Shown piece after piece: positions 1-64,000 of a DNA stretch of 64,000 nt (positions within the stretch are counted from its first letter, which is position 1; every line of letters starts with the position of its first letter). The notes under the pieces are model-generated. The model had not been told where the DNA came from. It was given only the letters and a program-made list of their open reading frames with translations, and searched no databases. This DNA is from Escherichia coli. GTDB taxonomy: Bacteria; Pseudomonadota; Gammaproteobacteria; Enterobacterales; Enterobacteriaceae. Location of the stretch: NCBI RefSeq assembly GCF_017348835.2, contig NZ_CP071375.1, one strand, 5' to 3'. The position numbers were made by a program, and so were the translations under genes.

Positions 1-505
1 CTCTTCTTCGAAGAAAGATCGCGGTAAAGGCGCGCTGATTGGCGCAGCAGCAGGCGCAGCTCTGGGCGGCGGCGTGGGTTATTACATGGATGTGCAGGAA
101 GCGAAGCTGCGTGACAAAATGCGCGGCACTGGTGTTAGCGTAACCCGCAGCGGGGATAACATTATCCTCAATATGCCGAACAATGTGACCTTCGACAGCA
201 GCAGCGCGACCCTGAAACCGGCGGGCGCTAACACCCTGACCGGCGTGGCAATGGTACTGAAAGAGTATCCGAAAACGGCGGTTAACGTGATTGGTTATAC
301 CGACAGCACGGGGGGTCACGACCTGAACATGCGTCTCTCCCAGCAACGTGCGGATTCCGTTGCCAGCGCGTTGATCACCCAGGGCGTGGACGCCAGCCGC
401 ATCCGTACTCAGGGCCTTGGCCCGGCTAACCCAATCGCCAGCAACAGCACCGCAGAAGGTAAGGCGCAAAACCGCCGCGTAGAAATTACCTTAAGCCCGC
501 TGTAA
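1..505 (+). CDS. yiaD: OmpA-like C-terminal domain lipoprotein YiaD, 5'-truncated by window edge
   Basis: Reading frame is open from position 2 and continues into the ORF ending at 505; OmpA-C-like motifs (NIILNMPNNVTFDSSSATL, RRVEITL) recalled from YiaD. Confidence 0.85.
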   Translation, partial: SSSKKDRGKGALIGAAAGAALGGGVGYYMDVQEAKLRDKMRGTGVSVTRSGDNIILNMPNNVTFDSSSATLKPAGANTLTGVAMVLKEYPKTAVNVIGYTDSTGGHDLNMRLSQQRADSVASALITQGVDASRIRTQGLGPANPIASNSTAEGKAQNRRVEITLSPL

Positions 506-608
506 TCCCTTTCATGCCAGGTGATGCAGAAATCACCTGGCATTCTTCAGTTTTCCTTCATCATATTTCAGGCTAAGGTGATCGCCTTATCAGTGAATGG
601 AGAGAAGC

Positions 609-1583
609 ATGAAGCCGTCCGTTATCCTCTACAAAGCCTTACCTGATGATTTACTGCAACGCCTGCAAGAGCATTTCACCGTTCACCAGGTGGCAAACCT
701 CAGCCCACAAACCGTCGATCAAAATGCAGCAATTTTTGCAGAAGCTGAAGGTTTACTGGGTTCAAACGAGAATGTAGATGCCGCATTGCTGGAAAAAATG
801 CCGAAACTGCGTGCCACATCAACGATCTCCGTCGGCTATGACAATTTTGATGTCGATGCGCTTACCGCCTGAAAAATTCTGCTGATGCACACGCCAACCG
901 TATTAACAGAAACCGTCGCCGATACGCTGATGGCGCTGGTGTTGTCTACCGCTCGTCGGGTTGTGGAGGTAGCAGAACGGGTAAAAGCAGGCGAATGGAC
1001 CGCGAGCATAGGCCCGGACTGGTACGGCACTGACGTTCACCATAAAACACTGGGCATTGTCGGGATGGGACGGATCGGCATGGCGCTGGCACAACGTGCG
1101 CACTTTGGCTTCAACATGCCCATCCTCTATAACGCGCGCCGCCACCATAAAGAAGCAGAAGAACGCTTCAACGCCCGCTACTGCGATTTGGATACTCTGT
1201 TACAAGAGTCAGATTTCGTTTGCCTGATCCTGCCGTTAACTGATGAGACGCATCATCTGTTTGGCGCAGAACAATTCGCCAAAATGAAATCCTCCGCCAT
1301 TTTCATTAATGCCGGACGTGGCCCGGTGGTTGACGAAAATGCACTGATCGCAGCATTGCAGAAAGGGGAAATTCACGCCGCCGGGCTGGATGTCTTCGAA
1401 CAAGAGCCACTGTCCGTAGATTCGCCGTTGCTCTCAATGGCCAACGTCGTCGCAGTACCGCATATTGGATCTGCCACCCATGAGACGCGTTATGGCATGG
1501 CCGCCTGTGCCGTGGATAATTTGATTGATGCGTTACAAGGAAAGGTTGAGAAGAACTGTGTGAATCCGCACGTCGCGGACTAA
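609..1583 (+). pseudogene. ghrB: Glyoxylate/hydroxypyruvate reductase B, interrupted by an in-frame TGA at 870..872
   Basis: ORFs 597..872 and 885..1583 are in the same frame and together match the ~324-aa 2-hydroxyacid dehydrogenase; the stop sits where I recall an Arg (…[14 protein letters not shown]…). Confidence 0.7.
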
Positions 1584-1632
1584 GCCGCGACTGCGTGGAG
1601 TAAAGCCCGATAATCGCTCGGGCTTTTACTCT

Positions 1633-2343
1633 TTATTGGGTTGCAGTAACTGCTGTAGTCCAGGCCTGATTAAACGCCTGATGTTGTGCCGGTAATGGCG
1701 CAATCAGTTTGTTATATTCACTTGCCTGCTGTGAAGTCGGGAACTGGATGCCATTTGCTACAAAGCTCACCTGAGTACCTTGTTGGGCAATGTAGTCTCC
1801 AACCATCACCAGTTGTTGCGTGAAAGTTTGTGCCGCCGGAATCAACGGTTGCAATGCATCAGCTGGCGTCGTTACCACTTTGGTGAATGCCTGATCAAAG
1901 ACCGGTTTCAGGTCATCACTCTGTTTTAGCGCAGAGTGCGCAGCATCGGCCTGCAACTTCGCATTTTGCAGTTGTTGCGCCAGCACACCCAGCGAACCAT
2001 TCATTTCACGCAGCGGACCGCTTTGCGTAACGTAATCCTGCGGTACGCGAATTGCGTTAACGCTGTCTACAACCGGGCGCAGACCGGAATCCATCGCCTG
2101 ATTCACCTGCTGAGAATAACCATACAGAATCGCGTAATCAGAGACAAAAGGACCAAACTGTTTTTTCTGATCGGCAGTCAGGGTTGGTAGACGTTCACCG
2201 CTACGCATCACTGTATTCTGCAGGAAGTCGATAAACGCTTTACGCTGATCGCCTTCTTTATCAAAACACCCACTCAGGCTAACTACCATTAATAACGCCG
2301 CAAGAGGCGCAAACCAGCGAGAGCAGGACTTTCCTGTCGCCAT
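1633..2343 (-). CDS. yiaF: Putative lipoprotein YiaF (DUF3053)
   Basis: ORF 1633..2463 trimmed to the internal Met (MATGKS…) preceding a signal peptide with lipobox LSGC; 236 aa as recalled. Confidence 0.8.
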   Translation of the reverse strand: MATGKSCSRWFAPLAALLMVVSLSGCFDKEGDQRKAFIDFLQNTVMRSGERLPTLTADQKKQFGPFVSDYAILYGYSQQVNQAMDSGLRPVVDSVNAIRVPQDYVTQSGPLREMNGSLGVLAQQLQNAKLQADAAHSALKQSDDLKPVFDQAFTKVVTTPADALQPLIPAAQTFTQQLVMVGDYIAQQGTQVSFVANGIQFPTSQQASEYNKLIAPLPAQHQAFNQAWTTAVTATQ

Positions 2344-2776
2344 TTTCTTACTCCTTTCACCCAAAAAAAGCGCACAACGACACACGCGTGTCTGACGTGA
2401 CAAGGATAGTCCAGGACAGGCTTGCAGGATACCCTTTCTACGTAATCTTCCTGGTAAAATCATGGAGAAAATGAAACAAGGTTAATTTGTTGTTTCATTG
2501 TTAAAAAATGATATTGCCGTTGCTTTTTTTGTAGCCAGAGATTTACGCCTTCGCAGAAGGTTAGATTTTCGAAATCTTTACAAACCAGGAGTGGTAAGAG
2601 ATATATCGGCATTTATCAGATCGTTAGGTGGCTATAAGTCACGCTAAATGACTGGCTGAATCGAATCATAGCCAGAGCATGCCCTGACTTCACCCCGCTG
2701 TGTCTGCTTTTCCCGACTATTCTTAATGAGCTTCGATGCAATTCACGATCCCGCAGTGTGATTTGAGGAGTTTTCA

Positions 2777-3067
2777 ATGGAATATAAAGATCCAATGCAT
2801 GAGCTGTTGAGCAGCCTGGAACAGATTGTTTTTAAAGATGAAACGCAGAAAATTACCCTGACGCACAGAACAACGTCCTGTACCGAAATTGAGCAGTTAC
2901 GAAAAGGGACAGGATTAAAAATCGATGATTTCGCCCGGGTTTTGGGCGTATCAGTCGCCATGGTAAAGGAATGGGAATCCAGACGCGTGAAGCCTTCAAG
3001 TGCCGAACTAAAATTGATGCGTTTGATTCAAGCCAACCCGGCATTAAGTAAGCAGTTGATGGAATAG
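2777..3067 (+). CDS. yiaG: XRE-type HTH transcriptional regulator YiaG
   Basis: 96-aa ORF with HTH segment (DDFARVLGVSVAMVKEWE); position between yiaF and cspA. Confidence 0.8.
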   Translation: MEYKDPMHELLSSLEQIVFKDETQKITLTHRTTSCTEIEQLRKGTGLKIDDFARVLGVSVAMVKEWESRRVKPSSAELKLMRLIQANPALSKQLME

Positions 3068-3119
3068 ACTTTTATCCACTTTATTGCTGTTTACGGTCCT
3101 GATGACAGGACCGTTTTCC

Positions 3120-3347
3120 AACCGATTAATCATAAATATGAAAAATAATTGTTGCATCACCCGCCAATGCGTGGCTTAATGCACATCAACGGTTTGACGT
3201 ACAGACCATTAAAGCAGTGTAGTAAGGCAAGTCCCTTCAAGAGTTATCGTTGATACCCCTCGTAGTGCACATTCCTTTAACGCTTCAAAATCTGTAAAGC
3301 ACGCCATATCGCCGAAAGGCACACTTAATTATTAAAGGTAATACACT
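3120..3347 (+). promoter_or_regulatory. cspA promoter (-35 TTGCAT 3152..3157, -10 CTTAAT 3175..3180) and ~159-nt 5'UTR
   Basis: Hexamers with 17-bp spacing read directly; a long leader starting near ACGGTTTGACG (3189) is the known cspA cold-shock UTR. Confidence 0.7.
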
Positions 3348-3560
3348 ATGTCCGGTAAAATGACTGGTATCGTAAAATGGTTCAACGCTGACAAAGGCTT
3401 CGGCTTCATCACTCCTGACGATGGCTCTAAAGACGTGTTCGTACACTTCTCTGCTATCCAGAACGATGGTTACAAATCTCTGGACGAAGGTCAGAAAGTG
3501 TCCTTCACCATCGAAAGCGGCGCTAAAGGCCCGGCAGCTGGTAACGTAACCAGCCTGTAA
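3348..3560 (+). CDS. cspA: Cold shock protein CspA
   Basis: 70-aa [24 protein letters not shown]… matching CspA. Confidence 0.97.
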
Positions 3561-3587
3561 TCTCTGCTTAAAAGCACAGAATCTAAG

Positions 3588-3617
3588 ATCCCTGCCATTT
3601 GGCGGGGATTTTTTTAT
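3588..3617 (+). terminator. Rho-independent terminator of cspA
   Basis: GC hairpin ATCCCTGCC/GGCGGGGAT followed by a T7 run. Confidence 0.7.
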
Positions 3618-3747
3618 TTGTTTTTCAGAAAATAAATAATCGATCGCGTAATAAAATCTAGTATTATTTTTGTGAAAAATAAATTTGGGTGCAATGAGAA
3701 TGCGCAACGCCGTAAGAAAGGCGGGAATAACTTCCCGCCGAAGACTC

Positions 3748-3900
3748 TTACTCTTTCAAATTGCAGGCTAAAAATGCCGCCAGCTCATAACTCCCCTGTT
3801 TAATATGCAATTCACACAGTGAATCTCTTATCATCCAGGTGAAAAATAAAAGCGTGAAACAAATCACTATTAAAGAAAGCAATCTATATTTCTGCGGCAT
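3748..3900 (-). CDS. hokA: Hok-family membrane toxin (type I toxin-antitoxin), intact 50-aa ORF
   Basis: Minus-strand translation from 3900 gives MPQKYRLLSLIVICFTLLFFTWMIRDSLCELHIKQGSYELAAFLACNLKE*; below the ORF-track cutoff, found manually. Confidence 0.85.
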   Translation of the reverse strand: MPQKYRLLSLIVICFTLLFFTWMIRDSLCELHIKQGSYELAAFLACNLKE

Positions 3901-3949
3901 TCCCAGCCCCCTGTGTGTGTAAGTTCACAGAGATATTGCAATTGCCTCC

Positions 3950-5100
3950 GGATAAGTAAGGGGAGATTGCACTATGCAAATGCAGCATCTGATGGTTGGC
4001 TATCCTAAGTACTACCAAACGGCCGATTATGCGTTGAGGCTTTCAGTGATGGCTGATATAGCAACAATGAGAATGAAGGCTCTGCACTTCTGGGATAAAC
4101 ACGGTATTTCTGCAGCTTCTGAAGCCTTTGGCGTGTCCTGCCGCACGCTTTACTGGTGGCGTCAGTTACTGAACAAGGAAGGACCTGAGGGGCTAATCCC
4201 GCACAGTAAGGCACCTCTGGTGCGACGAAAAAAACACTGGCATCCCGATGTGCTGAAAGAGATTCGACGCCTCAGGACAGAGCTGCCGAACCTCGGTAAA
4301 GAGCAGATTTTTGTTCGCCTGAAGCCCTGGTGCGAACAGCGCTATCTGGCCTGTCCGAGTGTTTCCACCATCGGCAGAATGATCGCTGCCGCACATGATA
4401 AAATGCGGATGATACCTGTGCGTCTGGGATCGCGGGGGAAGGCACTGCTTGTCAAAAAGCGGTCTGCCAAACCCCGCAGGCCAAAGCACTACCGCCCGGT
4501 AAAGACAGGTGAGCTCATTGGGATGGACGCCATTGAGCTCAGAATGGGCGAACTGCGTCGCTATGTCATCACCATGATCGACGAATGCAGCAATTACGCG
4601 CTGGCGCTGGCTGTGCCGTCACTCAACAGTGATATCGTCAATCACTTCTTCAGCCGCGCAGCCCGGTTGTTCCCGGTCGGTATCAGCCAGATAATCACAG
4701 ATAACGGAAAAGAGTTCCTGGGAAACTTCGACAAAACGCTGCAGGAAGCCGCTATCAAACACCTCTGGACCTATCCCTACACGCCAAAAATGAACGCTAT
4801 CTGTGAACGTTTTAACCGGACGTTAAGAGAGCAGTTTATTGAATTTAATGAGATTTTACTCTTTGAAGATCTGGCGCTATTTAACCAGAAGCTGGCGGAA
4901 TATCTGGTGCTGTATAACAGCAAAAGACCCCACAAGGCGCTCGCACTAATGACGCCCGTGGAATATATTTTAAAAGAGAATAAAAATTGCAATATGTGGT
5001 GGACCCATACAGTGTGTTGATTTCCAACGAGTAAGAGGCTAACCTTATGGTGTCTATGCATAGAGGGGCCTCACTTTGATTTATAGTCAGGTGGGGCTTT
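3950..5100 (+). mobile_element. Putative IS481-family-like insertion sequence; boundaries not resolved
   Basis: Single-ORF DDE transposase in the place K-12 carries IS150; I could not identify terminal inverted repeats by eye, so the ends are approximate. Confidence 0.3.
3974..5020 (+). CDS. DDE-type transposase/integrase (rve core; IS481-family-like)
   Basis: 348-aa ORF with N-terminal HTH-like segment and integrase core motifs (GMDAIE…ITDNGKEF…YPYTPKMNAICERFNRTLRE); true start may be a downstream Met. Confidence 0.7.
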   Translation: MQMQHLMVGYPKYYQTADYALRLSVMADIATMRMKALHFWDKHGISAASEAFGVSCRTLYWWRQLLNKEGPEGLIPHSKAPLVRRKKHWHPDVLKEIRRLRTELPNLGKEQIFVRLKPWCEQRYLACPSVSTIGRMIAAAHDKMRMIPVRLGSRGKALLVKKRSAKPRRPKHYRPVKTGELIGMDAIELRMGELRRYVITMIDECSNYALALAVPSLNSDIVNHFFSRAARLFPVGISQIITDNGKEFLGNFDKTLQEAAIKHLWTYPYTPKMNAICERFNRTLREQFIEFNEILLFEDLALFNQKLAEYLVLYNSKRPHKALALMTPVEYILKENKNCNMWWTHTVC

Positions 5101-5281
5101 TCTCTGTCTGCCTTTCGGTGAATACCTGAGACAAACAGTCTCAAGCACCTGTGGCTATTCTAGCTTAATAAGTTTGTTTCTTCTCCTTGATATTATCCTA
5201 AAAAAATCTCATAAAATTAATATATGAGATAATCTTTATTCAGCAGAAGATTATTAAAGGTTGCTGTATTATTTAGCGATA

Positions 5282-5312
5282 AAAAAAGCCTGCCAGATGG
5301 CAGGCTTTTTAA
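5282..5312 (-). terminator. Hairpin terminator downstream of glyS
   Basis: AAGCCTGCC-AGAT-GGCAGGCTT palindrome flanked by A/T runs. Confidence 0.7.
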
Positions 5313-5323
5313 TAACGGCGTTA

Positions 5324-7393
5324 TTACTGCAACAGCGAAATATCCGCAACGCGCAGGAACAGTTCGCGCAGTTTCTCCAGCATGGTCAGACGGTTGATAC
5401 GCAATTCTTTGTCATCAACCATGACCATCACTTTATCGAAGAAGGCATCGACCGGTTCACGCAGCTCTGCCAGTTCGACCAGCGCATCCTGGTAACGACC
5501 TTCCGCAAAGTACGGCTCCAGCTTGTCACGTAGCACCACAACCTGCATCGCCAGTTTAATTTCTTCCGGCTCTTTCAGAGTAGAGGCATTCACGCGATCG
5601 CTCAGCACTTCGTCAGATTTCGCCAGGATGTTAGATACACGTTTGTTCGCCGCCGCCAGTGCTGCAGCTGCTTCCAGGGTACGGAAGTGCGATACCGCTT
5701 TCATGCGGGCATCGAAATCAGCCGGACGAGTCGGACGACGCGCCAGTACCGCCTGGATGGTGTCAACGGTATAACCTTCGTCCTGATACCAGGCGCGGAA
5801 GCGACCGAGCATAAAGTCGATAACATCATCAACTACGTTGGCATTAGTCAGCTTATCGCCATACAGACGCACCGCTTCTTCGGTCAGCGTTTGCAGATCA
5901 AGGTTGAGGTTCTTCTCAACGATAATTCGCAGCACGCCAAGTGCGGCACGACGCAGCGCAAACGGGTCTTTGTCGCCTTTCGGATGCTGACCGATACCGA
6001 AGATACCCGCCAGAGTATCCATCTTATCAGCAATCGCCAGCGCACAAGCTACCGGGTTGGACGGCAGGTCATCACCGGCAAAGCGCGGCTGATACTGCTC
6101 ATTCAGCGCGACGGCTACGTCTTCCGCTTCGCCATCGTGACGCGCGTAGTGCATCCCCATAACGCCTTGGGTGTCGGTGAACTCGAAGACCATGTTGGTC
6201 ATCAGGTCACACTTAGACAGCAGGCCCGCACGGGTTGCGTGGTTAACGTCAGCGCCAATCTGTTCGGCGATCCAGCCAGCCAGCGCCTGGATGCGGTCAG
6301 TCTTGTCACGCAGCGTACCCAGCTGTTGCTGGAACAGCACGGTTTGCAGGCGCGGCAGGTTATCTTCCAGACGTTTTTTACGGTCGGTGTTGAAGAAGAA
6401 CTCGGCATCAGCCAGACGTGGACGAACGACTTTCTCGTTACCAGAGATAATTTGCTGCGGATCTTTCGATTCGATGTTGGCAACGAAGATAAAGTTCGGC
6501 AGCAGTTTGCCGTCGTTCGCATACACCGGGAAGTACTTCTGGTCACCTTTCATGGTGTAAACCAGCGCTTCAGACGGCACAGCGAGGAATTTCTCTTCAA
6601 ATTTCGCGGTCAGAACGACCGGCCACTCCACCAGCGAAGCCACTTCTTCCAGCAGGCTTTCGCTTAAGTCAGCGTTACCGCCAATCTTACGCGCTGCTTC
6701 TTCGGCATCGGCTTTAATCTTCGCCTTACGTTCTTCGTAATCGGCGATGACTTTCCCGCGCTCACGCAGAATTTCCGGATACTGATCGGCGTTATCGATG
6801 GTGAATTCCGGCTCGCCCATAAAGCGGTGGCCGCGAATCACGCGATCGGACTGAATGCCCAGAATGGTTGCCGGAATGACTTTGTCGCCCAGCAGCAGGG
6901 TCACGGTGTGCACCGGACGCACGAAGTGCACGTCGCTTGCACCCCAGCGCATCAGTTTCGGAATCGGCAGTTTCGCCAGCGAAGTCGCAACCATATTCGG
7001 CAGCAGTGCTTCAGTGCTTTCGCCCTTCACATGGGCGCGATACAGCAGCCATTCGCCTTTATCGGTAGTCAGACGCTCAGCCTGGTCAACGGTAATACCG
7101 CAACCACGCGCCCAACCTTCTGCCGCTTTGCTCGGTTTGCCTTCAGCGTCGAACGCCTGGGCAATCGCCGGGCCGCGTTTTTCGATTTCACGATCCGGTT
7201 GCGCTTCCGCCAGGTTAGCTACTTTCAGCGCCAGACGACGCGGAGCAGCAAACCATTGAACGGTGCCGTGTGCGAGGCCTGCGTTATCCAGCTCCGCAGT
7301 AAAGTTCGCAGCAAAGGACTCTGCCAGGCTGCGCAGTGCTTTTGGTGGCAGCTCTTCAGTGCCGATTTCCACCAGAAAAGTTTTCTCAGACAT
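5324..7393 (-). CDS. glyS: Glycine--tRNA ligase beta subunit
   Basis: 689-aa [23 protein letters not shown]…; adjacent to glyQ. Confidence 0.97.
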
Positions 7394-7402
7394 AGCCGCC
7401 TC

Positions 7403-8314
7403 TTACTTATCTTTGTTGCACATCGGGAAGCCGAGGGCTTCACGGGAAGCGTAATATGCTTCTGCCACTGCTTTGGTCAGGGTGCGAATGCGCAGAATGT
7501 AGCGCTGACGCTCGGTGACGGAGATGGCTTTACGCGCATCCAGCAGGTTGAAGCTGTGGGCGGCTTTCAGAATACGCTCGTAAGCTGGCAGCGGCAGCGG
7601 ATTTTCCAGCGCCAGCAGCTGCTGAGCTTCTTTCTCGTACTGCTCAAAGCAGGTGAACAGGAAGTCCACGTCCGCGTATTCGAAGTTGTAAGTGGACTGC
7701 TCCACTTCGTTCTGATGGAACACGTCGCCGTAGGTGGTTTTACCCAGCGGGCCGTCGCTCCAGACCAGGTCGTAAACGCTGTCTACGCCCTGAATGTACA
7801 TGGCCAGACGTTCCAGACCGTAGGTGATCTCGCCGGTAACCGGTTTACACTCCAGACCACCAACCTGCTGGAAGTAAGTGAACTGCGTCACTTCCATGCC
7901 GTTTAGCCACACTTCCCAGCCCAGTCCCCAGGCACCCAGCGTCGGGTTTTCCCAGTTATCTTCCACGAAACGGATATCGTGGATAGTCGGGTCCATGCCC
8001 AGCTCTTTCAGAGAACCAAGGTACAGCTCCTGAATATTGTCCGGCGATGGCTTAATGACCACCTGGAACTGATAGTAGTGCTGTAAACGGTTGGGGTTTT
8101 CGCCGTAGCGACCATCGGTCGGGCGACGAGAAGGCTGAACATAAGCAGCCGCCATCGGTTCTGGCCCCAGCGCGCGCAGACAGGTCATTGGGTGAGAGGT
8201 TCCCGCGCCGACTTCCATGTCCAATGGTTGAACAATGGTGCAGCCCTGGCGAGCCCAGTAATCCTGTAAGGTCAGGATCAAGCCCTGGAAGGTCCTGGTA
8301 TCAAACTTTTGCAT
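7403..8314 (-). CDS. glyQ: Glycine--tRNA ligase alpha subunit
   Basis: 303-aa [28 protein letters not shown]…. Confidence 0.97.
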
Positions 8315-8408
8315 ATTATTTCGTGCTGGATACGTGTGGATTTAAAGGAAGGGATCAGTATACCCGCTGGATGGAAGATATACAGTATGAAACGGGAAAA
8401 AGCAGGGC

Positions 8409-8708
8409 TTAACGCATGGAAAGATGCAAAAAATGGCCATCTGCGTCAAAAGAACAGACAAACTGCTCTTTACGGAAGGTATAACCGCGCATTTCATAGC
8501 TTCCCTGGAACTGTTCGAAGGCGGTGACGTCGATTTTTTGCTCGCCGGTGTTATAACGTTTTGCCGCCTGATCCTTGCATAACGCTTCCATATTCAACGA
8601 ACGCAGAGGATCAACCTTTACCCGTTGTGCTTTCTGCACGGGTGACGGTGTAGAACAACCCACTAGCACCATAAGCGCCATTGCCGGAAAGAAAGCGTTC
8701 ATCATCAT
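8409..8708 (-). CDS. ysaB: Lipoprotein YsaB
   Basis: 99-aa ORF with signal peptide and lipobox (LVGCS); position downstream of glyQ. Confidence 0.8.
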   Translation of the reverse strand: MMMNAFFPAMALMVLVGCSTPSPVQKAQRVKVDPLRSLNMEALCKDQAAKRYNTGEQKIDVTAFEQFQGSYEMRGYTFRKEQFVCSFDADGHFLHLSMR

Positions 8709-8882
8709 TAAATTACCGTCTGGTTTGCAGGTGAGTCTTATTATTTATATCGGTATAGTGGCTGATATCTTACGAATTTCCTTAAGCCTCTATAAGCTGT
8801 AGTGTTAAAACTCAGATTATTCCAGTGCGCCAACTGAATGATTTATCGGTCAGACTTTTTTTAACCAGATACAGAGACACAG

Positions 8883-9878
8883 ATGCAGCCCAAAATTTAC
8901 TGGATTGATAACCTGCGAGGGATAGCGTGTTTAATGGTGGTGATGATTCACACCACTACCTGGTATGTGACCAATGCTCATAGTGTTAGCCCCGTCACCT
9001 GGGATATCGCCAATGTTCTGAACTCTGCCTCTCGTGTCAGCGTGCCGCTATTTTTCATGATTTCCGGCTATCTCTTTTTTGGCGAACGCAGCGCCCAGCC
9101 GCGCCATTTCTTGCGTATCGGCTTATGTCTGTTTTTTTATAGCGCAATCGCGCTGCTCTACATTGCACTGTTTACCTCCATTAATGTGGAGTTAGCGCTG
9201 AAAAACCTGCTGCAAAAGCCAGTGTTTTACCACTTATGGTTTTTCTTCGCGATTGCGGTGATTTATCTGGTTTCACCGCTGATTCAGGTAAAGAACGCCG
9301 GCGGAAAAATGTTGCTGGTGCTAATGGTGGTGATTGGTATCATCGCTAACCCAAACACCGTGCCGCAGAAAATCGACGGTTTTGAATGGCTGCCAATTAA
9401 CTTATATATCAATGGCGATACTTTTTACTACATTCTGTATGGCATGTTGGGCCGCGCTATAGGGATGATGGACACACAGCATAAAGCACTGTCGTGGGTG
9501 AGCGCCGCACTGTTTGCGACGGGAGTTTTTATTATCTCTCGCGGGACATTATATGAATTGCAGTGGCGCGGAAATTTTGCCGATACCTGGTATCTTTACT
9601 GTGGGCCGATGGTTTTTATCTGCGCAATCGCGCTATTGACTCTGGTTAAAAACACGCTGGATACGCGTACCATTCGCGGACTTGGCTTAATCTCCCGCCA
9701 TTCGTTGGGTATATACGGATTCCACGCCTTGATTATCCATGCGCTGCGCACCCGGGGAATTGAGCTTAAAAATTGGCCAATACTGGATATTATTTGGATC
9801 TTTTGCGCAACGTTGGCAGCGAGTTTGTTACTTTCTATGCTGGTACAACGAATCGACAGAAACAGATTAGTGAGTTAA
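8883..9878 (+). CDS. wecH: O-acetyltransferase WecH (acyltransferase-3 family membrane protein)
   Basis: 331-aa polytopic membrane ORF; position and length match wecH (yiaH). Confidence 0.85.
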
Positions 9879-9919
9879 GTAAAAGCCCGGTCACATTGGA
9901 CTGACCGGGCTTACGTGAG

Positions 9920-10357
9920 TTATTCACTGTATTCTTCCTGGGTAACCTGTGTTTCTTTTGGTGGGTTTATTCCGGCATCACGAATATTTTTCTGCACCGC
10001 TACTGCACCAAACAAGCTCAAGAAGAAAGCCAGTCCATAAAAACCCTTTTCGCTGAGTAATAATGTCGCATTCCACAGACCTACCATCAGTAATGCAACA
10101 GAGATAATAAAGACAGTCAGGCAGGTCATATAATAAATGGAAGTGGTCGGTATGCCTTCATACTTGTCCCGAACGGTCTTTTGATAAGACGCCGCAGAAA
10201 ACAGTCCTAATACCAGTACGGCAAAATAATATCCTTTTTCATTTAACTGCATCTCTGCATTCCATAGCCCTAACAGATAGGTAACGATACCACCAACGAG
10301 AGCTATCCATGACACAATACTAAAGGCCGGTGAATAGGTTGATATTTTGTTGTCCAT
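9920..10357 (-). CDS. yiaA: Inner membrane protein YiaA
   Basis: ORF trimmed to [12 protein letters not shown]… (145 aa); internally duplicated membrane protein, paralogous to yiaB. Confidence 0.85.
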
Positions 10358-10402
10358 CACAGTATTCCTTTCATTCCTGAATGTGTAAGAGCTTTATGTT
10401 GC

Positions 10403-10744
10403 TCATACCGAGCGAAACAAACGCATTTGACCAAACAAGCAGACAAAAAAGGCGATGGGGTAGATCACCATTTCATAAGCATTGATAGGTGCATTTAAAA
10501 CACCGATAAACAAGAGACCGATAGTGATTAACGCAACTAACTGGCAAATATGGGTAAAAAAATTATCCAGTTGCCCGAGTTTTTCTGCGCGAAGATATGC
10601 ATAGTTGCCAAAAGTTGCTGTCATTAACACGCCAAGAAAATAGCCTTTTCCACTCAACAATGGGCATGAGATCCATAGCCCAACCAGATAAACCAGCGCC
10701 CCGACAACAAATAATAGTTTTGCCACAGTTTTTGAGGTTTTCAT
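10403..10744 (-). CDS. yiaB: Inner membrane protein YiaB
   Basis: ORF trimmed to MKTSKTVAKLLFVVG… (113 aa). Confidence 0.85.
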   Translation of the reverse strand: MKTSKTVAKLLFVVGALVYLVGLWISCPLLSGKGYFLGVLMTATFGNYAYLRAEKLGQLDNFFTHICQLVALITIGLLFIGVLNAPINAYEMVIYPIAFFVCLFGQMRLFRSV

Positions 10745-10913
10745 AACGATCTCCATATCTACCAGCGATACATTACGAGTAACCAACGAAAGACAAAACT
10801 GAAAAATGCCATTAACAAATGATTTTCAGAATAAATTCATACTAAATATTAATTAATTGCTGAGATATATAGATGTGAATTATCCCCCACCTGGTCAGGC
10901 AGGGGATAACGTT

Positions 10914-12368
10914 TTACGCCATTAATGGCAGAAGTTGCTGATAGAGGCGACGGAATGTTTCACGTCGTGGCTGATAAGCGGCATAACGCTGCGCATCTGG
11001 TAGATGCGACTGTTCTAACGGTAGTTGCGGCAATAACTCAATGAGCGATTTCTCTGGATTCGCCGCAATCTGCGCCAGCCTTGCTGCGCCCAGTGCTGGC
11101 CCCACATCCCCCCCCGTACGGTAATCGAGCTGCTGACCGCTGATATCCGCCAGCATCTGACGCCAGTACTCACTACGCGCCCCGCCACCAATCAACGTAA
11201 CACTTTGCGGTTTAATGCCGCAGGCATGCACGACATCCATGCCATCTGCCAGCGCATAACCCACGCCTTCCAGCACTGCTCGCGCCAGTTCATAGGGGCC
11301 ATGTTGATGAGTCAAACCAAAGAAAACCCCTTTCGCCTGGGGATTATTGTGTGGTGTACGCTCGCCGGAAAGATAAGGCAGAAACCAAACTGGCTCGGCA
11401 CTTTCATCAGCCTGTTGAGCTGCAGCGATTAAAGCTGGGACATTGCTCAGGCCGGTTAATTTCGCGGCCCAATCCAGACACGACGCTGCACTCAGCATTA
11501 CAGACATTAAATGCCAACGCTGCGGTAGCGCATGGCAAAAGCTGTGTACGGCGCTTTCTGGCTTGCTTAAAAACCCTTCGCTGACAGCAAAATAGACCCC
11601 CGACGTCCCCAGCGATAACATTGCCTGATTAGCATCAACCATTCCCACACCAACTGCACCAGCTGCATTGTCGCCACCGCCTGCGACAACTGGCACCGTC
11701 GCCATACCCCACGCTTTCGCAACTTCAGGTAACAAAGCACCAGTAATTTCGCTGCCTTCGTATAATGCGGGCATCTGGTCACGAGATAAGTCGCAAGCCT
11801 GCAGCATGACGTCACTCCAGTCACGCTTTGCGACATCCAGCCACATGGTGCCAGCTGCGTCAGACATATCGCTGGCAAACTCCCCCGTCATACGCAGACG
11901 CAAGTAATCTTTCGGTAATAATACTTTGTCGATTTGACGGAATATCTCCGGCTCATGCCGCTGAACCCATAGCAATTTAGGCGCAGTAAATCCGGGCATC
12001 ATCAGGTTGCCGGTAATCACTCGTGATTGCGGAACTCTCGCTTCCAGCAAAGTGCACTCTTGCGCACAGCGCCCGTCGTTCCACAAAATGGCAGGGCGCA
12101 ATACCCGTTGTTGAGCATCCAGTAAGGTTGCTCCATGCATCTGGCCGGCAATACCTAATGCTTTAACGTCCTGCAGAGAATGCTGATCGCCCAGAGCTTT
12201 CATTGCGCGATCAGTTGCCTGCCACCACTGTTCCGGGTCTTGTTCCGACCAGAGTGGATGCGGGCGCGAAACGGTCAGCTTTTCCGTTTGCGAAGCAACC
12301 ACCTCACCCTGCTCGTTAAGCAAAATAACTTTTACGCCCGAGGTGCCAAGATCTATCCCGATATACAT
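10914..12368 (-). CDS. xylB: Xylulokinase
   Basis: 484-aa FGGY kinase ORF MYIGIDLGTSGVKVILL…; downstream of xylA. Confidence 0.97.
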   Translation of the reverse strand: MYIGIDLGTSGVKVILLNEQGEVVASQTEKLTVSRPHPLWSEQDPEQWWQATDRAMKALGDQHSLQDVKALGIAGQMHGATLLDAQQRVLRPAILWNDGRCAQECTLLEARVPQSRVITGNLMMPGFTAPKLLWVQRHEPEIFRQIDKVLLPKDYLRLRMTGEFASDMSDAAGTMWLDVAKRDWSDVMLQACDLSRDQMPALYEGSEITGALLPEVAKAWGMATVPVVAGGGDNAAGAVGVGMVDANQAMLSLGTSGVYFAVSEGFLSKPESAVHSFCHALPQRWHLMSVMLSAASCLDWAAKLTGLSNVPALIAAAQQADESAEPVWFLPYLSGERTPHNNPQAKGVFFGLTHQHGPYELARAVLEGVGYALADGMDVVHACGIKPQSVTLIGGGARSEYWRQMLADISGQQLDYRTGGDVGPALGAARLAQIAANPEKSLIELLPQLPLEQSHLPDAQRYAAYQPRRETFRRLYQQLLPLMA

Positions 12369-12439
12369 ATCGATCGTTCCTTAAAAAAATGCCCGGTATC
12401 GCTACCGATAACCGGGCCAACGGACTGCACAGTTAGCCG

Positions 12440-13762
12440 TTATTTGTCGAACAGATAATGATTTACCAGATTTTCCAGTTGCTCCTGGCGACCACTCTGA
12501 TGCACCGGAGACAAATTATGTTCCTGAGCATATTTGGCTAAATCTGCCAGTGACATTTGGCCTTTCAGGATTTGCTGGCCTAATTCGCTATTCCAGCCGG
12601 AATAACGCTGCGCGATGCGTTTATCCAGCTCGCCATCTTCAATCATGCGCGCTGCAATTTTCAGCGCCAGTGCCATCGTATCCATCGCGCCGATATGACC
12701 GTAAAACAGATCATATTTATCAGTACTTTGACGACGTACTTTGGCATCGAAGTTCAGACCGCCGGTGGTGAAACCGCCTGCTTTGAGAATTTCATACATT
12801 ACCAGCGCATTCTCTTCCACACTGTTCGGGAACTGGTCGGTGTCCCAGCCCAGTTGCGCATCGCCACGGTTGGCGTCGACAGAACCGAACAGGCCAAGCG
12901 CAATGGCGGTGGCAATTTCATGATGGAAAGAGTGACCTGCCAGCGTCGCGTGGTTAGCTTCAATGTTCAGTTTAATCTCTTTTTCCAGACCAAACTGTTT
13001 CAGGAAGCCATAGACCGTCGCGGCATCGTAATCATATTGATGTTTGGTCGGTTCTTGCGGTTTCGGTTCGATAAGCAACGTGCCCTGGAAACCGATTTTA
13101 TGTTTATGCTCAACCACCATCTGCATAAAGCGGCCCAGTTGTTCACGCTCCTGACGCAAGTCGGTATTTAACAGCGTTTCGTAACCTTCACGACCGCCCC
13201 ACAGGACATAGTTTTCACCGCCCAATTTATGGGTTGCTTCCATCGCTGTAACAACTTGCGTTGCCGCCCAGCTGAAGACTTCTGGATCTGGGTTCGTCGC
13301 CGCACCCGCGCCGTAGCGAGGGTTTGTAAAGCAGTTGGCGGTTCCCCACAGCAGCTTCACGCCGCTCTCTTCTTGCTTGCCTGCCAGGACATCAACCATT
13401 TGCGCAAAATTATTGATGTACTCTTTTAACGACGCGCCCTCAGGGGAAACATCCACATCGTGGAAGCAATAAAATGGCACATGTAATTTGTGGAAAAACT
13501 CAAATGCGACATCTGCTTTACGCTTCGCCAACGCCAGTGCCTCACCAGGCTGCTGCCACGGACGATTAAACGCCCCCACACCAAACATATCCGCCCCGTT
13601 CCAGCAGAAGGTGTGCCAGTAGCAGGCGGCAAATCGCAAGTGCTCTTCCATACGCTTGCCCAACACCAGTTCGTCGGGATTGTAGTGACGGAATGCTAAC
13701 GGGTTTGAGGATTTTGAGCCTTCATAACGAACGCGATCGAGCTGGTCAAAATAGGCTTGCAT
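12440..13762 (-). CDS. xylA: Xylose isomerase
   Basis: ORF trimmed to [15 protein letters not shown]… (440 aa). Confidence 0.97.
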
Positions 13763-14127
13763 ATTGAACTCCATAATCAGGTAATGCCGCGGGTGATGGA
13801 TGATGTCGTAATATTGGGCACTCCCTTTCAGTTGCTCAATTATGTTATTTCACACTGCTATTGAGATAATTCACAAGTGTGCGCTCGCTCGCAAAATAAA
13901 ATGGAATGATGAAACTGGGTAATTCCTCGAAGAGAAAAATGCAATAAGTACAATTGCGCAACAAAAGTAAGATCTCGGTCATAAATCAAGAAATAAACCA
14001 AAAATCGTAATCGAAAGATAAAAATCTGTAATTGTTTTCCCCTGTTTAGTTGCTAAAAATTGGTTACGTTTATCGCGGTGATTGTTACTTATTAAAGCTG
14101 TCCTCTAACTACAGAAGGCCCTACACC
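13763..14127. promoter_or_regulatory. Divergent xylA / xylF promoter-operator region
   Basis: AT-rich intergenic region between divergent xylAB and xylFGH operons; contains TGTGA-type half-sites (e.g. TTTCACACTGC…AATTCACAAGTGTG); individual XylR/CRP sites not mapped. Confidence 0.6.
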
Positions 14128-15120
14128 ATGAAAATAAAGAACATTCTACTCACCCTTTGCACCTCACTCCTGCTTACCAACGTTGCTGCACACGCCAAAG
14201 AAGTCAAAATAGGTATGGCGATTGATGATCTCCGTCTTGAACGCTGGCAAAAAGATCGAGATATCTTTGTGAAAAAGGCAGAATCTCTCGGCGCGAAAGT
14301 ATTTGTACAGTCTGCAAATGGCAATGAAGAAACACAAATGTCGCAGATTGAAAACATGATAAACCGGGGTGTCGATGTTCTTGTCATTATTCCGTATAAC
14401 GGTCAGGTATTAAGTAACGTTGTAAAAGAAGCCAAACAAGAAGGCATTAAAGTATTAGCTTACGACCGTATGATTAACGATGCGGATATCGATTTTTATA
14501 TTTCTTTCGATAACGAAAAAGTCGGTGAACTGCAGGCAAAAGCCCTGGTCGATATTGTTCCGCAAGGTAATTACTTCCTGATGGGCGGCTCGCCGGTAGA
14601 TAACAACGCTAAGCTGTTCCGCGCCGGACAAATGAAAGTGTTAAAACCTTACGTTGATTCCGGAAAAATTAAAGTCGTTGGTGACCAATGGGTTGATGGC
14701 TGGTTACCGGAAAACGCATTGAAAATTATGGAAAACGCGCTAACCGCCAATAATAACAAAATTGATGCTGTAGTTGCCTCAAACGATGCCACCGCAGGTG
14801 GGGCAATTCAGGCATTAAGCGCGCAAGGTTTATCAGGGAAAGTAGCAATTTCCGGCCAGGATGCGGATCTCGCAGGTATTAAACGTATTGCTGCCGGTAC
14901 GCAAACTATGACGGTATATAAACCTATTACATTGCTGGCAAATACTGCCGCAGAAATTGCCGTTGAATTGGGCAATGGTCAGGAGCCAAAAGCAGATACC
15001 TCACTGAATAATGGCCTGAAAGATGTCCCCTCCCGCCTCCTGACACCGATCGATGTGAATAAAAACAACATCAAAGATACGGTAATTAAAGACGGATTCC
15101 ACAAAGAGAGCGAGCTGTAA
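14128..15120 (+). CDS. xylF: D-xylose ABC transporter periplasmic binding protein
   Basis: ORF trimmed to MKIKNILLTLCTSLLLTNVAAHA… (330 aa). Confidence 0.95.
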   Translation: MKIKNILLTLCTSLLLTNVAAHAKEVKIGMAIDDLRLERWQKDRDIFVKKAESLGAKVFVQSANGNEETQMSQIENMINRGVDVLVIIPYNGQVLSNVVKEAKQEGIKVLAYDRMINDADIDFYISFDNEKVGELQAKALVDIVPQGNYFLMGGSPVDNNAKLFRAGQMKVLKPYVDSGKIKVVGDQWVDGWLPENALKIMENALTANNNKIDAVVASNDATAGGAIQALSAQGLSGKVAISGQDADLAGIKRIAAGTQTMTVYKPITLLANTAAEIAVELGNGQEPKADTSLNNGLKDVPSRLLTPIDVNKNNIKDTVIKDGFHKESEL

Positions 15121-15197
15121 GCGTTACGCCCCAGCGCGGAGCGGGGGCGTGATTTCTCTCCATGCCGCGTGAATGAATTGGCTTAGGTGGAGTCGTT

Positions 15198-16739
15198 ATG
15201 CCTTATCTACTTGAAATGAAGAACATTACCAAAACCTTCGGCAGTGTGAAGGCGATTGATAACGTCAGCTTGCGGTTGAATGCTGGCGAAATCGTCTCAC
15301 TCTGTGGGGAAAATGGGTCTGGTAAATCAACGCTGATGAAAGTGCTGTGTGGTATTTATCCCCATGGCTCCTACGAAGGCGAAATTATTTTTGCGGGAGA
15401 AGAGATTCAGGCGAGTCACATCCGCGATACCGAACGCAAAGGTATCGCCATCATTCACCAGGAATTGGCCCTGGTGAAAGAATTGACCGTGCTGGAAAAT
15501 ATCTTCCTGGGTAACGAAATAACCCACAATGGCATTATGGATTATGACCTGATGACGCTACGCTGTCAGAAGCTGCTCGCACAGGTCAGTTTATCCATTT
15601 CACCTGATACCCGCGTTGGCGATTTAGGGCTTGGGCAACAACAACTGGTTGAAATTGCCAAGGCACTTAATAAACAGGTGCGCTTGTTAATTCTCGATGA
15701 ACCGACAGCCTCATTAACTGAGCAGGAAACGTCGGTTTTACTGGATATTATTCGCGATCTACAACAGCACGGTATCGCCTGTATTTATATTTCGCACAAA
15801 CTCAACGAAGTTAAAGCGATTTCCGATACGATTTGCGTTATTCGCGACGGACAGCACATTGGTACGCGTGATGCTGCCGGAATGAGTGAAGACGATATTA
15901 TCACCATGATGGTCGGGCGAGAGTTAACCGCGCTTTACCCTAATGAACCACATACCACCGGAGATGAAATATTACGTATTGAACATCTGACGGCATGGCA
16001 TCCGGTTAATCGTCATATTAAACGAGTTAATGATGTCTCGTTTTCCCTGAAACGTGGCGAAATACTGGGTATTGCCGGACTCGTTGGTGCCGGACGTACC
16101 GAGACCATTCAGTGCCTGTTTGGTGTGTGGCCCGGACAATGGGAAGGAAAAATTTATATTGATGGCAAACAGGTAGATATTCGTAACTGTCAGCAAGCCA
16201 TCGCCCAGGGGATTGCGATGGTACCCGAAGACAGAAAGCGCGACGGCATCGTTCCGGTAATGGCGGTTGGTAAAAATATTACCCTCGCCGCACTCAATAA
16301 ATTTACCGGTGGCATTAGCCAGCTTGATGACGCGGCAGAGCAAAAATGTATTCTGGAATCAATCCAGCAACTCAAAGTTAAAACGTCGTCCCCCGACCTT
16401 GCTATTGGACGTTTGAGCGGCGGCAATCAGCAAAAAGCGATCCTCGCCCGCTGTCTGTTACTCAACCCGCGCATTCTCATTCTTGATGAACCTACCAGGG
16501 GTATTGATATTGGCGCGAAATACGAGATCTACAAATTAATTAACCAACTCGTCCAGCAGGGTATTGCCGTTATTGTCATCTCTTCCGAATTACCTGAAGT
16601 GCTCGGCCTTAGCGATCGTGTACTGGTGATGCATGAAGGGAAACTAAAAGCCAACCTGATAAATCATAACCTGACTCAGGAGCAGGTGATGGAAGCCGCA
16701 TTGAGGAGCGAACATCATGTCGAAAAGCAATCCGTCTGA
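15198..16739 (+). CDS. xylG: D-xylose ABC transporter ATP-binding protein
   Basis: 513-aa ORF with two ABC ATPase domains (Walker [10 protein letters not shown]). Confidence 0.95.
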
Positions 16740-17898
16740 AGTGAAATTGGCCGTACCGACATCCGGTGGCTTCTCCGGGCTGAAATCACTGAATTTGCAG
16801 GTCTTCGTGATGATTGCAGCTATCATCGCAATCATGCTGTTCTTTACCTGGACCACCGATGGTGCCTACTTAAGCGCCCGTAACGTCTCCAACCTGTTAC
16901 GCCAGACCGCGATTACCGGCATCCTCGCGGTAGGAATGGTGTTCGTCATAATTTCTGCTGAAATCGACCTTTCCGTCGGCTCAATGATGGGGCTGTTAGG
17001 TGGCGTCGCGGCGATTTGTGACGTCTGGCTAGGCTGGCCTTTACCACTTACCATCATTGTGACGCTGGTTCTGGGACTGCTTCTCGGTGCCTGGAACGGA
17101 TGGTGGGTCGCGTATCGTAAAGTTCCTTCATTTATTGTCACCCTCGCGGGCATGTTGGCATTTCGCGGCATACTCATTGGCATAACCAACGGCACGACTG
17201 TATCCCCCACCAGCGCCGCGATGTCACAAATTGGGCAAAGCTATCTCCCCGCCAGCACCGGCTTCATCATTGGCGCGCTTGGCTTAATGGCTTTTGTTGG
17301 TTGGCAATGGCGCGGAAGAATGCGCCGTCAGGCTTTGGGTTTGCAGTCTCCGGCCTCTACCGCAGTAGTCGGTCGCCAGGCTTTAACCGCTATCATCGTA
17401 TTAGGCGCAATCTGGCTGTTGAATGATTATCGTGGCGTTCCCACTCCTGTTCTGCTGCTGACGTTGCTGTTACTCGGCGGAATGTTTATGGCAACGCGGA
17501 CGGCATTTGGACGACGCATTTATGCCATCGGCGGCAATCTGGAAGCAGCACGTCTCTCCGGGATTAACGTTGAACGCACCAAACTTGCCGTGTTCGCTAT
17601 TAACGGATTAATGGTAGCCATCGCCGGATTAATCCTCAGTTCTCGACTTGGCGCTGGTTCACCTTCTGCGGGGAATATCGCCGAGCTGGACGCAATTGCA
17701 GCATGCGTGATTGGCGGCACCAGCCTGGCTGGCGGTGTCGGGAGCGTGGCTGGAGCGGTAATGGGGGCATTTATCATGGCTTCACTGGATAACGGCATGA
17801 GTATGATGGATGTACCGACCTTCTGGCAGTATATCGTTAAAGGTGCGATTCTGTTGCTGGCAGTATGGATGGACTCCGCAACCAAACGCCGTTCTTGA
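16717..17898 (+). CDS. xylH: D-xylose ABC transporter permease
   Basis: 393-aa polytopic membrane ORF overlapping the xylG stop. Confidence 0.95.
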
Positions 17899-17975
17899 TT
17901 TTGATAAAAATTTTCTCAAAGCCGGTAACGTATTACCGGTTTTGAGTTTTTGCATGATTCAGCAGGAAAAGAACC

Positions 17976-19154
17976 ATGTTTACTAAACGTCACCGCATCA
18001 CATTACTGTTCAATGCCAATAAAGCCTATGACCGGCAGGTAGTAGAAGGCGTAGGGGAATATTTACAGGCGTCACAATCGGAATGGGATATTTTCATTGA
18101 AGAAGATTTCCGCGCCCGCATTGATAAAATCAAGGACTGGTTAGGAGATGGCGTCATTGCCGACTTCGACGACAAACAGATCGAGCAAGCGCTGGCTGAT
18201 GTCGACGTCCCCATTGTTGGGGTTGGCGGCTCGTATCACCTTGCAGAAAGTTACCCACCCGTTCATTACATTGCCACCGATAACTATGCGCTGGTTGAAA
18301 GCGCATTTTTGCATTTAAAAGAGAAAGGCGTTAACCGCTTTGCTTTTTATGGTCTTCCGGAATCAAGCGGCAAACGTTGGGCCACTGAACGCGAATATGC
18401 ATTTCGTCAGCTTGTCGCCGAAGAAAAGTATCGCGGAGTGGTTTATCAGGGGTTAGAAACCGCGCCAGAGAACTGGCAACACGCGCAAAATCGGCTGGCA
18501 GACTGGCTACAAACGCTGCCACCGCAAACCGGGATTATTGCCGTTACTGACGCCCGGGCGCGGCATATTCTGCAAGTATGTGAACATCTACACATTCCCG
18601 TACCGGAAAAATTATGCGTGATTGGCATCGATAACGAAGAACTGACCCGCTATCTGTCGCGTGTCGCCCTTTCTTCGGTCGCTCAGGGCGCGCGGCAAAT
18701 GGGCTATCAGGCGGCAAAACTGTTGCATCGATTATTAGATAAAGAAGAAATGCCGCTACAGCGAATTTTGGTCCCACCAGTTCGCGTCATTGAACGGCGC
18801 TCAACAGATTACCGCTCGCTGACCGATCCCGCCGTTATTCAGGCCATGCATTACATTCGTAATCACGCCTGTAAAGGGATTAAAGTGGATCAGGTACTCG
18901 ATGCGGTCGGGATCTCGCGCTCCAATCTTGAGAAGCGTTTTAAAGAAGAGGTGGGTGAAACCATCCATGCCATGATTCATGCCGAGAAGCTGGAGAAAGC
19001 GCGCAGTCTGCTGATTTCAACCACCTTGTCGATCAATGAGATATCGCAAATGTGCGGTTATCCATCGCTGCAATATTTCTACTCTGTTTTTAAAAAAGCA
19101 TATGACACGACGCCAAAAGAGTATCGCGATGTAAATAGCGAGGTCATGTTGTAG
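17976..19154 (+). CDS. xylR: Xylose operon transcriptional activator XylR (AraC family)
   Basis: 392-aa ORF with periplasmic-binding-like N-domain and AraC HTH C-terminus. Confidence 0.95.
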   Translation: MFTKRHRITLLFNANKAYDRQVVEGVGEYLQASQSEWDIFIEEDFRARIDKIKDWLGDGVIADFDDKQIEQALADVDVPIVGVGGSYHLAESYPPVHYIATDNYALVESAFLHLKEKGVNRFAFYGLPESSGKRWATEREYAFRQLVAEEKYRGVVYQGLETAPENWQHAQNRLADWLQTLPPQTGIIAVTDARARHILQVCEHLHIPVPEKLCVIGIDNEELTRYLSRVALSSVAQGARQMGYQAAKLLHRLLDKEEMPLQRILVPPVRVIERRSTDYRSLTDPAVIQAMHYIRNHACKGIKVDQVLDAVGISRSNLEKRFKEEVGETIHAMIHAEKLEKARSLLISTTLSINEISQMCGYPSLQYFYSVFKKAYDTTPKEYRDVNSEVML

Positions 19155-19159
19155 CGATG

Positions 19160-19255
19160 ATGAGAATTGTCGGCGTCGCATCAGGTAACTCAGCACAACC
19201 ACCTGATGCGATCAAAAGCCTTATCCGACCGACAAGTCGGATAAGGCTCGAGGAA
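19160..19255. repeat. REP/BIME-like palindromic unit
   Basis: Imperfect palindromes GCCTTATCCGACC…GTCGGATAAGGC and CGCATCAGGT…CCTGATGCG. Confidence 0.6.
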
Positions 19256-19261
19256 ATACAA

Positions 19262-20086
19262 TTACATATGCGCCGCGATTAACCGTTGGTTATCCTGGTA
19301 CATTGCGAACAGGTAGTTGTTATAACTCTTCCCTTTGGTCGAGTAGCCCTTCAGCTTGTGAATCATCGCTGTGGCAGTCACTTCCTGATCCGCTTTACGC
19401 AGCTGTGCACGCGATTTACGGAACGAAGAGTAAGCCGGGTGCGTATTCAGGTTAGTGACATAGGCGCTCACCGATTCTTTGACAGAACTAAACTGTGAGT
19501 ACCCTTTCACTTTACCCGGCGCATTGGTACAATGTCCTTTCATGCATTTCATGCCGAACAGGTTGTTGTTGTTGCGCGCCAGCTTTGACGTTCCCCAACC
19601 GCTTTCTGCTGCAGCCATCGTCGCCACCATACTGGTAGGGATAATGTCTACGCGTTCAAGCAAGGTATTCCACGGGATTTTTCGCGTATTACCAGACCAC
19701 TTCACCTTGTAGCGTTTGGCGATGTCTTTCAGACGCGCACGCTCAGCAGGTGACCATTGGCCCTGATACTGTTTTGAAATGAGCCAGTTACGTTCCGCAG
19801 TAATGGCCGCATTTTGGCTGGTAATGTAAGGCATTACAGTCCGGAGAAACGCCTTTTTCCTTGGTGTTCCGGAAGGGTATTTTCGCAAATCAGGAAGTGA
19901 ACTACTCTTTGCACTATTGCGAGAATACTCTTGTTTACTGCTTACCTGTTTATTACTAGCTTTAGTTAAGTGGGACTTTTGACTCGCTGTTGTTGTGTGC
20001 GTCTTCGCTAACACCTCACTCGAAAACACCAGAGTGAGTAACATAAGAATCATCGCCCCATATCGTCGTATGGGAGTCAAAATCAT
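19262..20086 (-). CDS. bax: Bax protein (glucosaminidase-domain protein)
   Basis: 274-aa ORF; position between xylR and malS. Confidence 0.85.
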   Translation of the reverse strand: MILTPIRRYGAMILMLLTLVFSSEVLAKTHTTTASQKSHLTKASNKQVSSKQEYSRNSAKSSSLPDLRKYPSGTPRKKAFLRTVMPYITSQNAAITAERNWLISKQYQGQWSPAERARLKDIAKRYKVKWSGNTRKIPWNTLLERVDIIPTSMVATMAAAESGWGTSKLARNNNNLFGMKCMKGHCTNAPGKVKGYSQFSSVKESVSAYVTNLNTHPAYSSFRKSRAQLRKADQEVTATAMIHKLKGYSTKGKSYNNYLFAMYQDNQRLIAAHM

Positions 20087-20405
20087 CAGGTCTCCTGGTC
20101 GGATTTAATCATTCCAACACCTTATATTTTTCACAAATTTGAGAGTTGAATCTCAAATCATATCAAAAATAGCTGTCAAGAGCACCCCAAGGAATAGTCC
20201 AAATCTGAAACTATGTCACGTGTTAACGATTCAGATTGGCGCTAAATCGCAGAAAATGTGGGGTTTATCGCAAAATCCAGCCGTTTTTTGCGCGAGATCG
20301 CTCAACCTTGCTTCTCATCCTGTGGACTTACCGCTCAGGGATGAGTTTTGTTTGGCTTATCGCTGGCAAACTGTCTGAAATCGCAGCAATAAGGACTCAT
20401 CCGCC

Positions 20406-22436
20406 ATGAAACTCGCCGCCTGTTTTCTGACACTCCTTCCTGGCTTCGCCGTTGCCGCCAGCTGGACTTCTCCGGGGTTCCCTGCCTTTAGTGAACAGGG
20501 AACGGGAACATTTGTCAGCCACGCGCAGTTGCCCAAAGGTACGCGTCCACTAACGCTAAATTTTGACCAACAGTGCTGGCAGCCTGCGGATGCGATAAAA
20601 CTCAATCAGATGCTTTCCCTGCAACCTTGTAGCAACACGCCGCCTCAATGGCGATTGTTCAGGGACGGCGAATATACGCTGCAAATAGACACCCGCTCCG
20701 GCACGCCAACATTGATGATTTCCATCCAGAACGCCGCCGAACCGGTAGCAAACCAGGTCCGTGTATGCCCGAAATGGGATGGATTACCGCTCACGCTGGA
20801 TGTCAGCGCCACTTTTCCGGAAGGAGCCGCCGTACGGGATTATTACAGCCAGCAAATTGCGATAGTGAAGAACGGTCAAATAACGTTACAACCCGCTGCC
20901 ACCAGCAACGGTTTACTCCTGCTGGAACGGGCAGAAACTGACGTCCCTGCCCCTTTCGACTGGCATAACGCCACGGTTTACTTTGTGCTGACAGATCGTT
21001 TCGAAAACGGCGATCCCAGTAATGACCAGAGTTACGGACGTCATAAAGACGGTATGGCAGAAATAGGTACTTTTCACGGCGGCGATTTACGCGGCCTGAC
21101 CAACAAACTGGATTATCTCCAGCAGCTGGGCGTCAATGCTTTGTGGATAAGCGCCCCATTTGAGCAAATTCACGGCTGGGTCGGCGGCGGTACAAAAGGT
21201 GATTTCCCGCATTATGCCTACCACGGTTATTACACACAGGACTGGACGAATCTTGATGCCAATATGGGCAGCGAAGCCGATCTACGGACGCTGGTTGATA
21301 GCGCGCATCAGCGCGGTATTCGTATTCTCTTTGATGTCGTGATGAACCACACTGGCTATGCCACGCTGGCGGATATGCAGGAGTATCAGTTTGGCGCGTT
21401 ATATCTTTCTGGTGACGAGCTGAAAAAAACGCTGGGTGAACGCTGGAGTGACTGGAAACCTGCCGCCGGGCAAACCTGGCATAGCTTTAACGATTACATT
21501 AATTTCAGCGACAAAACAGGCTGGGATAAATGGTGGGGAAAAAACTGGATCAGAACGGATATCGGCGATTACGACAATCCTGGATTTGACGATCTCACTA
21601 TGTCGCTGGCCTTTTTGCCGGATATCAAAACCGAATCAACGACCGCTTCTGGTCTGCCGGTGTTCTATAAAAACAAAACGGATACCCACGCTAAAGTCAT
21701 CGACGGCTTTACCCCTCGCGATTACTTAACCCACTGGTTAAGTCAGTGGGTCCGCGACTATGGGATTGATGGTTTTCGGGTCGATACCGCCAAACATGTT
21801 GAGTTGCCCGCCTGGCAGCAACTGAAAACCGAAGCCAGCGCCGCGCTTCGCGAATGGAAAAAAGCTAACCCCGACAAAGCATTAGATGACAAACCTTTCT
21901 GGATGACCGGTGAAGCCTGGGGCCACGGCGTGATGCAAAGTGACTACTATCGCCACGGCTTCGATGCGATGATCAATTTCGATTATCAGGAGCAGGCGGC
22001 GAAAGCAGTCGATTGTCTGGCGCAGATGGATACGACCTGGCAGCAAATGGCGGAGAAATTGCAGGGTTTCAACGTGTTGAGCTACCTCTCGTCGCATGAT
22101 ACCCGCCTGTTCCGTGAAGGGGGCGACAAAGCAGCAGAGTTATTACTATTAGCGCCAGGCGCGGTACAAATCTTTTATGGTGATGAATCCTCGCGTCCGT
22201 TCGGTCCTACAGGTTCTGATCCGCTGCAAGGTACACGTTCGGATATGAACTGGCAGGATGTTAGCGGTAAATCTGCCGCCAGCGTCGCGCACTGGCAGAA
22301 AATCAGCCAGTTCCGCGCCCGCCATCCCGCAATTGGCGCGGGCAAACAAACGACACTTTCGCTGAAGCAGGGCTACGGCTTTGTTCGTGAGCATGGCGAC
22401 GATAAAGTGCTGGTCATCTGGGCTGGGCAACAGTGA
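20406..22436 (+). CDS. malS: Periplasmic alpha-amylase
   Basis: 676-aa GH13 ORF with signal peptide MKLAACFLTLLPGFAVAAS. Confidence 0.95.
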   Translation: MKLAACFLTLLPGFAVAASWTSPGFPAFSEQGTGTFVSHAQLPKGTRPLTLNFDQQCWQPADAIKLNQMLSLQPCSNTPPQWRLFRDGEYTLQIDTRSGTPTLMISIQNAAEPVANQVRVCPKWDGLPLTLDVSATFPEGAAVRDYYSQQIAIVKNGQITLQPAATSNGLLLLERAETDVPAPFDWHNATVYFVLTDRFENGDPSNDQSYGRHKDGMAEIGTFHGGDLRGLTNKLDYLQQLGVNALWISAPFEQIHGWVGGGTKGDFPHYAYHGYYTQDWTNLDANMGSEADLRTLVDSAHQRGIRILFDVVMNHTGYATLADMQEYQFGALYLSGDELKKTLGERWSDWKPAAGQTWHSFNDYINFSDKTGWDKWWGKNWIRTDIGDYDNPGFDDLTMSLAFLPDIKTESTTASGLPVFYKNKTDTHAKVIDGFTPRDYLTHWLSQWVRDYGIDGFRVDTAKHVELPAWQQLKTEASAALREWKKANPDKALDDKPFWMTGEAWGHGVMQSDYYRHGFDAMINFDYQEQAAKAVDCLAQMDTTWQQMAEKLQGFNVLSYLSSHDTRLFREGGDKAAELLLLAPGAVQIFYGDESSRPFGPTGSDPLQGTRSDMNWQDVSGKSAASVAHWQKISQFRARHPAIGAGKQTTLSLKQGYGFVREHGDDKVLVIWAGQQ

Positions 22437-22613
22437 CTTTTCCGGCTTCCCGTTCGTCAGTACCTCGGGAAGCCGCCAACCAGGATAAAATGTCAGCCCT
22501 AATCAGCGTTGCAGGATAAAGCACCACTCACTCTTCAACAGACTGATTTGCACCCCAGCAAATGTAGCGTTATTGTTACCTTCCTTGCTACAGAGTTCGA
22601 CAGATATCCCGCT

Positions 22614-23867
22614 ATGACATTCTCCCTTTTTGGTGACAAATTTACCCGCCACTCCGGCATTACGCTGCTGATGGAAGATCTGAACGACGGTTTACGCACG
22701 CCTGGCGCGATTATGCTCGGCGGCGGTAATCCGGCGCAGCTCCCGGAAATGCAGGACTACTTCCAGACGCTACTGACCGACATGCTGGAAAGTGGCAAAG
22801 CGACTGATGCACTGTGCAATTACGACGGTCCACAGGGGAAAACGGAGCTACTCACACTGCTTGCCGGAATGCTGCACGAGAAGTTGGGTTGGGATATCGA
22901 ACCACAGAATATTGCACTAACAAACGGCAGCCAGAGCGCGTTTTTCTACTTATTTAATCTATTTGCCGGACGCCGTGCCGATGGTCGGGTCAAAAAAGTG
23001 CTGTTCCCGCTGGCACCGGAATACATTGGCTACGCTGACGCCGGACTGGAAGAAGATCTGTTTGTCTCTGCGCGTCCGAATATTGAACTGCTGCCTGAAG
23101 GCCAGTTTAAATACCACGTCGATTTTGAGCATCTGCATATTGGCGAAGAAACCGGGATGATTTGCGTCTCCCGGCCGACGAATCCAACAGGCAATGTGAT
23201 TACTGACGAAGAGTTGCTGAAGCTTGACGCGCTGGCGAATCAACACGGCATTCCGCTGGTGATTGATAACGCTTATGGCGTCCCGTTCCCGGGTATCATC
23301 TTCAGTGAAGCGCGCCCGCTATGGAATCCGAATATCGTGCTGTGCATGAGTCTTTCCAAGCTGGGTCTACCTGGCTCCCGCTGCGGCATTATCATCGCCA
23401 ATGAAAAAATCATCACCGCCATCACCAATATGAACGGCATTATCAGCCTGGCACCTGGCGGTATTGGTCCGGCGATGATGTGTGAAATGATTAAGCGTAA
23501 CGATCTGCTGCGCCTGTCTGAAACAGTCATCAAACCGTTTTACTACCAGCGTGTTCAGGAAACTATCGCCATCATTCGCCGCTATTTACCGGAAAATCGC
23601 TGCCTGATTCATAAACCGGAAGGAGCCATTTTCCTCTGGCTATGGTTTAAGGATTTGCCCATTACGACCGAGCAGCTCTATCAGCGCCTGAAAGCACGCG
23701 GCGTGCTGATGGTGCCGGGGCACAACTTCTTCCCAGGGCTGGATAAACCGTGGCCGCATACGCATCAATGTATGCGCATGAACTACGTACCAGAGCCGGA
23801 GAAAATTGAGGCGGGGGTGAAGATTCTGGCGGAAGAGATAGAAAGAGCCTGGGCTGAAAGTCACTAA
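22614..23867 (+). CDS. avtA: Valine--pyruvate aminotransferase
   Basis: ORF trimmed to MTFSLFGDKFTRHSGITLLMEDL… (417 aa). Confidence 0.95.
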   Translation: MTFSLFGDKFTRHSGITLLMEDLNDGLRTPGAIMLGGGNPAQLPEMQDYFQTLLTDMLESGKATDALCNYDGPQGKTELLTLLAGMLHEKLGWDIEPQNIALTNGSQSAFFYLFNLFAGRRADGRVKKVLFPLAPEYIGYADAGLEEDLFVSARPNIELLPEGQFKYHVDFEHLHIGEETGMICVSRPTNPTGNVITDEELLKLDALANQHGIPLVIDNAYGVPFPGIIFSEARPLWNPNIVLCMSLSKLGLPGSRCGIIIANEKIITAITNMNGIISLAPGGIGPAMMCEMIKRNDLLRLSETVIKPFYYQRVQETIAIIRRYLPENRCLIHKPEGAIFLWLWFKDLPITTEQLYQRLKARGVLMVPGHNFFPGLDKPWPHTHQCMRMNYVPEPEKIEAGVKILAEEIERAWAESH

Positions 23868-23874
23868 AAATTGC

Positions 23875-23990
23875 CTGATGCGCTACGCTTATCAGGCCTA
23901 CATGATTTCTGCAATATATTGAATTTGTAAGAATTTGTAGGCCGGATAAGGCGTTTACGCCGCATCTGGCATAAACAAAGCGCACTATTC
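23875..23990. repeat. REP/BIME cluster
   Basis: GCCTGATGCGCTACGCTTATCAGGCCTACA… and GTAGGCCGGATAAGGCGTTTACGCCGCATC… REP consensus units. Confidence 0.8.
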
Positions 23991-24017
23991 CGGCGTTGAG
24001 AAACGCCGGAAAACGTT

Positions 24018-24491
24018 TCAAACAGGCTGCTGCCGTAGCCGATGCCGCTGCACTTTCTCGACATCCATGCACTGCAACGCCTTTGTCGGGCAGGCTTCAA
24101 CACAGGCCGGTCCCGTCGCCCGATGCCAGCACAGATCGCACTTAATCGCCCTCGCCTTTTTGCGCGAAGAAACGACCTCCATCGCACCAAACGGGCAAGC
24201 CAGCATACAGCTTTTACAGCCAATGCAACGTGATTGTTCAACGAAAATATGCCCATGTTCGCGGCTTATCGCGTCAACAGGGCAGACATTCGCGCACGGT
24301 GCATCTTCACACTGATGACAGGCTACTGCCGTGGTCCAGCTGTGGTCTTTAATAACACGAATACGGGAAATAAACTCGTCTGGTGACAACGCAGCGCAAT
24401 CCTGATTTTCCTGATGCGACACTGCGCAAGCCACTTCACAGGTACGGCAACCGATACATTTCGTCGCATCCGCAATAATAAACCGGTTCAT
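24018..24491 (-). CDS. ysaA: 4Fe-4S ferredoxin-type protein YsaA
   Basis: Multiple CxxCxxC…CP cysteine clusters; ~157 aa; start could be the Met two codons upstream (24497). Confidence 0.9.
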   Translation of the reverse strand: MNRFIIADATKCIGCRTCEVACAVSHQENQDCAALSPDEFISRIRVIKDHSWTTAVACHQCEDAPCANVCPVDAISREHGHIFVEQSRCIGCKSCMLACPFGAMEVVSSRKKARAIKCDLCWHRATGPACVEACPTKALQCMDVEKVQRHRLRQQPV

Positions 24492-24734
24492 GATCACCCC
24501 TTTGCACTAAAACAGCAGAGTGCCAGAGAGCGCGTCCCTACTGCTTTGATCCAACGAAGGAAATGTTAAAGTTTTGGCACTTGTCCAAAGCGTTATGTGA
24601 TCGCGCCCAGGTCATCCCTGACAGTAAATCCCAGTTCATTAGAAATAGCCTGCGCGGTTTCACGCAGAGGTTTCAGGAGATTTTTCTCTCCCACCTGTTT
24701 CAGACGTGATGTCGAAAGCGAAATCGACACGGCA

Positions 24735-25550
24735 CTACGAATTGATATGTTCCTTGCTGTAACGCCGCTTCCACGCTGCTGGCGTTAAACCGGTGTGTTT
24801 GCGAAAAATCTGCCGGAAATAGCCAACGTCATTAAACCCGCACAACGCCGCCACTTCCGTGAGCGATCGCGCTTCGCTAATTAACAGCTTTTCGGCTTCG
24901 CGCACCCGCTGGCGATGGATTGCTTCTGTTAACGTCAGATGAAACACCCGCCGGTAGACGCGCCCAAGATAATCGGCATTGCAGTACAGCTCGCGGGCCA
25001 GAAGCGCCGTAGAAAGCGGGCGATGATATTGCGTGCGGATCAGTTTCTGCGCTTTCCAGGCAAGGGTGGTGCCTGCGCCATCGGCCTGTTCATCAAGACG
25101 CGCGTCACGGGTGAGCTGCTGCAAAATGAGCAGCACAATAAACTCCAGCGCCGGAGTGCGTTGATGCTTTTCCTGTTCGCTTAAGAACTGGCGAAACAGG
25201 GCCACCAGCGCCTGCGGATCGACAACCTTCGTTTGTTGCGGCACGCTAAGATGAGTAAGCCAGCGAGGGTCGTTGTCCGGCGCTTTAACCTCAAAATGCA
25301 GCCAGTAAAATTTGAGATCGGCGGGAAAATCCTCCACCCCAACATGTTGTCGGTTCGGCCAGAGTAATAAACTCTCTCCCGCATCGACCAGAAATATCCG
25401 TTCTTCTTCCTGAATCGTTAATCGACCTTTTTCGACAAAGATAATTTCCCATGACTCCAGCCGCCTTGCAGGATGCCTCCCTACGCCACGGGAAATAAAT
25501 AATCCACCATTTTGCACTTTAATCGGTAACGTCATGGATAATTCGAGCAT
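24735..25550 (-). CDS. AraC-family transcriptional regulator (cupin N-domain + HTH)
   Basis: 271-aa ORF with C-terminal AraC HTH (…EVAALCGFNDVGYFRQIFRKHTGLTPAAWKRR); divergent from the transporter gene. Confidence 0.8.
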   Translation of the reverse strand: MLELSMTLPIKVQNGGLFISRGVGRHPARRLESWEIIFVEKGRLTIQEEERIFLVDAGESLLLWPNRQHVGVEDFPADLKFYWLHFEVKAPDNDPRWLTHLSVPQQTKVVDPQALVALFRQFLSEQEKHQRTPALEFIVLLILQQLTRDARLDEQADGAGTTLAWKAQKLIRTQYHRPLSTALLARELYCNADYLGRVYRRVFHLTLTEAIHRQRVREAEKLLISEARSLTEVAALCGFNDVGYFRQIFRKHTGLTPAAWKRRYSKEHINS

Positions 25551-25775
25551 TGATATGTAATTTCCCGCTTACTCATTAATGATTAAACACATTACCTTTT
25601 GATTATTAATCAAAAACATTAATTTCACCTGATCCATTTCACACTTTTAAATTCAGGTCGGAATCGTCACCTTTTTTTACTCTTTTCTCGCCTTGTTGAT
25701 ATTCCCGTTCACGGCAGAATTAATCAGGTCATTTCAATAAAACTAAAAATTGCTCCCTATTCACGAGGAATATCT

Positions 25776-27176
25776 ATGACCTCTACACCGATTACTACCG
25801 CTGATATCGCTAAAGGTAAAATTGACGATGCGTTATCTGTACGGGAAAAAATAGGCTACGGCCTGGGTGACGCAGGCGGCACCGTAATAACTTGCCTGAT
25901 CATGAATTTTCTCACCTTTTTCTACACCGACGTTTTTGGATTAACTCCGGCGCTGGTTGGCACGCTGTTTATTGCACTGCGCGTGTTTGATGCCATCTCC
26001 GACCCGGTGATGGGCGTCATTGCCGACCGGACGCAAAGTCGCTGGGGGCGCTTTCGTCCGTGGCAGCTATGGATTGCCATTCCCATCGGCATTATCGGCA
26101 TCCTGACGTTCACCGTGCCAGATGCCAGCATGGGAGTAAAAATCGCCTGGGCGTTCGGTACTTACCTGCTCCTTTCAGTCGGTTATACCGCCATCAACGT
26201 ACCGTACTGTGCGCTGATCAACACCATGACCACCCGCCACAATGAAGTGATCTCCTGCCAGTCCTGGCGATTCGTTCTCTGTGGCGTAGCGGGATTTCTG
26301 GTTTCGGTAGGCTTACCGTGGATGGTAGATCTCTTCGGTCAGGGTAATGCCGCGCGCGGCTATCAATTGGGCGTCGGCGTGCTGTGCGCCATTGCCGTGG
26401 TGATGTTCCTGTGCTGTTTTTTCTGGGTTCGTGAACGGGTGCCACTCTCCACAATGGGGAAATTTACCCTGCGCGAACATCTTGCCGGGCTGCGGAACAA
26501 CGACCAACTGCTGCTGATGCTGGTCATGTCTTTCCTGCTGATTAACGTCTTTAACATTCGCGGCGGTGGGTATATGTACTTCATTACCTACGTCTTACAA
26601 GGCAGTACGGGCTACACGTCGCTGTTCTTCACCATGGTCACCTTCGCCTCCATTATCGGCTCGGTGATTGTCAGCCCGTTAACGCGGCGTTTCGATACCG
26701 TCAAAATTTACTACTACACCAACCTGCTCCTCGCTGCGCTGGCGGTGTTGATGTGGTTCCTGCCCTCCGGCCCGGCTTATCAAACGCTGTGGCTGGCGGT
26801 GATCCTCGGTAATGGCGTAATTCTTGGCTTCACATTGCCACTGCACTTCTCATTGATGGCCTTTGCCGATGACTACGGCGAGTGGAAAACCCGCGTACGT
26901 TCTTCCGGCATGAACTTCGCCTTCAATCTGTTTTTCATCAAGCTGGCCTGGGCCTCCAGCGCCGGGATCATCAGCCTGCTGTTTATTTTTGTCGCCTACC
27001 AGCCTGGCGTGGAAAACCAGACCGCCAGTTCGCTTGGCGGGATCGCGGCGATGGAAACATTACTGCCTGCGCTATTCCACCTGCTGCTGGCAGGGGCGAT
27101 CCGCTTTTGCAAACTCAATAATCCTATGATGTCACGCATAGCTACCGACCTGCGTCAGCGTCATGTACAGCCTTAA
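25776..27176 (+). CDS. GPH-family glycoside-pentoside-hexuronide:cation symporter (MelB/YicJ/XylP-like)
   Basis: 466-aa 12-TM-like ORF with GPH signature region (…[25 protein letters not shown]…). Confidence 0.8.
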
Positions 27177-27186
27177 GGAGCACAAG

Positions 27187-29157
27187 ATGAACATTTCGGA
27201 AGTCGATCTGCATAAACTGACGGTCAGCGATCCGTTCCTCGGTCAGTACCAACAACTGGTCCGCGACGTGGTGATTCCTTATCAGTGGGATGCCTTGAAC
27301 GATCGTATACCAGAAGCGGAACCCAGCCATGCGATTGAAAACTTTCGCATTGCCGCCGGACTTCAGGAGGGTGAATTTTACGGGATGGTGTTTCAGGACA
27401 GCGACGTCGCCAAATGGCTGGAAGCGGTAGCCTGGTCGCTGTGCCAGAAGCCAGACGCCGAACTGGAAAAAACCGCCGACGAGGTGATTGAACTGGTCGC
27501 CTCCGCCCAGTGCGAAGACGGCTATCTCAATACTTACTTTACGGTAAAAGCGCCCGAAGAACGCTGGAGCAATCTGGCGGAGTGTCATGAACTTTACTGC
27601 GCAGGTCATCTGATTGAAGCCGGAGTCGCCTTCTTCCAGGCCACGGGAAAACGGCGCTTGCTGGGGGTCGTTTGCCGCCTGGCCGATCATATCGACAGCG
27701 TATTTGGTCCAGATGAAAGTAAGTTACACGGTTATCCTGGTCACCCGGAAATTGAACTGGCACTAATGCGCCTGTATGAAGTGACTGAAGAGCCGCGCTA
27801 CCTGGCGCTGACGAACTATTTTGTCGAACAGCGTGGTGCGCAACCGCACTATTACGACCAGGAATATGAAAAGCGCGGGCAGACATCGCACTGGCACACC
27901 TACGGCCCGGCGTGGATGGTGAAAGACAAAGCCTACAGCCAGGCACATTTGCCCCTTGCGCAACAGCAAACCGCCATCGGTCACGCGGTACGTTTTGTCT
28001 ATCTGATGACCGGCGTCGCGCATCTCGCGCGTTTAAGTCACGATGACAGCAAGCGTCAGGACTGCCTGCGGCTGTGGAACAATATGGCCCAGCGTCAGTT
28101 ATATATTACCGGCGGCATTGGCTCGCAAAGCAGCGGCGAAGCGTTCACTAGCGATTACGATCTGCCGAATGACACGGTATACGCTGAAAGTTGCGCCTCC
28201 ATCGGCCTGATGATGTTTGCCCGACGAATGCTGGAAATGGAAGGCGACAGTCAATATGCCGATGTGATGGAGCGCGCACTGTACAACACCGTGCTCGGCG
28301 GCATGGCGCTGGATGGCAAACATTTCTTCTATGTGAATCCGCTGGAAGTACATCCAAAATCGCTGAAATTCAACCATATCTACGATCACGTTAAACCGAT
28401 CCGCCAGCGTTGGTTTGGCTGCGCTTGTTGTCCGCCAAATATCGCCCGCGTGCTGACCTCGATTGGTCATTATCTCTACACGCCGCGTGAAGATGCGTTG
28501 TATATCAACATATACGCAGGAAACAGCATGGAAGTGCCGGTAGAAAATGGCACGCTGCGCCTGCGGGTTAGCGGGAACTATCCGTGGCAGGAGCAGGTGA
28601 CGATTGCGGTTGAATCGCCCCAGCCGGTACGTCATACGCTGGCTTTACGTCTGCCGGACTGGTGCACACAGCCGCAGATCATATTGAATGGGGAAGAGGT
28701 CGAGCAGGATATTCGTAAAGGGTATTTGCACATTACCCGCGAATGGCAGGAGGGCGATACGCTGAATCTGACTTTGCCGATGCCGGTACGCCGCGTTTAC
28801 GGTAACCCGCTGGTGCGTCACGTCGCCGGAAAAGTGGCGATTCAGCGCGGCCCGCTGGTGTATTGCCTGGAACAGGCCGACAACGGCGAGTCACTGCATA
28901 ATCTGTGGCTGCCCACCGATGCGCCATTTACGACATTTGAAGGCAAGGGATTGTTTAGCCATAAGATCTTAATCCAGGCACCGGGTTACCGGTATGAACA
29001 GAGCAATCCAGAGCAGCAACCGCTGTGGCATTACGACAGCGCGCCAGCCAAACGCCAGACGCAAACTCTGACCTTTATCCCGTGGTTTAGCTGGGCCAAC
29101 CGGGGTGAAGGCGAAATGCGGATCTGGGTGAATGAGGAAAAGCATTGCCATCCGTAG
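27187..29157 (+). CDS. Glycoside hydrolase family 127 (DUF1680; beta-L-arabinofuranosidase-like)
   Basis: ORF trimmed to MNISEVDLHKL… (GGAG RBS 8 nt upstream); conserved GCACCPPN cysteine motif typical of GH127. Confidence 0.7.
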   Translation: MNISEVDLHKLTVSDPFLGQYQQLVRDVVIPYQWDALNDRIPEAEPSHAIENFRIAAGLQEGEFYGMVFQDSDVAKWLEAVAWSLCQKPDAELEKTADEVIELVASAQCEDGYLNTYFTVKAPEERWSNLAECHELYCAGHLIEAGVAFFQATGKRRLLGVVCRLADHIDSVFGPDESKLHGYPGHPEIELALMRLYEVTEEPRYLALTNYFVEQRGAQPHYYDQEYEKRGQTSHWHTYGPAWMVKDKAYSQAHLPLAQQQTAIGHAVRFVYLMTGVAHLARLSHDDSKRQDCLRLWNNMAQRQLYITGGIGSQSSGEAFTSDYDLPNDTVYAESCASIGLMMFARRMLEMEGDSQYADVMERALYNTVLGGMALDGKHFFYVNPLEVHPKSLKFNHIYDHVKPIRQRWFGCACCPPNIARVLTSIGHYLYTPREDALYINIYAGNSMEVPVENGTLRLRVSGNYPWQEQVTIAVESPQPVRHTLALRLPDWCTQPQIILNGEEVEQDIRKGYLHITREWQEGDTLNLTLPMPVRRVYGNPLVRHVAGKVAIQRGPLVYCLEQADNGESLHNLWLPTDAPFTTFEGKGLFSHKILIQAPGYRYEQSNPEQQPLWHYDSAPAKRQTQTLTFIPWFSWANRGEGEMRIWVNEEKHCHP

Positions 29158-29159
29158 GT

Positions 29160-29285
29160 TGGATAAGGCACTCGCGCCGCATCCAACGTAAGGAGCACAT
29201 TGCCTGATGCGACGCTTAACACGTCTTATCAGGCATACAAGTCGGTGCGAGAGCGTAGGCCAGCCGCACCGACATCCACCGGTGA
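29160..29285. repeat. REP/BIME-like palindromic units
   Basis: GGATAAGGCACTCGCGCCGCATCC… and TGCCTGATGCGACGCTTAACACGTCTTATCAGGCA palindromes. Confidence 0.7.
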
Positions 29286-29286
29286 A

Positions 29287-30027
29287 TTAAAAACGCCAGC
29301 TCACGCCGGTGACAAAGGTAAAACTCTCATTACGATCAATCATCGGGCTGTCGGTAATCTCTTCCGGCAGCTCGCTGTATCCTGCGCTCGCCATCAATAC
29401 GACGTGCTCTCCTATCGGGTATTTTGCCGTCAGGCTGACATAGGGCACCCAGGCATCCTGCGCGGAATAACTTGCCAGACCGCTACGACGGGACTCACTC
29501 TCTGAAATGCCATAGTAATAGTCACTGAAATTCTCGTCATAATAGAGAACGCCCAGCGCAGGTGTCAGCGACAGACGACCTATCTGCATTTTGTGGAATA
29601 CCGATAGCTCCCCCACCCAGCCGTTGCTGTTATCCAGAACGTCCGCAGCTGCAGAGGCTTTCACGGTTCCCCAACGCTCGTGGTGATACCAGGCAACCCC
29701 CGCCATAGCCGTACTATCACGCTTATCAAGCTGTTGCATGGCATAATCGTCATTATCGGCAGGGTCAAATTCCAGCGGCATCCAGGATGCGGTCAGGCTA
29801 AGTTCATTTTTTTCACTTTGCGACAGAATAAAACCTAACGTGGTCTGACGAACATAAAAAGAATCACCTTCATAACTAATCAGGGGAATTGCCTTTGTAT
29901 TTTCATTATAACCGCGATAAGGTGATTCATTATAAGCCGCACCGGCACCAATGGATAATTCAGAAGCAGTTGCGCTTGCCATAAAAGGCAACGCAAATAA
30001 CGCCACAATATTGCGGTTAATTAACAT
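29287..30027 (-). CDS. yiaT: MipA/OmpV-family outer membrane protein
   Basis: 246-aa ORF with signal peptide and terminal aromatic residue (…GVSWRF); synteny with yiaUVW. Confidence 0.85.
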   Translation of the reverse strand: MLINRNIVALFALPFMASATASELSIGAGAAYNESPYRGYNENTKAIPLISYEGDSFYVRQTTLGFILSQSEKNELSLTASWMPLEFDPADNDDYAMQQLDKRDSTAMAGVAWYHHERWGTVKASAAADVLDNSNGWVGELSVFHKMQIGRLSLTPALGVLYYDENFSDYYYGISESESRRSGLASYSAQDAWVPYVSLTAKYPIGEHVVLMASAGYSELPEEITDSPMIDRNESFTFVTGVSWRF

Positions 30028-30150
30028 GTCCGGTATTCCATTTTAAAATAAGATAAAAAAGAGTCGGCATAGTAATGCTTACAATTTCTCCGGTGCAAGA
30101 TTCATATTTATATAGTAATATATAAAATTATATATAATTGGGCTGTTGCG

Positions 30151-31125
30151 ATGACAAAATTACAACTTAAGTACCGGGAGTTAAAAATTATCTCGGTAAT
30201 CGCTGCCAGTGAAAATATCAGCCATGCCGCGACTGTACTTGGCATCGCACAGGCCAACGTCAGCAAATACCTTGCTGATTTTGAATCAAAAGTGGGTTTA
30301 AAAGTCTTTGACCGAACCACCCGGCAGCTGATGCTCACACCTTTTGGTACCGCGCTGTTACCGTACATCAACGACATGCTGGACAGAAACGAGCAGCTTA
30401 ATAATTTTATTGCAGATTATAAGCATGAGAAACGTGGTCGGGTCACCATCTACGCCCCAACCGGCATAATTACCTATTTATCCAAACATGTAATCGATAA
30501 AATTAAAGATATCGGTGATATCACCTTATCGCTAAAAACCTGCAATCTTGAGCGTAATGCCTTTTATGAAGGCGTCGAATTTCCTGATGATTGTGATGTT
30601 TTAATCAGCTATGCCCCACCAAAAGATGAATCGCTGGTTGCCAGTTTTATTACCCAATATGCCGTAACCGCTTATGCCAGCCAGCGCTATCTTGAGAAAC
30701 ATCCCATTAGCCGTCCTGACGAACTCGAACATCACTCCTGTATTTTGATCGACTCGATGATGATCGACGACGCGAATATCTGGCGCTTCAACGTCGCCGG
30801 GAGTAAAGAGGTGCGGGATTATCGCGTGAAGGGAAATTACGTTTGCGACAACACGCAATCGGCGCTGGAGCTGGCACGAAATCACCTGGGGATTGTGTTT
30901 GCGCCAGACAAAAGTGTGCAGAGCGATCTGCAAGACGGCACGCTGGTGCCCTGCTTTCAGCACCCGTATGAATGGTGGCTGGATCTGGTGGCTATCTTCC
31001 GTAAACGGGAATACCAGCCCTGGCGGGTCCAGTATGTGCTGGATGAAATGCTGCGTGAAATTCGCCACCAGCTTGCTCAGTCGCAGCAACTGCGGCCTGA
31101 ACAAGCGGCGGAAAGCGAAGATTAA
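30151..31125 (+). CDS. yiaU: LysR-family transcriptional regulator
   Basis: 324-aa ORF with N-terminal LysR HTH; divergent from yiaT. Confidence 0.85.
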
Positions 31126-32258
31126 TGATCGAGATAAAGGTAATGCACCCAACTGGTCATGCGTAACAGCACTTTGCGCATCACCGAGACATGGCTGAAA
31201 TGATCAGAGTAAACCGCCACCTGGGCGTAAATACCGTCTGGTAAAGCGCTCAAATCAGTGTGCTCATCCAGTTCAATGGTCGCGATAATGCCATCTGAAC
31301 CCGGCGCTGTGTTTAACGTCTGTAAGGTGCCGGTCGACTGATAAGCTCCGCCGGGAACGGCTGGACTAATGGCTGCCAGCTTACCGCTGAATACCTTACC
31401 TGGCAGAGCATTAAACACCACTTCCGCATCGTCGCCAGGAGCCAGTCGCAGCAAGGAGTTCTGACGGAACTGCGCCACGATTTGTCGTTTCTGATCGGGT
31501 ATAAACACCATCACCGGACGTAGCGGCAGCGACGCGGCATAGGTACCCGGACGAATCAGTACCTGGGTCACATAACCATCGCTCGGCGCACGCACTATCG
31601 TCTGCTCAAGGTTATATTTTGCTTCCGCGAGCTGTGCTTTCAGGCTGGCGATTTGAGAATGTTCACCCAACACCAGGCTATCCAGCTGGCTCTGGATCTG
31701 TTTTTGTTCCGCTGCCGATGACTTTACGGAGGCTTCCTGCGCCAGATAATTTTGCCGCGCCACATCGATATCGCGTTCTGAAAACGGGTTTACTTTCGCC
31801 TGGCTGCCGCGTGCGTAACGCTGATACTCTTTAGCGAATTTATCCCGCGTGGCCTTTGCCTGCTGAGTATTCGCCACCATCTCATCTAACTCTGCGCCCA
31901 ACGCCCGCTGTTTATGTTCTGCGGTAACGATATCCGCCATCAGCCGATCCACCCGCGCCTGATAACGCGTCGGGTCCAGTCGAAATAGCACTTCACCTTT
32001 TTTAATCAGCGTATTTTTCTTATCCGTCACTTCAATCACCACACCAGTCACCTGTGGGACAACAGGAATAGAAATAACCGCTTTTTGCGCTTTAAAGGTA
32101 TACGGATGGTTATAGTTCATTAACAGAATTAGACCGCTGACAATAAATATTCCACCCAGGGCCGCTGTGGGAATGGTCCATTTATTTACGGGAATTTTGA
32201 AGATCTTAAACATTGCCCATGCAAAAGCCACATAGGTCAAAATAATCAGTAAATCCAT
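31122..32258 (-). CDS. yiaV: HlyD-family membrane fusion / secretion protein
   Basis: 378-aa ORF with N-terminal TM helix, coiled coil and C-terminal beta domain; paralog of yibH in this window. Confidence 0.85.
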
Positions 32259-32263
32259 AAGTA

Positions 32264-32587
32264 TTACTCGGCAGAAGAGGATTTGATGTCGGCGAGCTGT
32301 TTCTCCAGCCCGGCAATGCGCTGTTGCAGTTGCATAACGGAGGAATCATGGCTTTGCATTCCCCATCCCCGCTCCGGGCGGTAAAGCGTGGCCCAAATCC
32401 ACAAAAACGGCCAGATAACATGTAACGTAAAAAGACTCACCCAACCAGCAACATGAATGGCGTCGGCATGAGGATGATTACGTTTTTTAGCAATCAGGTA
32501 GGGAATATCATGTAAAATAATAATCCCATAAAATATCACCAGAAATACAAAAATAAGCACTCCCAGTGCAAAATAGTCCAGGAACAT
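32264..32587 (-). CDS. yiaW: DUF3302 inner membrane protein
   Basis: ORF trimmed to [21 protein letters not shown]… (107 aa); paralog of yibI. Confidence 0.8.
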
Positions 32588-32989
32588 ATTTCCCTCAGAG
32601 AATATAAAAAAGAACAATTAACGCATATTATGAAATGCCATGATGCAGTGCAATTCCCTTATTTATATAACGACATATTGTTTTTTATATACTTCCTGAA
32701 GTGTGCTGACTGGCTTTTTAACAGGTCGAGGCTTATCATATTGAAATAATGGAACTATTGGCCAAATTTATGATTAAAAACCGTAAAACATCCACAATGC
32801 AGATTAAGCGTATTAAACCTTCAATAATCTACCGTTTATTGCTGATTGTCCTCGGAATACCAATGGTGATTTACGGTCTGGTTTGCCCGCTCACCATCGA
32901 AACGCGAGATTAAACTCCTGGCAAAACACGCCCCAGAAACGCACTTTTGTTGGCGTAGTCTGGGTTATTGCACACGTAGGTTTAAAACG

Positions 32990-33110
32990 TAAATTGTAAC
33001 AACGTGCGCTTTGTTTATGCCGGATGCGGCGTGTACGCCTTATCCGACCTACGGTCAGGTTCCCGTAGGCATGATAAGACGAGTAAGCGTCGCATCAGGC
33101 AATGAATACC
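32990..33110. repeat. REP/BIME cluster
   Basis: GCCGGATGCGGCGTGTACGCCTTATCCGACCTAC… and AGCGTCGCATCAGGCAAT units. Confidence 0.75.
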
Positions 33111-33131
33111 CAATGCGACCAGCTTCTTATA

Positions 33132-34670
33132 TCAGAACAGCCCCAACGGTTTATCTGAGTAGCTCACTAGCAGGCACTTGGTTTGCTGGTAATGCTCCAG
33201 CATCATCTTGTGGGTTTCGCGACCGATGCCTGATTGTTTGTAGCCGCCAAACGCCGCATGTGCCGGGTAAGCGTGATAACAGTTGGTCCACACGCGCCCA
33301 GCCTGTATGCCGCGCCCCATCTTATAGGCCAGATTACCGTTGCGGCTCCAGACGCCCGCGCCCAGGCCATATTGCGTATCGTTCGCCAGCTCCAGCGCTT
33401 CTTCCATCGTTTTGAAGGTGGTCACCGCCAGCACCGGGCCAAAAATCTCCTCCTGGAACACGCGCATATTGTTCTGACCAAACAGAATCGTCGGTTCGAG
33501 GTAGTAGCCGTCTTTCAGTTCACCTTCCAGCAGCTTGCGCCGCCCGCCAGTGAGCACGTCTGCGCCCTCTTTTTTACCGATATCAATGTAGTTGAGGATG
33601 GTTTCCAGTTGCCCGTGAGAAACCTGCGCCCCCATTTGCGTCACGCTGTCGAGTGGGTTACCGCTGCGAATGCTTTCGACACGGCGGATGGCGCGTTCCA
33701 TAAAGCGTTCGTAGATTGACTCCTGCACTAAGGCACGACTCGGACAGGTGCAAACTTCGCCCTGGTTAAAGGCAAACAGTGCAAAGCCTTCCAGCGCTTT
33801 ATCGAAAAAGGCATCTTCTTCATCCATCACATCAGCAAAGAAGATATTTGGCGACTTACCGCCCAGCTCCAGCGTCACCGGAATAATGTTTTGCGTTGCG
33901 TATTGCATAATTTGTTGGCCCACTTCCGTTGAGCCGGTAAACGCCACTTTGGCGATGCGTTTCGAGGTCGCCAGATATTCGCCAATTTCCCCACCAGCGC
34001 CATTGACCACGTTCACCACGCCCGGCGGCAGTAAATCACCGACGATTTCCATTAGCAGCAGTACAGAAAGCGGGGTAAGACGTGCGGGTTTCAGCACCAC
34101 ACAGTTGCCCGCCGCCAGCGCGGGAGCCATTTTCCAGCTCGCCATCAGCAGCGGGAAGTTCCACGGGATAATCTGCCCCACCACGCCTAACGGTTCATGG
34201 AAATGATAGGCCACGGTTTCGCTATCAACTTCACTGATCCCACCTTCCTGCGCCCGAATACACGAGGCGAAATAGCGGAAATGGTCAATCGCCAGCGGTA
34301 CATCCGCAGCACTGGTTTCGCGAATGGGTTTGCCGTTATCCCAGGTTTCAGCTGTCGCTAACAGCTCGAGGTTTTGTTCCATTCGATCGGCAATCTTAAA
34401 CAGAATCGCCGCGCGATCCTGCACCGAGGTGTGCGCCCATTTATCTTTCACTTTGTGCGCAGCATCCAGCGCCAGATCGATGTCTCGTTTGCCCGAAGAC
34501 GCCACTTCGCACAGCAGCTGCCCGGTCACCGGCGTCAGGTTCTGGTAATACTCACCATCGGCAGGGGCTACCCATTCGCCGCCAATAAAGTTGTCGTAGC
34601 GGGCTTTTAACTTGATGGGGAAACCATACTCACCGGGCTTAATCTGTGCTGAAGGGGGATTGTTGGTCAT
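33132..34670 (-). CDS. aldB: Aldehyde dehydrogenase B
   Basis: ORF trimmed to [17 protein letters not shown]… (512 aa); catalytic region present. Confidence 0.95.
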
Positions 34671-34777
34671 GATCGTCTCCTTGCGGTGTGAGGTATAACA
34701 AGGGTAGACGTGGCTGGCGAAATCTTCGCCAGTCAGTGACAGCTTTTCGACGGCAATCACGAATTTACGGGCAAGGG

Positions 34778-36073
34778 TTACAACGGATAATGCGCGACGT
34801 ACACTGCTTGCTGGTCATTAATTTTCTTCTCTTGCGCAAATCCTTCTTTAACAATCGTCCGTAAATCAGTTCGCGCTGTATTATCAGAGACGCCCAGACT
34901 CGCGCTGGTTTCAGAAACTGTGTACTCTTTCCCCGGATTGGCGAGCATCACATTCAGGAGCGTTACCTGGCGAGGATTCAGGCGTTTAAGCACACCAGAG
35001 CTAAACAGCACACTATCGAGTTTTGCGCTTCGTTGTGTAATTTCATCAATATGCTGCTGCAAGTTATGCAGAGCGCGTTTAATGACATCGGCCTGATATT
35101 CAAGGAAATAAGTCAGATCCATACCGTCTGATTCAGTGTACTGGTAGCTGGCAGCATATTTGACTGGCGCAGCATGAAGCAAACGGCTGATGGAAATATA
35201 TTTAAAGACATCGTAGCCCGATTTCAGCATATACCAGTAAAACAGCGCCCGACTGGTGCGCCCGTTGCCATCGCGAAATGGATGTTCATGGGCCAGCATA
35301 AAATGCAGAATGCAGGCACGGATTAACGGGTGAATATACCCTTCATGGCTGTTTAACCACTGGCAAACTTTTTCCAGTCGTTCCGGTAACAATGCCGCAG
35401 CGGGCGGTTGGTGCACAATATTGCCGTCATAATCGGCGATCACGACATCATCTGTTTCACGAAATTCACCTGGACGATATTTCGCGTCATTTATTCCCCC
35501 CATGCCAATGGCATGTAACTGGCGAATAAGCGCAGGTGTCAGCGGTTCTGCGAGTAAGTGCGGAATTTCCGCCATCAGCCGGGCATTTCCCGCAATCATA
35601 TGCTCGTCTTCAGTGCGTGGCGACCGTCCTGTTTCCAGCATTTTTCTCGCCACCAGCGTTGTAGTATTCGCACCTTCCAGCTGGGAGCTGGTGATCGGCT
35701 CTTCCAGGCGTAACTGGCTTAACTCGGCTCCGGCCCCGCGTAACCGTTCAGTCTGATCTTTCAGCGCCAGCGCGGTAGCACGTTTGTCGACAAGCTCGCA
35801 CGCTTCTGCAATCACCGGGGTAATGTTGAATCCGGCCTGTTCACCCGCTTCATTGCAATAATTAATTCGTTGGATCGCCGCGTTGCGCGCCAGACGGGTA
35901 AGCGTCCACGCCACATCGACGTTTTCTCCTTTTTTGATGCGGTACTGCAACTCATCAAAAGGCAGATAACGTCCTTTTTCATCGGTAACCCGGTTAAAGC
36001 GCAGGTGGGCCAGGAGTTCCTCACCCGATAAGTGTGATAAAGGAATAAGTCCGGGAGGTGATTTGATAGCCAT
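34778..36073 (-). CDS. Fic-family protein (putative AMPylator) with C-terminal winged-HTH-like domain
   Basis: 431-aa ORF carrying canonical Fic motif [12 protein letters not shown] and a candidate N-terminal inhibitory motif SSQLEG ([ST]xxxE[GN]). Confidence 0.8.
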
Positions 36074-36078
36074 GTGCT

Positions 36079-36157
36079 TATCTCAAAAAAGCGCAATATT
36101 GAGATAGTGTATAGCAGGAAAGAGAAACTATCTCAAAAAAAGCAAGTTTTGAGATAG
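36079..36157. promoter_or_regulatory. Two copies of a palindromic operator-like motif (C)TATCTCAA-N12-TTGAGATA(G) just upstream of the Fic gene start
   Basis: Read directly: arms 36080..36087/36100..36107 and 36128..36136/36149..36157, 49 bp apart. Confidence 0.6.
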
Positions 36158-36202
36158 TTGAAAAAGCGGCTGACAATTTGCCAGCCGTTGTTGGAATGAT
36201 GA

Positions 36203-37354
36203 TTACATTGCGGCGCGATAAATCGCCACAATTTCTTCGTGAGTTGCCTGGATCGGGTTAGTAAAGCCACAGGCATCTTTCAGGGCATTAGCCGCCAGAA
36301 CCGCGAAATCTTCTTCTTTCACGTTCAGATCGCGTAGGCCTGCCGGGATATCCACTTTCTTCGCCAGTTCACGGATGGCGTTAATGCAGGCTTCAGCACC
36401 TTCCGCGTCGTTTTTACCAGTCACATTCACGCCCATTGCAGCGGCACAGTCACGCAGACGTGCAGCGGCGACTTTGCTGTTGAATACCTGAACATGCGGC
36501 AGCAGAACGGCGTTACATACACCGTGTGGCAGGTTATAGAAACCGCCCAGCTGGTGCGCCATCGCATGAACATAACCCAGAGAAGCATTATTGAACGCCA
36601 TACCGGCGAGGAACTGGGCATAAGCCATTGCTTCACGCGCTTTCGCATTACTGCCATCTTCAACGGCTAATGGCAGGTTTTCGGCAATCATGGTCACGGC
36701 TTTCAGTGCGCAAGCGTCAGTGATCGGCGTAGCGGCAATAGAAACATACGCTTCGATAGCGTGCGTTAAGGCATCCATACCCGTTGCGGCGGTCAGTGAC
36801 TTCGGCATACCAATCATCAGAGAGGAGTCATTGACAGAAAGCAGCGGAGTGACATGTTTATCAACAATCGCCATTTTGATATGACGCGCTTCGTCAGTGA
36901 TGATGCAGAAACGGGTCATTTCAGAGGCCGTACCCGCCGTGGTATTGATGGCGATCATCGGCAGCTGCGGTTTTGCAGAGCGGTCAACGCCTTCGTAATC
37001 GCGAATATCGCCGCCATTGGCTGCCACCAGCGCAATACCTTTTGCGCAGTCGTGCGGAGAACCACCGCCTAAGGAGATCACGCTATCGCAATTATTTTCT
37101 TTAAGTAATTTCAAACCTGCGGCGACGTTTTCCGTGGTGGGGTTAGGTTGGGTGCCATCATAAATAATGCTAAAAATATTGCGTTCTTCCAGTGCTTTTT
37201 GCACATCGCCCGCCATACCTAATTTCGTTAACATACTGTCAGTGACAATCAATGTACGGCGAAACCCATATTCTGCCATCATATTCATTGCATCAGCCAA
37301 TGAATCAGCGCCGATGACATTCACAGAAGGAATAAAAAAGGTTGAAGCTGCCAT
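36203..37354 (-). CDS. yiaY: Iron-containing alcohol dehydrogenase
   Basis: 383-aa Fe-ADH ORF ([19 protein letters not shown]…). Confidence 0.9.
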
Positions 37355-37542
37355 AACACACTCCTGAAAGTGTAAAAAAGGGCGGGCAGCTTACTGAGGA
37401 TTTTCATTCGAAAATATGATCAGTATTATTGTTTAGCAAAATTAATCTAATAAAAAGCACATTGCATTCATTAAACAATGTGCTTTTTTTAAATCATAAG
37501 AATTTTGTATTAATTTATTTTAAAACTTAATTAATCATTTCA

Positions 37543-39387
37543 TTATTTTTCCGGAAATAATAATGCGTCGCGCAATAAATGATCATTTCCACGACGACGC
37601 GTAAAGCCAATGCGGTCAAAATATTCCAGGATTTGAATCGCCAGTTTTCGCCCAACCCCTAAGCGATCGCGGAAATCCGCCGCGCAGGTTGAACCACATT
37701 CCTGATCGAGATCGCGGATCATATTGGCAAATTCGACAATCCGATCGTTACGGTAATAACGATCTTTGACGATCGCGGTAATTATTCCCTGTTGGGCCGC
37801 CTGACGTAGCGTCAGGCGCATTGCCTGCTCGTCGGTGCCCGTCTCTTTTGCCAGATCACGCACCCACCACGGCTCGTCACCAAACAGCGGCTCTGCTTTC
37901 TGCCAGATGGCCTGCTGCTCTTCGCTGAAGCCCGCTTTGTGATCCGGCAGATGCAGCCAACCGTGATGACTGAGGATGTCGCCGCTTTCGCGCATCTTTT
38001 CAATCAGCAACAGTACCAGCGCTTCATCTTCCATTGGCAACGCCATACGTCGCAGACGTTCGCGCCCAGGACCAGGTTCATCACGATGTTGCTCATGATA
38101 AGTCGCTAATGTGTCGAGAATTTTCCGCTGCCAGCGGGCGGCAACTGGCGCATTCAACAAGCTATAACCAGCCTGAATATAGCCCGGCTGTTGCAGTAGT
38201 TCGCGCATCCCTTCGCCGTTGAGCTGGCGTGCCCAGGCGAAATCCGCAAGGTTAACCGCGCCGCGTTCCAGATGAACAGATAACGCATCGGCATCGCTCT
38301 GCGCCCGTGCAAGAGACGCCAGCCATTGCAGATATTCCGGCTTACGCTTACCGCGACGCGGTGGGTTAAGCATCACCACACGCGCCCCCGCCAGCGTGTT
38401 GCGGGCCGAGATATCGCGCAACACTAAGCGATCGTTATCCGCCAGCCACAGCGGCGTGTCGAACACCAGCTCGGCAAGGTTATCTTCCAGCAGCGAAACG
38501 CGTCCCGTAACGTGGCTGGCGGCGTGGTGAATATGCAGCGGCTGCCACTGGGTCAGCGGCGTATGGGTTTGAAGCTCGACAATCACCCGCGTGAACGGCT
38601 CTGGCGGCACATCGGCAAGCAGCCAGTCGCCACGGTTAATCTGCTCTTTTTCCGCATCCCCCGCGATGTTAAGCGCGATACGCTGGCCGGCATGAGCGGT
38701 TTCTGTTGGCTGGTTTTGTGCATGCAGTGCACGTACACGCATCGGTTTATTTACACCAGTCAGCCATAGTGAATCGCCTACCTTCACTTCCCCGCTTAAC
38801 GCCGTACCGGTGACGACCAGCCCGGCACCTTTTACGGTAAATGCGCGGTCGATCGCGAGGCGGAAACTATGTTGGCTGGCGTGTTCACGTTCTGGTAACT
38901 GAAGCAGATGCTCGCGCAGGGCATCAATTCCCCGACCTTCGGTTGCTGCGGTGATAAACAGTTTTGCCTCAGCAAAACCGTATTCCCGCAGCACCTCCTT
39001 TACCTGGCGTTCCACCTCATTAACACGCGCTTCGTCCACGCGATCGGCTTTGGTCAGCGCCACTGTCAGCATCGGGTTACCGGTCAGCTGCAAAATCGCC
39101 AGATGCTCACGGGTCTGTGCCATCACGCCGTCATCGCACGCCACCACCAACAGCGCGTGATCGATACCACCAACGCCCGCCAGCATGTTGGAAAGAAACT
39201 TTTCATGACCGGGAACGTCGATAAAACCAGGCACGCGACCATCCGGCTGCGGCCAGTAGGCATAGCCGAGATCGATAGTCATGCCGCGCTTTTTTTCTTC
39301 CGGCAGACGATCGGCATTTACGCCAGTAATCGCCTGCAATAAGGTTGTTTTGCCGTGGTCAACGTGTCCGGCAGTCGCAATAATCAT
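37543..39387 (-). CDS. selB: Selenocysteine-specific elongation factor
   Basis: 614-aa ORF with GTPase G1 motif [10 protein letters not shown] and C-terminal winged-helix region. Confidence 0.95.
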
Positions 39388-40775
39388 TTCAACAACATCT
39401 CCAAAAACCGTTGCTCATCTTCAAGGCAGCGTAAATCCAGCCACAATCGTCCGTCATAAATACGACCAATCACCGGCACTGGCAATTCACGCCAGCGGGC
39501 GGCTAATGACTCAAGGTGGCTACCGCGTCCATCATGGGGTGTAAACGTTAATGCCGCGCTCGGCAGGCGATCAACCGGCAGCGAACCACTGCCAATCTGC
39601 GAAAGACATGGCATAACCTGTACCGCAAACTCCGCGCCGTAATGTGCGGCAAGGGGAGCCTGTAAACGTTGTGCCTGGATTTGAATGACCTCTGCGCTGC
39701 GGGTAAGCAGGCGCAGGGTCGGTAATTTTTCACTCAGAGCTTCAGGGTGTAAATAAAGACGCAACGTGGCTTCCAACGCCGCGAGGGTCATTTTATCCGC
39801 GCGTAATGCACGCTTCAGCGGGTGGCTTTGCAGGCGGGCGATCATCTCTTTTTTACCAACGATAATCCCTGCCTGCGGCCCGCCTAACAACTTGTCGCCG
39901 GAGAAGCTCACCAGACTGACGCCCGCCGCAATCAACTCCTGCGGCATTGGCTCTTTCGGCAAACCGTACTGGCTAAGATCGACCAGCGAGCCACTGCCTA
40001 AATCAGTCACTACGGGAACATCCAGCTCTTTGCCGAGCGCCACCAGTTCAGCTTCGTCTATCGCTTTGGTGAACCCCTGAATGCTGTAGTTACTGGTATG
40101 TACTTTCATCAACAGTGCGGTATTTTCATTCACCGCCTGACGATAATCATTCGCGTGCGTGCGGTTGGTGGTCCCTACTTCGTGTAGGGTGCAGCCTGCC
40201 TGACGCATAACATCGGGAATACGAAACGCGCCGCCAATCTCCACCAGTTCGCCGCGAGAAACCACCACCTCTTTCCCGCTGGCAGTGGCCGCCAACATCA
40301 ATAACACCGCCGCCGCATTGTTATTGACGATACAGGCATCTTCCGCCCCCGTAATACGGCACAGCAACTGCGCCAGCGCCCGATCGCGATGTCCGCGTCC
40401 GGCGTCGTCCAGATCGTACTCGAGGGTCACTGGCGAACGCATAGCCTGCGCAACGGCTTCCACCGCGGCTTCCGCCTGTAAAGCTCGCCCAAGGTTGGTA
40501 TGCAGCACGGTTCCCGTCAGGTTGATCACCGGACGCAGCGCGCTCTGCGCCTCTTTCGTCAACCGGGCATCGACTTCTTGCGCCCAGTTTTCACACCACG
40601 CAGGCAGCGTCTGGCAGTCACGAATCACTTCTCGCGCTTCGTCAAGCATCTGACGCAGCAATTCCACCACGCGAGTGTGACCATAAGTATCACGCAAAGA
40701 AAGGAAGGAGCTATCGCGCAATAAGCGATCAATAGCCGGAAGTTGACTATAGAGGGAACGCGTTTCGGTTGTCAT
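39384..40775 (-). CDS. selA: L-seryl-tRNA(Sec) selenium transferase
   Basis: 463-aa [22 protein letters not shown]…; overlaps selB start. Confidence 0.95.
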
Positions 40776-40872
40776 AGGAAACCTGGCTGATCAAGGCCCT
40801 CTCACACGGAGAAGGGCGTTTAACATAACCACGGATTGTAACGTGAGATGGGTCAGGAGGACATATCGCGCA

Positions 40873-41481
40873 TCAAGCCTTTGGCGGTTCGGTGCGAGCA
40901 AAACTTTCGCGGCTAAACAGGTTTTCGACCAGTTTGACTAAGTGTGGGCGGTCGACACACCAGCCTGGCGCAACGCGGCGGAAATTGAGATATCCGACGG
41001 CACAGGCAATGGCGATAGTCGCCAGATTGACAGTATCGGTTTTAAGTGTGCCATCGACCAGATATCCTTCCAACACATCCAGACTACGGTTGATTTTCTC
41101 CCGCTGGCGTAACAGTTCATCTTCAGACTGCTGCGCCGCTGGACGCGCCTGTTCACGCACCGATACCAGCCCGGCATCCATAATGCCATCCGCCAGTGCC
41201 TCAATTTTGCGCACCCGCAACGACTCCAGCGGAGCGCGCGGCAACATCGCCGGAGCGACATTCATTAATTCAATATATTCAGCGATGATCGGCGAATCAA
41301 ACCAGCAGTCGCCCTCTTCGGTCACCAGCACCGGCACTTTTCCTAACGGGTTAAATTGCGCCACGCCGTTGTCCGCGTTATAGGGCAGTTCATTAATAAA
41401 TTCGAAAGTTATGCCCTTTTCTAACAACAGAATAGAAAGTTTGCGTACAAACGGGCTGGTGTAGCTACCGACGAGTTTCAT
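40873..41481 (-). CDS. yibF: Glutathione S-transferase homolog
   Basis: 202-aa GST-fold [17 protein letters not shown]…. Confidence 0.9.
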
Positions 41482-41709
41482 GCCGAGTCCTTTGTGCGAG
41501 GAAAAATATCAGTATGGCCTGGTGATGGGAAAAAGGGCAGAAAATGTTGATGGTTTGTCACCTCCCAATAAATCACATATTTATCATGGTGATATAAATA
41601 TTTTCCTAATTGTTCTTATCTGACAGATATCTCACTTAAGGCTTTCTTATAAATCTGTAGGGTTTTGCCTGTCAGCGGACAAATAACCCGATAATACAAG
41701 GATGAGCAG

Positions 41710-44700
41710 ATGAGCGGAAAACCGGCGGCGCGTCAGGGCGACATGACGCAGTATGGCGGTAGCATTGTCCAGGGTTCAGCCGGGGTGCGCATCGGTGCCC
41801 CCACCGGCGTGGCCTGTTCGGTGTGCCCCGGCGGGGTGACGTCCGGCCATCCGGTCAATCCGCTGCTCGGTGCAAAGGTCCTTCCCGGTGAAACCGACAT
41901 CGCCCTGCCCGCCCCGCTGCCGTTCATTCTCTCCCGCACCTACAGCAGTTACCGGACAAAAACGCCCGCGCCGGTGGGGAGCCTCGGCCCCGGCTGGAAA
42001 ATGCCTGCGGATATCCGCTTACAGCTGCGCGATAACACACTGATACTCAGTGATAACGGCGGCAGAAGCCTGTATTTTGAGCACCTGTTTCCCGGTGAGG
42101 ACGGTTACAGCCGCAGCGAATCACTGTGGCTGGTGCGCGGCGGCGTGGCGAAACTGGATGAAGGTCACCGGCTGGCCGCACTCTGGCAGGCGCTGCCGGA
42201 AGAACTCCGCTTAAGTCCGCATCGTTATCTGGCGACAAACAGTCCGCAGGGGCCGTGGTGGGTACTCGGCTGGTGTGAGCGGGTGCCGGAAGCGGATGAG
42301 GTGCTGCCTGCGCCGCTGCCGCCGTACCGGGTACTGACCGGGCTGGTGGACCGCTTCGGGCGCACACAGACGTTCCACCGCGAAGCCGCCGGTGAATTCA
42401 GCGGCGAAATCACCTGCGTGACGGATGGTGCCGGGCGTCACTTCCGGCTGGTACTGACCACGCAGGCGCAGCGGGCAGAAGAAGCCCGGCAGCAGGCCAT
42501 TTCCGGCGGGACGGAACCGTCCGCTTTTCCTGATACCCTTCCGGGTTACACCGAATATGGCCGGGACAACGGCATCCGTCTGTCTGCCGTGTGGCTGACG
42601 CACGACCCGGAATACCCGGACAACCTGCCAGCCGCGCCGCTGGTGCGCTATGGCTGGACGCCGCGCGGCGAACTGGCGGCAGTGTATGACCGCAGCAATA
42701 CACAGGTGCGCAGCTTTACTTACGATGATAAATACCGGGGCCGGATGGTGGCGCACCGTCACACGGGCCGACCGGAAATCCGTTACCGTTACGACCGCGA
42801 CGGGCGGGTGACAGAACAGCTAAACCCGGCAGGCTTAAGCTACACGTATCAGTATGAGAAAGACCGCATCACCATCACCGACAGCCTGGACCGCCGTGAA
42901 GTGCTGCACACGCAGGGCGAAGGCGGGCTGAAGCGGGTGGTGAAAAAGGAACACGCGGACGGCAGCGTCACGCAGAGTCAGTTTGACGCCGTGGGCAGGC
43001 TTAAGGCACAGACAGATACGGCAGGCCGGACGACTGAGTACAGCCCGGATGTGGTGACGGGACTCATCACGCGCATCACCACACCGGATGGCAGGGCATC
43101 GGCATTTTACTATAACCACCACAGCCAGTTAACGTCAGCCACCGGGCCTGACGGGCTGGAATTGCGCCGGGAATATGATGAATCCGGCCGTCTGATTCAG
43201 GAAACTGCACACAACGGCGATATCACCCGCTACCGTTATGATAATCCACACAGTGACTTACCCTGCGCAACGGAAGATGCCACCGGCAGCCGGAAAACCA
43301 TGACGTGGAGCCGTTACGGCCAGTTGCTGAGCTTCACCGACTGTTCCGGTTATGTAACCCGTTATGACCATGACCGCTTCGGGCAGATGACGGCGGTGCA
43401 CCGCGAGGAAGGGCTGAGTCAGTACCGCGCATACGACAGCCGTGGACAGTGAATTGCCGTGAAAGACACGCAGGGCCATGAAACGCGGTATGAATACAAC
43501 ATCGCCGGTGACCTGACCGCCGTCATTGCCCCGGACGGCAGCAGAAACAGGACACAGTACGATGCGTGGGGAAAGGCCGTCCGTACCACGCAGGGCGGGC
43601 TGACGCGCAGTATGGAATACGATGCTGCCGGACGGGTCATCCGCCTGACCAGTGAAAACGGCAGCCACACCACCTTCCGTTACGATGTACTCGACCGGCT
43701 GATACAGGAAACCGGCTTTGACGGCCGCACACAGCGTTATCACCACGACCTGACCGGCAAACTTATCCGCAGCGAGGATGAGGGGCTGGTCACCCACTGG
43801 CACTATGACGAAGCAGACCGCCTCACGCACCGCACCGTGAATGGCGAAACCGCAGAGCGGTGGCAGTATGATGAACGCGGCTGGCTGACAGACATCAGCC
43901 ATATCAGCGAAGGGCACCGGGTGACGGTGCATTACGGGTATGATGAGAAAGGCCGGCTGACCGGTGAGCGTCAGACGGTGCATCACCCGCAGACGGAAGC
44001 ACTGCTCTGGCAGCATGAGACCAGACACGCTTACAACGCGCAGGGGCTGGCGAACCGCTGTATACCGGACAGCCTGCCCGCCGTGGAATGGCTGACCTAC
44101 GGCAGCGGCTGGCTGGCAGGCATGAAACTCGGCGACACACCGCTGGTGGAGTACACCCGCGACCGCCTGTACCGGGAAACGCTGCGCAGATTCGGCCGTT
44201 ATGAACTCACCACCGCTTACACCCCTGCCGGGCAGTTACAGAGCCAGCACCTGAACAGCCTGCAGTATGACCGCGATTACACCTGGAACGACAACGGCGA
44301 ACTCATCCGCATCAGCAGCCCGCGCCATACCCGGAGTTACAGCTACAGCGACTCCGGCAGGCTGACCGGCGTTCACACCACGGCAGCGAACCTTGATATC
44401 CGCATCCCGTATGCCACGGACCCGGCAGGTAACCGCCTGCCCGACCCGGAGCTGCACCCGGACAGCACCCTCAGCATGTGGCCGGATAACCGTATCGCCC
44501 GTGACGCGCACTATCTTTACCGGTATGACCGTCACGGCAGACTGACAGAGAAAACCGACCTCATCCCGGAAGGGGTTATCCGCACGGATGATGAGCGCAC
44601 CCACCGGTACCATTACGACAGTCAGCACCGGCTGGTGTACTACACGCGGACACAATATGCAGAGCCGCTGGTCGAAAGCCGCTATCTTTACGACCCGCTG

Positions 44701-45888
44701 GGCCGCAGGGTGGCAAAACGGGTATGGCGACGTGAACGGGACCTGACGGGCTGGATGTCGCTGTCACGGAAACCGGAAGTGACCTGGTACGGCTGGGACG
44801 GCGACCGCCTGACCACAATACAGAACGACAGAACCCGCATCCAGACGATTTATCAGCCGGGGAGCTTCACGCCACTCATCAGGGTTGAAACCGCCACCGG
44901 TGAGCTGGCGAAAACGCAGCGCCGCAGCCTGGCGGATGCGCTTCAGCAGTCCGGCGGCGAAGACGGTGGCAGTGTGGTGTTCCCGCCGGTGCTGGTGCAG
45001 ATGCTCGACCGGCTGGAAAGTGAAATCCTGGCTGACCGGGTGAGTGAGGAAAGCCGCCGCTGGCTGGCATCGTGCGGCCTGACTGTGGAGCAGATGCAAA
45101 ACCAGATGGACCCGGTGTACACGCCGGCGCGAAAAATCCACCTGTACCACTGCGACCATCGCGGCCTGCCGCTGGCGCTTATCAGTGCGGAAGGGGCTAC
45201 AGAATGGTGCGCAGAATACGATGAATGGGGCAACCTGCTGAATGAAGAGAACCCGCATCAGCTGCAGCAGCTTATCCGCCTGCCGGGGCAGCAGTATGAT
45301 GAGGAGTCCGGCCTGTATTACAACCGCCACCGCTATTATGACCCGCTGCAGGGGAGGTATATCACTCAGGATCCGATTGGGCTGAAGGGGGGATGGAATT
45401 TTTATCAGTATCCGTTGAATCCGATAACTGATATTGACCCGTTGGGATTAGCGACCTGTTTATACAGCATAACTTTAAGTATGCTTTCATGCGTTTCAGA
45501 TACGCAAAATGATGATAACTCTTATGATGTGCTTACTATTCCTGTCGCCTCTGGTAATAATGGTAATAATATGCAATGTAAAAATAATCCTGGTTGTACA
45601 CACTTACAAAATAGAGGTCCAATACCTCAAGGGGTATGGAGCTGGAATGTTAATGGTCCTGGAGCAACCAATAGAAAACCTAATGGTATACGTTTAGTAC
45701 CGTCAGCAAATACAGAAACATATAATCGTGATGGATTTTTAACACATAGTTGTTTAAACGCTTTCGGTCCGTCTTTAGGACCTCGATTCTGTTCCGAGGG
45801 TTGTATAACTGGTTCATCTAATGACATGCAAAAATTAAATGAGTTAATATTTTCAGAGCCAGATAGCACATTAACAGTTACGGACTAA
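41710..45888 (+). pseudogene. rhsA: Rhs polymorphic toxin RhsA with YD repeats, divergent C-terminal tip, and an in-frame TGA at 43450..43452
   Basis: ORFs 41710..43452 and 43459..45888 are in the same frame; N-terminus MSGKPAARQGDMTQYGG…, YD-repeat core and PxxxxDPxGL boundary ([11 protein letters not shown]) read directly; the stop replaces a Leu as I recall K-12 RhsA. Confidence 0.75.
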
Positions 45889-45976
45889 AAAATATGGCAA
45901 AGTTATTAACAATTGTATTTTTTTCTCTATTTCTGCGAGTGCAGTTACTGCAAGACAATTTCAGAGAGAGTTAGAT

Positions 45977-57900: not shown

Positions 57901-59778
57901 GTCGGTGACGCCCTGAATGCGCTTGATGATAACGCCCTGCTGTGGGATGAGACTGCCAATGGCGGTGCAGGAGCCTACAATGCCAGCCATGACGGTAAAG
58001 CCAGCATCATCACTAATGTCGCTAATGGCAGTATTAGTGAGGACAGTACCGATGCAGTGAACGGTTCTCAGTTGAATGCGACGAATATGATGATTGAGCA
58101 GAACAGCCAAATCATCAATCAGCTTGCTGGTAATACCGACGCAACCTATATCGAAGAAAATGGCGCTGGTATCAACTACGTTCGTACTAACGACAACGGT
58201 TTAGCCTTTAACGATGCAAGCGCCTCTGGTGTCGGCGCTACAGCTGTAGGTTATAACGCTGTCGCGTCTGGTGCCAGCAGCGTAGCCATTGGTCAGAACA
58301 GCAGCAGCACCGTTGATACCGGTATTGCGCTGGGTAGCAGCTCCGTTTCCAGCCGTGTGATTGCCAAAGGTTCTCGTGATACCAGCGTGTCAGAAGAAGG
58401 TGTTGTGATTGGTTATGACACCACGGATGGCGAACTGCTCGGTGCATTGTCGATTGGTGATGATGGCAAGTACCGCCAAATCATCAACGTAGCCGATGGT
58501 TCCGAAGCCCATGACGCCGTTACGGTTCGTCAGTTGCAGAACGCTATTGGAGCGGTCGCCACTACGCCAACCAAGTACTATCACGCCAACTCAACGGCAG
58601 AAGACTCACTGGCCGTTGGTGAAGACTCGCTGGCAATGGGGGCGAAAACTGTCGTTAATGGTAATGCAGGTATTGGTATCGGTTTGAACACTCTGGTTCT
58701 GGCTGATGCGATCAACGGTATTGCTATCGGCAGTAACGCACGCGCAAACCATGCAAACAGTATTGCAATGGGTAACGGTTCTCAGACCACCCGTGGTGCA
58801 CAGACTGGCTACACCGCCTACAACATGGACGCACCGCAGAACTCTGTAGGTGAGTTTTCTGTTGGTAGTGAAGACGGTCAACGTCAGATCACCAACGTCG
58901 CAGCTGGTTCAGCGGATACCGATGCGGTTAACGTGGGTCAGTTGAAAGTCACTGATGAGCGCGTAACGCAAAATACCCAGAGCATTACTAACCTGAACAA
59001 TCAGGTCACTAATCTGGATACTCGCGTTACTAATATCGAAAACGGTATTGGCGACATCGTAACCACCGGTAGCACCAAGTACTTCAAGACTAACACCGAT
59101 GGCGTAGATGCCAATGCCCAGGGTAAAGATAGCGTTGCTATTGGTTCTGGTTCCATTGCTGCCGCTGACAACAGCGTCGCTCTGGGTACAGGCTCCGTGG
59201 CCAACGAAGAAAACACGATCTCTGTGGGTTCTTCTACCAACCAACGCCGTATCACCAACGTAGCTGCCGGTGTTAATGCCACCGATGCGGTTAACGTGTC
59301 GCAGCTGAAATCTTCTGAAGCAGGCGGCGTGCGCTACGACACCAAAGCTGATGGTTCTATCGACTATAGCAATATCACCCTCGGTGGTGGCAACGGCAGT
59401 ACGACTCGTATCAGCAACGTCTCCGCTGGCGTCAACAACAACGACGCGGTGAACTACGCGCAGTTGAAGCAAAGCGTGCAGGAAACGAAGCAATACACCG
59501 ATCAGCGGATGGTTGAGATGGATAACAAACTGTCTAAAACTGAAAGCAAGTTGAGCGGTGGTATCGCTTCTGCAATGGCAATGACCGGTCTGCCGCAGGC
59601 TTACACTCCAGGTGCCAGCATGGCCTCTATTGGTGGCGGTACTTACAACGGTGAATCGGCTGTTGCTTTAGGTGTATCGATGGTGAGCGCCAATGGTCGT
59701 TGGGTCTACAAATTACAAGGTAGTACCAATAGCCAGGGTGAATACTCCGCCGCACTCGGTGCCGGTATTCAGTGGTAA
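54931..59778 (+). CDS. upaG: Trimeric autotransporter adhesin, UpaG/EhaG/SadA family
   Basis: 1615-aa ORF with extended signal peptide [21 protein letters not shown]…, repetitive head/stalk modules and a C-terminal YadA-like anchor ending …AALGAGIQW. Confidence 0.85.
56379..57150 (+). repeat. In-frame tandem repeats (~255 bp / 85 aa, ~3 copies) inside the adhesin stalk
   Basis: Near-identical DNA blocks, e.g. ACCAACGTTAAAGATGGCGACCTGACGGCTGGCAGCACCGATGCCGTTAA… at 56641 and again at 56896. Confidence 0.8.
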
Positions 59779-59799
59779 TGATCCATTAAGTTAGTGTGA

Positions 59800-59900
59800 C
59801 TAAGGGCAAACGCCAAATTGCCTGATGCGCTACGCTTATCAGGCCTACAGGGTGATTCTGCACATTCCTATAGGCCGGGTAAGGTGTTCACGCCGCATCT
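59800..59900. repeat. REP/BIME units
   Basis: GCCTGATGCGCTACGCTTATCAGGCCTACA and TAGGCCGGGTAAGGTGTTCACGCCGCATCTGGC. Confidence 0.8.
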
Positions 59901-60204
59901 GGCAAGATAAGGCGCTCCGGGTCAACAATCTAAGGGCAATTCTCTGATGAGGATTGCCCTTTTCTTTACCAGACATCTCCCCCCACAAGAATTGGCCCTA
60001 CCAATTCTTCGCTTATCTGACCTCTGGTTCACAATTCCCCAATTAAAACTCACATCAATGTTGCCAATACATAACATTTAGTTAACCATTCATTGTCATT
60101 ATCCCTACACAACACAATTGGCAGTGCCACTTTTACACAACGTGTGACAAGGAGATGAGCAACAGACTCATTACACGATGTGCGTGGACTCCAGGAGACC
60201 TGCA

Positions 60205-61860
60205 ATGAATCTCTGGCAACAAAACTACGATCCCGCCGGGAATATCTGGCTTTCCAGCCTGATAGCATCGCTTCCCATCCTGTTTTTCTTCTTTGCGCTG
60301 ATTAAGCTCAAACTGAAAGGATACGTCGCCGCCTCATGGACGGTGGCAATCGCCCTTGCCGTGGCTTTGCTGTTCTATAAAATGCCGGTCGCTAACGCGC
60401 TGGCCTCGGTGGTTTATGGCTTCTTCTATGGTTTGTGGCCCATCGCGTGGATCATTATTGCAGCAGTGTTCGTCTATAAGATCTCGGTGAAAACCGGGCA
60501 GTTTGACATCATTCGCTCGTCTATTCTTTCGATAACCCCAGACCAGCGCCTGCAAATGCTGATCGTCGGTTTCTGTTTCGGCGCGTTCCTCGAAGGAGCT
60601 GCAGGCTTTGGCGCACCGGTAGCAATTACCGCCGCATTGCTGGTCGGTCTGGGCTTTAAACCACTGTACGCCGCCGGGCTGTGCCTGATTGTTAACACCG
60701 CGCCAGTGGCATTTGGCGCGATGGGCATTCCAATCCTGGTTGCCGGACAGGTAACAGGTATCGACAGCTTTGAGATTGGTCAGATGGTGGGGCGGCAGCT
60801 ACCGTTTATGACCATTATCGTGCTGTTCTGGATCATGGCGATTATGGACGGCTGGCGCGGTATCAAAGAGACGTGGCCTGCGGTCGTGGTTGCGGGCGGC
60901 TCGTTTGCCATCGCTCAGTACCTTAGCTCTAACTTCATTGGGCCGGAGCTGCCGGACATTATCTCTTCGCTGGTATCACTGCTCTGCCTGACGCTGTTCC
61001 TCAAACGCTGGCAGCCAGTGCGCGTATTCCGTTTTGGTGATTTGGGGGCGTCACAGGTTGATATGACGCTGGCCCACACCGGTTACACTGCGGGTCAGGT
61101 GTTACGTGCCTGGACACCGTTCCTGTTCCTGACCGCTACCGTAACACTGTGGAGTATCCCGCCGTTTAAAGCCCTGTTCGCTTCGGGCGGCGCGCTTTAT
61201 GAATGGGTGATCAACATTCCGGTGCCGTATCTCGACAAACTGGTTGCTCGTATGCCGCCGGTCGTCAGCGAAGCTACCGCTTACGCCGCCGTATTTAAGT
61301 TTGACTGGTTCTCTGCCACTGGCACCGCCATTCTGTTTGCTGCGCTGCTCTCGGTTGTCTGGCTGAAGATGAAACCGTCTGACGCTATCAGCACCTTCGG
61401 CAGCACGCTGAAAGAACTGGCTCTGCCCATCTACTCCATCGGTATGGTGCTGGCATTCGCCTTTATTTCGAACTATTCCGGACTGTCATCAACACTGGCG
61501 CTGGCACTGGCGCACACCGGTCATGCATTCACCTTCTTCTCGCCGTTCCTCGGCTGGCTGGGGGTATTCCTGACCGGGTCGGATACCTCATCTAACGCCC
61601 TGTTCGCCGCGCTGCAAGCCACCGCAGCACAACAAATTGGCGTCTCTGATCTGTTGCTGGTTGCCGCCAATACCACCGGTGGCGTCACCGGTAAGATGAT
61701 CTCCCCGCAATCTATCGCTATCGCCTGTGCGGCGGTAGGCCTGGTGGGCAAAGAGTCTGATTTGTTCCGCTTTACTGTCAAACACAGCCTGATCTTCACC
61801 TGTATGGTGGGCGTGATCACCACGCTTCAGGCTTATGTCTTAACGTGGATGATTCCTTAA
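60205..61860 (+). CDS. lldP: L-lactate permease
   Basis: ORF trimmed to [29 protein letters not shown]… (551 aa). Confidence 0.95.
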
Positions 61861-62636
61861 TGATTGTTTTACCCAGACGCCTGTCAGACGAGGTTGCCGA
61901 TCGTGTGCGGGCGCTGATTGATGAAAAAAACCTGGAAGCGGGCATGAAGTTGCCCGCTGAGCGCCAACTGGCGATGCAACTCGGCGTATCACGTAATTCA
62001 CTGCGCGAGGCGCTGGCAAAACTGGTGAGCGAAGGCGTGCTGCTCAGTCGACGCGGCGGCGGGACGTTTATTCGCTGGCGTCATGACACATGGTCGGAGC
62101 AAAACATCGTCCAGCCGCTAAAAACGCTGATGGCCGATGATCCGGATTACAGTTTCGATATTCTGGAAGCACGCTACGCCATTGAAGCCAGCACCGCATG
62201 GCATGCGGCAATGCGCGCCACACCTGGCGACAAAGAAAAGATTCAGCTTTGCTTTGAAGCAACGCTAAGTGAAGACCCGGATATCGCCTCACAAGCGGAC
62301 GTTCGTTTTCATCTGGCGATTGCCGAAGCCTCACATAACATCGTGCTGCTGCAAACCATGCGCGGTTTCTTCGATGTCCTGCAATCCTCAGTGAAGCATA
62401 GCCGTCAGCGGATGTATCTGGTGCCACCGGTTTTTTCACAACTGACCGAACAACATCAGGCTGTCATTGACGCCATTTTTGCTGGTGATGCCGACGGGGC
62501 GCGTAAAGCAATGATGGCGCACCTTAGTTTTGTTCACACCACCATGAAACGATTCGATGAAGATCAGGCTCGCCACGCACGGATTACCCGCCTGCCCGGT
62601 GAGCATAATGAGCATTCGAGGGAGAAAAACGCATGA
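61860..62636 (+). CDS. lldR: L-lactate utilisation regulator (GntR family)
   Basis: ORF trimmed to [22 protein letters not shown]… (258 aa); start overlaps the lldP stop (TAATG). Confidence 0.95.
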
Positions 62637-63823
62637 TTATTTCCGCAGCCAGCGATTATCGCGCCGCAGCGCAACGCATTCTGCCGCCGTTCCTGTTCCA
62701 CTATATGGATGGGGGTGCATATTCTGAATACACGCTGCGCCGCAACGTGGAAGATTTGTCAGAAGTGGCGCTGCGCCAGCGTATTCTGAAAAACATGTCC
62801 GACTTAAGCCTGGAAACGACGCTGTTTAATGAGAAATTGTCGATGCCGGTGGCGCTAGGTCCGGTAGGTTTGTGTGGCATGTATGCGCGACGCGGCGAAG
62901 TTCAGGCAGCCAAAGCGGCGGACGCGCATGGCATTCCGTTTACTCTCTCGACGGTTTCCGTTTGCCCGATTGAAGAAGTCGCGCCAGCCATCAAGCGCCC
63001 AATGTGGTTCCAGCTTTATGTACTGCGCGATCGCGGCTTTATGCGTAACGCACTGGAGCGAGCAAAAGCAGCGGGTTGTTCGACACTGGTTTTCACCGTG
63101 GATATGCCGACACCGGGCGCACGCTACCGTGATGCGCATTCAGGTATGAGCGGCCCAAATGCGGCAATGCGCCGCTACTTGCAAGCGGTGACACATCCGC
63201 AATGGGCGTGGGATGTGGGCCTGAACGGTCGTCCACATGATTTAGGTAATATCTCAGCTTATCTCGGCAAACCGACCGGACTGGAAGATTACATCGGCTG
63301 GCTGGGGAATAACTTCGATCCGTCCATCTCATGGAAAGACCTTGAGTGGATCCGCGATTTCTGGGATGGCCCGATGGTGATCAAAGGGATCCTCGATCCG
63401 GAAGATGCGCGCGATGCAGTACGTTTTGGTGCTGATGGGATTGTAGTTTCTAACCACGGTGGCCGCCAGCTGGACGGTGTACTCTCTTCCGCTCGTGCGT
63501 TGCCCGCTATTGCAGATGCGGTGAAAGGTGATATAGCCATTCTGGCGGATAGCGGAATTCGTAACGGGCTTGATGTCGTGCGTATGATTGCGCTCGGTGC
63601 CGACACCGTACTGCTGGGTCGTGCTTTCTTGTATGCGCTGGCAACAGCGGGCCAGGCGGGTGTAGCTAACCTGCTAAATCTGATCGAAAAAGAGATGAAA
63701 GTGGCGATGACGCTGACTGGCGCGAAATCGATCAGCGAAATTACGCAAGATTCGCTGGTGCAGGGGTTGGGTAAAGAGTTTCCTGCGGCACTGGCTCCGA
63801 TGGCGAAAGGGAATGCGGCATAG
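62633..63823 (+). CDS. lldD: L-lactate dehydrogenase (FMN-dependent)
   Basis: 396-aa [41 protein letters not shown]…. Confidence 0.97.
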
Positions 63824-63990
63824 TCGTTTGCGCCCCCTCCCCCTAACCCTCTCCCTCAGGGAGAGGGGACCGTTCGGCGCTGAATGTACTCCCTCACTCT
63901 GAAACGACACCGCACTCTTTTTTTCTCCCTCGCCCCTCCGGGGTGAGGGGAAAAGGCCGCACTGCTCACCAATTTTCTGCTATCCTGCCC
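63824..63990. repeat. Palindromic intergenic repeat units (CCCTCTCC…GGAGAGGGG type)
   Basis: CCCTCTCCCTCAGGGAGAGGGG and CCCCTCCGGGGTGAGGGG stem-loops after lldD. Confidence 0.6.
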
Positions 63991-64000
63991 CCGCACTAAG

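Follow-up and report, generated by a model that had tools for sequence, protein, structure and literature searches.

Enzymes of the 2HADH family have their active site in the cleft between two domains, and the substrate is bound by residues of both (PMC6303947). The carboxylate of the substrate is held by a clamp of two consecutive main-chain amides in the β4–α4 loop (Val72-Gly73 in PDB 5v7n), and other conserved substrate contacts are made by Arg230, Glu259 and His277 in 5v7n numbering (PMC6303947). In Escherichia coli, the GHRB subfamily of D-2-hydroxyacid dehydrogenases includes ghrB (also named tkrA or yiaE), which encodes glyoxylate/hydroxypyruvate/2-ketogluconate reductase B. YiaE (GhrB) can take the place of YcdW (GhrA) (PMC6303947), and engineered strains deleted for both ghrA and ghrB are routinely built and grown (PMC11880463). 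Here, we describe an allele of ghrB in which codon 88 is TGA, located in a stretch of E. coli DNA of 64,000 nucleotides (termed the window, to which all positions refer). The allele very probably represents a recent nonsense loss of function, and with it an ordinary strain-specific ghrB pseudogene (R88*) in a small E. coli clone.

The window begins inside yiaD and continues with ghrB, yiaF, yiaG, cspA and hokA. The ghrB gene spans 324 codons on the + strand (609..1583), broken at codon 88, and is recognized from its translation, its nucleotide identity and its Pfam domains. It is 99.9% identical in nucleotide sequence to the annotated ghrB of strains PapM-32-1 and PE164, and its neighbours are identical to those of PE164; near-identical sequence in the conserved yiaD–ghrB–yiaF context identifies it as a ghrB orthologue. 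The start is ATG 609, as annotated in PE164 and PapM-32-1, and its Shine-Dalgarno sequence (SD; GGAGAG, 599..604, + strand) is unchanged and pairs with the anti-SD at −6.4 kcal/mol, within the top 5% among window ATGs, while the corresponding pairing for ATG 597 is just −2.8 kcal/mol. A preliminary description of this DNA had taken the upstream reading frame to begin at 597; annotation in the relatives and SD strength move that start to ATG 609, but the position of the stop stands. Terminator-like hairpins are located on the + strand 3′ of yiaD (514..543) and 3′ of ghrB (1602..1626). Given the hairpin after yiaD, ghrB is likely to be transcribed alone, and since the gene has its own terminator and yiaF is convergent, the stop leaves no gene downstream to suffer a polar effect. 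The spacer before ghrB (545..597, − strand) gives weak matches to Rfam models of archaeal C/D-box snoRNAs (sR60, scoring 22 bits where the gathering score is 50, and sR14), which overlap or adjoin the yiaD terminator; both are sub-threshold and are taken as chance. Apart from these two models, an Rfam scan of 500..1700 returned no family even at E ≤ 10.

Translation of 609..1583 gives a frame that is continuous except for one internal stop, the TGA at 870..872 (+ strand, codon 88), before the normal terminal stop. The open reading frames on either side of it, listed as 597..872 (91 aa) and 885..1583 (232 aa), share a common frame; the preliminary description had called them collinear and in-frame, and the interruption that it placed at about codon 88 falls at exactly that codon when counted from ATG 609. 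Compared base by base with PapM-32-1, the sole difference over 1,061 nt is C→T at 870, which converts CGA to TGA. PE164, together with PapM-32-1 the nearest complete genome, has CGA at codon 88, and BLR(DE3), which differs from the window at five positions including 870 (the other four being one missense, two synonymous and one non-coding), likewise keeps CGA; the arginine named for this codon in the preliminary description was the right residue. The premature stop thus occupies a position with a sense codon in close relatives, with T at 870 the derived state and C (CGA, Arg) the ancestral one. A megablast search with 560..1620 matched 5,422 of 5,426 complete E. coli genomes (5,421 at ≥80% coverage), the best matches reaching 99.9% and none of the 5,426 reaching 100% identity. 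The C→T change at 870 is therefore a single derived base, not a chance pattern, in a near-universal E. coli gene.

An exact match to a TGA-centred 61-mer occurs in 0 of 5,406 complete RefSeq E. coli genomes, all of which have at least one mismatch, although a TGA allele carrying a second SNP within 30 nt would fall in the same identity band and be missed. A 44-mer across the ghrB TGA has no exact match in JGI metagenome contigs. An exact look-up placed the 87-residue N-terminal product on 14 contigs and, among the eight loci listed for this product, six (L003–L008) carry ACCGCCTGAAAAATT. Each of the six is 100% identical to the window over 2.2–3.9 kb, and they stem from at least four apparently separate submissions: NCBI assembly GCA_032490375.1 and Logan assemblies SRR31611469, SRR33453116, SRR33453117, SRR27418558 and ERR14374684. 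In two look-up matches (L009 and L010), the gene is truncated by the end of the contig and has no TGA, and both were excluded as TGA alleles. The TGA is thus reproduced in independent sequence data (one NCBI assembly and five sequencing runs). Resequencing had been proposed as the way in which a sense codon might come to light; in effect these six contigs are that experiment, and all show TGA with 100% identical flanks. The contig from GCA_032490375.1 (L004) ends, at its positions 5135–5209, in an IS3-family inverted-repeat-like sequence (TGAACCGCCCCGGG) that is absent from the window, and the insertion maps to window 2742/2743, in the yiaF–yiaG spacer. Its presence in one TGA-bearing member indicates that the allele is heritable and that the clone has already diversified. 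A literature search found no publication citing the accessions of the TGA-bearing datasets. The ghrB TGA is a real, heritable and rare allele, and T at 870 provides a clean diagnostic marker for this small clone, whose relatives include the pig isolates PE164 and F2_81.

The consequences for the protein can be read from its domains. In the conceptually repaired protein, Pfam recovers both expected domains, PF00389 at residues 5–319 with the NAD-binding PF02826 embedded at 108–287. The N-terminal open reading frame (609..872, + strand; 87 aa and the stop) covers PF00389 profile positions 1–81 of 134, the initial ~60% of the substrate-binding domain, including S74-V75-G76-Y77-D78. The downstream open reading frame (885..1583, + strand; 232 aa) begins at native Met93 without an SD, and covers PF00389 positions 88–134 of 134, the C-terminal part of the substrate-binding domain, and all of PF02826, hence the whole NAD-binding domain, along with the R237, E266 and H285 motifs. 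Together, the two fragments cover every domain element save residues 88–92. The E. coli equivalents of the clamp residues would be V75-G76, upstream of the stop, and those of the other substrate contacts R237, E266 and H285, downstream of it; neither ghrB fragment alone is predicted to have a complete active site. The break falls inside the substrate-binding domain, apparently at a helix–strand junction, rather than between domains. Two distant homologues of solved structure, 9m0t (a Bacillus-type 2-ketogluconate reductase) and 2dbq (a glyoxylate reductase from Pyrococcus), also have the arginine of position 88. The preliminary description had credited the downstream fragment with the NAD-binding and catalytic domains, which is roughly right but loosely put: PF02826 is kept with the Arg/Glu/His catalytic residues, but just the C-terminal third is kept of the domain that Pfam terms 'catalytic' (the substrate-binding one). 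It had also stated that the downstream fragment is missing the N-terminal substrate-binding part, and this agrees with our assignment, since PF00389 positions 1–81, with the Val-Gly main-chain carboxylate clamp, reside in the N-fragment. On the domain content of the fragments, GhrB activity would be lost or reduced to a trace.

The age of the allele is constrained by comparison with PE164, an E. coli isolate from a pig in Nanjing, which matches the initial 25 kb of the window in one piece at ~100%. Over 64 kb, the two differ by three SNPs, by a single 6-bp repeat unit and by an IS. This near-identity to an E. coli strain also led us to reject an origin of the window in a Shigella genome rich in pseudogenes. 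The SNPs are located at 870 (ghrB R88*), at 34632 (aldB Gly13, synonymous) and at 43451 (rhs L581*, TTA→TGA); the repeat unit is CACCAT at 56352 (His-His coding), of which the window has one fewer, and the IS is an IS3-family insertion in PE164 only, not in the window. So few differences over 64 kb imply that the ghrB mutation is very recent, and this recency accounts for the absence of change in the 236 codons after the stop, in the SD and in the terminator. The lack of further decay in the rest of ghrB likewise marks the event as young. The window has an uninterrupted gene for a YadA-type trimeric autotransporter adhesin of 1,615 aa (54931..59778), with an ESPR signal and with head, stalk and anchor domains; its PE164 copy is split by the IS3-family insertion. 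Between hokA and glyS, a 348-aa open reading frame (3974..5020) with HTH and integrase-core (rve) domains resembles a single-ORF transposase or IS element; the PE164 annotation is just 'integrase core domain-containing protein', and in other strains the site is either empty or occupied by IS150. Common to the window and PE164 are an AraC-family regulator, an MFS transporter and a GH127 glycoside hydrolase beside an IclR-family gene remnant (24735..29157), and a 431-aa Fic-domain protein between yiaY and aldB (34778..36073). On the K-12 map the place of the former is presumably taken by yiaJ–yiaS, and we take both regions to be accessory relative to K-12.

The third of these SNPs is a nonsense change as well. 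The preliminary description had presented the ghrB stop as a second single-codon nonsense event in otherwise conserved housekeeping sequence; a single-codon nonsense event it is, but its counterpart relative to the nearest genome lies in an Rhs toxin gene (43450..43452), not in a housekeeping gene. The Rhs core gene (41710..45888) encodes a 1,392-aa Rhs toxin with a Tlde1-domain tip, and an Imm57 immunity open reading frame lies at 45977..46414. At rhs codon 581, the window has TGA where PE164 has TTA (Leu), owing to T→G at 43451, and the toxin is split into open reading frames of 580 and 809 aa. None of 9,304 rhs places in 3,469 complete genomes has the 61-mer with the rhs TGA, and the rhs TGA has 0 matches in JGI metagenomes. 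Public data contain no record of the 580-aa or the 809-aa fragment, as expected given that rhs repeats break short-read contigs.

TGA nonsense changes thus account for two of the three SNPs between the window and PE164. For the expected share of such changes, all single-base substitutions were enumerated in 47 of the CDSs that are annotated as intact within the part of PE164 matching the window (49.6 kb); 3.7% of these are nonsense and 0.7% create TGA. The unconditioned probability that at least two of three SNPs are nonsense is ~0.004, while with one nonsense SNP taken as given, the probability of another among the remaining two is ~0.07. Since the window was picked for a nonsense codon, the conditional value applies, and it is not significant. 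The occurrence of two TGAs among three SNPs is therefore suggestive, but not significant, as a hint that more than neutral decay by chance may be involved. The ghrB change is a C→T transition and the rhs change a T→G transversion, and so no single mutational process is indicated.

These observations fit a simple sequence of events. In one small clone close to the pig isolates PE164 and F2_81, a recent spontaneous C→T transition would have converted the rare codon CGA (Arg88), which is one step from a stop codon, into TGA. Ribosomes starting from ATG 609 would stop at UGA88 via RF2 and release an 87-residue peptide that would have neither the NAD(P)H-binding domain nor the Arg/Glu/His catalytic residues, so that GhrB activity would be lost or persist as a trace. 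The mutation would be tolerated because ghrB is non-essential and GhrA (YcdW), to judge from published work, overlaps with it in glyoxylate and hydroxypyruvate reduction. Residual expression, if any, would come from readthrough by near-cognate tRNA-Trp, with a yield of full-length R88W of no more than a few percent. The nonsense mutation was probably neutral or nearly so. No new mechanism is needed, and nothing points to recoding. The downstream 232 codons, which are identical to those of functional alleles, would fit a young pseudogene and expression by readthrough or reinitiation equally well.

Other public E. coli assemblies carry lesions of their own in ghrB. In loci L011–L020, independent indels split the gene, mostly −1 changes in A6 or A5 runs, with lesion sites at nt 184–189, 228–232, 251, 255 and 264–268 of the gene. 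The types comprise −1 at the A6 run of nt 184–189 (window 792–797), −1 at the A5 run of nt 264–268 (window 872–876), single-base deletions at nt 251 and 255, and one 5-bp deletion; L012 and L016 have A4 in place of the A5 run. All leave the 232-aa open reading frame from Met93. This downstream product is found in 281 contigs by cluster look-up and in 375 index blocks by contig look-up, but these counts were rejected as a sign of wide spread of the TGA allele, the inspected loci carrying −1 frameshifts or small deletions instead. Several of the indels sit among fragmented neighbouring genes and are probably long-read homopolymer errors, while a few with intact neighbours may be real lesions.

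Such independent ghrB-disrupting indels are one reason to ask whether the loss was selected, with inactivation of ghrB adaptive in the niche of this lineage, for example through sparing of glyoxylate or NADPH or changed use of ketogluconate. The unconditioned probability for nonsense in two of three SNPs points the same way, as does the fact that the TGA clone lasted long enough for an IS insertion in one member. We nevertheless consider selected loss unlikely. With no occurrence in 5,406 complete genomes or in JGI metagenome contigs, the allele is very rare, many of the disruptions seen elsewhere are −1 errors at homopolymers with neighbouring genes broken too, the conditional probability for the second nonsense SNP is ~0.07, and no phenotype is known.

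A different view holds that the allele is leaky and not a pseudogene, a selected hypomorph in which tRNA-Trp reads UGA88 and full-length GhrB(R88W) is useful. UGA followed by A is reportedly the classic leaky context that favours readthrough, as Engelberg-Kulka is said to have found in 1981, and UGA88 has this context, since the A of the stop codon begins an A5 run (872..876, + strand) that elsewhere is a −1 frameshift site. The downstream open reading frame is also undamaged, but this is expected anyway at three SNPs per 64 kb. In E. coli K-12 reporters, where Trp-tRNA-Trp competes with RF2, UGA readthrough is ~2% at 37°C and ~4% at 25°C (PMC10570021). On these figures, full-length R88W would be expected to make up a few percent of the product at most, and this is an upper bound. 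Programmed readthrough, which would be recognized by a conserved stop and a stimulatory element, finds no counterpart here: the stop is conserved in no relative (0 of 5,406 complete genomes), the 64 nt from the stop fold at −9.6 kcal/mol, no better than shuffled controls (z = −0.77), and Rfam has no match to the region beyond the chance ones mentioned above. K-12 RF2 is a weak variant, which colours the reporter figures, and a non-K-12 strain is expected to read through less. Trp may not be tolerated at a position where Arg is conserved in distant homologues. Taken together, this makes a useful leaky allele an improbable reading, somewhat more so than selected loss. Rescue by frameshifting around GCC-UGA-AAA-A was likewise rejected: the +1 frame stops after KFC*, as in natural frameshift alleles, and the −1 frame, read by eye, does not rejoin the ghrB frame.

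The two TGAs invite a broader version of this idea, in which the private changes in ghrB (R88*) and rhs (L581*) are not coincidence and the clone tolerates or exploits raised UGA readthrough, owing, for instance, to a weak allele of RF2 or to a suppressor derived from tRNA-Trp and encoded outside the window, with ghrB still made as low-level full-length R88W or as a reinitiated split enzyme. We regard this as quite improbable. Were the excess of UGA nonsense changes to prove genome-wide, it would offer a modest starting point for work on how natural E. coli tolerates UGA.

Reinitiation could in principle yield a split enzyme, if translation restarted at AUG 885, 12 nt past the stop, and the 87-aa and 232-aa products reassembled or the C-fragment acted alone. 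Short-range termination-reinitiation occurs in E. coli, as in the lacI and T4 rIIB restarts and by 70S scanning; the stop and the next in-frame ATG are 12 nt apart, and the fragments jointly hold all domain elements but residues 88–92. Against this, ATG 885 has no SD (its duplex is +0.4 kcal/mol, and 84% of window ATGs pair at least as strongly), the cut lies inside the substrate-binding domain, and there is no sign of selection for such an arrangement. Both domains are required to bind the substrate (PMC6303947), and the C-fragment is without the V75-G76 clamp. Independent initiation at ATG 885 was rejected, there being neither an SD nor a promoter-like site upstream; only an inefficient, termination-coupled restart is conceivable there, and its product would be without the carboxylate clamp. 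A functional split enzyme is accordingly very improbable.

A sequencing or assembly error in the source genome is effectively excluded: assembly errors most often take the form of a single-base difference and the site adjoins the A5 run, but the change is a substitution and not a change in homopolymer length, and the T recurs in six other public contigs, which come from what appear to be four or more separate submissions. The reading of UGA88 as a selenocysteine (Sec) codon can be dismissed, for although UGA is the Sec codon and selA and selB are intact in the window (37543..40775), PE164 has selAB in the same chromosomal region yet carries CGA, the sequence 3′ of UGA88 is the same as in CGA strains, that 3′ sequence contains no SECIS-like hairpin and has no Rfam match, and the residue in E. 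coli relatives, 9m0t and 2dbq is Arg, not Cys or Sec.

The pseudogene reading has practical consequences, though its significance is slight beyond annotation. A single ghrB pseudogene (nonsense, R88*) is the appropriate annotation for the locus, in place of two genes labelled 'hypothetical' or 'partial'. The clone is predicted to be without GhrB and to rely on GhrA for glyoxylate and hydroxypyruvate reduction. The role of GhrB as tkrA is the reduction of 2-ketogluconate, and the contribution of GhrB to this reaction would be lost too.

Set beside known systems, the locus shares with E. coli ghrB its location, the yiaD–ghrB–yiaF synteny, the Pfam architecture, the start, the SD and the terminator, and differs from the usual gene in that codon 88 is TGA, not CGA, so that the frame is not intact. 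Its likeness to selenoprotein genes such as fdhF is limited to an in-frame UGA in the gene of a redox enzyme and to the presence of selA and selB in the genome; unlike those genes, ghrB has no SECIS, homologues have Arg at the position and the UGA is not conserved. With the other disrupted ghrB alleles it has in common the 232-aa open reading frame from Met93, but those are frameshifts and this is a nonsense substitution. The closest resemblance is to the strain-specific nonsense pseudogenes of non-essential E. coli genes. One circumstance is unusual for that class, the second TGA (in rhs) among three SNPs; in all else, the allele conforms to it, with a single derived base, intact relatives, no secondary decay and a dispensable gene whose function overlaps with that of another enzyme, GhrA.

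What the first reader, a model, noticed from the sequence alone, without database searches (positions are those of the whole stretch)
3748..5100. Intact hokA toxin gene flanked by a different insertion sequence from the IS150 found in K-12
The 50-aa Hok ORF is intact on the minus strand, ending 188 bp after cspA. Only 73 bp upstream of its start (in hokA orientation) a DDE transposase gene begins, where I recall IS150 (insJ/insK) in K-12. If the IS sits in the hokA leader, this is an independent IS insertion at the same toxin locus, consistent with recurrent inactivation of chromosomal hok loci. If the leader and an antisense Sok region are intact, the toxin system could still be functional.
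Basis: partly seen in the sequence, partly recalled or inferred. Interest (0 to 1): 0.55.

Follow-up and report, generated by a model that had tools for sequence, protein, structure and literature searches.

The report
Promoter-seeking insertion sequence splits hokA toxin locus
An intact E. coli hokA toxin gene has been cut off from its own control region by a 1.1-kb mobile element that is not K-12's IS150, and that, across dozens of other sites, lands just upstream of bacterial promoters, here the promoter of the antitoxin RNA.

Summary
hokA (3748-3900, minus strand) is intact. A 1,096-bp IS481-family insertion sequence (3916-5011) lies 15 nt upstream of its start codon, with a 5-bp target duplication. 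It is unrelated to IS150.

Alignment with IS-free alleles shows the element sits inside the hokA mRNA leader. hokA with its ribosome-binding site and 3' end lies on one side. The sokA antitoxin gene, the mokA start codon, the 5' leader element and the hokA promoter lie on the other. The toxin is therefore most likely silent.

The unexpected part is why the element is there. An identical IS occupies the same nucleotide in three hokA haplotypes, two of which have IS-free twins with 100% identical flanks. It also occupies the equivalent position in at least four other Rfam-confirmed hok loci.

Across 53 distinct insertion sites, the DNA next to the right end reads as a sigma-70 promoter: TTG at +6 to +8, a 17-bp spacer, then TAnnnT. 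The rnpB promoter is one of the targets. The IS therefore appears to integrate directionally just upstream of -35 hexamers, and Sok promoters are favoured targets. Eight literature searches found no prior description of this.

The parts
3748..3900 (-). hokA toxin ORF (50 aa plus stop), intact
   Evidence: ORF list. Pfam HOK_GEF E = 1e-23. Annotated hokA in identical DNA of PE164.
3687..3739 (-). hokA mRNA 3' region: a terminator-like hairpin (3720-3739) and a candidate fold-back (fbi) segment that pairs with the mRNA 5' end
   Evidence: Terminator-like site. Predicted duplex of -19.7 kcal/mol between the 5' end (5150 downward) and 3687-3723. Function is inferred.
3901..3915 (-). The last 15 nt of the native leader still attached to hokA (CACAGGGGGCUGGGA, the Shine-Dalgarno region). 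It includes the left target duplication CTGTG at 3911-3915.
   Evidence: Sequence. Junction analysis against the IS-free allele.
3916..5011 (+). IS481-family insertion sequence, 1,096 bp, with ends TGTGTAAG...CCCATACA. An 11-bp perfect subterminal inverted repeat ATATTGCAATT lies at 3933-3943 and 4985-4995.
   Evidence: The insert is 1,101 bp relative to the IS-free allele. The ends are defined by 8 independent copies with perfect 5-bp duplications. Inverted repeat I17. 100% identical copies in many genomes.
3974..5020 (+). Transposase ORF (348 aa). It has no stop codon inside the IS and terminates at TGA 5018-5020 in the flanking DNA, inside the -35 hexamer.
   Evidence: ORF list. NCBIfam IS481 221.6 bits. 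Pfam rve, rve_3 and HTH_32. Distribution of flank-encoded tails.
5012..5016 (.). Right copy of the target duplication, GTGTG. It has one mismatch to the left copy CTGTG; other strains have a perfect CTGTG here.
5017..5045 (+). Putative sokA promoter: -35 TTGATT (5017-5022), 17-bp spacer, -10 TAACCT (5040-5045). It directly abuts the target duplication.
   Evidence: Sequence. The same TTGnnn-17-TAnnCT arrangement is conserved across 8 hok-type leaders. Promoter activity is inferred by analogy with Sok of plasmid R1.
5052..5107 (+). Putative sokA antisense RNA. It overlaps the mokA start codon and ends in a hairpin followed by a U-run.
   Evidence: Fold of -25 kcal/mol, z = -4.9. It lies inside the Rfam RF01794 match. 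The ends are inferred.
5017..5150 (-). Detached 5' part of the hokA mRNA leader: the 5' end/tac element (about 5140-5150), and the mokA ribosome-binding site and start codon (5059-5061)
   Evidence: Rfam sok/hok-leader match at 5006-5150, 104 bits, against 119.6 bits for the uninterrupted allele. In the IS-free allele mokA is in frame with hokA.
4777..5061 (-). Chimeric 94-aa ORF: the first 16 mokA codons running into the IS antisense strand
   Evidence: ORF list, compared with the intact 70-aa MokA.
5157..5162 (-). Candidate -10 (TAGAAT) of the hokA promoter, 6 nt upstream of the leader 5' end. No good -35 is present.
   Evidence: Read from the sequence. The consensus scan did not report it. 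Inferred.

Best explanation
A 1,096-bp IS481-family insertion sequence transposed into the hokA/sokA type I toxin-antitoxin locus and made a 5-bp duplication. The insertion point is 15 nt upstream of the hokA start codon, inside mokA (after codon 16), and immediately upstream of the -35 hexamer of the antisense sokA promoter.

Consequences. The hokA ORF, its Shine-Dalgarno region and its 3' fold-back region are separated by 1.1 kb from the hokA promoter, the 5' leader element, the mokA translation start on which hok translation depends, and the Sok target. The toxin gene is therefore intact but most likely silent. sokA keeps its core promoter, body and terminator.

Why here. This IS integrates in one orientation, with the 3' end of the transposase gene facing the target, so that its 5-bp duplication abuts the -35 hexamer of a sigma-70 promoter that fires away from the element. 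The Sok promoter is such a target. It has been hit repeatedly and independently in hokA and in paralogous hok loci. An insertion that keeps Sok and disconnects Hok is also harmless to the cell, so such insertions survive.

Shown: the anatomy, the independence of the insertions and the promoter-like target motif. Inferred: silencing of hokA, activity of the sokA promoter, and whether target recognition works through promoter-bound RNA polymerase or through the DNA sequence directly.
For: Anatomy
- The insert is 1,101 bp relative to the IS-free O157 allele, and the junctions are resolved to the base.
- In the IS-free allele mokA is in frame with hokA. In the window it is truncated to a chimeric ORF.
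- The Rfam hok-leader/sok match ends at the IS: 104 bits here against 119.6 bits for the uninterrupted allele.
- The Sok hairpin folds at -25 kcal/mol, z = -4.9. The 5'/3' mRNA duplex is predicted at -19.7 kcal/mol.

The element is mobile
- 100% identical copies occur at unrelated loci, and 1,222 of 5,426 E. coli genomes carry related copies.
- 8 of 9 examined junction pairs have perfect 5-bp duplications.

Independent hits at the same site
- The IS shows 0 differences over 1,096 bp across three hokA flank haplotypes that differ from each other at 16-20 of 662 positions.
- Haplotypes B and C have IS-free twins with 100% identical flanks.
- The same relative position is occupied at prophage hokD in E2348/69 and PapM-36-2, with a different duplication, TCTCC.
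- In all, 8 of 9 hok-type flank clusters have the IS at this position. Four of these besides hokA are confirmed as hok leaders by Rfam.

Promoter targeting
- 177 right junctions collapse to 61 distinct flanks, or 53 after merging the hok sites.
- TTG at flank positions 6-8 in 23 of 53 sites, against a 1.6% background (p = 1.6e-27). TAnnnT at 17-bp spacing in 9 of those 23, against 14 of 2,030 control TTG sites (p = 3.5e-13).
- G at the extended -10 position in 29 of 53 sites.
- Offset control: TAnnnT at position 29 in 15 of 53 sites, against 0-4 at every other offset.
- Reading outward from the left end, only 1 of 16 sites has TTG.
- One target is the rnpB promoter. The annotated rnpB 5' end lies 7 nt after the predicted -10.
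Against: - No expression data exist. hokA could still be transcribed by read-through from its own promoter across the IS, since no terminator-like site was found on that strand inside the IS.
- The 5-bp duplication in this window is imperfect (CTGTG / GTGTG).
- About 40% of distinct sites show no promoter-like flank. Some of these are decayed or rearranged copies, but not all were checked.
- Many metagenome junctions lack the left end, so they are not verified as simple insertions.
- Other IS types also cluster in the leader: IS150 at least twice, and IS1. Some force other than this element's specificity therefore acts on the locus too, either selection or survivorship.
- The sokA promoter assignment rests on sequence and on analogy with plasmid R1.
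Confidence: 0.75

Rival explanations
1. Selection alone. ISs accumulate in the hokA leader because inactivating a chromosomal toxin is advantageous or neutral. This IS landed there by chance and was retained.
For: About 48% of 5,426 complete E. coli genomes have the cspA-glyS spacer interrupted, while the hokA ORF is at least 80% intact in 5,394 of them. At least four other IS events map to the same 60-bp stretch: IS150(+) with a deletion in K-12, IS150(-) with a CTT duplication in ST131 and others, another IS150(-) with a different duplication, and IS1A. A further IS1B sits in the 3' UTR.
Against: Selection cannot place three independent insertions at the same nucleotide and in the same orientation. 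It also cannot explain the equivalent position in paralogous hok loci with different duplicated bases, or the same promoter-shaped flank at non-hok sites such as rnpB. Insertions into the 153-bp ORF would inactivate the toxin equally well, yet they are rare.
Confidence: 0.15
2. The system is still functional. hokA is transcribed by read-through from its own promoter, or from an outward promoter in the IS, and remains under Sok control or has become deregulated.
For: The ORF and its Shine-Dalgarno region are intact. No terminator-like site was found on the minus strand within the IS. The hokA promoter, leader and sokA persist on the other side.
Against: In the R1 paradigm, hok translation requires coupled mok translation. 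A mok start-codon mutation abolishes toxicity (PMC9841398, read). Here mokA ends in the IS, 860 nt before hokA. The Sok target is no longer near hokA. No promoter-like site faces hokA from the IS left end. A deregulated toxin would not be expected to persist in 11 genomes.
Confidence: 0.1
3. One ancestral insertion into hokA, later spread among lineages by homologous recombination. Under this reading the shared position does not indicate site specificity.
For: All 11 carriers share position and orientation. E. coli recombines frequently.
Against: The IS is identical while the flanks differ by 2.4-3%, with differing sites as close as 36 bp to the left and 1 bp to the right of the element. IS-free twins 100% identical to the flanks exist for two haplotypes. 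The hokD and other hok sites have different duplications and different left flanks.
Confidence: 0.07
4. The target motif is read directly by the transposase as DNA sequence, for example a TTG-proximal contact. It only resembles a promoter, and RNA polymerase plays no part.
For: The strongest signal (TTG) lies next to the joint. Several targets lie inside genes (dcuS, an Rha-family gene), where a functional promoter is not documented.
Against: Information reappears 17 bp further on as TAnnnT, together with the extended -10 G. That is the exact geometry of sigma-70 recognition, with little signal in between. A monomeric DNA contact spanning 30 bp on one side only would be unusual. This rival concerns mechanism only. 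It does not change the anatomy.
Confidence: 0.3

Closest known systems
hokA::IS150 of E. coli K-12, and IS186 next to hokC and hokE (Pedersen & Gerdes 1999, as summarised in bioRxiv 10.1101/2025.08.07.668861, read; details beyond that are from my own knowledge)
   Same: A chromosomal hok locus with an intact toxin ORF and an IS close to, but not in, the reading frame. The regulatory leader is disrupted.
   Different: A different element: IS481 family with a single ORF, not IS3-family IS150. A different insertion point: 15 nt rather than 32 nt upstream of the ATG. It is a clean insertion, whereas K-12 also lost 39 bp including the sokA -10 and the mokA start. Here sokA and its core promoter are preserved.
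hok/sok of plasmid R1 (parB)
   Same: A Hok/Gef toxin, an upstream mok frame, an antisense Sok RNA overlapping the mok start, 5'/3' mRNA pairing, and an Rfam RF01794 match.
   Different: The locus is chromosomal and here it is physically split by an IS. mokA is in frame with hokA.
IS481 and IS1002 of Bordetella (IS481 family)
   Same: A single DDE (rve) transposase with an N-terminal HTH, about 1 kb long, TGT...ACA ends, short target duplications, many copies per genome, and an ORF that runs into the right end.
   Different: IS481 is reported to duplicate a short palindromic NCTAGN site (my own knowledge). This element has an asymmetric, one-sided target shaped like a sigma-70 promoter.
Elements that target a functional landmark rather than a short sequence: yeast Ty3 at Pol III start sites, Tn7 at attTn7, and IS1397/IS621 at REP sequences (my own knowledge)
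   Same: Precise, oriented insertion at a fixed distance from a recurring genomic feature, in a position that usually spares genes.
   Different: Here the landmark would be the bacterial sigma-70 promoter. No interaction with the transcription machinery has been shown.

Membership tests
[quoted passage not shown] | Hok/Gef-family toxin ORF of about 50 aa | tested here: met
   Pfam HOK_GEF E = 1e-23. Annotated HokA in identical DNA.
[quoted passage not shown] | Upstream mok frame whose translation is coupled to hok | tested here: not met
   Intact and in frame in the IS-free allele. In the window it is cut after codon 16 and runs into the IS.
[quoted passage not shown] | Antisense Sok RNA gene with its own promoter and terminator, overlapping the mok start | tested here: met
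   Met at sequence level only: Rfam RF01794 at 104 bits against a threshold of 59, TTGATT-17-TAACCT, and a hairpin at -25 kcal/mol with z = -4.9. Expression was not testable.
[quoted passage not shown] | One contiguous mRNA carrying the 5' tac element, leader, hok ORF and 3' fbi | tested here: not met
   The leader is separated from the ORF by 1,101 bp. The tac/fbi complementarity itself is retained.
IS481 family insertion sequence | Single DDE (rve) transposase with an N-terminal HTH, matching the family model | tested here: inconclusive
   NF033577 scores 221.6 bits against a cutoff of 224, over the full model length. Pfam rve, rve_3 and HTH_32, and a weak LZ_Tnp_IS481 match. RefSeq labels identical-DNA copies 'IS481 family transposase'.
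IS481 family insertion sequence | Terminal inverted repeats (TGT...ACA) and short target duplications | tested here: met
   Ends are TGTGTAAG...CCCATACA with an 11-bp perfect subterminal repeat. Perfect 5-bp duplications in 8 of 9 junction pairs.
IS481 family insertion sequence | Mobility: identical copies at unrelated loci and an empty site available | tested here: met
IS150 (IS3 family), the element at this locus in K-12 | Two overlapping ORFs with a programmed frameshift, IS150 ends TGTACTG..., 3-bp duplication | tested here: not met
   A single 348-aa ORF. IS3 model scores 98 bits against a cutoff of 160. The ends differ.

The most novel reading that the evidence does not exclude
This IS481-family element uses sigma-70 promoters as integration beacons, probably promoters occupied by RNA polymerase holoenzyme. 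It inserts in a fixed orientation, with its 5-bp duplication at about -40 to -36, directly abutting the -35 hexamer. This would be a mode of target selection not described for bacterial insertion sequences, as far as my literature searches reached. It would also explain an old puzzle: ISs sit next to, but not in, hok genes because strong constitutive Sok promoters lie inside hok leaders. They attract the element, and the resulting Hok-off/Sok-on products are viable.
Probability: 0.45. Interest if true: 0.8.

Novelty: new variant of a known kind. Interest (0 to 1): 0.6.

Why it matters
Taken alone, the locus is one more example of a chromosomal hok toxin gene orphaned by an IS, a pattern known since 1999.

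What adds value is the cause. The same element hits the same nucleotide repeatedly, in hokA and in paralogous hok loci. Its target logo over 53 sites is the sigma-70 promoter consensus in one orientation.

If confirmed experimentally, this would be a bacterial counterpart of transcription-machinery-guided integration such as Ty3. It would offer a natural tool for marking or insulating promoters. It would also give a mechanistic reason why hok/sok loci are IS magnets.

It matters for annotation as well. The transposase has no stop codon of its own and often borrows the TGA of TTGA in the -35 hexamer, which is why its annotated length varies from site to site.

Tried and rejected
- Alternative definitions of the IS ends. 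I tested 3917-5012 with duplication TGTGT, a 1,097-bp element with a 4-bp duplication, and a 1,095-bp element with a 6-bp duplication. The 1,096-bp TGT...ACA element with a 5-bp duplication fits 8 of 9 junction pairs, including other hokA carriers. I adopted it. The window's right copy then has one mismatch, which remains unexplained.
- Target mimicry of the IS's own left end. The left end (TGTGT AAGTTC...) does not resemble the target motif, so I rejected this.
- The motif as a mere stop-codon requirement. TGA from TTGA explains why 15 of 53 sites end the ORF after two flank codons. It cannot explain the -10 signal at 17-bp spacing.
- An outward promoter at the IS left end driving hokA. The consensus scan found none.
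- Strand of Sok from Rfam. The Rfam 'sok' match lies on the hok-mRNA strand and begins at the mRNA 5' end. It marks the leader region, not the strand of Sok.
- Genome-contig scan. It returned only two metagenome-assembled contigs labelled as non-enterobacterial, probably mis-binned. This was uninformative.
- The 93%-identical relatives are decayed pseudogenes at fixed sites: between galF and yegH, and between iss and iroB on ColV-type plasmids. They are not useful for target analysis.
- Literature. Eight searches found no description of this insertion, of this IS next to hok loci, or of promoter-directed IS targeting. The library is incomplete and ISfinder was not available, so I could not determine the element's ISfinder name.
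Full report
**1. What is in the window**

The region is the E. coli yiaG-cspA-hokA-glyS neighbourhood.
- cspA is at 3348-3560 (+), with its thermoregulator RNA match at 3188-3615 (501 bits).
- hokA is at 3748-3900 (-). It is 50 aa, intact, and matches Pfam HOK_GEF with E = 1e-23.
- glyS ends at 5324.
- A 348-aa ORF at 3974-5020 (+) lies between hokA and glyS.
- This ORF carries rve/rve_3 and HTH domains. It scores 221.6 bits on the NCBIfam IS481 model (cutoff 224) and only 98 bits on the IS3 model (cutoff 160).
- The whole 1,763-bp cspA-glyS spacer is 100% identical to pig strain PE164.

**2. It is an insertion, and where exactly**

E. coli O157:H7 TX 376-2 has the same spacer without the element: 662 bp, 99.3% identical.
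- Alignment shows a 1,101-bp insert in the window and resolves the junctions to the base.
- I compared eight further copies at unrelated sites: an intergenic site in E2348/69, the garK-rnpB spacer, dcuS, a yiiG-family gene, an Rha-family gene, another chromosomal site, prophage hokD, and hokA in another strain.
- This comparison defines the element as 1,096 bp with ends TGTGTAAG...CCCATACA, at window 3916-5011, flanked by a 5-bp duplication that is perfect in 8 of 9 cases.
- In the window the duplication is CTGTG (3911-3915) and GTGTG (5012-5016). Other hokA carriers have a perfect CTGTG on both sides.
- The transposase frame has no stop inside the element. It ends at TGA 5018-5020 in the flank.
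- 100% identical copies occur in many genomes, including EPEC E2348/69. Related copies occur in 1,222 of 5,426 complete E. coli genomes, with up to 38 places per genome.

**3. What the insertion does to the locus**

In the IS-free allele, a 70-aa mokA frame starts 60 nt upstream of hokA and is in frame with it.
- The Rfam RF01794 model covers the leader from the mRNA 5' end to the hokA start codon. It scores 119.6 bits on the uninterrupted allele and 104 bits in the window, where its last bases run spuriously into the IS.
- On the opposite strand lies a promoter-like TTGATT-17-TAACCT (5017-5045). It is followed by a roughly 55-nt RNA that overlaps the mokA start (5059-5061) and ends in a strong hairpin with a U-run (-25 kcal/mol, z = -4.9). 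I read this as sokA.
- The mRNA 5' end (5150 downward) can pair with 3687-3723, downstream of hokA, at -19.7 kcal/mol. This is the expected tac/fbi arrangement.
- The IS sits 15 nt upstream of the hokA ATG, after mokA codon 16, and directly against the sokA -35.
- So hokA, its ribosome-binding region and its 3' end are on one side. The hokA promoter, tac, the mokA start, the Sok target and sokA are on the other. mokA now reads into the IS as a 94-aa chimeric ORF.
- In the R1 system, hok translation depends on mok. A mok start-codon mutation suppresses toxicity (PMC9841398). The toxin gene is therefore most likely silent. This is an inference; there are no expression data.
- No promoter-like site faces hokA from the IS, and no terminator-like site was found inside the IS on the hokA strand. 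Read-through transcription cannot be excluded.

**4. Comparison with K-12 and the rest of the species**

K-12 derivatives carry IS150 (+ orientation) 16 bp further upstream, inside the sokA promoter spacer. They also lack 39 bp that include the sokA -10, the sokA 5' part and the mokA start.
- ST131 and many other strains carry IS150 in the opposite orientation, with a CTT duplication at the position equivalent to window 5074-5076.
- Strain 98197 has a further IS150(-) with a different duplication, plus IS1A.
- F2_81 has both the IS481-type element and IS150(-).
- Strain 53 has IS1B in the hokA 3' untranslated region.
- At most 2,831 of 5,426 genomes have an uninterrupted spacer. This is an upper bound, because IS1-sized inserts are joined by the search tool.
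- By contrast, the hokA ORF is at least 80% present in one piece in 5,394 genomes.
- The window's arrangement occurs in 11 genomes.

**5. The same nucleotide has been hit repeatedly**

Among the 11 carriers, the IS shows 0 differences over 1,096 bp (one strain has a single change). Their flanks fall into three haplotypes that differ at 16-20 of 662 positions, some within 36 bp to the left and 1 bp to the right of the element.
- For two haplotypes, IS-free genomes exist whose spacer is 100% identical to the flanks. For the window's haplotype the best IS-free match is 99.5%.
- This indicates at least two, and probably three, recent independent insertions at the same position and in the same orientation.
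- In E2348/69 and PapM-36-2, another copy sits next to a prophage hokD. It lies 14 nt upstream of the start codon, with a TCTCC duplication, and again directly against a TTGCCT-17-TAACCT motif.

**6. The target is shaped like a promoter**

I scanned viral, metagenome and genome collections with the last 23 bases of the element. Together with the copies already fetched from complete genomes, this gave 177 right junctions, which fall into 61 distinct flanks.
- Nine flanks are hok-type leaders. Eight of these have the IS at the same relative position. Rfam confirms a hok leader abutting the IS end in L014, L129, L086, L127 and L160. L160 is the cluster with the IS at a shifted position.
- After merging the hok sites into one, 53 sites remain.
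- Flank positions 6-8 read T, T and G in 35, 36 and 35 of the 53 sites. Position 27 is G in 29 sites. Positions 29, 30 and 34 read T, A and T in 31, 30 and 26 sites.
- That pattern is TTGnnn, a 17-bp spacer, then (TG)nTAnnnT: the sigma-70 promoter consensus.
- TTG occurs in 23 of 53 sites, against a 1.6% background (p = 1.6e-27). TAnnnT at 17-bp spacing occurs in 9 of those 23, against 14 of 2,030 TTG sites in the window (p = 3.5e-13).
- An internal control that ignores local composition gives the same answer. TAnnnT starts at flank position 29 in 15 of 53 sites, at position 30 in 4, and at 0-3 sites at every other offset.
- Reading outward from the left end gives TTG in only 1 of 16 sites, and the left flank has no consensus. 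The preference is therefore one-sided and oriented.
- One target is a textbook promoter. In UTME-9 the element lies upstream of GTGACA-17-TATACT, and the annotated rnpB 5' end is 7 nt after that -10.
- A frequent phage target, TTGAAA-17-TAAATT, lies upstream of terminators and a holin-endolysin cassette. It may be a late promoter, but I did not verify this.
- About 40% of distinct flanks lack the motif. Some are decayed or rearranged copies.

**7. Interpretation**

- I attribute the position chiefly to the element's own specificity for promoters. The Sok promoter is a favoured target because it lies inside the hok leader.
- The product keeps the antitoxin and disconnects the toxin, so it is viable.
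- Selection, or simple survivorship, probably also shapes the locus, since IS150 and IS1 cluster there too.
- Whether recognition works through promoter-bound RNA polymerase or through direct DNA reading is open. The reappearance of information exactly at the -10 and extended -10 favours the former.

**8. Novelty**

IS-disrupted chromosomal hok loci are known (Pedersen & Gerdes 1999, as cited in bioRxiv 10.1101/2025.08.07.668861).
- Eight searches found no report of this element at hok loci, or of promoter-directed integration by a bacterial IS.
- The library is incomplete and ISfinder could not be consulted.
- I therefore rate the locus itself as a new member of a known kind. I rate the targeting behaviour as a probable new variant of target-specific transposition, resting on comparative sequence evidence only.

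Noticed in passing
window 3974-5020; loci L004-L009, L014: The transposase ORF has no stop codon inside the IS, so its C-terminus depends on the insertion site. In 15 of 53 sites it ends after exactly two flank-encoded codons, using the TGA of TTGA in the -35 hexamer (or TAA). In 21 of 53 sites there is no stop within 19 codons. This explains the varying annotated lengths (1047, 1071 and 1089 nt).
   Followed up: partly
window 5012: The right copy of the 5-bp duplication starts with G here and in PE164 and F2_81, but with C in the other eight hokA carriers, where it matches the left copy. This could be a point mutation after insertion or a peculiarity of this event. It is unexplained.
   Followed up: partly
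L002 (K-12 derivative) 2872-4314; equivalent to window 5033-5072: The K-12 IS150 insertion is not a simple one. 39 bp of the leader are missing next to it, covering the sokA -10, the sokA 5' part and the mokA start codon. IS150 has also entered the same few bases (CACTTTG) at least twice more, in the opposite orientation and with different duplications (CTT in ST131-type strains, CACTT in strain 98197).
   Followed up: partly
L187 (strain 53) 335-1102; equivalent to about window 3690: IS1B is inserted in the hokA 3' untranslated region, near the predicted fold-back (fbi) segment, in a haplotype otherwise identical to IS-free strains.
   Followed up: no
L013 (strain 1579) 854-1225: A 393-bp insertion lies between cspA and the hokA 3' end and carries an ORF annotated as a second yidD (membrane protein insertion efficiency factor). 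Its origin was not examined.
   Followed up: no
window 3700-3771 (+): A 23-aa ORF overlapping the hokA 3' end on the opposite strand is annotated in relatives as YsaE or as a hypothetical protein.
   Followed up: no
L059 (ColV-type plasmid, between iss and iroB); L060 (chromosome, between galF and yegH): Decayed copies of a related IS, 93% identical with a frameshifted or truncated transposase, are fixed at these two sites. They account for most of the 1,118 records in the 90-95% identity band.
   Followed up: partly
L030 3978-5024 and flank 5016-5500: A diverged relative of the IS, with a clearly different transposase sequence but the same terminal 23 bases, sits upstream of TTGAAA-17-TAAATT. 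That motif is followed by terminators and a holin-endolysin cassette in phage contigs. It may be a phage late promoter.
   Followed up: partly
L023, L049, L050: A recurrent phage target, AGCGC TTGCTC-17-TAACCT, looks like another small antisense-RNA promoter but gave no Rfam match. In L049 the left flank does not match the duplication, which suggests a rearrangement.
   Followed up: no
L181, L182: The only matches in the one-genome-per-species collection are contigs of metagenome-assembled genomes labelled Candidatus Spongiihabitans and Lachnospiraceae. These are probably mis-binned enterobacterial DNA.
   Followed up: no
L086 2656-2776: A group II intron match (Rfam RF00029, 65 bits) lies on the same metagenome contig as an IS-disrupted hok locus.
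   Followed up: no
window 5006-5150: The Rfam family named 'sok antitoxin' (RF01794) matches on the hok-mRNA strand, from the mRNA 5' end to the hok start codon. It behaves as a model of the hok leader and does not give the strand of Sok.
   Followed up: partly

Follow-up and report, generated by a model that had tools for sequence, protein, structure and literature searches.

An intact IS481-family insertion sequence in the hokA/sokA locus of Escherichia coli, from a subfamily that probably inserts next to the -35 box of sigma-70-type promoters

The type members of the IS481 family, IS481 and IS1002 of Bordetella, are about 1 kb in size, have ends of the TGT...ACA type and encode a single DDE transposase without frameshifting. 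They insert into a sequence-specific target, which for IS481 is the 6-bp palindrome NCTAGN, itself duplicated; Stibitz is said to have found in 1998 that this target also matters for how the end of the element reads. Size, ends, coding organization and the use of a specific target are shared by the element described here, whereas its 5 duplicated base pairs are arbitrary and the signal, TTG...TAnnnT, lies outside the duplication and on one side only. Recurrent genomic signals are recognised, and gene disruption is avoided, also by IS1397/ISKpn1 (REP sequences), the IS110 family and Tn7 (attTn7), but these have transposases of other families and use other signals, and the literature searched contains no account of any of them being directed to the -35 edge of sigma-70 promoters. 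An analogy is found among the retroelements: Ty3 integrates where Pol III transcription starts, Ty1 on the 5' side of genes transcribed by Pol III, and Tf1 at the promoters of Pol II. Each keeps a constant distance to a promoter element, and the coding sequence is spared. Their integrases are tethered by known host factors, whereas in the present insertion sequence the orientation is fixed and a tether is putative. Finally, Pedersen and Gerdes reportedly described, in 1999, insertions of IS150 and IS186 in the hok loci of E. coli K-12. There, too, the insertion sequence lies near but outside the hok frame and splits it from its leader; IS150 in hokA, however, is a member of the IS3 family, sits inside the Psok spacer with a deletion, and shares no common geometry with the insertion studied here.

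The closest named relative of the element is ISKpn28, an IS481-family member from Klebsiella pneumoniae. The two have the same length (1,096 bp), identical terminal 30 nt at the right end and nearly identical left ends, a 5-bp duplication and a reading frame that continues past the right end. They also occupy the same types of site, including plasmid hok, with the duplication TCTCC abutting TTGCCT, and a site 5' of a prophage holin. Identity is nevertheless only about 75% at the nucleotide level (75.4% over the full length against the annotated copy H83) and 80% at the amino acid level, well short of near-identity. Since the ISfinder convention for a single IS species is more than 95% nucleotide or 98% amino acid identity, the two are different IS species by that practice, and RefSeq does not apply the name ISKpn28 to the E. 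coli element. As far as could be told, it is an apparently unnamed E. coli relative of ISKpn28.

The window, a stretch of 64,000 nucleotides of an E. coli genome, contains the complete insertion sequence at 3916-5011 (plus strand; 1,096 bp). Its extent follows from the empty site in O157:H7 strain TX265-1 (L001) and from nine further copies that share exactly the same stretch. When the left and right flanks are aligned by BLAST to the empty site, which reads CCCCCTGTGTTGATT, they share 5 bp, and the corresponding duplication is present as CTGTG on the left (3911-3915) and, with one mismatch, as GTGTG on the right (5012-5016). Other copies are bordered by perfect 5-bp duplications (CTGTG, CAAAG, TCTCC, CTGAA). 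The termini are of the TGT...ACA type, with TGTGTAAG at the left and CATACA at the right. They belong to imperfect inverted repeats of 27/28 nt: the left one, TGTGTAAGTTCACAGAGATATTGCAATT (3916-3943), begins 58 nt 5' of the transposase ATG, and the right one, AATTGCAATATGTGGTGGACCCATACA (4985-5011), also encodes the transposase C-terminus ...NCNMWWTHT. Both were delimited by aligning the two ends with each other. They have a perfect 11-mer in common, ATATTGCAATT, which is conserved in all copies and in ISKpn28, and the right-repeat tip GTGGTGGAC(C/G)CATACA is kept even in relatives with 43-56% amino acid identity. When inverted repeats were searched by seed extension over 3560-5330, the true ones appeared only as this 11-nt perfect pair (I18), and the higher-ranked pairs proved to be terminator hairpins or chance matches; the boundaries had to be taken from comparative data. 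An earlier note on this DNA, made from the sequence alone, had seen no inverted repeats outside the ORF. That statement is true, since the right repeat lies within the 3' end of the ORF, and the termini were overlooked because the ORF passes through this repeat and ends 9 nt beyond the element. Size and TGT-starting repeats, as well as a short direct target duplication together with the evidence for mobility given below, are what is expected of the IS481 family.

The transposase ORF (3974-5020, plus strand; 348 aa) is uninterrupted, with a helix-turn-helix (HTH) region followed by an rve-type DDE core and without programmed frameshift, in keeping with the same family. The HTH and DDE regions named in the earlier note were recovered with Pfam as HTH_32/HTH_28/HTH_23, rve_3 (3e-14) and rve (5e-11). 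The catalytic core (4526-4807) consists of D185 (4526-4528), D243 (4700-4702) and E278 (4805-4807), a triad that is conserved in an alignment of 77 subfamily sequences and has the classical D-E spacing of 35 residues. Among the NCBIfam models IS481 (NF033577, transpos_IS481) ranks first, with 221.6 bits (E 1.5e-65, profile positions 2-283 of 284), which is 2.4 bits short of the curated cut-off of 224; IS3 follows far behind with 98 bits. The IS481-like assignment of the earlier note, for which the lack of any IS family match would have been fatal, holds. The N-terminal 32 residues and the C-terminal CNMWWTHT extend beyond the generic IS481 profile. The ATG annotated at 3974, which follows AAGGGGAG, serves as start codon in every copy, and the downstream Met considered in the note is therefore unnecessary. 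No convincing sigma-70 hexamer pair for transposase expression, either internal or at a circle junction, was detected by eye.

At the hokA site the insertion was found in only 11 of 5,426 E. coli genomes; nearly all others have the empty site. Matches to the element occur in 1,419 genomes, at up to 38 places per genome, and copies with at least 99% identity are present in 146 records, among them full-length copies in other genomes that are 100% identical to the present one across all 1,096 bp. A scan of the genome contigs with the transposase protein gave 12 loci, mostly distant relatives or contig ends. The two properties tested, absence at the empty site and presence of other copies, both bear out its identity as a mobile element, and the element is an intact and recently mobile IS481-family insertion sequence. 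The suspicion that it might be truncated or unusual was unfounded, as it is neither truncated nor degenerate, and the prospect of a single-copy gene with conserved flanks in all strains is contradicted by the copy number and by the rarity of the insertion at this locus.

The element lies 15 nt 5' of the ATG of hokA, the coding sequence of which is intact (3748-3900, minus strand), according to its translation and to RefSeq, where strain PE164 has an identical locus with hokA annotated. On the other side of the element the hokA mRNA leader (5012-5150, minus strand) is recognised by the Rfam model 'sok' (RF01794; match 5006-5150, 104.4 bits, gathering score 59, E 4e-24), and the 3' end of the model, with the hok Shine-Dalgarno sequence and ATG, is displaced by the insertion. 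The insertion therefore separates hokA from its promoter and leader, and the Shine-Dalgarno/ATG from the leader. Directly to the right of the element the putative sokA antisense promoter (5017-5045, plus strand) can be read, with -35 TTGATT (5017-5022), a 17-nt spacer and -10 TAACCT (5040-5045). It is followed by the predicted SokA RNA (5051-5118, plus strand), which would consist of a single-stranded 5' tail, a long hairpin and a U-tract (fold -25 kcal/mol, z = -3.05) and would be antisense to the Rfam-matched leader. [quoted passage not shown] A simple promoter scan does not call Psok (4/6 and 3/6 matches) because its match to the consensus is too weak. Its assignment therefore rests on family knowledge and on conservation, about 25 diverged hok loci having kept the pattern TTGnnn-17-TAnnCT in the same place. 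The stop codon of the transposase overlaps the -35 hexamer of this promoter. In K-12 the hokA leader carries a different element, IS150, accompanied by a deletion of about 40 bp; the idea that it occupies the same nucleotide was rejected, its position being 17 bp off.

Comparison of about 100 other copies and relatives revealed a single orientation of insertion, precisely 5 bp ahead of what reads as the -35 box of an ordinary bacterial promoter. For the element and ISKpn28, 203 right ends were reduced to 84 unique flanks and 49 clusters, and the statistics were based on the 38 independent clusters with a duplication either confirmed or of unknown state; among the flanks that lack a matching duplication, several (L002, L003, L007) are clearly rearranged. 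The distinct hok-type sites are mostly homologous to each other and were therefore counted as one cluster. Across the 38 clusters the right flank reads TSD(5)-TTGnnn-N17-(G)nTAnnnT, where TSD is the target-site duplication and the promoter motif points away from the element. The exact triplet TTG is found at +6 to +8 in 19 of them (background 1.6%, p ~1e-24), and in 17 of the 36 non-hok clusters. Fourteen of these 17 also have a -10 hexamer with at least 4/6 matches at a spacing of 16-18 nt, as compared to a background of 10% overall and 25% in AT-rich DNA (p at most ~1e-6). The per-position profile contains T6, T7 and G8, followed by G27, T29, A30 and T34, and the left flanks, read outward, display no comparable signal. 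Such a one-sided TSD(5)-TTGnnn-N16-18-TAnnnT pattern at independent sites is what promoter-directed insertion would produce. About a quarter to half of the site clusters lack an exact TTG, and some insertions are within genes, as also follows from long fusion proteins; hlyA::ISKpn28 is a published case (PMC7841143). In the literature searched no description was found of -35-directed insertion for IS481-family elements, although the rule may already stand in ISfinder or TnPedia.

The targets include Psok of hokA, of hokD, of plasmid hok and of many diverged hok loci, Prdl of ldr, and a site 5' of the annotated gene yehL. Others lie 5' of what we take, from the protein sequences, to be manA, sthA and an aah/tibC-like gene. 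One target (L049) precedes a terminator hairpin and a holin-like ORF, and is likely a lambdoid late promoter, judged by the architecture of lambda. Insertion of ISKpn28 'upstream of the hol gene' has been noted independently (PMC6908951). Co-oriented genes begin 40-300 nt downstream of the flanking motifs. The crude ORF scan used on the downstream flanks was only weakly informative; a few of the downstream genes were recognised by eye from their sequences. The motifs are probably working promoters, a call made from consensus, conservation and the position of the downstream genes. Since every site comes from a sequenced genome in which the insertion has survived, selection against gene disruption contributes in some measure to the pattern. 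The possibility that the target mimics the ends of the element was considered as well but is not supported: TTGCAA is present in both repeats, but 19-20 nt from the tip instead of 5 nt, and the repeats have no counterpart of the -10 box.

The same placement at the edge of a promoter motif was observed for relatives with only 42-57% identity. Three residues past the conserved ...WTHT, 42 of the 56 representatives of protein clusters have a stop, Cys or Trp (p ~1e-31), which implies TGN at +7 to +9. The DNA of nine relatives has the conserved tip ...CATACA and then a 5-nt gap, and the duplication was confirmed wherever the left flank was found. Their flanks include TTGACG-17-TATAAT, 5' of xseB, as well as TTGACA-16-TATAAT and TTGCCA-18-TATAAT; in Acidithiobacillus caldus TTGAAC-17-TAATCT is found 5' of trxA-rho.

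Given the observed boundaries, duplication, mobility, target signature, orientation specificity and conservation across the subfamily, our main reading, to which we assign a probability of roughly 0.85, is that an intact and mobile IS481-family element occupies hokA/sokA and that its subfamily inserts so that the duplication borders directly on the -35 of a sigma-70-type promoter. The position is then no accident of hokA: integration of this kind, with a 5-bp duplication and the right end always towards the promoter motif, is seen in the element, in ISKpn28 and in relatives of as little as about 43% identity, and gives transposase and promoter the same direction. As to mechanism, our preference is tentative and falls short of even odds: the transpososome may capture the upstream edge of promoters that are occupied by RNA polymerase holoenzyme, the -35 box fixing the joint. 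Nearly as likely, the HTH domain of the transposase could read TTG directly, with selection adding the rest. The full proposal, in which a widespread IS481 subfamily is physically guided to promoters by promoter-bound sigma-70 holoenzyme and the right end is joined at about -36/-41, is possible and somewhat more doubtful than the preferred mechanism as such. Contacts with sigma region 4, the beta flap or the alpha C-terminal domain could then be involved. Promoters of type I antitoxins (Sok, Rdl) may be favoured landing pads, being constitutively occupied and the resulting toxin knockout being harmless. Promoters of known constitutive types (Sok, Rdl, probably phage late) are among the targets, and this, like the co-oriented downstream genes, agrees indirectly with motifs that may be active promoters occupied by RNA polymerase; occupancy would then be required for targeting.

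The element alone is a matter of routine IS annotation, with ends that are now fixed; it is the target rule that counts. If the rule holds, it gives a mechanistic reason for the clustering of mobile elements at hok/sok that was earlier read as adaptive disruption, and it predicts the landing sites of elements common in E. coli, Klebsiella plasmids and prophages, as well as the genes that become uncoupled from upstream regulators. It would also provide a simple one-protein system to study how a DDE transposase reads a promoter. Should RNA polymerase be the guide, this would be the first bacterial example of transposition tethered to the transcription machinery, a counterpart of Ty3/Ty1 targeting and a natural system for promoter-directed DNA insertion.

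A simpler alternative, which we regard as rather unlikely, is an ordinary insertion sequence whose sequence preference is short, NNNNN and then TTG or TGA; both the -10 signal and the promoter contexts would arise afterwards, through survival. Only gene-sparing intergenic insertions would then survive, and copies that meet a stop quickly (TGA in TTGA) would keep a functional transposase and multiply. The ORF does depend on a stop from outside, and the tail most often seen among the distant relatives is 'two residues then stop' (29 of 56). TTG has the highest information content (0.7-0.9 bit, as compared to 0.2-0.6 bit for the positions of the -10 box), and the data all come from standing genomes. 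However, T is equally strong at +6 and +7, whereas a stop codon alone would not require T6, and A does not prevail at +9 among the E. coli/ISKpn28 sites (A 14, C 13). Moreover, the frequency of a suitably spaced -10 box, given TTG, is well above that in AT-rich DNA, the enriched -14G, -12T, -11A and -7T and the spacer play of +/-1 are traits of sigma-70 promoters, and insertions at near-consensus promoters occur also in GC-rich hosts, in which chance would seldom produce such a sequence.

It is improbable that adaptive disruption of toxin-antitoxin loci, instead of a property of the transposase, accounts for the position next to hok. Durrant et al. (bioRxiv 10.1101/527788), who found hok/sok homologues near hotspots of mobile-element insertion in E. 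coli and K. pneumoniae, suggested such disruption. IS150 in the same hokA leader of K-12 agrees with this, and an insertion that kills the toxin and keeps Sok should be harmless. Selection cannot, however, account for a joint that is fixed to the nucleotide, its duplication next to the -35 of the antisense promoter, in loci as different as hokA, hokD, plasmid hok, ldr and many diverged hok loci; IS150 is not at that nucleotide, and the geometry recurs at non-toxin promoters and in the hosts of the relatives (the trxA and xseB flanks). Since non-toxin sites have the same geometry, a specific preference of the element for type I toxin genes was rejected in favour of promoter targeting. That the ORF is a domesticated or degenerate integrase-like gene, from a truncated element or fixed in single copy, might be suggested by an NCBIfam score just under the IS481 cut-off and by the RefSeq product name at the identical locus, merely 'integrase core domain-containing protein', but is refuted by its absence from the locus in more than 99% of the E. 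coli genomes, by its multi-copy state with identical copies that have duplications of their own at many sites, and by the intact DDE triad and ends.

A last observation concerns the annotation of these transposases. From 3974 to 5011 the frame contains no stop codon; its final two codons and the TGA (5018-5020) are outside the element, and the stop is here provided by the flank, inside TTGATT. Depending on the insertion site the transposase is 348-573 aa long, and annotations of variable length or marked as 'partial' arise because the ORF takes its stop codon from the target.

The transposase ORF at 3974-5020 (+) encodes a protein of 348 aa, in which a Pfam search identified an rve/rve_3 integrase core and HTH_28/HTH_32/HTH_23 domains. 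IS481 is the top NCBIfam family by a wide margin (221.6 bits, E 1.5e-65, with the profile covered almost entirely and the curated cut-off lying 2.4 bits above this score), versus 98 bits for IS3. The catalytic residues D185, D243 and E278 show the canonical D-E spacing of 35 residues. The IS481-like transposase with an HTH and an rve-type DDE core that the earlier note had proposed is thus borne out. The closest named element is ISKpn28 (75% nucleotide and 80% amino acid identity), and the element is a member of the IS481 family that is new, or at least without a name in RefSeq.

The insertion in the hokA locus was present in only 11 of 5,426 complete E. coli genomes searched by megablast with window 3560-5330 as the query, the two flanks being directly joined in nearly all of these genomes. 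In the empty site of the O157:H7 strain TX265-1, the two flanks, query 1-357 on the left and query 1454-1771 on the right, share a 5-bp overlap. Because other copies have exactly 3916-5011 in common, the complete element is 1,096 bp long; it begins with TGTGTAAGTTCAC and ends with GGACCCATACA. Its ends are imperfect inverted repeats (27/28 nt), with ATATTGCAATT as the sole long perfect stretch. The 5-bp duplications are perfect at independent copies (CTGTG, CAAAG, TCTCC and CTGAA), and the one in the window, CTGTG versus GTGTG, contains a single mismatch. The termini, described earlier as unresolved, are now fixed. The failure to see repeats outside the ORF was itself correct and has a simple cause: the right inverted repeat is located within the transposase ORF, which is why the ends were missed. 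A search with the element only gave matches in 1,419 genomes, at up to 38 places per genome, and 782 of the 1,927 places are on plasmids; no second copy was found in the window. The element is therefore multi-copy, not a single-copy gene with conserved flanks in all strains. Copies of at least 99% identity occur in 146 records, among them full-length copies at 100%, and chromosomes and ColV-type plasmids carry older copies (93-94% identity).

The chromosomal gene order around the element is ghrB-yiaF-yiaG-cspA-hokA-[element]-glyS-glyQ, and E. coli strain PE164 is 100% identical to this locus over 1,771 nt. The coding sequence of hokA (3748-3900, -) is intact, with the element starting 15 nt ahead of its ATG. 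Although named 'sok', Rfam family RF01794 models the leader of the hok mRNA, with a consensus that reaches as far as the hok ATG. The model matches 5006-5150 (-) with 104 bits, and its last positions (the hok Shine-Dalgarno and ATG) have been shifted away by the element; hokA is therefore cut off from both promoter and leader. Immediately beyond the right duplication lies a -35-like TTGATT (5017-5022, +), followed after 17 nt by a -10-like TAACCT (5040-5045, +). The 68-nt stretch after TAACCT has a fold (-25 kcal/mol, z = -3.05) that consists of a 5' tail, a long hairpin and a U-tract. Given the hok/sok architecture and the conservation of TTGnnn-17-TAnnCT in about 25 diverged hok loci, we infer that these represent the sokA promoter and SokA RNA; a simple promoter scan of the presumed sokA promoter gave no call. 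Just left of the locus, within 3300-3615, lies a cspA thermoregulator (Rfam RF01766, 357 bits), and a 72-nt ORF at 3700-3771 (+), ysaE in K-12 and a 'hypothetical protein' in PE164, runs antisense into the 3' part of hokA. A perfect 13-bp hairpin at 5283-5310, in the interval from the hok region to glyS (5249-5316), resembles Rfam STnc370 (41 bits, under its gathering score of 54) and probably serves as a bidirectional terminator.

The first other copies preceded the start codons of hokD, plasmid hok and ldr toxin genes by 13-15 nt, in a single orientation throughout. A conserved right-repeat 23-mer served to gather right ends, i.e. those at the transposase 3' side, from 120 loci in metagenome contigs and 41 in viral contigs, and protein-based matches were added. 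The resulting 203 ends represent 84 unique right flanks and 49 similarity clusters, of which 11, with flanks that form no duplication and look rearranged, were left out; the other 38 were analysed with one representative each. An exact TTG occupies positions +6..+8 (+1 being the first flank nucleotide), right after the 5-bp duplication, in 19 of the 38 clusters, against a background of 1.6% in the window's own DNA (p about 1e-24), and in 17 of 36 when the two hok-type clusters are removed (p about 1e-21). Fourteen of these 17 have a hexamer with at least 4/6 matches to TATAAT at 16-18 nt (background 10%, or 25% in AT-rich DNA; p <= about 1e-6), and TAnnnT is present in nine, versus 2-5% expected. 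The positional profile peaks at T6, T7 and G8 and then at G27, T29, A30 and T34, yielding the consensus TTGnnn-N17-(G)nTAnnnT, and these are the positions important for sigma-70. Several non-TTG sites are promoter-like as well (GTGACA-17-TAGACT, ATGATA-17-TATAAT and TTTACT-17-TATAAT). Nothing comparable was found in the left flanks read outward, and the orientation of insertion is therefore fixed. The statistical pattern of oriented insertion upstream of a -35-like hexamer is strong. Taking the flanking motifs to be real promoters, as their sequences suggest, the subfamily would insert, oriented, at the upstream edge of sigma-70 promoters.

The recognisable targets include many promoters of Sok and one of Rdl, the antisense RNAs opposing hok and ldr toxin genes. 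Further sites lie 55-290 nt upstream of yehL, identified by annotation, and of genes that we take from their protein sequences to be manA, sthA and an aah/tibC-like gene. Site L049 has a terminator hairpin and a holin-like ORF downstream, and its target is presumably a lambdoid late promoter, judging from the architecture of lambda pR'. [quoted passage not shown] At the recurrent site of cluster 2 (L025/L097/L031/L050) the duplication GTGCT (toxin strand) directly adjoins the start codon, ATG, of an ORF that is small and hydrophobic (MSQKSLTAITFCVTAILI), and the right flank reads TTGCTC-17-TAACCT, which looks like another type I toxin/antisense pair. In cluster 3 (L054, L090 and L146) the hok Shine-Dalgarno duplication TCTCC is accompanied by a right flank, TGTCAACGCAAAGCAG, without a Psok-like promoter; these sites either break the target rule or represent hok variants whose leader is rearranged.

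The transposase frame has no stop codon inside the element and extends into the flank, in the window by Val-Cys before a TGA at 5018-5020. A consensus -35 TTGACA supplies an immediate in-frame TGA and hence a protein of 348 aa, the modal length, and at other sites the protein measures 357, 362, 378 and up to 573 aa. Some copies are fused to pieces of adjacent genes, and the RefSeq flag 'missing C-terminus' is frequent. In ISKpn28 proteins (P0001-P0003 and P0010; locus L172) the tail runs on into a second ISKpn28 transposase, entered at three distinct internal points; either partial copies are nested or in tandem here, or the assemblies are in error.

At the protein level, a search gave 939 relatives. 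Those at 42-57% identity retain the C-terminal motif C(N/Q)MWWTHT and diverge after it. A TTG after the 5-bp duplication makes the third codon past ...ACA a TGN (Cys, Trp or TGA stop), and 42 of 56 representatives have one of these at the third tail position, 29 a stop and 13 Cys/Trp (chance expectation 6/64; p about 1e-31). DNA was examined for nine relatives with such tails, and the tip ...GGAC(C/G/T)CATACA with the 5-nt gap was found in 9/9, the duplications being confirmed wherever the left end was located (gagcc, caatc, cccta and agacc). Their flanks read TTGAAC-17-TAATCT (upstream of trxA-rho in Acidithiobacillus caldus), TTGACG-17-TATAAT (upstream of xseB), TTGACG-17-TACCCT, TTGCCA-18-TATAAT, TTGACA-16-TATAAT, TTGCCT...CTACAAT (a hok/sok-like flank) and TTGACT-18-TAAAAA, and, more weakly, TGGACT...CAGACT and TAGGCT...TTAATT. 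The trait thus characterises a large subfamily rather than being an enterobacterial quirk of the hok locus.

This DDE element makes a 5-bp staggered target cut, and its right end becomes joined, in one orientation, 5 bp ahead of the -35-like hexamer. The enriched bases -14G, -12T, -11A and -7T match sigma-70 recognition, which points to capture of polymerase-bound promoter DNA. The fixed register of the -35 with the element, the -10 floating by +/-1, also fits such capture, and so does the excess of constitutive, heavily occupied promoters among the targets. Promoter DNA would then be captured in its polymerase-bound state (a tentative reading, with a probability of about 0.4), and strand transfer would take place just upstream of the -35, around -36 to -41. 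A nearly as likely possibility is that the transposase HTH reads TTG directly and that selection supplies the remainder of the pattern; mixtures of polymerase capture and direct readout, or something else, take up what is left. Candidate targeting determinants are the 32 subfamily-specific residues at the N-terminus and the tail at the C-terminus, both of which fall outside the generic IS481 profile.

Insertion leaves the coding sequence and core promoter intact, but all sequence upstream of the -35 is replaced. In hok and ldr loci the antisense promoter is back-to-back with the toxin ribosome-binding site. A single insertion therefore silences the toxin, keeps the antitoxin and should be harmless, which probably accounts for the dominance of hok/ldr sites in the sample. 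The hokA leader of K-12 (BW25113, L224; compare window 5017-5072) carries IS150, 17 bp to the right of the site used in the window and inside the presumed Psok spacer, with a deletion of ~40 bp that takes out the -10 along with the 5' part of sokA; at such loci, selection for loss of the toxin may therefore contribute as well.

IS481 itself targets NCTAGN. There the recognised sequence is itself duplicated, so that its rule is of a different kind from that of the subfamily described here. A full-text literature search found no description of -35-directed insertion for the IS481 family; a prior record may exist in ISfinder. Homologues of hok/sok have been found near insertion hotspots of mobile elements in E. 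coli and K. pneumoniae, for which adaptive disruption was suggested (Durrant et al., bioRxiv 10.1101/527788); the -35 target rule offers a mechanistic alternative.

Several old copies and fragments were observed. Many E. coli chromosomes have a fixed ~94% copy, annotated as a pseudogene (H47-H58; L002 in strain EC22), with galF and yegH on either side. This 4.1-kb locus is without the colanic-acid (wca) genes in between and has an imperfect duplication (TTGCC/TTGCA), which suggests an IS-associated deletion or an old rearrangement. Plasmid p3R-1 (L003) and ColV-type virulence plasmids carry a frameshifted ~93% copy between iss and iroB, without a target duplication. Truncated copies (H84-H88, element nt 1-670) adjoin an H-NS-family gene and are annotated as 'helix-turn-helix domain-containing protein'; in a widespread protein cluster of 635 members (P0057) the transposase HTH region is fused to a PF00816 H-NS domain. 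Finally, many E. coli chromosomes carry unannotated solo left-end fragments of 43-61 nt (H90-H99, 95-100% identity), which may be remnants of excision or deletion.

Follow-up and report, generated by a model that had tools for sequence, protein, structure and literature searches.

The three-gene cassette between ysaA and yiaT in this E. coli chromosome is intact, its genes are already annotated in RefSeq, and, although it adjoins the yia-sgb block, each of the two varies between strains independently of the other. We found that the arrangement in the window (the whole stretch of 64,000 nt analysed) derives from a fuller one by an 8.99-kb microhomology deletion, and that K-12-type strains deleted the cassette instead. 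The cassette is probably an operon, complete in itself, with which small beta-L-arabinofuranosides are scavenged.

Gene content of the cassette

Three intact ORFs lie between ysaA and yiaT in the ORF list of the window (Table 1), and RefSeq annotates the same three genes in strain PE164, which is 100% identical here; both agree with the original prediction of a regulator, symporter and hydrolase unit at this place. The identities of the three genes are established, and all three are under purifying selection, with dN/dS of 0.02-0.13 overall (0.02-0.08 within E. coli and 0.05-0.13 between genera; 0.03-0.13 for the regulator, 0.02-0.09 for the symporter and 0.05-0.08 for the GH127 gene).

Table 1. 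Features of the ysaA-yiaT interval, in window positions
Feature	Position	Strand	Basis or remark
ysaA	24018-24497	-	left flank of cassette
yiaJ 3' remnant (last 46 codons and stop; IclR-type repressor of yia-sgb operon)	24593-24733	-	pseudogene, RefSeq PE164
Junction of ~8.99-kb deletion, 4-nt CGGC microhomology	24730-24733	.	comparison with full haplotype L002, both sides
AraC/XylS-family regulator, 271 aa; cupin ligand-binding domain and two helix-turn-helix motifs	24735-25550	-	Pfam
Divergent AT-rich control region	25551-25775	.	phylogenetic footprint
Palindrome TTGATTAtTAATCAA	25599-25613		conserved block, control region
CRP-like CCTGA-N6-TCACA	25628-25643		conserved block; putative role
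GGTCGGAATCGTCACCTTTTTTTACTC	25656-25682		conserved block, control region
Putative -35, TTGTTG	25693-25698		footprint
Putative -10, CAGAAT	25715-25720		footprint; 16 nt from -35
Symporter Shine-Dalgarno, GAGGA	25765-25769		control region
Glycoside-pentoside-hexuronide (GPH):cation symporter, 466 aa	25776-27176	+	TIGR00792, PF13347
GH127 cysteine glycosidase, 656 aa, predicted cytoplasmic beta-L-arabinofuranosidase	27187-29157	+	Pfam, structure homologues
GCACCPPN motif: Cys412, Cys414 (nucleophile), Cys415 (zinc ligand)	28417-28440	+	alignment to HypBA1
Two opposite REP units, BIME-like, between GH127 gene and yiaT	29158-29187 and 29202-29234	.	inverted repeats, fold
yiaT	29287-30027	-	right flank of cassette

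Two independent deletions from a longer arrangement

Haplotypes were surveyed in 5,426 complete E. coli genomes; the counts are raw, from a collection in which O157:H7 and clinical isolates are over-represented. Of these genomes, 2,311 (~43%) carry at least 80% of the cassette, so that the locus is variable and not universal, as the original prediction supposed. In 1,892 genomes the cassette and the yia-sgb block are adjacent, the cassette standing directly downstream of sgbE, between sgbE and yiaT. A further arrangement, found in 426 genomes including this window and O157:H7, has the cassette beside an 8.99-kb deletion with an identical junction, and 2,461 genomes (~45%), K-12 among them, have yia-sgb together with deletion scars of the cassette. 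The remaining configurations make up roughly 12% of complete genomes.

Both deletions have left traces. The genes yiaK to sgbE are missing from the window, and between ysaA and the regulator there is a yiaJ remnant, the translation of which agrees at every residue with the C-terminal end of the full-length YiaJ of strain MSB1_9I. The 8.99-kb deletion took most of yiaJ, yiaKLMNO, lyxK, sgbHUE and the sgbE terminator hairpin. K-12 retains remnants of the regulator and GH127 genes. The yiaJ scar in the window, the cassette scars in K-12 and the coexistence of the two blocks thus indicate two independent deletions, not a replacement. The original prediction had placed the cassette where K-12 carries yiaJ-sgbE, a description that fails given the 1,892 genomes with both blocks and the scars on both sides. 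Comparison with K-12 only is therefore misleading, as the apparent insertion or replacement represents two separate losses from a longer ancestral arrangement. A literature search returned no study of the yiaJ-sgbE deletion in O157.

Salmonella, Kluyvera, Citrobacter and Enterobacter also have the cassette in this malS-avtA...aldB-selB region, and the comparison of genera shows it to be an old resident of the region in Enterobacteriaceae, ancestral here in E. coli. In Klebsiella and Kosakonia the regulator-symporter-GH127 trio moves as a unit and is found in different chromosomal contexts. That a horizontally acquired island replaced the yiaJ-sgbE block is extremely improbable. Such an island would agree with the way the cassette fills the K-12 yiaJ-sgbE interval in the window, with its G+C content (53-57%, slightly above that of the flanks) and with the other chromosomal sites of the trio in Klebsiella and Kosakonia; however, it is refuted by the haplotype in which both blocks are present, by the remnants in K-12 and in the window, where the yiaJ remnant ends at a clean microhomology junction, and by the position shared across four other genera. 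Neither integrase, IS nor tRNA was found at the cassette edges.

The frequency of loss could also mean that the cassette is a decaying relic, without present function in E. coli and heading for removal. In addition to the ~45% of complete genomes with the K-12-type deletion and the roughly 12% with other configurations, the symporter has been lost in one Salmonella enterica lineage, and no strong promoter was found. We nevertheless consider a relic decidedly unlikely, because none of the three ORFs is broken in the window, 2,311 genomes retain at least 80% of the cassette, dN/dS lies within the ranges given above both within E. coli and between genera, and seven genera share the regulatory blocks.

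Symporter, regulator and control region

The symporter belongs to the GPH family (TC 2.A.2), as originally predicted: it scores 331.8 bits against TIGR00792 (cutoff 231.35, residues 25-462) and matches PF13347 (9.4e-73). It also aligns end to end with the MelB structure 4M64, with MelB Asp55 and Asp59 conserved. The nearest named subfamilies are YagG (354.6 against a cutoff of 610) and PRK11462 (323.1 against 836), and the MelB (206.2 against 456) and glucuronide transporter (191 against 528) subfamilies were likewise rejected. As the protein falls under the cutoffs of all named subfamilies, it forms a separate orthologue group.

The regulator has the C-terminal double helix-turn-helix (PF12833, 4e-19; PF00165, 5e-8) and N-terminal cupin domain (PF02311, 1.3e-9) of the AraC/XylS family, and the three matches bear out the predicted AraC type. 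It is not AraC proper (NF007860; 61.1 bits against an equivalog minimum of 208), and its full-length identity to E. coli AraC, at 23%, is too weak for ligand-binding residues to be read from it.

Alignment of eight orthologous intergenic regions gave a footprint whose blocks are kept across seven genera (Table 1); the promoter architecture and the roles that we give to these blocks are putative. Scanning for the sigma-70 consensus gave irrelevant matches and no promoter within the divergent region (25551-25775), and the proposed -35 and -10 elements accordingly come from the footprint. The layout is similar to that of araC-araBAD: the regulator is likewise divergent, a CRP-like site lies ~92 bp upstream, and a conserved block of activator size (about -73 to -45) falls between this site and the weak -35. 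It differs in that the cassette regulator is just 23% identical to AraC and in that the inducer, the binding sites and any looping are putative here.

The GH127 enzyme and its active site

The hydrolase has the GH127 layout of a catalytic (alpha/alpha)6 domain and two beta-sandwich domains (PF07944, 1.2e-111, residues 20-435 of the 664-aa ORF; PF20736, 1.3e-23; PF20737, 3.2e-25), in support of the family originally proposed for it. The slight overlap with the symporter gene that had also been described holds solely for the longest ORF, which begins at 27163. We reject this start in favour of the ATG at 27187, which lies 6 nt past an AAGGAG Shine-Dalgarno sequence (27175-27180) and 10 nt past the symporter stop codon, itself overlapped by the Shine-Dalgarno; RefSeq uses the same start, and the 10-nt gap recurs among the orthologues of six genera. 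The N-terminus, MNISEVDLHKLTVSD, is without a hydrophobic signal sequence.

The active site is conserved. The GCACCPPN motif is present as predicted, its Cys412, Cys414 and Cys415 being equivalent to Cys415, Cys417 and Cys418 of HypBA1, and the catalytic cysteine and glutamate align as expected: Cys414 with the nucleophile Cys417 and Glu318 with the acid/base Glu322 (PMC8106489). In an alignment of five sequences, both catalytic residues are invariant, as are all of HypBA1 H142, Y145, H194, H270, R273, E322, E338, C340, C415, C417 and C418, whose roles, with the Zn2+ site, have been described (PMC8106489, PMC10850190). These include the Cys3-Glu zinc site (Glu334, Cys336, Cys414 and Cys415, corresponding to HypBA1 Glu338, Cys340, Cys417 and Cys418) and four sugar-binding residues (His134, Tyr137, His186 and Arg269, corresponding to His142, Tyr145, His194 and Arg273; PMC10850190). 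In HypBA1, residues 35-49 form a loop capping the active site (PMC10850190); the cassette enzyme has this loop shortened by 12 residues, and its aglycone preference may therefore differ from that of HypBA1.

By alignment score, the enzyme is far closer to the two solved beta-L-arabinofuranosidases than to GH127 structures with other activities. Over its full length it is 54% identical to 4QJY (782 bits, E = 5e-234), for which the activity is that given in the depositor's molecule name and in the title of the Ara127N paper (PMC4118799), and 42% identical to HypBA1 (507 bits); 6EX6 (386 bits) and 5MQO (319 bits) align over the C-terminal ~400 residues only. The single NCBIfam match, aceric acid hydrolase (NF049879), was rejected (455.7 bits against a cutoff of 950, residues 260-657 alone).

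It is unlikely, though a real alternative, that the enzyme acts on another sugar (aceric acid, 3,6-anhydro-D-galactose or another furanoside) and that the cassette is unrelated to L-arabinose. GH127 holds at least three activities, with 6EX6 and 5MQO among the PDB matches; the sole NCBIfam match and the shorter capping loop point the same way, nothing ties a regulator 23% identical to AraC to arabinose, and a Salmonella GH127 gene has been reported as induced on lactulose (PMC13304739), although this may be just catabolite de-repression. Against another sugar, the NCBIfam score is under half of its cutoff, the alignments to beta-L-arabinofuranosidases are full-length and score much higher, the four sugar-binding residues of HypBA1 are invariant along with the catalytic and zinc residues, and the short loop recurs in the closest solved homologue, for which the deposited name is beta-L-arabinofuranosidase. 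A beta-L-arabinofuranoside remains our best inference as to substrate, and the activity is a predicted one.

Proposed function and known systems

In the operon that we favour, the glycoside would enter through the GPH symporter together with H+ or Na+. The likeliest imports are beta-1,2-L-arabinobiose and comparable pieces of plant hydroxyproline-rich glycoproteins, of arabinan or of arabinogalactan proteins, which other microbes of the gut or of plants would have freed. In the cytoplasm, GH127 would cut the beta-L-arabinofuranosyl bond with its zinc-held nucleophile Cys414 and acid/base Glu318, and the freed L-arabinose would enter the araBAD pathway. The AraC-type protein, when ligand-bound, would activate the weak symporter-GH127 promoter, probably with cAMP-CRP. 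Substrate, inducer and coupling ion are all put forward here as proposals.

Several observations count against scavenging. GH127 is polyspecific, an adjacent extracellular enzyme releasing the oligosaccharide is absent in E. coli, the cassette has been lost from about half of E. coli genomes, and one Salmonella enterica representative has kept GH127 and cleanly lost the symporter; the empty sigma-70 scan is a further point. A literature search, in part loosely specified, turned up neither enzyme assays nor transport, growth or genetic studies of any enterobacterial member, E. coli included.

The closest enzyme, Ara127N of Geobacillus stearothermophilus T6 (PDB 4QJY/4QK0), is alike in its three-domain layout and has the same short N-terminal loop and the same catalytic and zinc residues. 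We take its gene to be part of a large cluster for arabinan utilisation that includes ABC transporters (reference title in PMC7889515), whereas the only partners of the cassette enzyme are the GPH symporter and the regulator of AraC type. The logic also matches that of Bifidobacterium longum, in which a small beta-L-arabinofuranoside is imported and then cleaved in the cytoplasm by the Cys-nucleophile GH127 HypBA1 (PMC8106489), in a system with the GH121 enzyme HypBA2 and an ABC transporter; the cassette differs in its secondary GPH symporter, its AraC-type regulator and its shorter loop A. No GH121 or ABC importer was found between ysaA and yiaT, nor at the locus in six other genera. Within E. 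coli, yicJ-yicI, yagG-yagH, uidB-uidA and melB-melA have the same two-gene layout of symporter adjoining hydrolase, and mel also has a divergent AraC-family activator and a CRP-like site, but the hydrolases are of families other than GH127.

More tentatively, and on balance rather doubtfully, the module may be a cross-feeding device, by which a subset of E. coli harvests beta-L-arabinofuranosides that it is unable to release, with a substrate or inducer unlike that of HypBA1 and a strain-level niche effect in gut or plants. The lineages concerned include O157:H7 and many human isolates and exclude K-12. A possible hint of a substrate or inducer unlike that of the Bifidobacterium enzyme comes from the shorter loop at the active site and from the dedicated GPH symporter.

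If the scavenging function is true, a plant-derived sugar linkage closed to K-12 would be open to ~43% of the E. coli sequenced, EHEC O157:H7 among them, and the ecology of E. coli in the gut and on plants would gain one further nutrient niche that varies between strains. The correlation of GH127, as an accessory gene, with invasive IBD isolates (PMC11879602) would then be explained as well. As a three-gene unit, the cassette is simple to transfer and to test. Known GH127 chemistry and GPH transport are unchanged by these findings.

REP elements at the right edge

The REP elements predicted at the right edge are present as two units (Table 1), with the ~30-35-nt imperfect palindromes, GATGCG...CTTATC core, repetition and position 3' of a gene that define REP/BIME sequences. 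The region (29158-29234) folds at -60 kcal/mol (z = -5.5). A relaxed core pattern occurs four times in the window against none expected, a stricter one occurs once, and full-length searches returned the query copies alone. The GH127 stop codon lies just inside this region, and the length of the C-terminus consequently varies between strains (656 or 659 aa). K-12 lost the REP region together with the 3' end of the GH127 gene.

Gene content and frequency of the cassette in E. coli

The window derives from the E. coli chromosome, and the 5 kb at 24400-29400 are 100% identical to the pig strain PE164 and 98.9% identical to O157:H7 genomes. Between malS, avtA and ysaA on one side and yiaT, yiaU and yiaV on the other lie three ORFs whose positions and gene calls are as originally predicted, since the ORFs agree with the RefSeq annotation of PE164 ('AraC family transcriptional regulator', 'MFS transporter' and 'glycoside hydrolase family 127 protein'). 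Judged by its sequence, the cassette is an ordinary putative accessory sugar operon of known kinds, already annotated.

Features of the cassette, its control region and its flanks (window coordinates)
Feature	Position	Strand	Remark
malS	20406-22436		
ysaA	24018-24497	-	
AraC-family regulator	24735-25550	-	271 aa
Perfect 7+1+7 palindrome	25599-25613		TTGATTAtTAATCAA; close to regulator start
CRP-like CCTGA-N6-TCACA	25628-25643		GA and TCACA invariant
27-nt block	25656-25682		GGTCGGAATCGTCACCTTTTTTTACTC
TTGTTG	25693-25698		16-nt spacer to CAGAAT
CAGAAT	25715-25720		putative -10
GPH symporter	25776-27176	+	466 aa
GH127 hydrolase	27187-29157	+	656 aa
REP unit 1	29158-29187		opposite orientation to unit 2
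REP unit 2	29202-29234		opposite orientation to unit 1
yiaT	29287-30027	-	

We searched 5,426 complete E. coli genomes with junction-spanning queries. In raw counts from this collection, which is biased to clinical and O157:H7 isolates, at least 80% of the cassette is present in 2,311 genomes (42.6%), sgbE and the regulator gene are contiguous, both blocks thus being present, in 1,892 (34.9%), the window-type junction is found in 426 (7.9%), O157:H7 included, and a K-12-type scar in 2,461 (45.4%). About 650 more genomes have other configurations, such as sgbE without a regulator remnant. The cassette is thus neither universal nor rare in the species.

Deletion history of the locus

The cassette had been read as standing in place of the yiaJ-sgbE block of K-12, a reading that proved wrong: E. 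coli MSB1_9I has both blocks, and the window and K-12 each carry deletion remnants. The gene order in MSB1_9I is ysaA, yiaJ, yiaKLMNO, lyxK, sgbH (annotated as ulaD), sgbU, sgbE (annotated as araD), regulator, symporter, GH127 and yiaT, which puts the cassette downstream of sgbE, adjoining the K-12 block rather than substituting for it. In the same genome yiaW is split by an IS1A copy (L002:21542-22641), which is unrelated to the cassette.

Comparison of the window with both sides of this full arrangement reveals a single, clean deletion. It spans about 8.99 kb, has a 4-nt microhomology, CGGC, at 24730-24733, and left only the 3' end of yiaJ (24593-24733), whose 46 codons before the stop match full-length YiaJ exactly. 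The hairpin terminator that separates sgbE from the regulator gene was lost as well. After the deletion, the regulator gene is followed on its own strand by the yiaJ remnant and then ysaA, and the stretch up to ysaA has only a weak terminator-like hairpin (24649-24668, minus strand); read-through from the regulator gene into ysaA is possible.

Two pieces of the cassette persist in K-12: 116 nt that match the 3' end of the regulator gene, where the annotated pseudogene measures 102 nt, and an internal GH127 segment of 190 nt (L009:1907-2095, window 28860-29049). Two deletions explain this state, one of 4,021 bp (window 24839-28859) and one of 210 bp (29050-29259) with a CCAGCC microhomology; the latter removed the 3' end of GH127 together with the REPs. 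Identity between K-12 and the window is 89.5% in the GH127 fragment, 94.8% in the regulator remnant and 99% in the adjoining yiaT. The low value for the GH127 fragment is compatible either with an old deletion and neutral drift since then, or with a divergent allele.

Conservation in other genera

GH127 orthologues with 83-87% identity were found in Salmonella, Kluyvera, Kosakonia, Klebsiella, Scandinavium, Enterobacter and Citrobacter. The three genes stand between lyxK-sgbHUE and yiaY-selBA in Kluyvera and between lyxK-sgbHUE and aldB in Salmonella enterica subsp. houtenae. Like the window, Citrobacter (malS-avtA-ysaA, trio, aldB) and Enterobacter ludwigii (malS-avtA, trio, hicAB...aldB) are without the yia-sgb block. 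The trio lies between feoABC and lldP in Klebsiella and near pth-ychF in Kosakonia. These contexts indicate that the trio is a conserved module whose malS...selB placement is older than the split of these genera. In Enterobacter ludwigii ysaA is also missing upstream of the trio, and a hicA/hicB toxin-antitoxin pair directly follows GH127 (L011:9007-9615).

Compared with their E. coli counterparts, the orthologous regulators are 62-83% identical, the symporters 81-90% and the GH127 proteins 83-85%. All three genes are under purifying selection, as dN/dS is 0.02-0.08 within E. coli and 0.05-0.13 in comparisons between genera, for which dS is saturated. A representative of Salmonella enterica subsp. 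enterica (GCA_010859705.1) keeps the regulator and GH127 genes, and its whole symporter ORF is cleanly deleted (L004:7973-8003); relative to L013:5590-6990, ATGACCTCTA is fused to TAGCCTTAAGGAG, with the GH127 Shine-Dalgarno sequence kept. Unlike this genome, subsp. houtenae still carries the symporter.

The GH127 enzyme

The family assignment made in the original prediction was borne out, as the hydrolase matches PF07944 (1.2e-111), PF20736 and PF20737, the full set of three Pfam domains of GH127. Among all PDB sequences, its best match is the Geobacillus stearothermophilus beta-L-arabinofuranosidase 4QJY (E 4.9e-234; 54% identity by BLASTP), followed by HypBA1 of Bifidobacterium longum (E 1e-150; 42% identity), both over the full length; GH127 enzymes of other activities (6EX6, 386 bits; 5MQO, 319 bits) match far more weakly and only in the C-terminal ~400 residues. 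The sole NCBIfam match, aceric acid hydrolase, was rejected at 455.7 bits against a cutoff of 950.

HypBA1 uses Cys417 as nucleophile and Glu322 as acid/base; its zinc ligands are Glu338, Cys340, Cys417 and Cys418, and its sugar-binding site comprises His142, Tyr145, His194 and Arg273 (PMC8106489, PMC10850190). We aligned the GH127 proteins of E. coli, Salmonella, Klebsiella and Geobacillus with HypBA1. The equivalents of the catalytic pair (Cys414 and Glu318), of the zinc ligands (Glu334, Cys336 and Cys415, with Cys414) and of the sugar-binding residues (His134, Tyr137, His186 and Arg269) are invariant in all five sequences, and the predicted GCACCPPN motif is present at residues 411-418 (nt 28417-28440), its Cys aligning with HypBA1 as does the Glu. 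The alignment thus shows the catalytic apparatus to be intact. One notable difference concerns the capping loop over the active site of HypBA1 (aa 35-49; PMC10850190): the E. coli and Geobacillus type has 12 residues fewer there, so the preferred aglycone of the E. coli enzyme may differ from that of HypBA1. The N-terminus is without a signal sequence, indicating that the enzyme is cytoplasmic and relies on substrate import.

Gene coupling, regulator and control region

The symporter and hydrolase genes had been described as slightly overlapping. A GH127 ORF starting at 27163 would overlap the symporter gene by 14 nt; this start was rejected in favour of the ATG at 27187, which gives no overlap. 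The junction reads CAGCCTTAAGGAGCACAAGATG, in which the symporter TAA stop (27174-27176) runs into a perfect AAGGAG (27175-27180) with the ATG 6 nt further on. The RefSeq start is also 27187, and the same 10-nt gap is kept in Klebsiella, Kosakonia, Kluyvera, Enterobacter, Citrobacter and Salmonella houtenae. Symporter and hydrolase genes are hence coupled closely, in operon-like fashion, without overlapping, and the hydrolase has 656 aa.

The symporter scores above the curated cutoff of TIGR00792, the glycoside-pentoside-hexuronide:cation symporter family (331.8 against 231 bits), and below those of all named subfamilies (YagG, PRK11462, MelB and glucuronide transporter). Its alignment with the solved MelB structure runs from end to end, and MelB Asp55 and Asp59 are conserved. 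The regulator combines a cupin AraC-like ligand-binding domain (PF02311, 1.3e-9) with a double helix-turn-helix (PF12833 at 4e-19, plus PF00165); AraC itself was ruled out (61 bits against a 208-bit cutoff, 23% identity).

The divergent intergenic region is 225 bp long and AT-rich (~40% G+C), and aligning it across eight orthologous loci revealed its conserved blocks. The palindrome, whose core TTGATTATTAA is almost invariant in seven genera, could serve as an operator or as the promoter of the regulator gene itself. With CAGAAT taken as the -10 element, the centre of the CRP-like site would fall near -92 and the 27-nt block would span about -73 to -45, a layout like that of araBAD. A consensus promoter scan of the region found no promoter, as would be expected of one that depends on an activator.

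Proposed function

The substrate would be a small beta-L-arabinofuranoside, and beta-1,2-arabinobiose was chosen as the model because intracellular HypBA1 cleaves this disaccharide after import (PMC8106489, PMC10850190). The L-arabinose released would enter the araBAD pathway, and the regulator would be an activator acting with CRP. As the cassette has no extracellular enzyme, E. coli would presumably depend on other organisms to release the oligosaccharide. In our literature search, neither biochemical nor genetic work on the E. coli GH127 enzyme came to light. A comparative genomic study of IBD isolates, in which HypBA1 activity was assumed, named GH127 as one of the accessory genes that correlate with invasiveness (PMC11879602), and a Salmonella transcriptome study reported induction of a GH127 gene on lactulose (PMC13304739).

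Right edge and REP elements

The GH127 stop abuts the first REP (window 29155-29187 taken together; L002:18430-18450 in MSB1_9I), and a third hairpin follows the two REP units. A TAG/GAG polymorphism at the stop gives 656 aa in the window and 659 aa in MSB1_9I. In other genera the orthologues are 5-8 residues shorter at this end, and the final codons thus appear to have been shaped by REP insertion. A search of the window for the REP core pattern gave four copies, with none expected; three further matches lie elsewhere, at 23942-23966, 33023-33047 and 50937-50961, one of them between avtA and ysaA.

Follow-up and report, generated by a model that had tools for sequence, protein, structure and literature searches.

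An asymmetric core conserved within a perfect palindrome may be the -10 region of an AraC-type regulator gene divergent from a GPH-type transporter/GH127 operon in Escherichia coli

The spacer between the divergently transcribed AraC-type regulator and GPH-type transporter genes of this Escherichia coli locus contains a perfect palindrome, and comparison of orthologous loci suggests that selection acts on the asymmetric core yTGATTATTmA and not on the palindrome, whose symmetry appears to be incidental. The conserved core fits the -10 hexamer of the regulator gene better than it fits a symmetric operator. We consider it somewhat better than an even chance (a probability of roughly 0.55) that the core supplies the -10 region for a class II, CRP-type promoter of the regulator gene, set within an ara/mel-like divergent region. 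We infer the promoter assignment, the start sites, the identity of the CRP site and the binding of the regulator from conservation and geometry.

The locus lies in the window, by which we mean the whole 64-kb stretch of DNA that was analysed, and comprises three genes:

24735-25550, minus strand: AraC-family transcriptional regulator of 271 aa; domains AraC_binding (cupin) and HTH_18
25776-27176, plus strand: MFS_2 (GPH-type) sugar transporter, 466 aa
27187-29157, plus strand: glycoside hydrolase family 127 (GH127) protein, beta-L-arabinofuranosidase family

The transporter and GH127 genes form an operon divergent from the regulator gene. The genes of the cluster have a GC content of 53-55%, which is normal for E. 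coli and argues against H-NS silencing of foreign DNA. The three-gene module is present in ∼2,310-2,320 of 5,426 complete E. coli genomes (∼43%) and is absent from K-12; in other strains this accessory module is flanked by sgbE/araD and yiaT. The window strain has lost the yiaJ-to-sgbE region, yiaJ-yiaK...sgbE/araD of other E. coli (locus L001 compared with L002), and a yiaJ remnant, a C-terminal fragment annotated as a pseudogene (24593-24733), adjoins the regulator gene. In E. coli ETEC4071 (L088) an IS1 insertion ends the spacer after 127 bp (at about window position 25677 onward); this strain lacks the transporter, GH127 and all that follows as far as selB, and its regulator gene stands as an orphan. 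A literature search on the regulator/transporter/GH127 module found no paper. The module probably imports and cleaves plant-derived beta-L-arabinofuranosides and, given the GH127 gene, the ligand of the regulator is presumably a beta-L-arabinofuranoside and not arabinose.

The original prediction was of a 15-bp perfect palindrome at 25599-25613 in an AT-rich divergent AraC/transporter region, and both the sequence and the setting are confirmed. The spacer (25551-25775) is 225 bp long and has 32% GC versus 51% for the whole window, with the regulator on the minus and the transporter on the plus strand. Within it, TTGATTATTAATCAA at 25599-25613 is a perfect 7-1-7 inverted repeat, the odd length of which leaves the central T25606 unpaired, and the symmetry is wider still, reaching a perfect 9-1-9 over 19 bp (TTTTGATTA-T-TAATCAAAA):

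25597-25615, no strand: 9-1-9 palindrome, with the 7-1-7 core inside it at 25599-25613

To estimate chance occurrence, the 225-bp spacer was shuffled 20,000 times with its dinucleotide composition preserved. Inverted repeats with arms of 7 or more and a gap of 0-1 turned up in 4.9% of the shuffled sequences, and those with arms of 9 or more in 0.35% (P = 0.0035). The palindrome is therefore unusual for the 225-bp spacer alone and, by our estimate, at best borderline after correction for the several dozen intergenic regions in 64 kb. In all, 32 palindromes in the window have arms of 7 or more, TTGATTATTAATCAA among them. Longer, G+C-rich palindromes are found elsewhere in the window at 5283-5310, 63847-63867 and 50971-50990; among these, AAAAAGCCTGCCAGATGGCAGGCTTTTT resembles a bidirectional terminator and two CCCTCTCC...GGAGAGGG hairpins resemble repeat elements. 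The 19-mer is unchanged in seven E. coli genomes and in E. whittamii, a degree of invariance that is uninformative given the ∼1-3% divergence within Escherichia. A 20-nt direct repeat with 80% identity and 27-bp spacing (25575-25594 and 25602-25621) overlaps the right arm of the palindrome; as an element in its own right it was discarded, its upstream copy lying in sequence that is unconserved outside Escherichia. A second copy, ATTAATCA at 25719-25726, was likewise discarded as a partner site, the TCA part being conserved in only ∼50%.

More distant comparisons are informative. A genome scan yielded 80 loci from different species, nearly all of which keep the divergent regulator/transporter/GH127 order; regulator orthologues across the Enterobacterales share 58-94% identity and the spacer measures ∼215-280 bp in all loci but one (383 bp). 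A MAFFT alignment of 78 orthologous spacers gave a footprint of five conserved parts, the remaining columns being near random (0.0-0.5 bits):

25631-25647: GATC-N4-TCACA-N-TTT, 97-100% per column
25655-25698: mostly invariant block, AGGTCGGAAT..TCAyCTTTTTwTAC..CCTTGTTG
25714-25720: GCAGAAT, followed by GT at 25728-25729
Shine-Dalgarno sequence: GAGGA
Palindrome region

A further conserved patch, TCCCGCT (AGCGGGA on the regulator strand), is found at 25563-25569 within the predicted 5' UTR of the regulator, with its GGGA ∼12 nt away from the ATG, a long distance for a Shine-Dalgarno sequence, and ATAT at 25553-25556, near the regulator start codon, is also conserved.

In the palindrome region the conserved columns do not follow the symmetry. 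An alignment-free check for TGATTAT[TC] located this motif in 64 of the 78 loci, across many genera, and these 64 core-bearing loci were used for the column counts:

25599-25609, no strand: conserved asymmetric core yTGATTATTmA, spanning the left arm and the central base and running 3 nt into the right arm
25599: T in 53 loci, C in 10
25600-25606: TGATTAT, invariant
25607: T in 63 of 64 loci
25608: A in 52, C in 12
25609: A in 60 of 64 loci
25610, right arm: T in 32, C in 28
25611, right arm, partner of the invariant G25601: G in 26, A in 17, C in 16, T in 5
25613, right arm: A in 37, T in 23

The base that would match the palindrome is thus found at 25610, 25611 and 25613 in 50%, 25% and 58% of the 64 loci, respectively, and within Enterobacter alone 25611 takes all four bases. 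The columns flanking the core carry ∼0.1-0.5 bits. Pairing across the seven pairs of the 15-bp palindrome approximates the product of the column frequencies, the largest gap being at pair 7 (0.55 versus 0.49). The exact 15-mer is one of 29 variants and occurs in 10 of the 64 loci (Escherichia, C. amalonaticus, several Enterobacter, Yokenella and Kosakonia arachidis), where ∼2.6 would be expected from the column frequencies; we attribute this excess to shared ancestry within Escherichia/Citrobacter and within Enterobacter. Since the right arm varies freely, the symmetry appears not to be under selection. An operator palindrome was expected to be conserved in orthologous loci, and this expectation fails; what survives of the predicted operator is that its location in the divergent region overlaps a strongly conserved cis-element.

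Exact core sequences are missing from 14 of the 78 loci, in 12 of which the regulator-proximal half of the spacer is unrelated. Such replacement is seen in Buttiauxella, Cedecea, Atlantibacter and some others, and the replacing half-spacer bears a conserved GTGTAG(A/T)(G/T)A (loci L047, L062, L064, L068, L069, L071, L072, L073 and L080); in L076, L077 and L079 the same half is also replaced, but differently. All of these half-spacer-replaced loci retain the CRP-like site and the transporter-proximal blocks, and the replacement constitutes a natural promoter swap. Two Trabulsiella loci have the core TGAATATC, which reads GATATT on the regulator strand in the same register, and one Mixta locus has TGATTATC, which reads GATAAT, again in register; both keep the A at -11 and the T at -7.

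The position and composition of the core point to a promoter element. All aligned hexamers on both strands were scanned for those with A and T as second and sixth bases and four or more of six matches to TATAAT. Two independent positions were near-universal, the core AATAAT and the transporter-side CAGAAT/CAAAAT, and 100% of the 64 core loci was reached only by the minus-strand core hexamer and the plus-strand GATTAT that overlaps it. The best profile-to-profile match of the core within the spacer is the other predicted -10, on the opposite strand. A third position, the plus-strand TATACT at 25676-25681 inside the invariant block, reached 80-83%; it was dismissed as a promoter element, as E. 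coli reads TTTACT there (no A at -11) and the CRP-like site would be at ∼-52.5. The resulting predictions for the regulator side are:

25602-25607, minus strand: predicted sigma-70 -10 hexamer AATAAT (5/6) of the regulator promoter, AATAAT in 63 of 64 loci and GATAAT in one
25601-25606, plus strand: overlapping -10-like GATTAT, in 64 of 64 loci, sharing A25602 and T25606 with the minus-strand hexamer
25593-25595, minus strand: predicted regulator transcription start, placed from the -10 position, giving a 5' UTR of ∼43-45 nt

In the proposed arrangement the regulator-strand AATAAT (25607 to 25602) would serve as the sigma-70 -10 of the AraC-family regulator gene. The core lies 49-51 nt upstream of the regulator ATG in the 64 loci, all of which have T at 25593 (A on the minus strand). 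The distance from the core to the GATC of the CRP-like site is 31 nt in 61 loci and 30 nt in three. No conserved -35 was found for the regulator promoter in the 78-locus alignment, columns 25622-25630 being variable, and a promoter scan that needed both hexamers returned nothing; TTGATT was considered as a -35 hexamer on either strand and dropped, no -10 being present at 16-18 bp. A regulator promoter of this kind, with no -35, would depend on the CRP-like site at 25628-25643 in a class II arrangement, as at melR, where transcription depends on a CRP site overlapping the -35 (PMC2377442).

The putative activator site has the following position:

25625-25646, no strand: CRP-like 22-bp site with the core CCTGA-N6-TCACA at 25628-25643, centre 25635.5

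The core of this site matches TGTGA-N6-TCACA at 8 of 10 positions. Its right half is perfect, and its left half is weak, CCTGA in E. coli and often CCCGA elsewhere. GATC and TCACA are invariant in the 78 loci save for one locus at 25633; CRP recognition would not call for so strictly conserved a GATC (a Dam site, 25631-25634), in place of which E. coli HCM-25C-3 carries GTTC. The window contains 33 matches to the CRP consensus with two mismatches, where 26 are expected, so such matches are not rare and the predicted identity of 25628-25643 as a CRP site rests on its conservation and position only. Its centre is 28.5 bp upstream of the core hexamer, 1 bp shorter than in the canonical -41.5 geometry. 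Relative to the predicted regulator start it lies at -40.5, with the start 7 nt downstream of the hexamer, or at -41.5 or -42.5 should transcription begin at 25594 or 25593; relative to the predicted transporter start it lies, in phase, at -91.5. One CRP-like site would thereby serve both divergent promoters, at ∼-40.5 for the regulator and ∼-91.5 for the transporter. Elsewhere in the window, the region upstream of mtlA (48592-48768) has four CRP sites that match TGTGA-N6-TCACA with 0-1 mismatch, a cluster which we take to resemble the known multi-CRP mannitol promoter and which doubled as an informal positive control for what strong CRP sites look like.

On the transporter side, two conserved features define a second predicted promoter:

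25655-25698, plus strand: near-invariant block AGGTCGGAATCGTCAyCTTTTTwTACTyTTy...CCTTGTTG, ending in the predicted -35 TTGTTG (25693-25698)
25715-25720, plus strand: predicted -10 CAGAAT of the transporter/GH127 operon, CAGAAT or CAAAAT in 96-98% of loci

Most columns of the block are 90-100% conserved in the 78 loci, with 25685-25690 less so. Position 25677 is T in E. coli and its closest Citrobacter and Salmonella relatives and commonly A elsewhere (TTTTTTTAC versus TTTTTATAC). CAGAAT lies 16 bp downstream of the conserved TTGTTG, with variable sequence between, and the two are predicted to be the -35/-10 pair of the transporter operon, with a start near 25727. By analogy with araBAD, the invariant block at 25655-25692 probably binds an AraC-type activator, which would then be placed between the CRP-like site and the transporter -35. 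No repeated regulator consensus could be derived from the conserved blocks. A weak direct repeat with a 21-bp offset is present in 25655-25698 and is not convincing. T-rich tracts dominate the self-similarity of the conserved blocks.

This layout recalls two well-studied divergent systems. In the ara system the activator sites are located at or just upstream of the -35 (-35 to -75), opposite a divergent regulator promoter, and at araBAD the CRP site lies ∼92-93 bp upstream of the operon start. The regulator described here shares with AraC the combination of a cupin-type AraC_binding domain and an HTH domain; in contrast to araC-araBAD, there is no sign of a distal O2-like looping site. The melR-melAB locus (AraC-family MelR, GPH transporter MelB and glycosidase MelA) has the same arrangement of a regulator divergent from an operon of a glycosidase and a GPH/MFS_2 transporter. 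Further points of likeness to melR are the CRP-like centre at the predicted ∼-40.5 and, by analogy with MelR site R, a possible regulator site over the regulator's own promoter. However, the predicted starts are ∼132 bp apart here versus 237 bp at mel, no repeated 18-bp consensus was found, and the genes are not orthologous (GH127 here versus MelA).

A number of identities for the palindrome itself were set aside. Among the motifs of global regulators, the FNR box comes closest. The E. coli palindrome holds both pentamers, TTGAT and ATCAA, of the FNR motif quoted as TTGAT-N4-ATCAA (PMC5352689), but the spacing is N5 instead of N4, the ATCAA half is unconserved in orthologues and the FNR consensus is found in 0 of 64 loci. 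The IHF site WATCAANNNNTTR is likewise found in 0 of 64 loci on either strand around the core, and the palindrome is absent from the TGTGA-N6-TCACA matches with at most two mismatches. An AraC-type DNA-binding domain covers ∼17-18 bp, and the two arms, with centres 8 bp apart, leave no room for two such domains of an AraC-type dimer. The sites of MelR are 18 bp long (PMC2377442). An RNA hairpin was also discounted: the stem has one G-C pair and is otherwise A-T, the DNA fold is -4.6 to -4.8 kcal/mol and the stem is unconserved. No terminator-like site was found at the palindrome, and its region has no Rfam match at E <= 1.

The conserved positions go beyond the hexamer and include TTGA (25599-25602), T25593 (64/64), A25612 and an A/T-rich run, mostly A, at 25614-25616; a -10 element alone therefore does not explain the conservation of the core. 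It is possible, if doubtful, that the additional positions form an asymmetric operator on the regulator's own promoter, occupied by one AraC-family DNA-binding domain over ∼17-25 bp around 25592-25616 and mediating autorepression, much as MelR does at site R or AraC at araO1. Such an operator is a serious rival, though one compatible with the -10 assignment, and the symmetry of the palindrome would be irrelevant to it. It would account for a footprint that is wider than a hexamer and whose patches (T25593, TTGA, A25612 and 25614-25616) recur ∼10-11 bp apart, and it has a precedent in MelR, which autoregulates through a site over the start/-10 region (PMC2377442). The core also bears a weak TGAnnATT likeness (6/8) to the inverted invariant block AATCGTCA (25662-25669); by a rough estimate, however, likeness to the transporter-promoter blocks is at background level for the ∼400 offsets scanned. 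The same operator is made less credible by the failure to derive a repeated regulator consensus and by the core-less loci, which keep the transporter-proximal blocks, so that the site is dispensable for the main function of the regulator. A tentative combined proposal is that the core (8 bp invariant, 11 near-invariant) and its helically phased flanks are the operator of a protein sitting on the regulator's -10. Candidates would be the AraC-type regulator itself, with autorepression like that of MelR site R, or another factor; the site would perhaps have been elaborated to a true symmetric operator in Escherichia, Enterobacter, Yokenella and some others, and the shared -10 might fire both ways.

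Firing in both directions is unlikely as an explanation of the core in its own right. In bidirectional promoters with a shared, pseudo-symmetric -10 (Warman et al.; PMC12825309), -10-like hexamers overlap on the two strands, and here A25602...T25606 is common to AATAAT on the minus and GATTAT on the plus strand, with predicted starts at ∼25595 and ∼25613, both hexamers being present in 64 of 64 loci. The 18 bp between the starts is the geometry of the most common class of bidirectional promoters (PMC12825309). Yet the plus-strand hexamer is conserved automatically with the minus-strand one and so provides no independent evidence, no -35, activator site or conserved element was found for the plus-strand start, and the palindrome axis (25606) does not coincide with that of the shared -10 (25604). 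A plausible activator site and a suitably spaced downstream gene are found on the regulator side only, and a plus-strand transcript would cross the CRP-like and regulator sites on its way to the transporter. A symmetric operator, TTGATTA-N-TAATCAA, bound by a dimeric factor such as a global regulator or another repressor, is very improbable. The perfection of the palindrome over 19 bp in Escherichia and the improbability of 9-bp arms in the spacer (P = 0.0035) speak for it, as do the perfect or extended forms in C. amalonaticus, several Enterobacter, Yokenella and Kosakonia arachidis, one of which is a 10-1-10 palindrome with different flanks, and the different palindrome, TTATTGA-ATA-TCAATAA, at the same place in Trabulsiella (L067). 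These are outweighed by an unconserved right arm, in which the partner of G25601 is C in only 16 of 64 loci, by pairing across the seven pairs that is close to the expectation for independence, and by the wrong FNR spacing, the FNR and IHF consensus in 0 of 64 loci and the lack of a CRP half-site in the palindrome.

Our results suggest that the spacer is most likely an ordinary control region with ara/mel-like architecture. They also carry a caution: a -10 element is nearly self-complementary, so palindromes form easily around it, and a perfect 19-bp palindrome in an AT-rich promoter can arise from this near-symmetry and need not be an operator. The analysis provides a first cis-regulatory map of an uncharacterised AraC-type regulator/GPH-type transporter/GH127 module that is widely conserved, in ∼43% of complete E. 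coli genomes and ∼80 Enterobacterales species. On this map both divergent promoters would be subject to catabolite (CRP) control.

Follow-up and report, generated by a model that had tools for sequence, protein, structure and literature searches.

The yiaW-aldB region and its open reading frame

In the yiaW-aldB spacer of the window (the whole stretch of Escherichia coli DNA analyzed here, 64,000 nucleotides in length), an open reading frame (ORF) of 47 codons plus stop lies on the + strand (32770..32913; ATG at 32770, TAA at 32911-32913), and its translation is MIKNRKTSTMQIKRIKPSIIYRLLLIVLGIPMVIYGLVCPLTIETRD. It had been proposed as a possible unannotated small membrane protein gene, and the position and peptide given in the original prediction match the re-derived translation exactly. 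Its placement is also correct: the ORF is flanked on the left by yiaW (32264..32587, - strand), which encodes a DUF3302 protein and was used here as the control for selection, and on the right by aldB (33132..34670, - strand), being divergent from the former and convergent with the latter. The spacer is 100% identical to that of strain PE164 and about 94% identical to that of K-12. An in-frame upstream extension (32749..32769, + strand) offers two alternative starts, ATG 32749 and TTG 32758, with products of 54 and 51 aa, respectively. The start of this extension is not conserved, as it reads GTG in K-12 and E1V33 and is followed directly by a stop in L087. The predicted hydrophobic stretch is real, its best 19-residue Kyte-Doolittle mean reaching 2.53 in the window allele but no more than 1.71 in that of K-12, and an Arg lies within the segment.

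Several other features share the spacer. Between yiaW and the ORF, the yiaWV promoter is placed by sequence homology at 32684..32712 (- strand; CAGTCA-17-TATAAA), the K-12 promoter having been assigned as CAGACA-17-TATAAA in a study that also lists the yiaW-aldB spacer as bound by H-NS (PMC3946193). A hypervariable patch (32683..32802), with 7-8 substitutions per 30 bp among eight strains versus 1-3 elsewhere, spans this putative promoter and reaches through codon 11 of the ORF. The allele of the window itself resembles a mosaic of L087-type (KNRK) and L086-type (M10, V27, I30, C39) haplotypes, which suggests recombination. The interval from the ORF to the aldB end contains palindromic REP-type repeats (33013..33142), recognized as sub-threshold hits of the REP-derived Rfam family naRNA4 on both strands and by several BLAST matches of the segment per genome; they are located outside the ORF, over which Rfam gave no match, and occupy the place of the hicAB genes of other strains. 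Directly beyond aldB, the window strain carries a gene for a 431-aa Fic family protein (34778..36073, - strand), while in MG1655 yiaY follows aldB directly, so that the Fic gene appears to be an insertion specific to this strain, at the junction of aldB and yiaY.

Whether the ORF is unannotated depends on the source. The description holds for the curated MG1655 record, in which no gene is present between yiaW and aldB and where the ORF would occupy 3754611..3754754 (+ strand), but not for PGAP, which calls a 'hypothetical protein' at the ORF in all ten of the short-form E. coli loci fetched. The PGAP product has 47 aa with the equivalent of ATG 32770 in eight loci and 51 aa (from TTG 32758) in PE164. 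A PGAP 'hypothetical protein' is likewise shown under the BLAST match in K-12 ER2796, and among the matches listed, 23 of the 25 full-length hits carry this annotation. A protein search with the ORF peptide returned E. coli entries only, of oddly variable length. In many strains, gene callers had lengthened the ORF upstream to 70-95 aa through the in-frame spacer (P0007, P0009, P0016, and P0017), and some join it to a 39-aa ORF at 32630..32749. These 70-95-aa extensions and fusions are not conserved and look like annotation artefacts.

The length of the ORF is not significant by itself, because random 544-bp sequences of the same composition contained an ATG-initiated ORF of at least 47 aa in 43% of cases when simulated by mononucleotide shuffle and in 57% when simulated by a first-order Markov model. 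What raises it above chance is its homology to a longer conserved gene, described below.

The 104-codon gene and its in-frame deletion

The yiaW loci of one genome per species were fetched and then searched with the ORF peptide. Clear homologues, lying upstream of yiaW, were found in Escherichia whittamii (L006), Escherichia sp. E1V33 (L004), and Citrobacter amalonaticus (L007), and in these three, as well as in the E. coli loci L084 and L085, a gene of 104 codons has the same position, strand, and ATG as the ORF. In tblastn searches with the long proteins, the Escherichia and Citrobacter sequences aligned end to end without gaps at 56% identity. Orthologues were also present in Franconibacter (103 codons) and Salmonella bongori (about 104 codons after correction of an assembly frameshift), in both cases convergent with aldB and located between avtA and aldB. 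Since aldB adjoins the long gene in Escherichia, Citrobacter, Franconibacter, and S. bongori, and the last two have the avtA-aldB placement, the stable neighbour of the gene is aldB rather than yiaW. A 49-aa call in S. bongori was considered as an independent truncation and rejected, as the remainder of the gene runs on in another frame. In that locus (L099; LR134137.1, a long-read NCTC assembly), aldB, avtA, and the membrane-protein gene are all split by frameshifts, and because aldB and avtA are fragmented there too, the split gene is likely to be a sequencing or assembly error.

An exhaustive profile search gave 256 cluster representatives with an E-value of 1e-3 or lower (66 with the cutoff at 1e-10), and the majority of them are 100-125 aa long and match the profile over its full length. 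The named members come from Citrobacter amalonaticus/farmeri, Franconibacter, and Escherichia, all of them 'hypothetical', the entries from Citrobacter amalonaticus/farmeri and Franconibacter reading 'hypothetical protein' or 'inner membrane protein'. Neither Pfam nor NCBIfam had a match at threshold for the short form, the long form, or 60 family members. The UniRef name 'DUF3566', carried by one Franconibacter member, was not reproduced, with none of the 60 members matching DUF3566 at the gathering threshold. An AlphaFold2 model built from a 60-sequence alignment (mean pLDDT of 79) consists of a strand (7-10), a helix (17-44), a hairpin (50-57), a second helix (59-95), and a final strand (100-103); Foldseek found no match to this model in the PDB better than E=1.5. 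Residues G59, G88, and L89 are invariant in the family, and G27, G40, G46, and W90 are nearly so. The 104-codon gene is a real gene that belongs to an uncharacterised family of two-helix membrane proteins, the membrane topology being a prediction from the model.

Two further members were seen in altered form. P0068, a 68-aa sequence from a JGI metagenome, has apparently undergone another in-frame internal deletion in which helix 1 is joined to the end of helix 2, which hints that the gene is prone to internal deletions. In Escherichia sp. MOD1-EC7003 (L005, rc ~105-215), the 5' half has been swapped for unrelated sequence (CTGTCATACTTCAAGTTGCATGTGCGTTGG...), and only the C-terminal ~45 codons remain, without a start, representing an independent inactivation of the long gene.

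Comparison of the two forms shows how they are related. In blastn alignments of the intergenic region with L006 and L004, the match breaks at query positions 285-299, exactly at the 3' end of the ORF, where the long alleles contain about 157 additional bp. Codons 1-39 of the ORF correspond to codons 1-39 of the long gene, and codons 40-47 to codons 97-104. The short allele thus lacks 156 bp (52 codons) between two imperfect direct repeats, which read TACGGyCTGGTTTGC and TACAGCCTGGTyCGC in the long alleles and lie 156 bp apart, and a hybrid copy of the repeat, TACGGTCTGGTTTGC, marks the deletion junction (32872..32886, + strand) as read from the sequence. The original prediction was right about the membrane-protein look of the ORF, which retains from a conserved 104-aa gene the N-terminus, the greater part of the first transmembrane helix, and the eight final codons. 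In tblastn, residues 1-39 of the ORF alone align to the long proteins, and there is no full-length match to the ~104-position profile, of which the short forms (for example, P0002 and P0026) cover positions 1-39/40.

Measured against the family (represented in E. coli by WP_001064340.1 and WP_001064341.1), the ORF shares the start codon and the locus convergent with aldB, and it keeps the N-terminal motif KRIK-x3-IYRLLLIGLG-xP and the C-terminal RPL-x-(I/V) tail. It lacks residues 40-96, namely the end of helix 1, the WN-x4-HG loop, helix 2, and the GLW-YS motif. All of G40, G46, G59, G88, L89, and W90 fall in the deleted segment; of the invariant and near-invariant residues, G27 alone lies in the retained part, and it is kept in the K-12 allele and replaced (G27V) in the window allele. 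The locus combines two features of a pseudogene, an intact syntenic homologue in relatives and the loss of essential parts. The reading frame itself is undisrupted, the deletion being of 52 codons and the frame remaining open in all eight short haplotypes. Conservation in close relatives had been suggested as a check on the small-protein proposal, and the outcome goes against that proposal in an unexpected manner: the relatives hold the intact long gene and E. coli the disrupted one.

The deleted allele predominates in E. coli. Among 5426 complete genomes, 28 have the long allele, annotated by PGAP as the two 104-aa hypothetical proteins named above, and about 3786 have the deleted one. In about 30% of E. 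coli, the yiaTUVW side is absent and the last ~8 codons remain next to hicAB. The yiaW-aldB junction (32872..33131) is a pangenome breakpoint with several arrangements: yiaW, short ORF, REP, and aldB in the window and K-12; yiaW, long gene, and aldB in L084; yiaW, long gene, hicBA, and aldB in L085 and E1V33; and a GH127/MFS island, the 8-codon remnant, hicBA, and aldB in L003, which stands for the ~30% without the yiaW side. In L085, the long gene and hicB share 4 nt at their 3' ends.

Selection and expression signals

Selection was compared among 8 distinct short haplotypes, 4 Escherichia long alleles, and yiaW from the same 8 short-form strains. The short allele has 13 nonsynonymous and 4 synonymous polymorphisms, where about 3:1 is expected under neutrality, and these are spread over the three codon positions as 6:5:6. 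In contrast, the long allele has 9 nonsynonymous and 21 synonymous changes (codon positions 8:1:21) and the yiaW control has 3 and 17 (4:1:15). Within the 47 retained codons, the long alleles show 5 nonsynonymous and 13 synonymous changes (tallied from the substitution list). The difference between short and long alleles is significant (Fisher p=0.0029), which is the relaxation of selection relative to an intact allele that is looked for in a pseudogene. Pairwise dN/dS values of the long alleles are 0.09-0.17, including those of Escherichia against Citrobacter, and pairwise omega values of the short alleles are mostly 0.4-1.4. The long alleles are thus under purifying selection, and the polymorphism of the short alleles is indistinguishable from neutral, with change at the pace of unconstrained DNA. 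The dN/dS analysis envisaged in the original prediction reveals no purifying selection on the short peptide: in binomial tests on the 17 short-allele polymorphisms, omega values of 0.15 (p=1.5e-4) and 0.3 (p=0.014) were rejected, and a value of 0.5 was not (p=0.13).

Substitution density reaches 11.8 per 100 bp in the ORF, against 18 in the spacer upstream of it and 6.2 both in yiaW and in the spacer downstream. Two observations speak against a relic, the open frame in all eight sampled short haplotypes and the rarity of frameshifted or fused variants of the ORF among database proteins. The open frame is no evidence of selection, however, since a stop is created by only 3.9% of single-base changes in the ORF and the probability that 17 random changes create none is 0.51. 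Codons 11-26 and 40-47 are also nearly invariant among the short alleles, a pattern for which either residual constraint or a mere scarcity of mutations could account.

With respect to expression, no sigma-70 consensus promoter was found on the + strand, and no Shine-Dalgarno-like sequence within 15 nt of any candidate start. The remark in the original prediction that a strong Shine-Dalgarno site is lacking is therefore borne out, there being no AGGAGG-like site before any of the three starts. AGGAG-like or GAGG sites precede the orthologues of Franconibacter and S. bongori as well as two family members from metagenomes, and a weaker AGGA is present in the Citrobacter copy. The constrained long alleles of Escherichia have the same leader without a Shine-Dalgarno sequence, so its absence from the short form is no proof of non-translation. 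Some translation from ATG 32770 is plausible on the basis of this shared leader, and a short peptide may be made without being useful. No record of translation was met in the covered parts of the smORFer, 'Cryptic Bacterial Microproteome', acid-stress, and EHEC Sakai supplements, which does not amount to a true negative.

Interpretation of the short ORF

Taken together, the ORF is most probably an in-frame-deleted and neutrally evolving relic of a membrane-protein gene of ~104 codons. What is directly observed is the homology to the long gene, the 156-bp deletion, the loss of residues conserved in the family, and the selective contrast between short and long alleles; we infer that the short ORF has no selected function. 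The ancestor would have been an uncharacterised inner-membrane protein gene of ~104 codons, with a predicted layout of a short N-terminal strand, a helix (17-44), a short hairpin loop, a second helix (59-95), and a short C-terminal strand. In the lineage that gave rise to most E. coli, this gene would have lost exactly 156 bp through slippage or illegitimate recombination between its 15-bp imperfect repeats (encoding YGLVC and YSLVR), so that codon 39 is now directly followed by codon 97 and the frame is preserved. The lost segment holds the last part of helix 1, the loop, almost the whole of helix 2, and all invariant residues of the family. The frame would still be open only because 156 is divisible by three and the time since the deletion has been too short for a stop to appear, and the short sequence would now be in neutral drift. 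A 47-aa peptide could be made at a low level, since the intact Escherichia allele uses the same start without a Shine-Dalgarno sequence.

Among known systems, pseudogenes produced by direct-repeat deletions resemble the ORF in having an intact syntenic orthologue, a lost core, relaxed selection, and repeats at the deletion ends; the ORF differs from them in that its deletion is in frame, with no frameshift or stop. Validated small membrane proteins of E. coli have direct translation evidence, and many of them are conserved. The ORF is like them in its size, single hydrophobic helix, basic N-terminus, and intergenic location, but differs in the lack of a Shine-Dalgarno sequence, in neutral evolution, and in being a deletion derivative of a larger gene. 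Small membrane proteins of this class (<=50 aa) are covered by Ribo-seq and tagging catalogues, for example bioRxiv 10.1101/511675 and 10.1101/2021.07.02.450978.

The main alternative is that the 47-aa product was retained or repurposed after the deletion as a functional single-pass small membrane protein, which we consider unlikely. Its basic N-terminus, one hydrophobic helix, and short acidic tail would by analogy fit a modulator of larger membrane complexes. The open frame and conserved ATG in all sampled short alleles, the PGAP call in every fetched short-form locus, and a Kyte-Doolittle mean of 1.7-2.5 over the hydrophobic segment, which G27V and T30I increase further in the window allele, are in agreement with such a role, as are the near-invariant codons 11-26 and 40-47 and the compatibility of the polymorphism data with an omega of 0.5. 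These points are set against the 13:4 ratio and the flat codon-position spectrum, compared with a constrained long allele and yiaW, the loss of all family-invariant residues, the lack of both a Shine-Dalgarno sequence and a promoter consensus, the omission from the curated MG1655 gene list, the lack of a match in the accessible parts of the Ribo-seq supplements, and the absence of the ORF from about 30% of E. coli. On much the same grounds, the short ORF finds no support as an independent small-protein gene. The more specific version, in which a new 47-aa single-pass peptide is made and used, for example with the adjacent YiaV/YiaW, and the variability of its N-terminus and of residues 27-30 represents adaptation, is less likely still.

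Comparably improbable is conservation of the DNA for a non-coding function (for example, as a distal yiaWV regulatory site, an sRNA, or an antisense transcript, on either of the two strands), with the open frame being incidental. An invariant stretch of 48 nt (codons 11-26) amid variable DNA and the H-NS-bound nature of the region (PMC3946193) are compatible with it, but Rfam has no match over the ORF, no terminator-like or promoter-like site was seen on the + strand within it, and chance explains the invariant stretch equally well (about 5.8 changes expected and 1 seen). Finally, a chance ORF without coding history, in a spacer of AT-rich regulatory sequence occupied only by the aldB terminator with REP elements, H-NS sites, and the yiaWV promoter, could draw on the frequency of such lengths in random sequences, the promoter and H-NS site in the spacer (PMC3946193), and the position of the 5' part inside the hypervariable patch, but it is hardly credible and is refuted by the codon-for-codon homology to a constrained 104-codon gene in four genera and to a family of 256 representatives, which establishes the coding origin.

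The ORF is therefore most likely a harmless relic of the 104-codon gene and not a new small protein, and gene remnants of this kind are ordinary. Its practical value concerns annotation, as the ORF is present in about 70% of complete E. coli genomes and is annotated by pipelines as a normal small gene because an in-frame deletion leaves no frameshift or stop as a mark. A better label than 'hypothetical protein' would be in-frame-deleted remnant of a 104-aa gene. The case also illustrates that an open frame with membrane-like sequence is insufficient proof of a small-protein gene, since an in-frame deletion can leave a relic that bears genuine coding features. The parent family is fairly widespread and has no Pfam or NCBIfam model or known function, and the rare E. 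coli strains with an intact allele offer natural material for its study.

Follow-up and report, generated by a model that had tools for sequence, protein, structure and literature searches.

In the stretch of Escherichia coli DNA analysed here (64,000 nucleotides, hereafter the window), a gene labelled 'Fic family protein' in RefSeq, and called fic below, lies between aldB and yiaY, where the original prediction had placed a 431-aa open reading frame (ORF). The features recognized in and around it are collected in Table 1. The gene is ordinary-looking, a member of a known group with an extra N-terminal domain. On its upstream side the module is bounded by the intrinsic terminator of yiaY, which is also kept in K-12-type genomes, and on the other side 107 nt, common to K-12, separate the fic stop codon from the ATG of aldB and contain only spurious ORFs of 20-58 aa. 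A search on either side of fic for a partner, antitoxin or leader ORF gave nothing credible.

Table 1. Features of the fic locus, in positions of the window
Feature	Position	Strand	Basis or remark
fic gene	34778..36073	minus	431-aa ORF, ATG start
Segment missing from K-12-type E. coli, 1,368 bp	34783..36150		O1 entirely, O2 without its outer arm, and the fic ORF except for its final 5 nt
C-terminal winged HTH	34793..34975	minus	AlphaFold2 model, weak Pfam HTH_DeoR match, half-site covariation
Fic catalytic motif, H264-275	35249..35284	minus	regular expression, conservation in homologues
Inhibitory-helix motif S129-S-Q-L-E133-G134 (class II alpha-inh)	35672..35689	minus	regular-expression match
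N-terminal domain, about residues 1-100	35774..36073	minus	three helices, beta-hairpin, helix
Proximal operator O1, TATCTCAA-N12-TTGAGATA	36079..36106		exact copy, predicted operator
Predicted sigma-70 promoter of fic	36108..36136	minus	read by hand; -35 TTGAGA (36136..36131), 17-nt spacer, -10 TATACA (36113..36108)
Distal operator O2, core TATCTCAA-N12-TTGAGATA at 36129-36156	36126..36159		exact copy, predicted operator
yiaY intrinsic terminator, upstream boundary of the fic module	36167..36187	minus	terminator scan: 9-pair stem, 6 GC pairs, then CTTTTTC

[quoted passage not shown] The catalytic motif fits HxFx(D/E)GNGRxxR, and its residues H264, P265, F266, D268, G269, N270, G271, R272 and R275 are invariant across 52 homologues. 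SSQLEG fits [ST]xxxE[GN], lies 130 residues ahead of the Fic motif and forms the end of a helix (residues 115-132) in an AlphaFold2 model (pLDDT 89, pTM 0.85); S129, Q131, L132, E133 and G134 are likewise invariant in the 52 homologues. Since this glutamate motif stands N-terminal of the catalytic motif on the same chain, the protein belongs to class II of the Fic enzymes. As the catalytic and inhibitory residues are invariant, the enzyme is under selection; dN/dS of the gene is 0.07-0.08. Pfam Fic (PF02661) matches residues 177-281 with E=1.4e-19, while HTH_DeoR (E=0.0096) and HTH_5 match residues 376-413 weakly. In the model, a helix of residues 321-359 is followed by a winged HTH (wHTH) made of helices 367-378, 386-393 and 397-409 and a beta-wing of residues 413-427 (strands 413-417 and 423-427), and the predicted recognition helix is that of residues 397-409 (window positions 34847-34885). 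A Fic fold is clearly predicted: a Foldseek search with the model returned FICD, SoFic (3eqx and 3zcn), CbFic2 (8cil) and a 380-aa Fic protein, 7xux, all at probability 1.00. By its length and release date 7xux may be CccR of Yersinia pseudotuberculosis. SoFic aligned over the whole chain (TM 0.69-0.72, about 350 columns). On the evidence of sequence and model, the product is one of the class II Fic AMP-transferases and belongs, with SoFic, CccR and CbFic2, to the Fic-wHTH group; its AMPylation activity is predicted.

Within this group the protein stands apart. Its identity to the characterized Fic-wHTH members is just 17-20% in the Foldseek alignments. The PADLOC SoFic model PDLC03963 matches residues 96-427 with E=9.5e-44 over profile positions 30-351 of 361 (89% of the model), while the NCBIfam SoFic equivalog NF046030 scores 40.3 bits against a cutoff of 550, and so the protein is not a SoFic orthologue. 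The NCBIfam search gave no named equivalog, only sub-threshold Fic-type models, and those for VbhT and Doc match weakly. SoFic, CccR and CbFic2 have no counterpart of the N-terminal domain. A profile search with it found matches confined to this Fic subfamily and short fragments, so that no informative second architecture emerged; matches to the long repeat proteins P0148, P0198 and P0202 look spurious.

How did E. coli come to have this gene in some strains and not in others? The initial statement that aldB and yiaY are near neighbours in K-12 proved right: in K-12-type genomes they are direct neighbours with a 164-bp spacer, and fic is not conserved across all E. coli. It is present in 1,572 of 5,426 complete genomes (about 29%), O157:H7, O145:H28, E2348/69, SE15 and ABU 83972 among the carriers, and is hence lineage-specific rather than strain-specific as originally supposed. 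The gene was also thought to have been inserted between its neighbours, and here the polarity was wrong. E. albertii has an orthologue with 94% amino acid identity at the same place, directly upstream of aldB. The K-12-type empty site, with the junction GGGTTACA joined to GAGATAGTT, still contains two traces of the module, namely the ORF's final 5 nt, TGTAA, and the outer arm of O2. These remnants indicate a deletion in the K-12-type lineage. At least 3,158 complete genomes, MG1655 among them, share the identical scar. As judged from these comparisons, fic is ancestral in Escherichia and was lost from K-12 and most other E. coli, not newly inserted, and a single 1,368-bp deletion would have removed it from the lineage including K-12. 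The E. coli copy is always chromosomal and nearly always single, and it is surrounded by core metabolic genes instead of a defence island. The phage collection contained no close homologue (at most 37% identity, over a partial length), plasmids only relatives of 40-61% identity, and a literature search on a Fic gene at the yiaY-aldB locus found nothing.

Upstream of the start codon lie the two palindromes that had been predicted, with starts 50 bp apart instead of the 49 given at first, a trivial difference. O1 directly follows the predicted -10 box and ends 5 nt ahead of the ATG; the sole Shine-Dalgarno-like purines (GAGA) lie in its ATG-side arm. O2 extends to perfect arms of 13 nt (36126-36138 and 36147-36159, 100% complementary), the downstream one of which includes the predicted -35 hexamer. 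In the whole window O1 and O2 are the sole matches at two or fewer mismatches, where 0.02 are expected and where none of 100 shuffles gave two or more. The promoter was predicted by eye, and the transcription start is deduced; an automatic consensus promoter scan missed it, since the scan requires a T at position 6 and TATACA has none there. What the scan did list on the plus strand is TTGAGA-17-GACAAT, in the same palindrome and directed toward the yiaY terminator, which we attribute to the palindromic symmetry itself. Both promoter elements, the TTGAGA in O2 and the CTATA(C/A) box next to O1, are kept in E. albertii, Pseudescherichia, Pantoea and Salmonella.

Comparison with homologues shows how closely the palindromes belong to the gene. 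Homologues of 40-76% identity in unrelated contexts have this palindrome equally far from the ATG, and in homologues of 46-94% identity from other genera it ends 5-7 nt before the start codon. In Pseudescherichia, Pantoea, an ICE-like region of Salmonella, Photorhabdus, a phage-like element of Klebsiella and an integrase island of Pectobacterium the neighbours of fic are entirely different, and the homologues there, as well as that of E. albertii, all have TATCTCAA-N12-TTGAGATA, in most cases with a second copy 49-50 bp upstream, a distance found in all 18 twin-copy loci. The 12-nt spacers are not conserved in sequence and are fixed in length. Of 50 loci of the family, 36 have a palindrome in the 120 nt upstream whose arms match at 9 or more positions, compared with 6% of shuffles and one of 50 coding controls. 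In distant relatives, including Bacteroidota and Archaea, the geometry is kept while the half-site is altered together with residues of the recognition helix: it reads TATTTCAA in P. syringae, CTGTCTCAA in other Pseudomonas, AACTACTAA in Hymenobacter, TATCTATCAA in methanogens, ATCCTAA in Verrucomicrobia and GCGAGATT in Flavobacteria, each variant accompanied by a distinct set of residues just ahead of a conserved T-A-R; this co-variation is confounded by phylogeny. A metagenome scan with a palindrome of 16 specified bases, in which the twin-copy matches and six single-copy matches were informative, placed all 12 twin-copy occurrences upstream of fic (11) or a fic remnant (1). Most single-copy matches had no fic nearby and are taken as chance in a very large collection. 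On one contig, L105, fic is replaced by another gene behind intact operators, which hints that the regulatory front end of such a cassette may be reusable.

Since the palindromes travel across unrelated contexts with the gene, keep a fixed distance to its ATG and change their half-sites with the recognition helix, the view that they are cis-regulatory sites of fic itself is supported by sequence comparison. The Fic protein very probably switches off its own promoter via the two sites, as judged from this comparison and from analogy. The early suggestion of operators for autoregulation is in this way well supported by co-travel, co-variation, promoter overlap and the precedents of CccR and SoFic described below.

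Could the palindromes act mainly as RNA instead, i.e. as hairpins in the 3′ end of yiaY or the 5′ leader of fic that serve as terminator, attenuator or translational control? Of the four arms, 1 may pair with 2 and 3 with 4, or else 2 with 3, the inner arms also being complementary over 10 nt with an 18-nt gap. The terminator scan finds the distal palindrome terminator-like, with 13 pairs and then a T-rich tail, and the fold of the leader pairs the GAGA and the AUG at -12.8 kcal/mol (z=-1.9, 6 of 200 shuffles as good). In all close homologues the proximal arm is 5-7 nt away from the ATG. What argues for protein operators is that the arms are conserved in sequence and not in pairing alone, with loops that vary at a constant length of 12, and that the proximal site of Pantoea has two non-compensatory changes, TATCGCAA and TTGAGGTA. 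Moreover, N12 is invariant while the inner 2:3 spacing ranges from 17 to 19 nt, and the distal copy, which overlaps the predicted -35 box, would lie outside a transcript started at that promoter. Archaea and Bacteroidota, whose translation-initiation signals often differ, have this geometry as well, and an Rfam scan of positions 34600-36400 gave no match at E<=1. Thus a main role as RNA is improbable, and a secondary translational role of O1 could accompany its function as an operator.

It is even less probable that the palindromes serve another regulator of the host, or that the Fic-wHTH protein is chiefly a transcription factor with a wider regulon in which the enzyme is incidental. The wHTH is a generic DNA-binding fold, and CccR does change the expression of other genes (PMC9755527). 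Against such readings, the operators accompany the gene in such dissimilar hosts as Photorhabdus, Pseudomonas and methanogens, their sequence changing with the recognition helix, the window holds no third copy, the metagenomic twin copies all sit at a fic promoter, and the invariant residues of the enzyme point to selection on its activity.

What we consider probable, from sequence, model and analogy taken together, is that fic would be a one-gene, self-regulated, toxin-like class II Fic-wHTH module, ancestral and deleted in the K-12 lineage. According to comparative genomics and precedent, a Fic dimer would bind each 28-bp operator through its two wHTH domains; the centres of the half-sites TATCTCAA and TTGAGATA are 20 bp apart. 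Bound at O2 it would cover the -35 hexamer, and bound at O1, which abuts the -10 box, it would cover the transcription start and the 5′ leader with its ribosome-binding region; from this arrangement we infer that the protein represses its own promoter, and such repression would keep its level low and constant. Because the GAGA that would serve as ribosome-binding site is supplied by the ATG-side arm of O1, a hairpin of O1 in the mRNA could add a second, translational brake. By homology, a signal might release the Glu133 latch, whereupon the enzyme would AMPylate an essential cell protein and arrest growth; the targets of relatives are EF-Tu for SoFic (bioRxiv 10.64898/2026.07.09.737422) and FtsZ for CccR (PMC9755527).

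Phage defence of the abortive-infection type is, by analogy, the most likely biological role, a proposal that we hold tentatively, with somewhat less than even confidence. It draws on a single HMM and on suggestive gene neighbourhoods in other genera, where homologues adjoin toxin-antitoxin, AbiEi, integrase or phage-like genes. A wider idea is rather doubtful: the proteins of 430-455 aa might form a distinct Fic-wHTH subfamily extending from Enterobacteria to methanogens. Promoter, twin operators and toxin would then make up a fully portable cassette with a single gene, in which an operator arm doubles as ribosome-binding site and the N-terminal domain is a sensor that frees the enzyme from DNA as well as from auto-inhibition, e.g. 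on phage infection. If this were true, transcriptional de-repression and activation of the toxin would be one coupled switch, comparable to CbFic2, whose activity is toggled by DNA binding. At any rate, the locus offers a concrete candidate operator that is cheap to test: two copies of a 28-bp site, together with a predicted promoter, for a Fic enzyme that O157:H7 and several ExPEC and EPEC lineages carry. For assays of complementation, toxicity and phage defence, K-12 provides a host in which nature has already deleted the gene cleanly. The pairs of recognition helix and half-site from different phyla are a modest natural collection from which the DNA-recognition code of Fic-associated wHTH domains could be deduced. 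The evolutionary reading is also corrected, from gain in a pathogen to loss in the laboratory lineage.

How does this module compare with known systems? CccR (YPK_0951) is likewise a class II Fic protein, whose inhibitory motif is N-terminal and whose HTH is C-terminal. Its AMPylation activity makes it toxic, and as a dimer it represses its own gene, with a footprint on an inverted repeat near -35 and -10 of its own promoter (PMC9755527). Here, too, inverted repeats overlap the predicted -35/-10 region, an arrangement kept in homologues, and the fold of 7xux matches that of our model. At 380 aa, CccR has no counterpart of our protein's N-terminal domain (about 100 aa), and its operator is a single AGATAATCAT-N26-ATGATAATCT compared with two copies of TATCTCAA-N12-TTGAGATA. 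CccR is, in addition, a secreted protein whose gene adjoins an effector cluster of a type VI secretion system (T6SS). The thought that the Fic protein is, like CccR, a secreted interbacterial effector and signal delivered by a T6SS and not an intracellular defence or toxin module, for which the shared Fic and HTH layout, the self-repression at a palindrome, the AMPylation of FtsZ by CccR (PMC9755527) and a gene for an RHS core protein about 5.6 kb away in the window would speak, is the least likely of the readings, because the locus is flanked by aldB, yiaY and selBA with no T6SS gene annotated in about 42 kb around it (20 kb on each side), homologues elsewhere have the neighbours named above and not T6SS clusters, identity to 7xux is only 18-19%, CccR lacks the N-terminal domain, and the operator geometry differs.

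SoFic (SO_4266 / MloA of Shewanella oneidensis) is the best structural match over Fic and wHTH, and it is also of class II with an inhibitory glutamate. Its dimer binds to the 100 bp that precede its own start codon, and it AMPylates switch I of EF-Tu (bioRxiv 10.64898/2026.07.09.737422). It differs in having 372 aa, no such N-terminal domain and 17-19% identity; the Fic-wHTH group dimerizes via an N-terminal helix, while the N-terminus here is a different, larger domain. Anti-phage defence of the SoFic type (Millman et al. 2022, preprint 10.1101/2022.05.11.491447) is similar in that a standalone Fic protein is used, and PADLOC matches ours to SoFic as a single-gene system. EcSofic of E. coli H397 is toxic when de-repressed; its catalytic His is at 194, compared with 264 here, and its dimer mass is 82 kDa, so that it must be a shorter protein, and it has a downstream antitoxin gene of 47 aa, AS1 (PMC12249575), while no small ORF follows fic.

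CbFic2 of Coxiella burnetii, the top Foldseek match by E-value, combines Fic with a C-terminal HTH as well, and DNA binding via this HTH regulates its AMPylase and deAMPylase activities (PMC10628234). It is unlike our protein in being a secreted effector that targets histone H3 of the host, and in its 380 aa at 20% identity. Finally, the class I FicT/FicA and Doc/Phd modules also pair a toxin of the Fido fold with transcriptional autoregulation of its expression. In these two-gene modules a separate antitoxin provides the inhibitor or DNA-binder, whereas the Fic protein here, with no partner ORF, carries inhibitor helix and DNA-binding domain on one polypeptide.

Between aldB and yiaY lies, as originally predicted, an open reading frame of 431 codons, here called fic, whose product bears a perfect Fic catalytic motif and an S129SQLEG134 stretch fitting the inhibitory-helix motif, both found by motif search. 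The Pfam Fic domain scores strongly (E=1.4e-19) and HTH matches are weak; a confident AlphaFold2 model based on 52 homologues (pLDDT 89, pTM 0.85) contains the expected C-terminal domain as a winged helix-turn-helix (wHTH). Since the Fic catalytic residues and S129, Q131, L132, E133 and G134 are invariant across the family alignment, the product is a class II Fic-wHTH protein. When 1.84 billion cluster representatives were searched with a profile of its N-terminal domain, no more than 156 clusters matched, with N-terminal placement in nearly all and full-length members of Fic size (~420-500 aa), and structure comparison found no counterpart of this domain in solved Fic-wHTH relatives.

Features of the fic locus and its product (nucleotide positions in the window; residues for the protein)
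Feature	Position	Strand	Basis or remark
aldB	ATG at 34670		flanks fic
fic, 431 codons	36073 (ATG) to 34778 (TAA)	minus	ORF reading
yiaY	36203..37354		flanks fic on the other side
O1, proximal palindrome	36079-36106		exact copy
O2, distal palindrome	36129-36156		exact copy; arms perfect out to 13 nt
Predicted -35, TTGAGA	36136..36131	minus	read in sequence
Predicted -10, TATACA	36113..36108	minus	17-nt spacer from TTGAGA
N-terminal domain	~100 residues		AlphaFold2; three helices, beta-hairpin, helix
Inhibitory helix	115-132		AlphaFold2; SSQLEG at its end
Fic core	after inhibitory helix		AlphaFold2
Pfam Fic domain	177-281		Pfam
Fic catalytic motif	H264 to 275		motif search
Long helix	321-359		AlphaFold2
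wHTH	H367-378, H386-393, recognition helix H397-409		AlphaFold2; two-strand wing
Pfam HTH matches	376-413		Pfam

Was fic inserted here, as the original prediction supposed? The polarity is the reverse. Among 5,426 complete genomes of E. coli, 1,572 carry it, including O157:H7, O145:H28, E2348/69, SE15 and ABU 83972, always on the chromosome and nearly always in single copy; in the loci examined fic occupies the aldB-yiaY interval and is annotated 'Fic family protein'. Most sampled genomes without it have a 164-bp spacer with the junction GGGTTACA/GAGATAGTT, in which the last 5 nt of the fic ORF (TGTAA, coding strand) are joined to the outer O2 arm, and this identical scar occurs in at least 3,158 genomes, K-12 MG1655 among them. 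E. albertii has an orthologue at the same place (94% aa identity, both operators, directly upstream of aldB), and a dN/dS of 0.07-0.08 with a dS of 0.33 to E. albertii indicates vertical descent under purifying selection. Hence fic is ancestral, and K-12-type strains have lost 34783..36150, apparently in one event.

In K-12 the deletion leaves one half of O2, together with the yiaY terminator, ~110 nt or less from the aldB ATG, and might affect upstream regulation of aldB. K-12 and E. albertii both conserve an 11-nt inverted repeat (TGGCTGGCGAA / TTCGCCAGTCA; 34711-34735) in the aldB leader/promoter region. On the flank away from fic, E2348/69 has araD/sgbE just 47 bp from aldB (L002 1-1771, a retrieved sequence), where the window and K-12 have yiaT-yiaU-yiaV-yiaW; E. 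coli thus has variable junctions on both sides of aldB. When 34400-36500 was compared with E. coli genomes, 5,357 matched, of which just 2 reached 99% identity or more, the best being pig isolate PE164 (100%), and nearly all others matched at 95-97% (339 at 90-95%), so the window derives from a sparsely sampled E. coli lineage. By PE164 annotation (L215 10194-14758), ~24593-29157 holds genes for an AraC-family regulator, an MFS transporter and a GH127 glycosidase, preceded by a C-terminal fragment that is all that remains of an IclR-family regulator gene, at the position where K-12 presumably has yiaJ and the yiaK-S operon. At ~41710-46414 (L215 27311-32015), ~5.6 kb from the fic locus, an RHS element core protein gene precedes a frameshifted Imm57-family immunity gene.

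The two palindromes reported directly upstream of fic are exact copies of TATCTCAA-N12-TTGAGATA, and the 64-kb window has no further match with up to two mismatches (expected number, 0.02). Do they belong to the gene? Homologues with their flanks were collected from several sources, the close and moderate ones being from Pseudescherichia (76% identity), Pantoea (72%; AbiEi gene nearby), Salmonella (71%; within an ICE-like region that includes AcaB and DUF3158), Photorhabdus (67%; adjoining ParE and HicAB), Klebsiella (49%; phage-like element with DUF927 primase) and Pectobacterium (46%; adjoining an integrase). Their neighbours are wholly different, and in all six the palindrome ends 5-7 nt upstream of the ATG, with one or two mismatches in Klebsiella and Pantoea. 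A second copy lies 49-50 bp upstream in Pseudescherichia, Pantoea, Salmonella and E. albertii, and exact twins are spaced by 49 or 50 bp in 18/18 loci. The arms are conserved and the 12-nt spacers are not. A metagenome scan with the exact 16-base pattern placed all 12 twin-copy matches upstream of fic (11) or a fic remnant (1), most single-copy matches being taken as chance.

More distant relatives have a single palindrome or a pair, comparable in geometry but with other half-sites: (T/C)ATTTCAA in P. syringae, CTGTCTCAA in other Pseudomonas, AACTACTAA in Hymenobacter, TATCTATCAA in Methanosarcina, Methanoculleus and Methanolobus, ATCCTAA in Verrucomicrobia and GCGAGATT in Flavobacteria. In 36/50 family loci the 120 nt upstream contain a palindrome matched at 9 or more arm positions, against 6% in dinucleotide shuffles and 1/50 coding-region controls. 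Within each half-site group, the residues that immediately precede the conserved T-A-R in the recognition helix are also shared: SDNTAR goes with TATCTCAA, SNFTAR with GCGAGATT, SNQT(A/G)R with TTTCCAAAT, (Y/H)QTAR with ATCCTAA and AY(G/A)TAR with CTATCAA. Such pairing would be expected of a self-recognising repressor; shared ancestry also has a part in it. No additional ORF co-travels with fic on either side across the homologue loci, which leaves its own wHTH as the only conserved candidate binder. The proposal of operators for autoregulation is thus well supported by comparison and by precedent, and the palindromes are best regarded as putative operators of the gene's own wHTH.

How might they act? 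The downstream arm of O2 forms the predicted -35 hexamer and the predicted -10 abuts O1, so that transcription would start inside O1; occupation of either palindrome would exclude RNA polymerase. The CTATA(C/A) box and TTGAGA are conserved in enterobacterial homologues; a consensus scanner did not list this promoter, as it demands a final T that TATACA does not have. Another possibility is control at the RNA level, since the arm of O1 nearer the ATG (TTGAGATA, whose end in the window is 5 nt upstream of the ATG) provides the only Shine-Dalgarno-like purines, which an O1 hairpin in the mRNA would pair. Leader folding gives -12.8 kcal/mol at only z=-1.9, and Rfam had no match at the locus. A function in DNA is preferred because the arms are conserved in sequence, the Pantoea changes are non-compensatory, the predicted start is downstream of O2, and Archaea and Bacteroidota retain the geometry; the hairpin may add a second brake but is not regarded as the chief function.

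On human-gut metagenome contig OQNO01000384 (Enterobacteriaceae, adjoining fosA; L105 2700-2960), both operators survive intact at 2835-2862 and 2884-2911, the reading frame of fic ends after 34 codons (…SRVTDDKG, then HRV and stop), and an unrelated 446-aa ORF with an HEYAH motif (1332..2672) follows on the same strand, which looks like a cargo swap behind a kept fic promoter. Xenorhabdus khoisanae has a second Fic + HTH gene (L012 6206-7216), shorter at 336 aa and two genes away from its 454-aa homologue; thus two Fic-wHTH paralogues can share one locus.

By Foldseek, the Fic and wHTH parts align with several Fic-wHTH proteins of solved structure, with identities of 17-20% throughout: S. oneidensis SoFic (3eqx/3zcn; TM 0.69-0.72), Coxiella CbFic2 (8cil), Fic proteins of Desulfovibrio and Mycobacterium, and the 380-aa Fic protein 7xux, probably CccR to judge by length and release date. 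The PADLOC SoFic defence model matches the product (E=9.5e-44, 89% of the model covered), and a defence-annotation tool would call it SoFic. Orthology is ruled out by the NCBI equivalog model (40 bits, cutoff 550), which makes it a relative of SoFic. Single-gene anti-phage systems have been reported among SoFic-type proteins (preprint 10.1101/2022.05.11.491447), and that of E. coli H397, EcSofic, is toxic and is followed by a small antitoxin gene, AS1 (PMC12249575), which is absent at fic. CccR of Y. pseudotuberculosis, a dimeric 380-aa Fic + HTH protein, AMPylates FtsZ Thr8 and represses its own gene, with a footprint on AGATAATCAT-N26-ATGATAATCT close to its -35 and -10 boxes (PMC9755527). 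SoFic, as a dimer, binds the 100 bp that directly precede its own start codon, and its AMPylation target is switch I of EF-Tu (bioRxiv 10.64898/2026.07.09.737422); in CbFic2 DNA binding via the HTH switches activity (PMC10628234). The mechanism originally proposed is therefore of a kind already documented. By homology, the fic product would be an uncharacterised member of the known group of autoregulated Fic-wHTH AMPylases, in a subfamily whose operators are built differently. What sets it apart is the N-terminal domain, an extra ~100 residues relative to CccR, SoFic and CbFic2, and, in contrast to the N26 operator of CccR, a twin N12 operator whose proximal arm is the putative ribosome-binding site.
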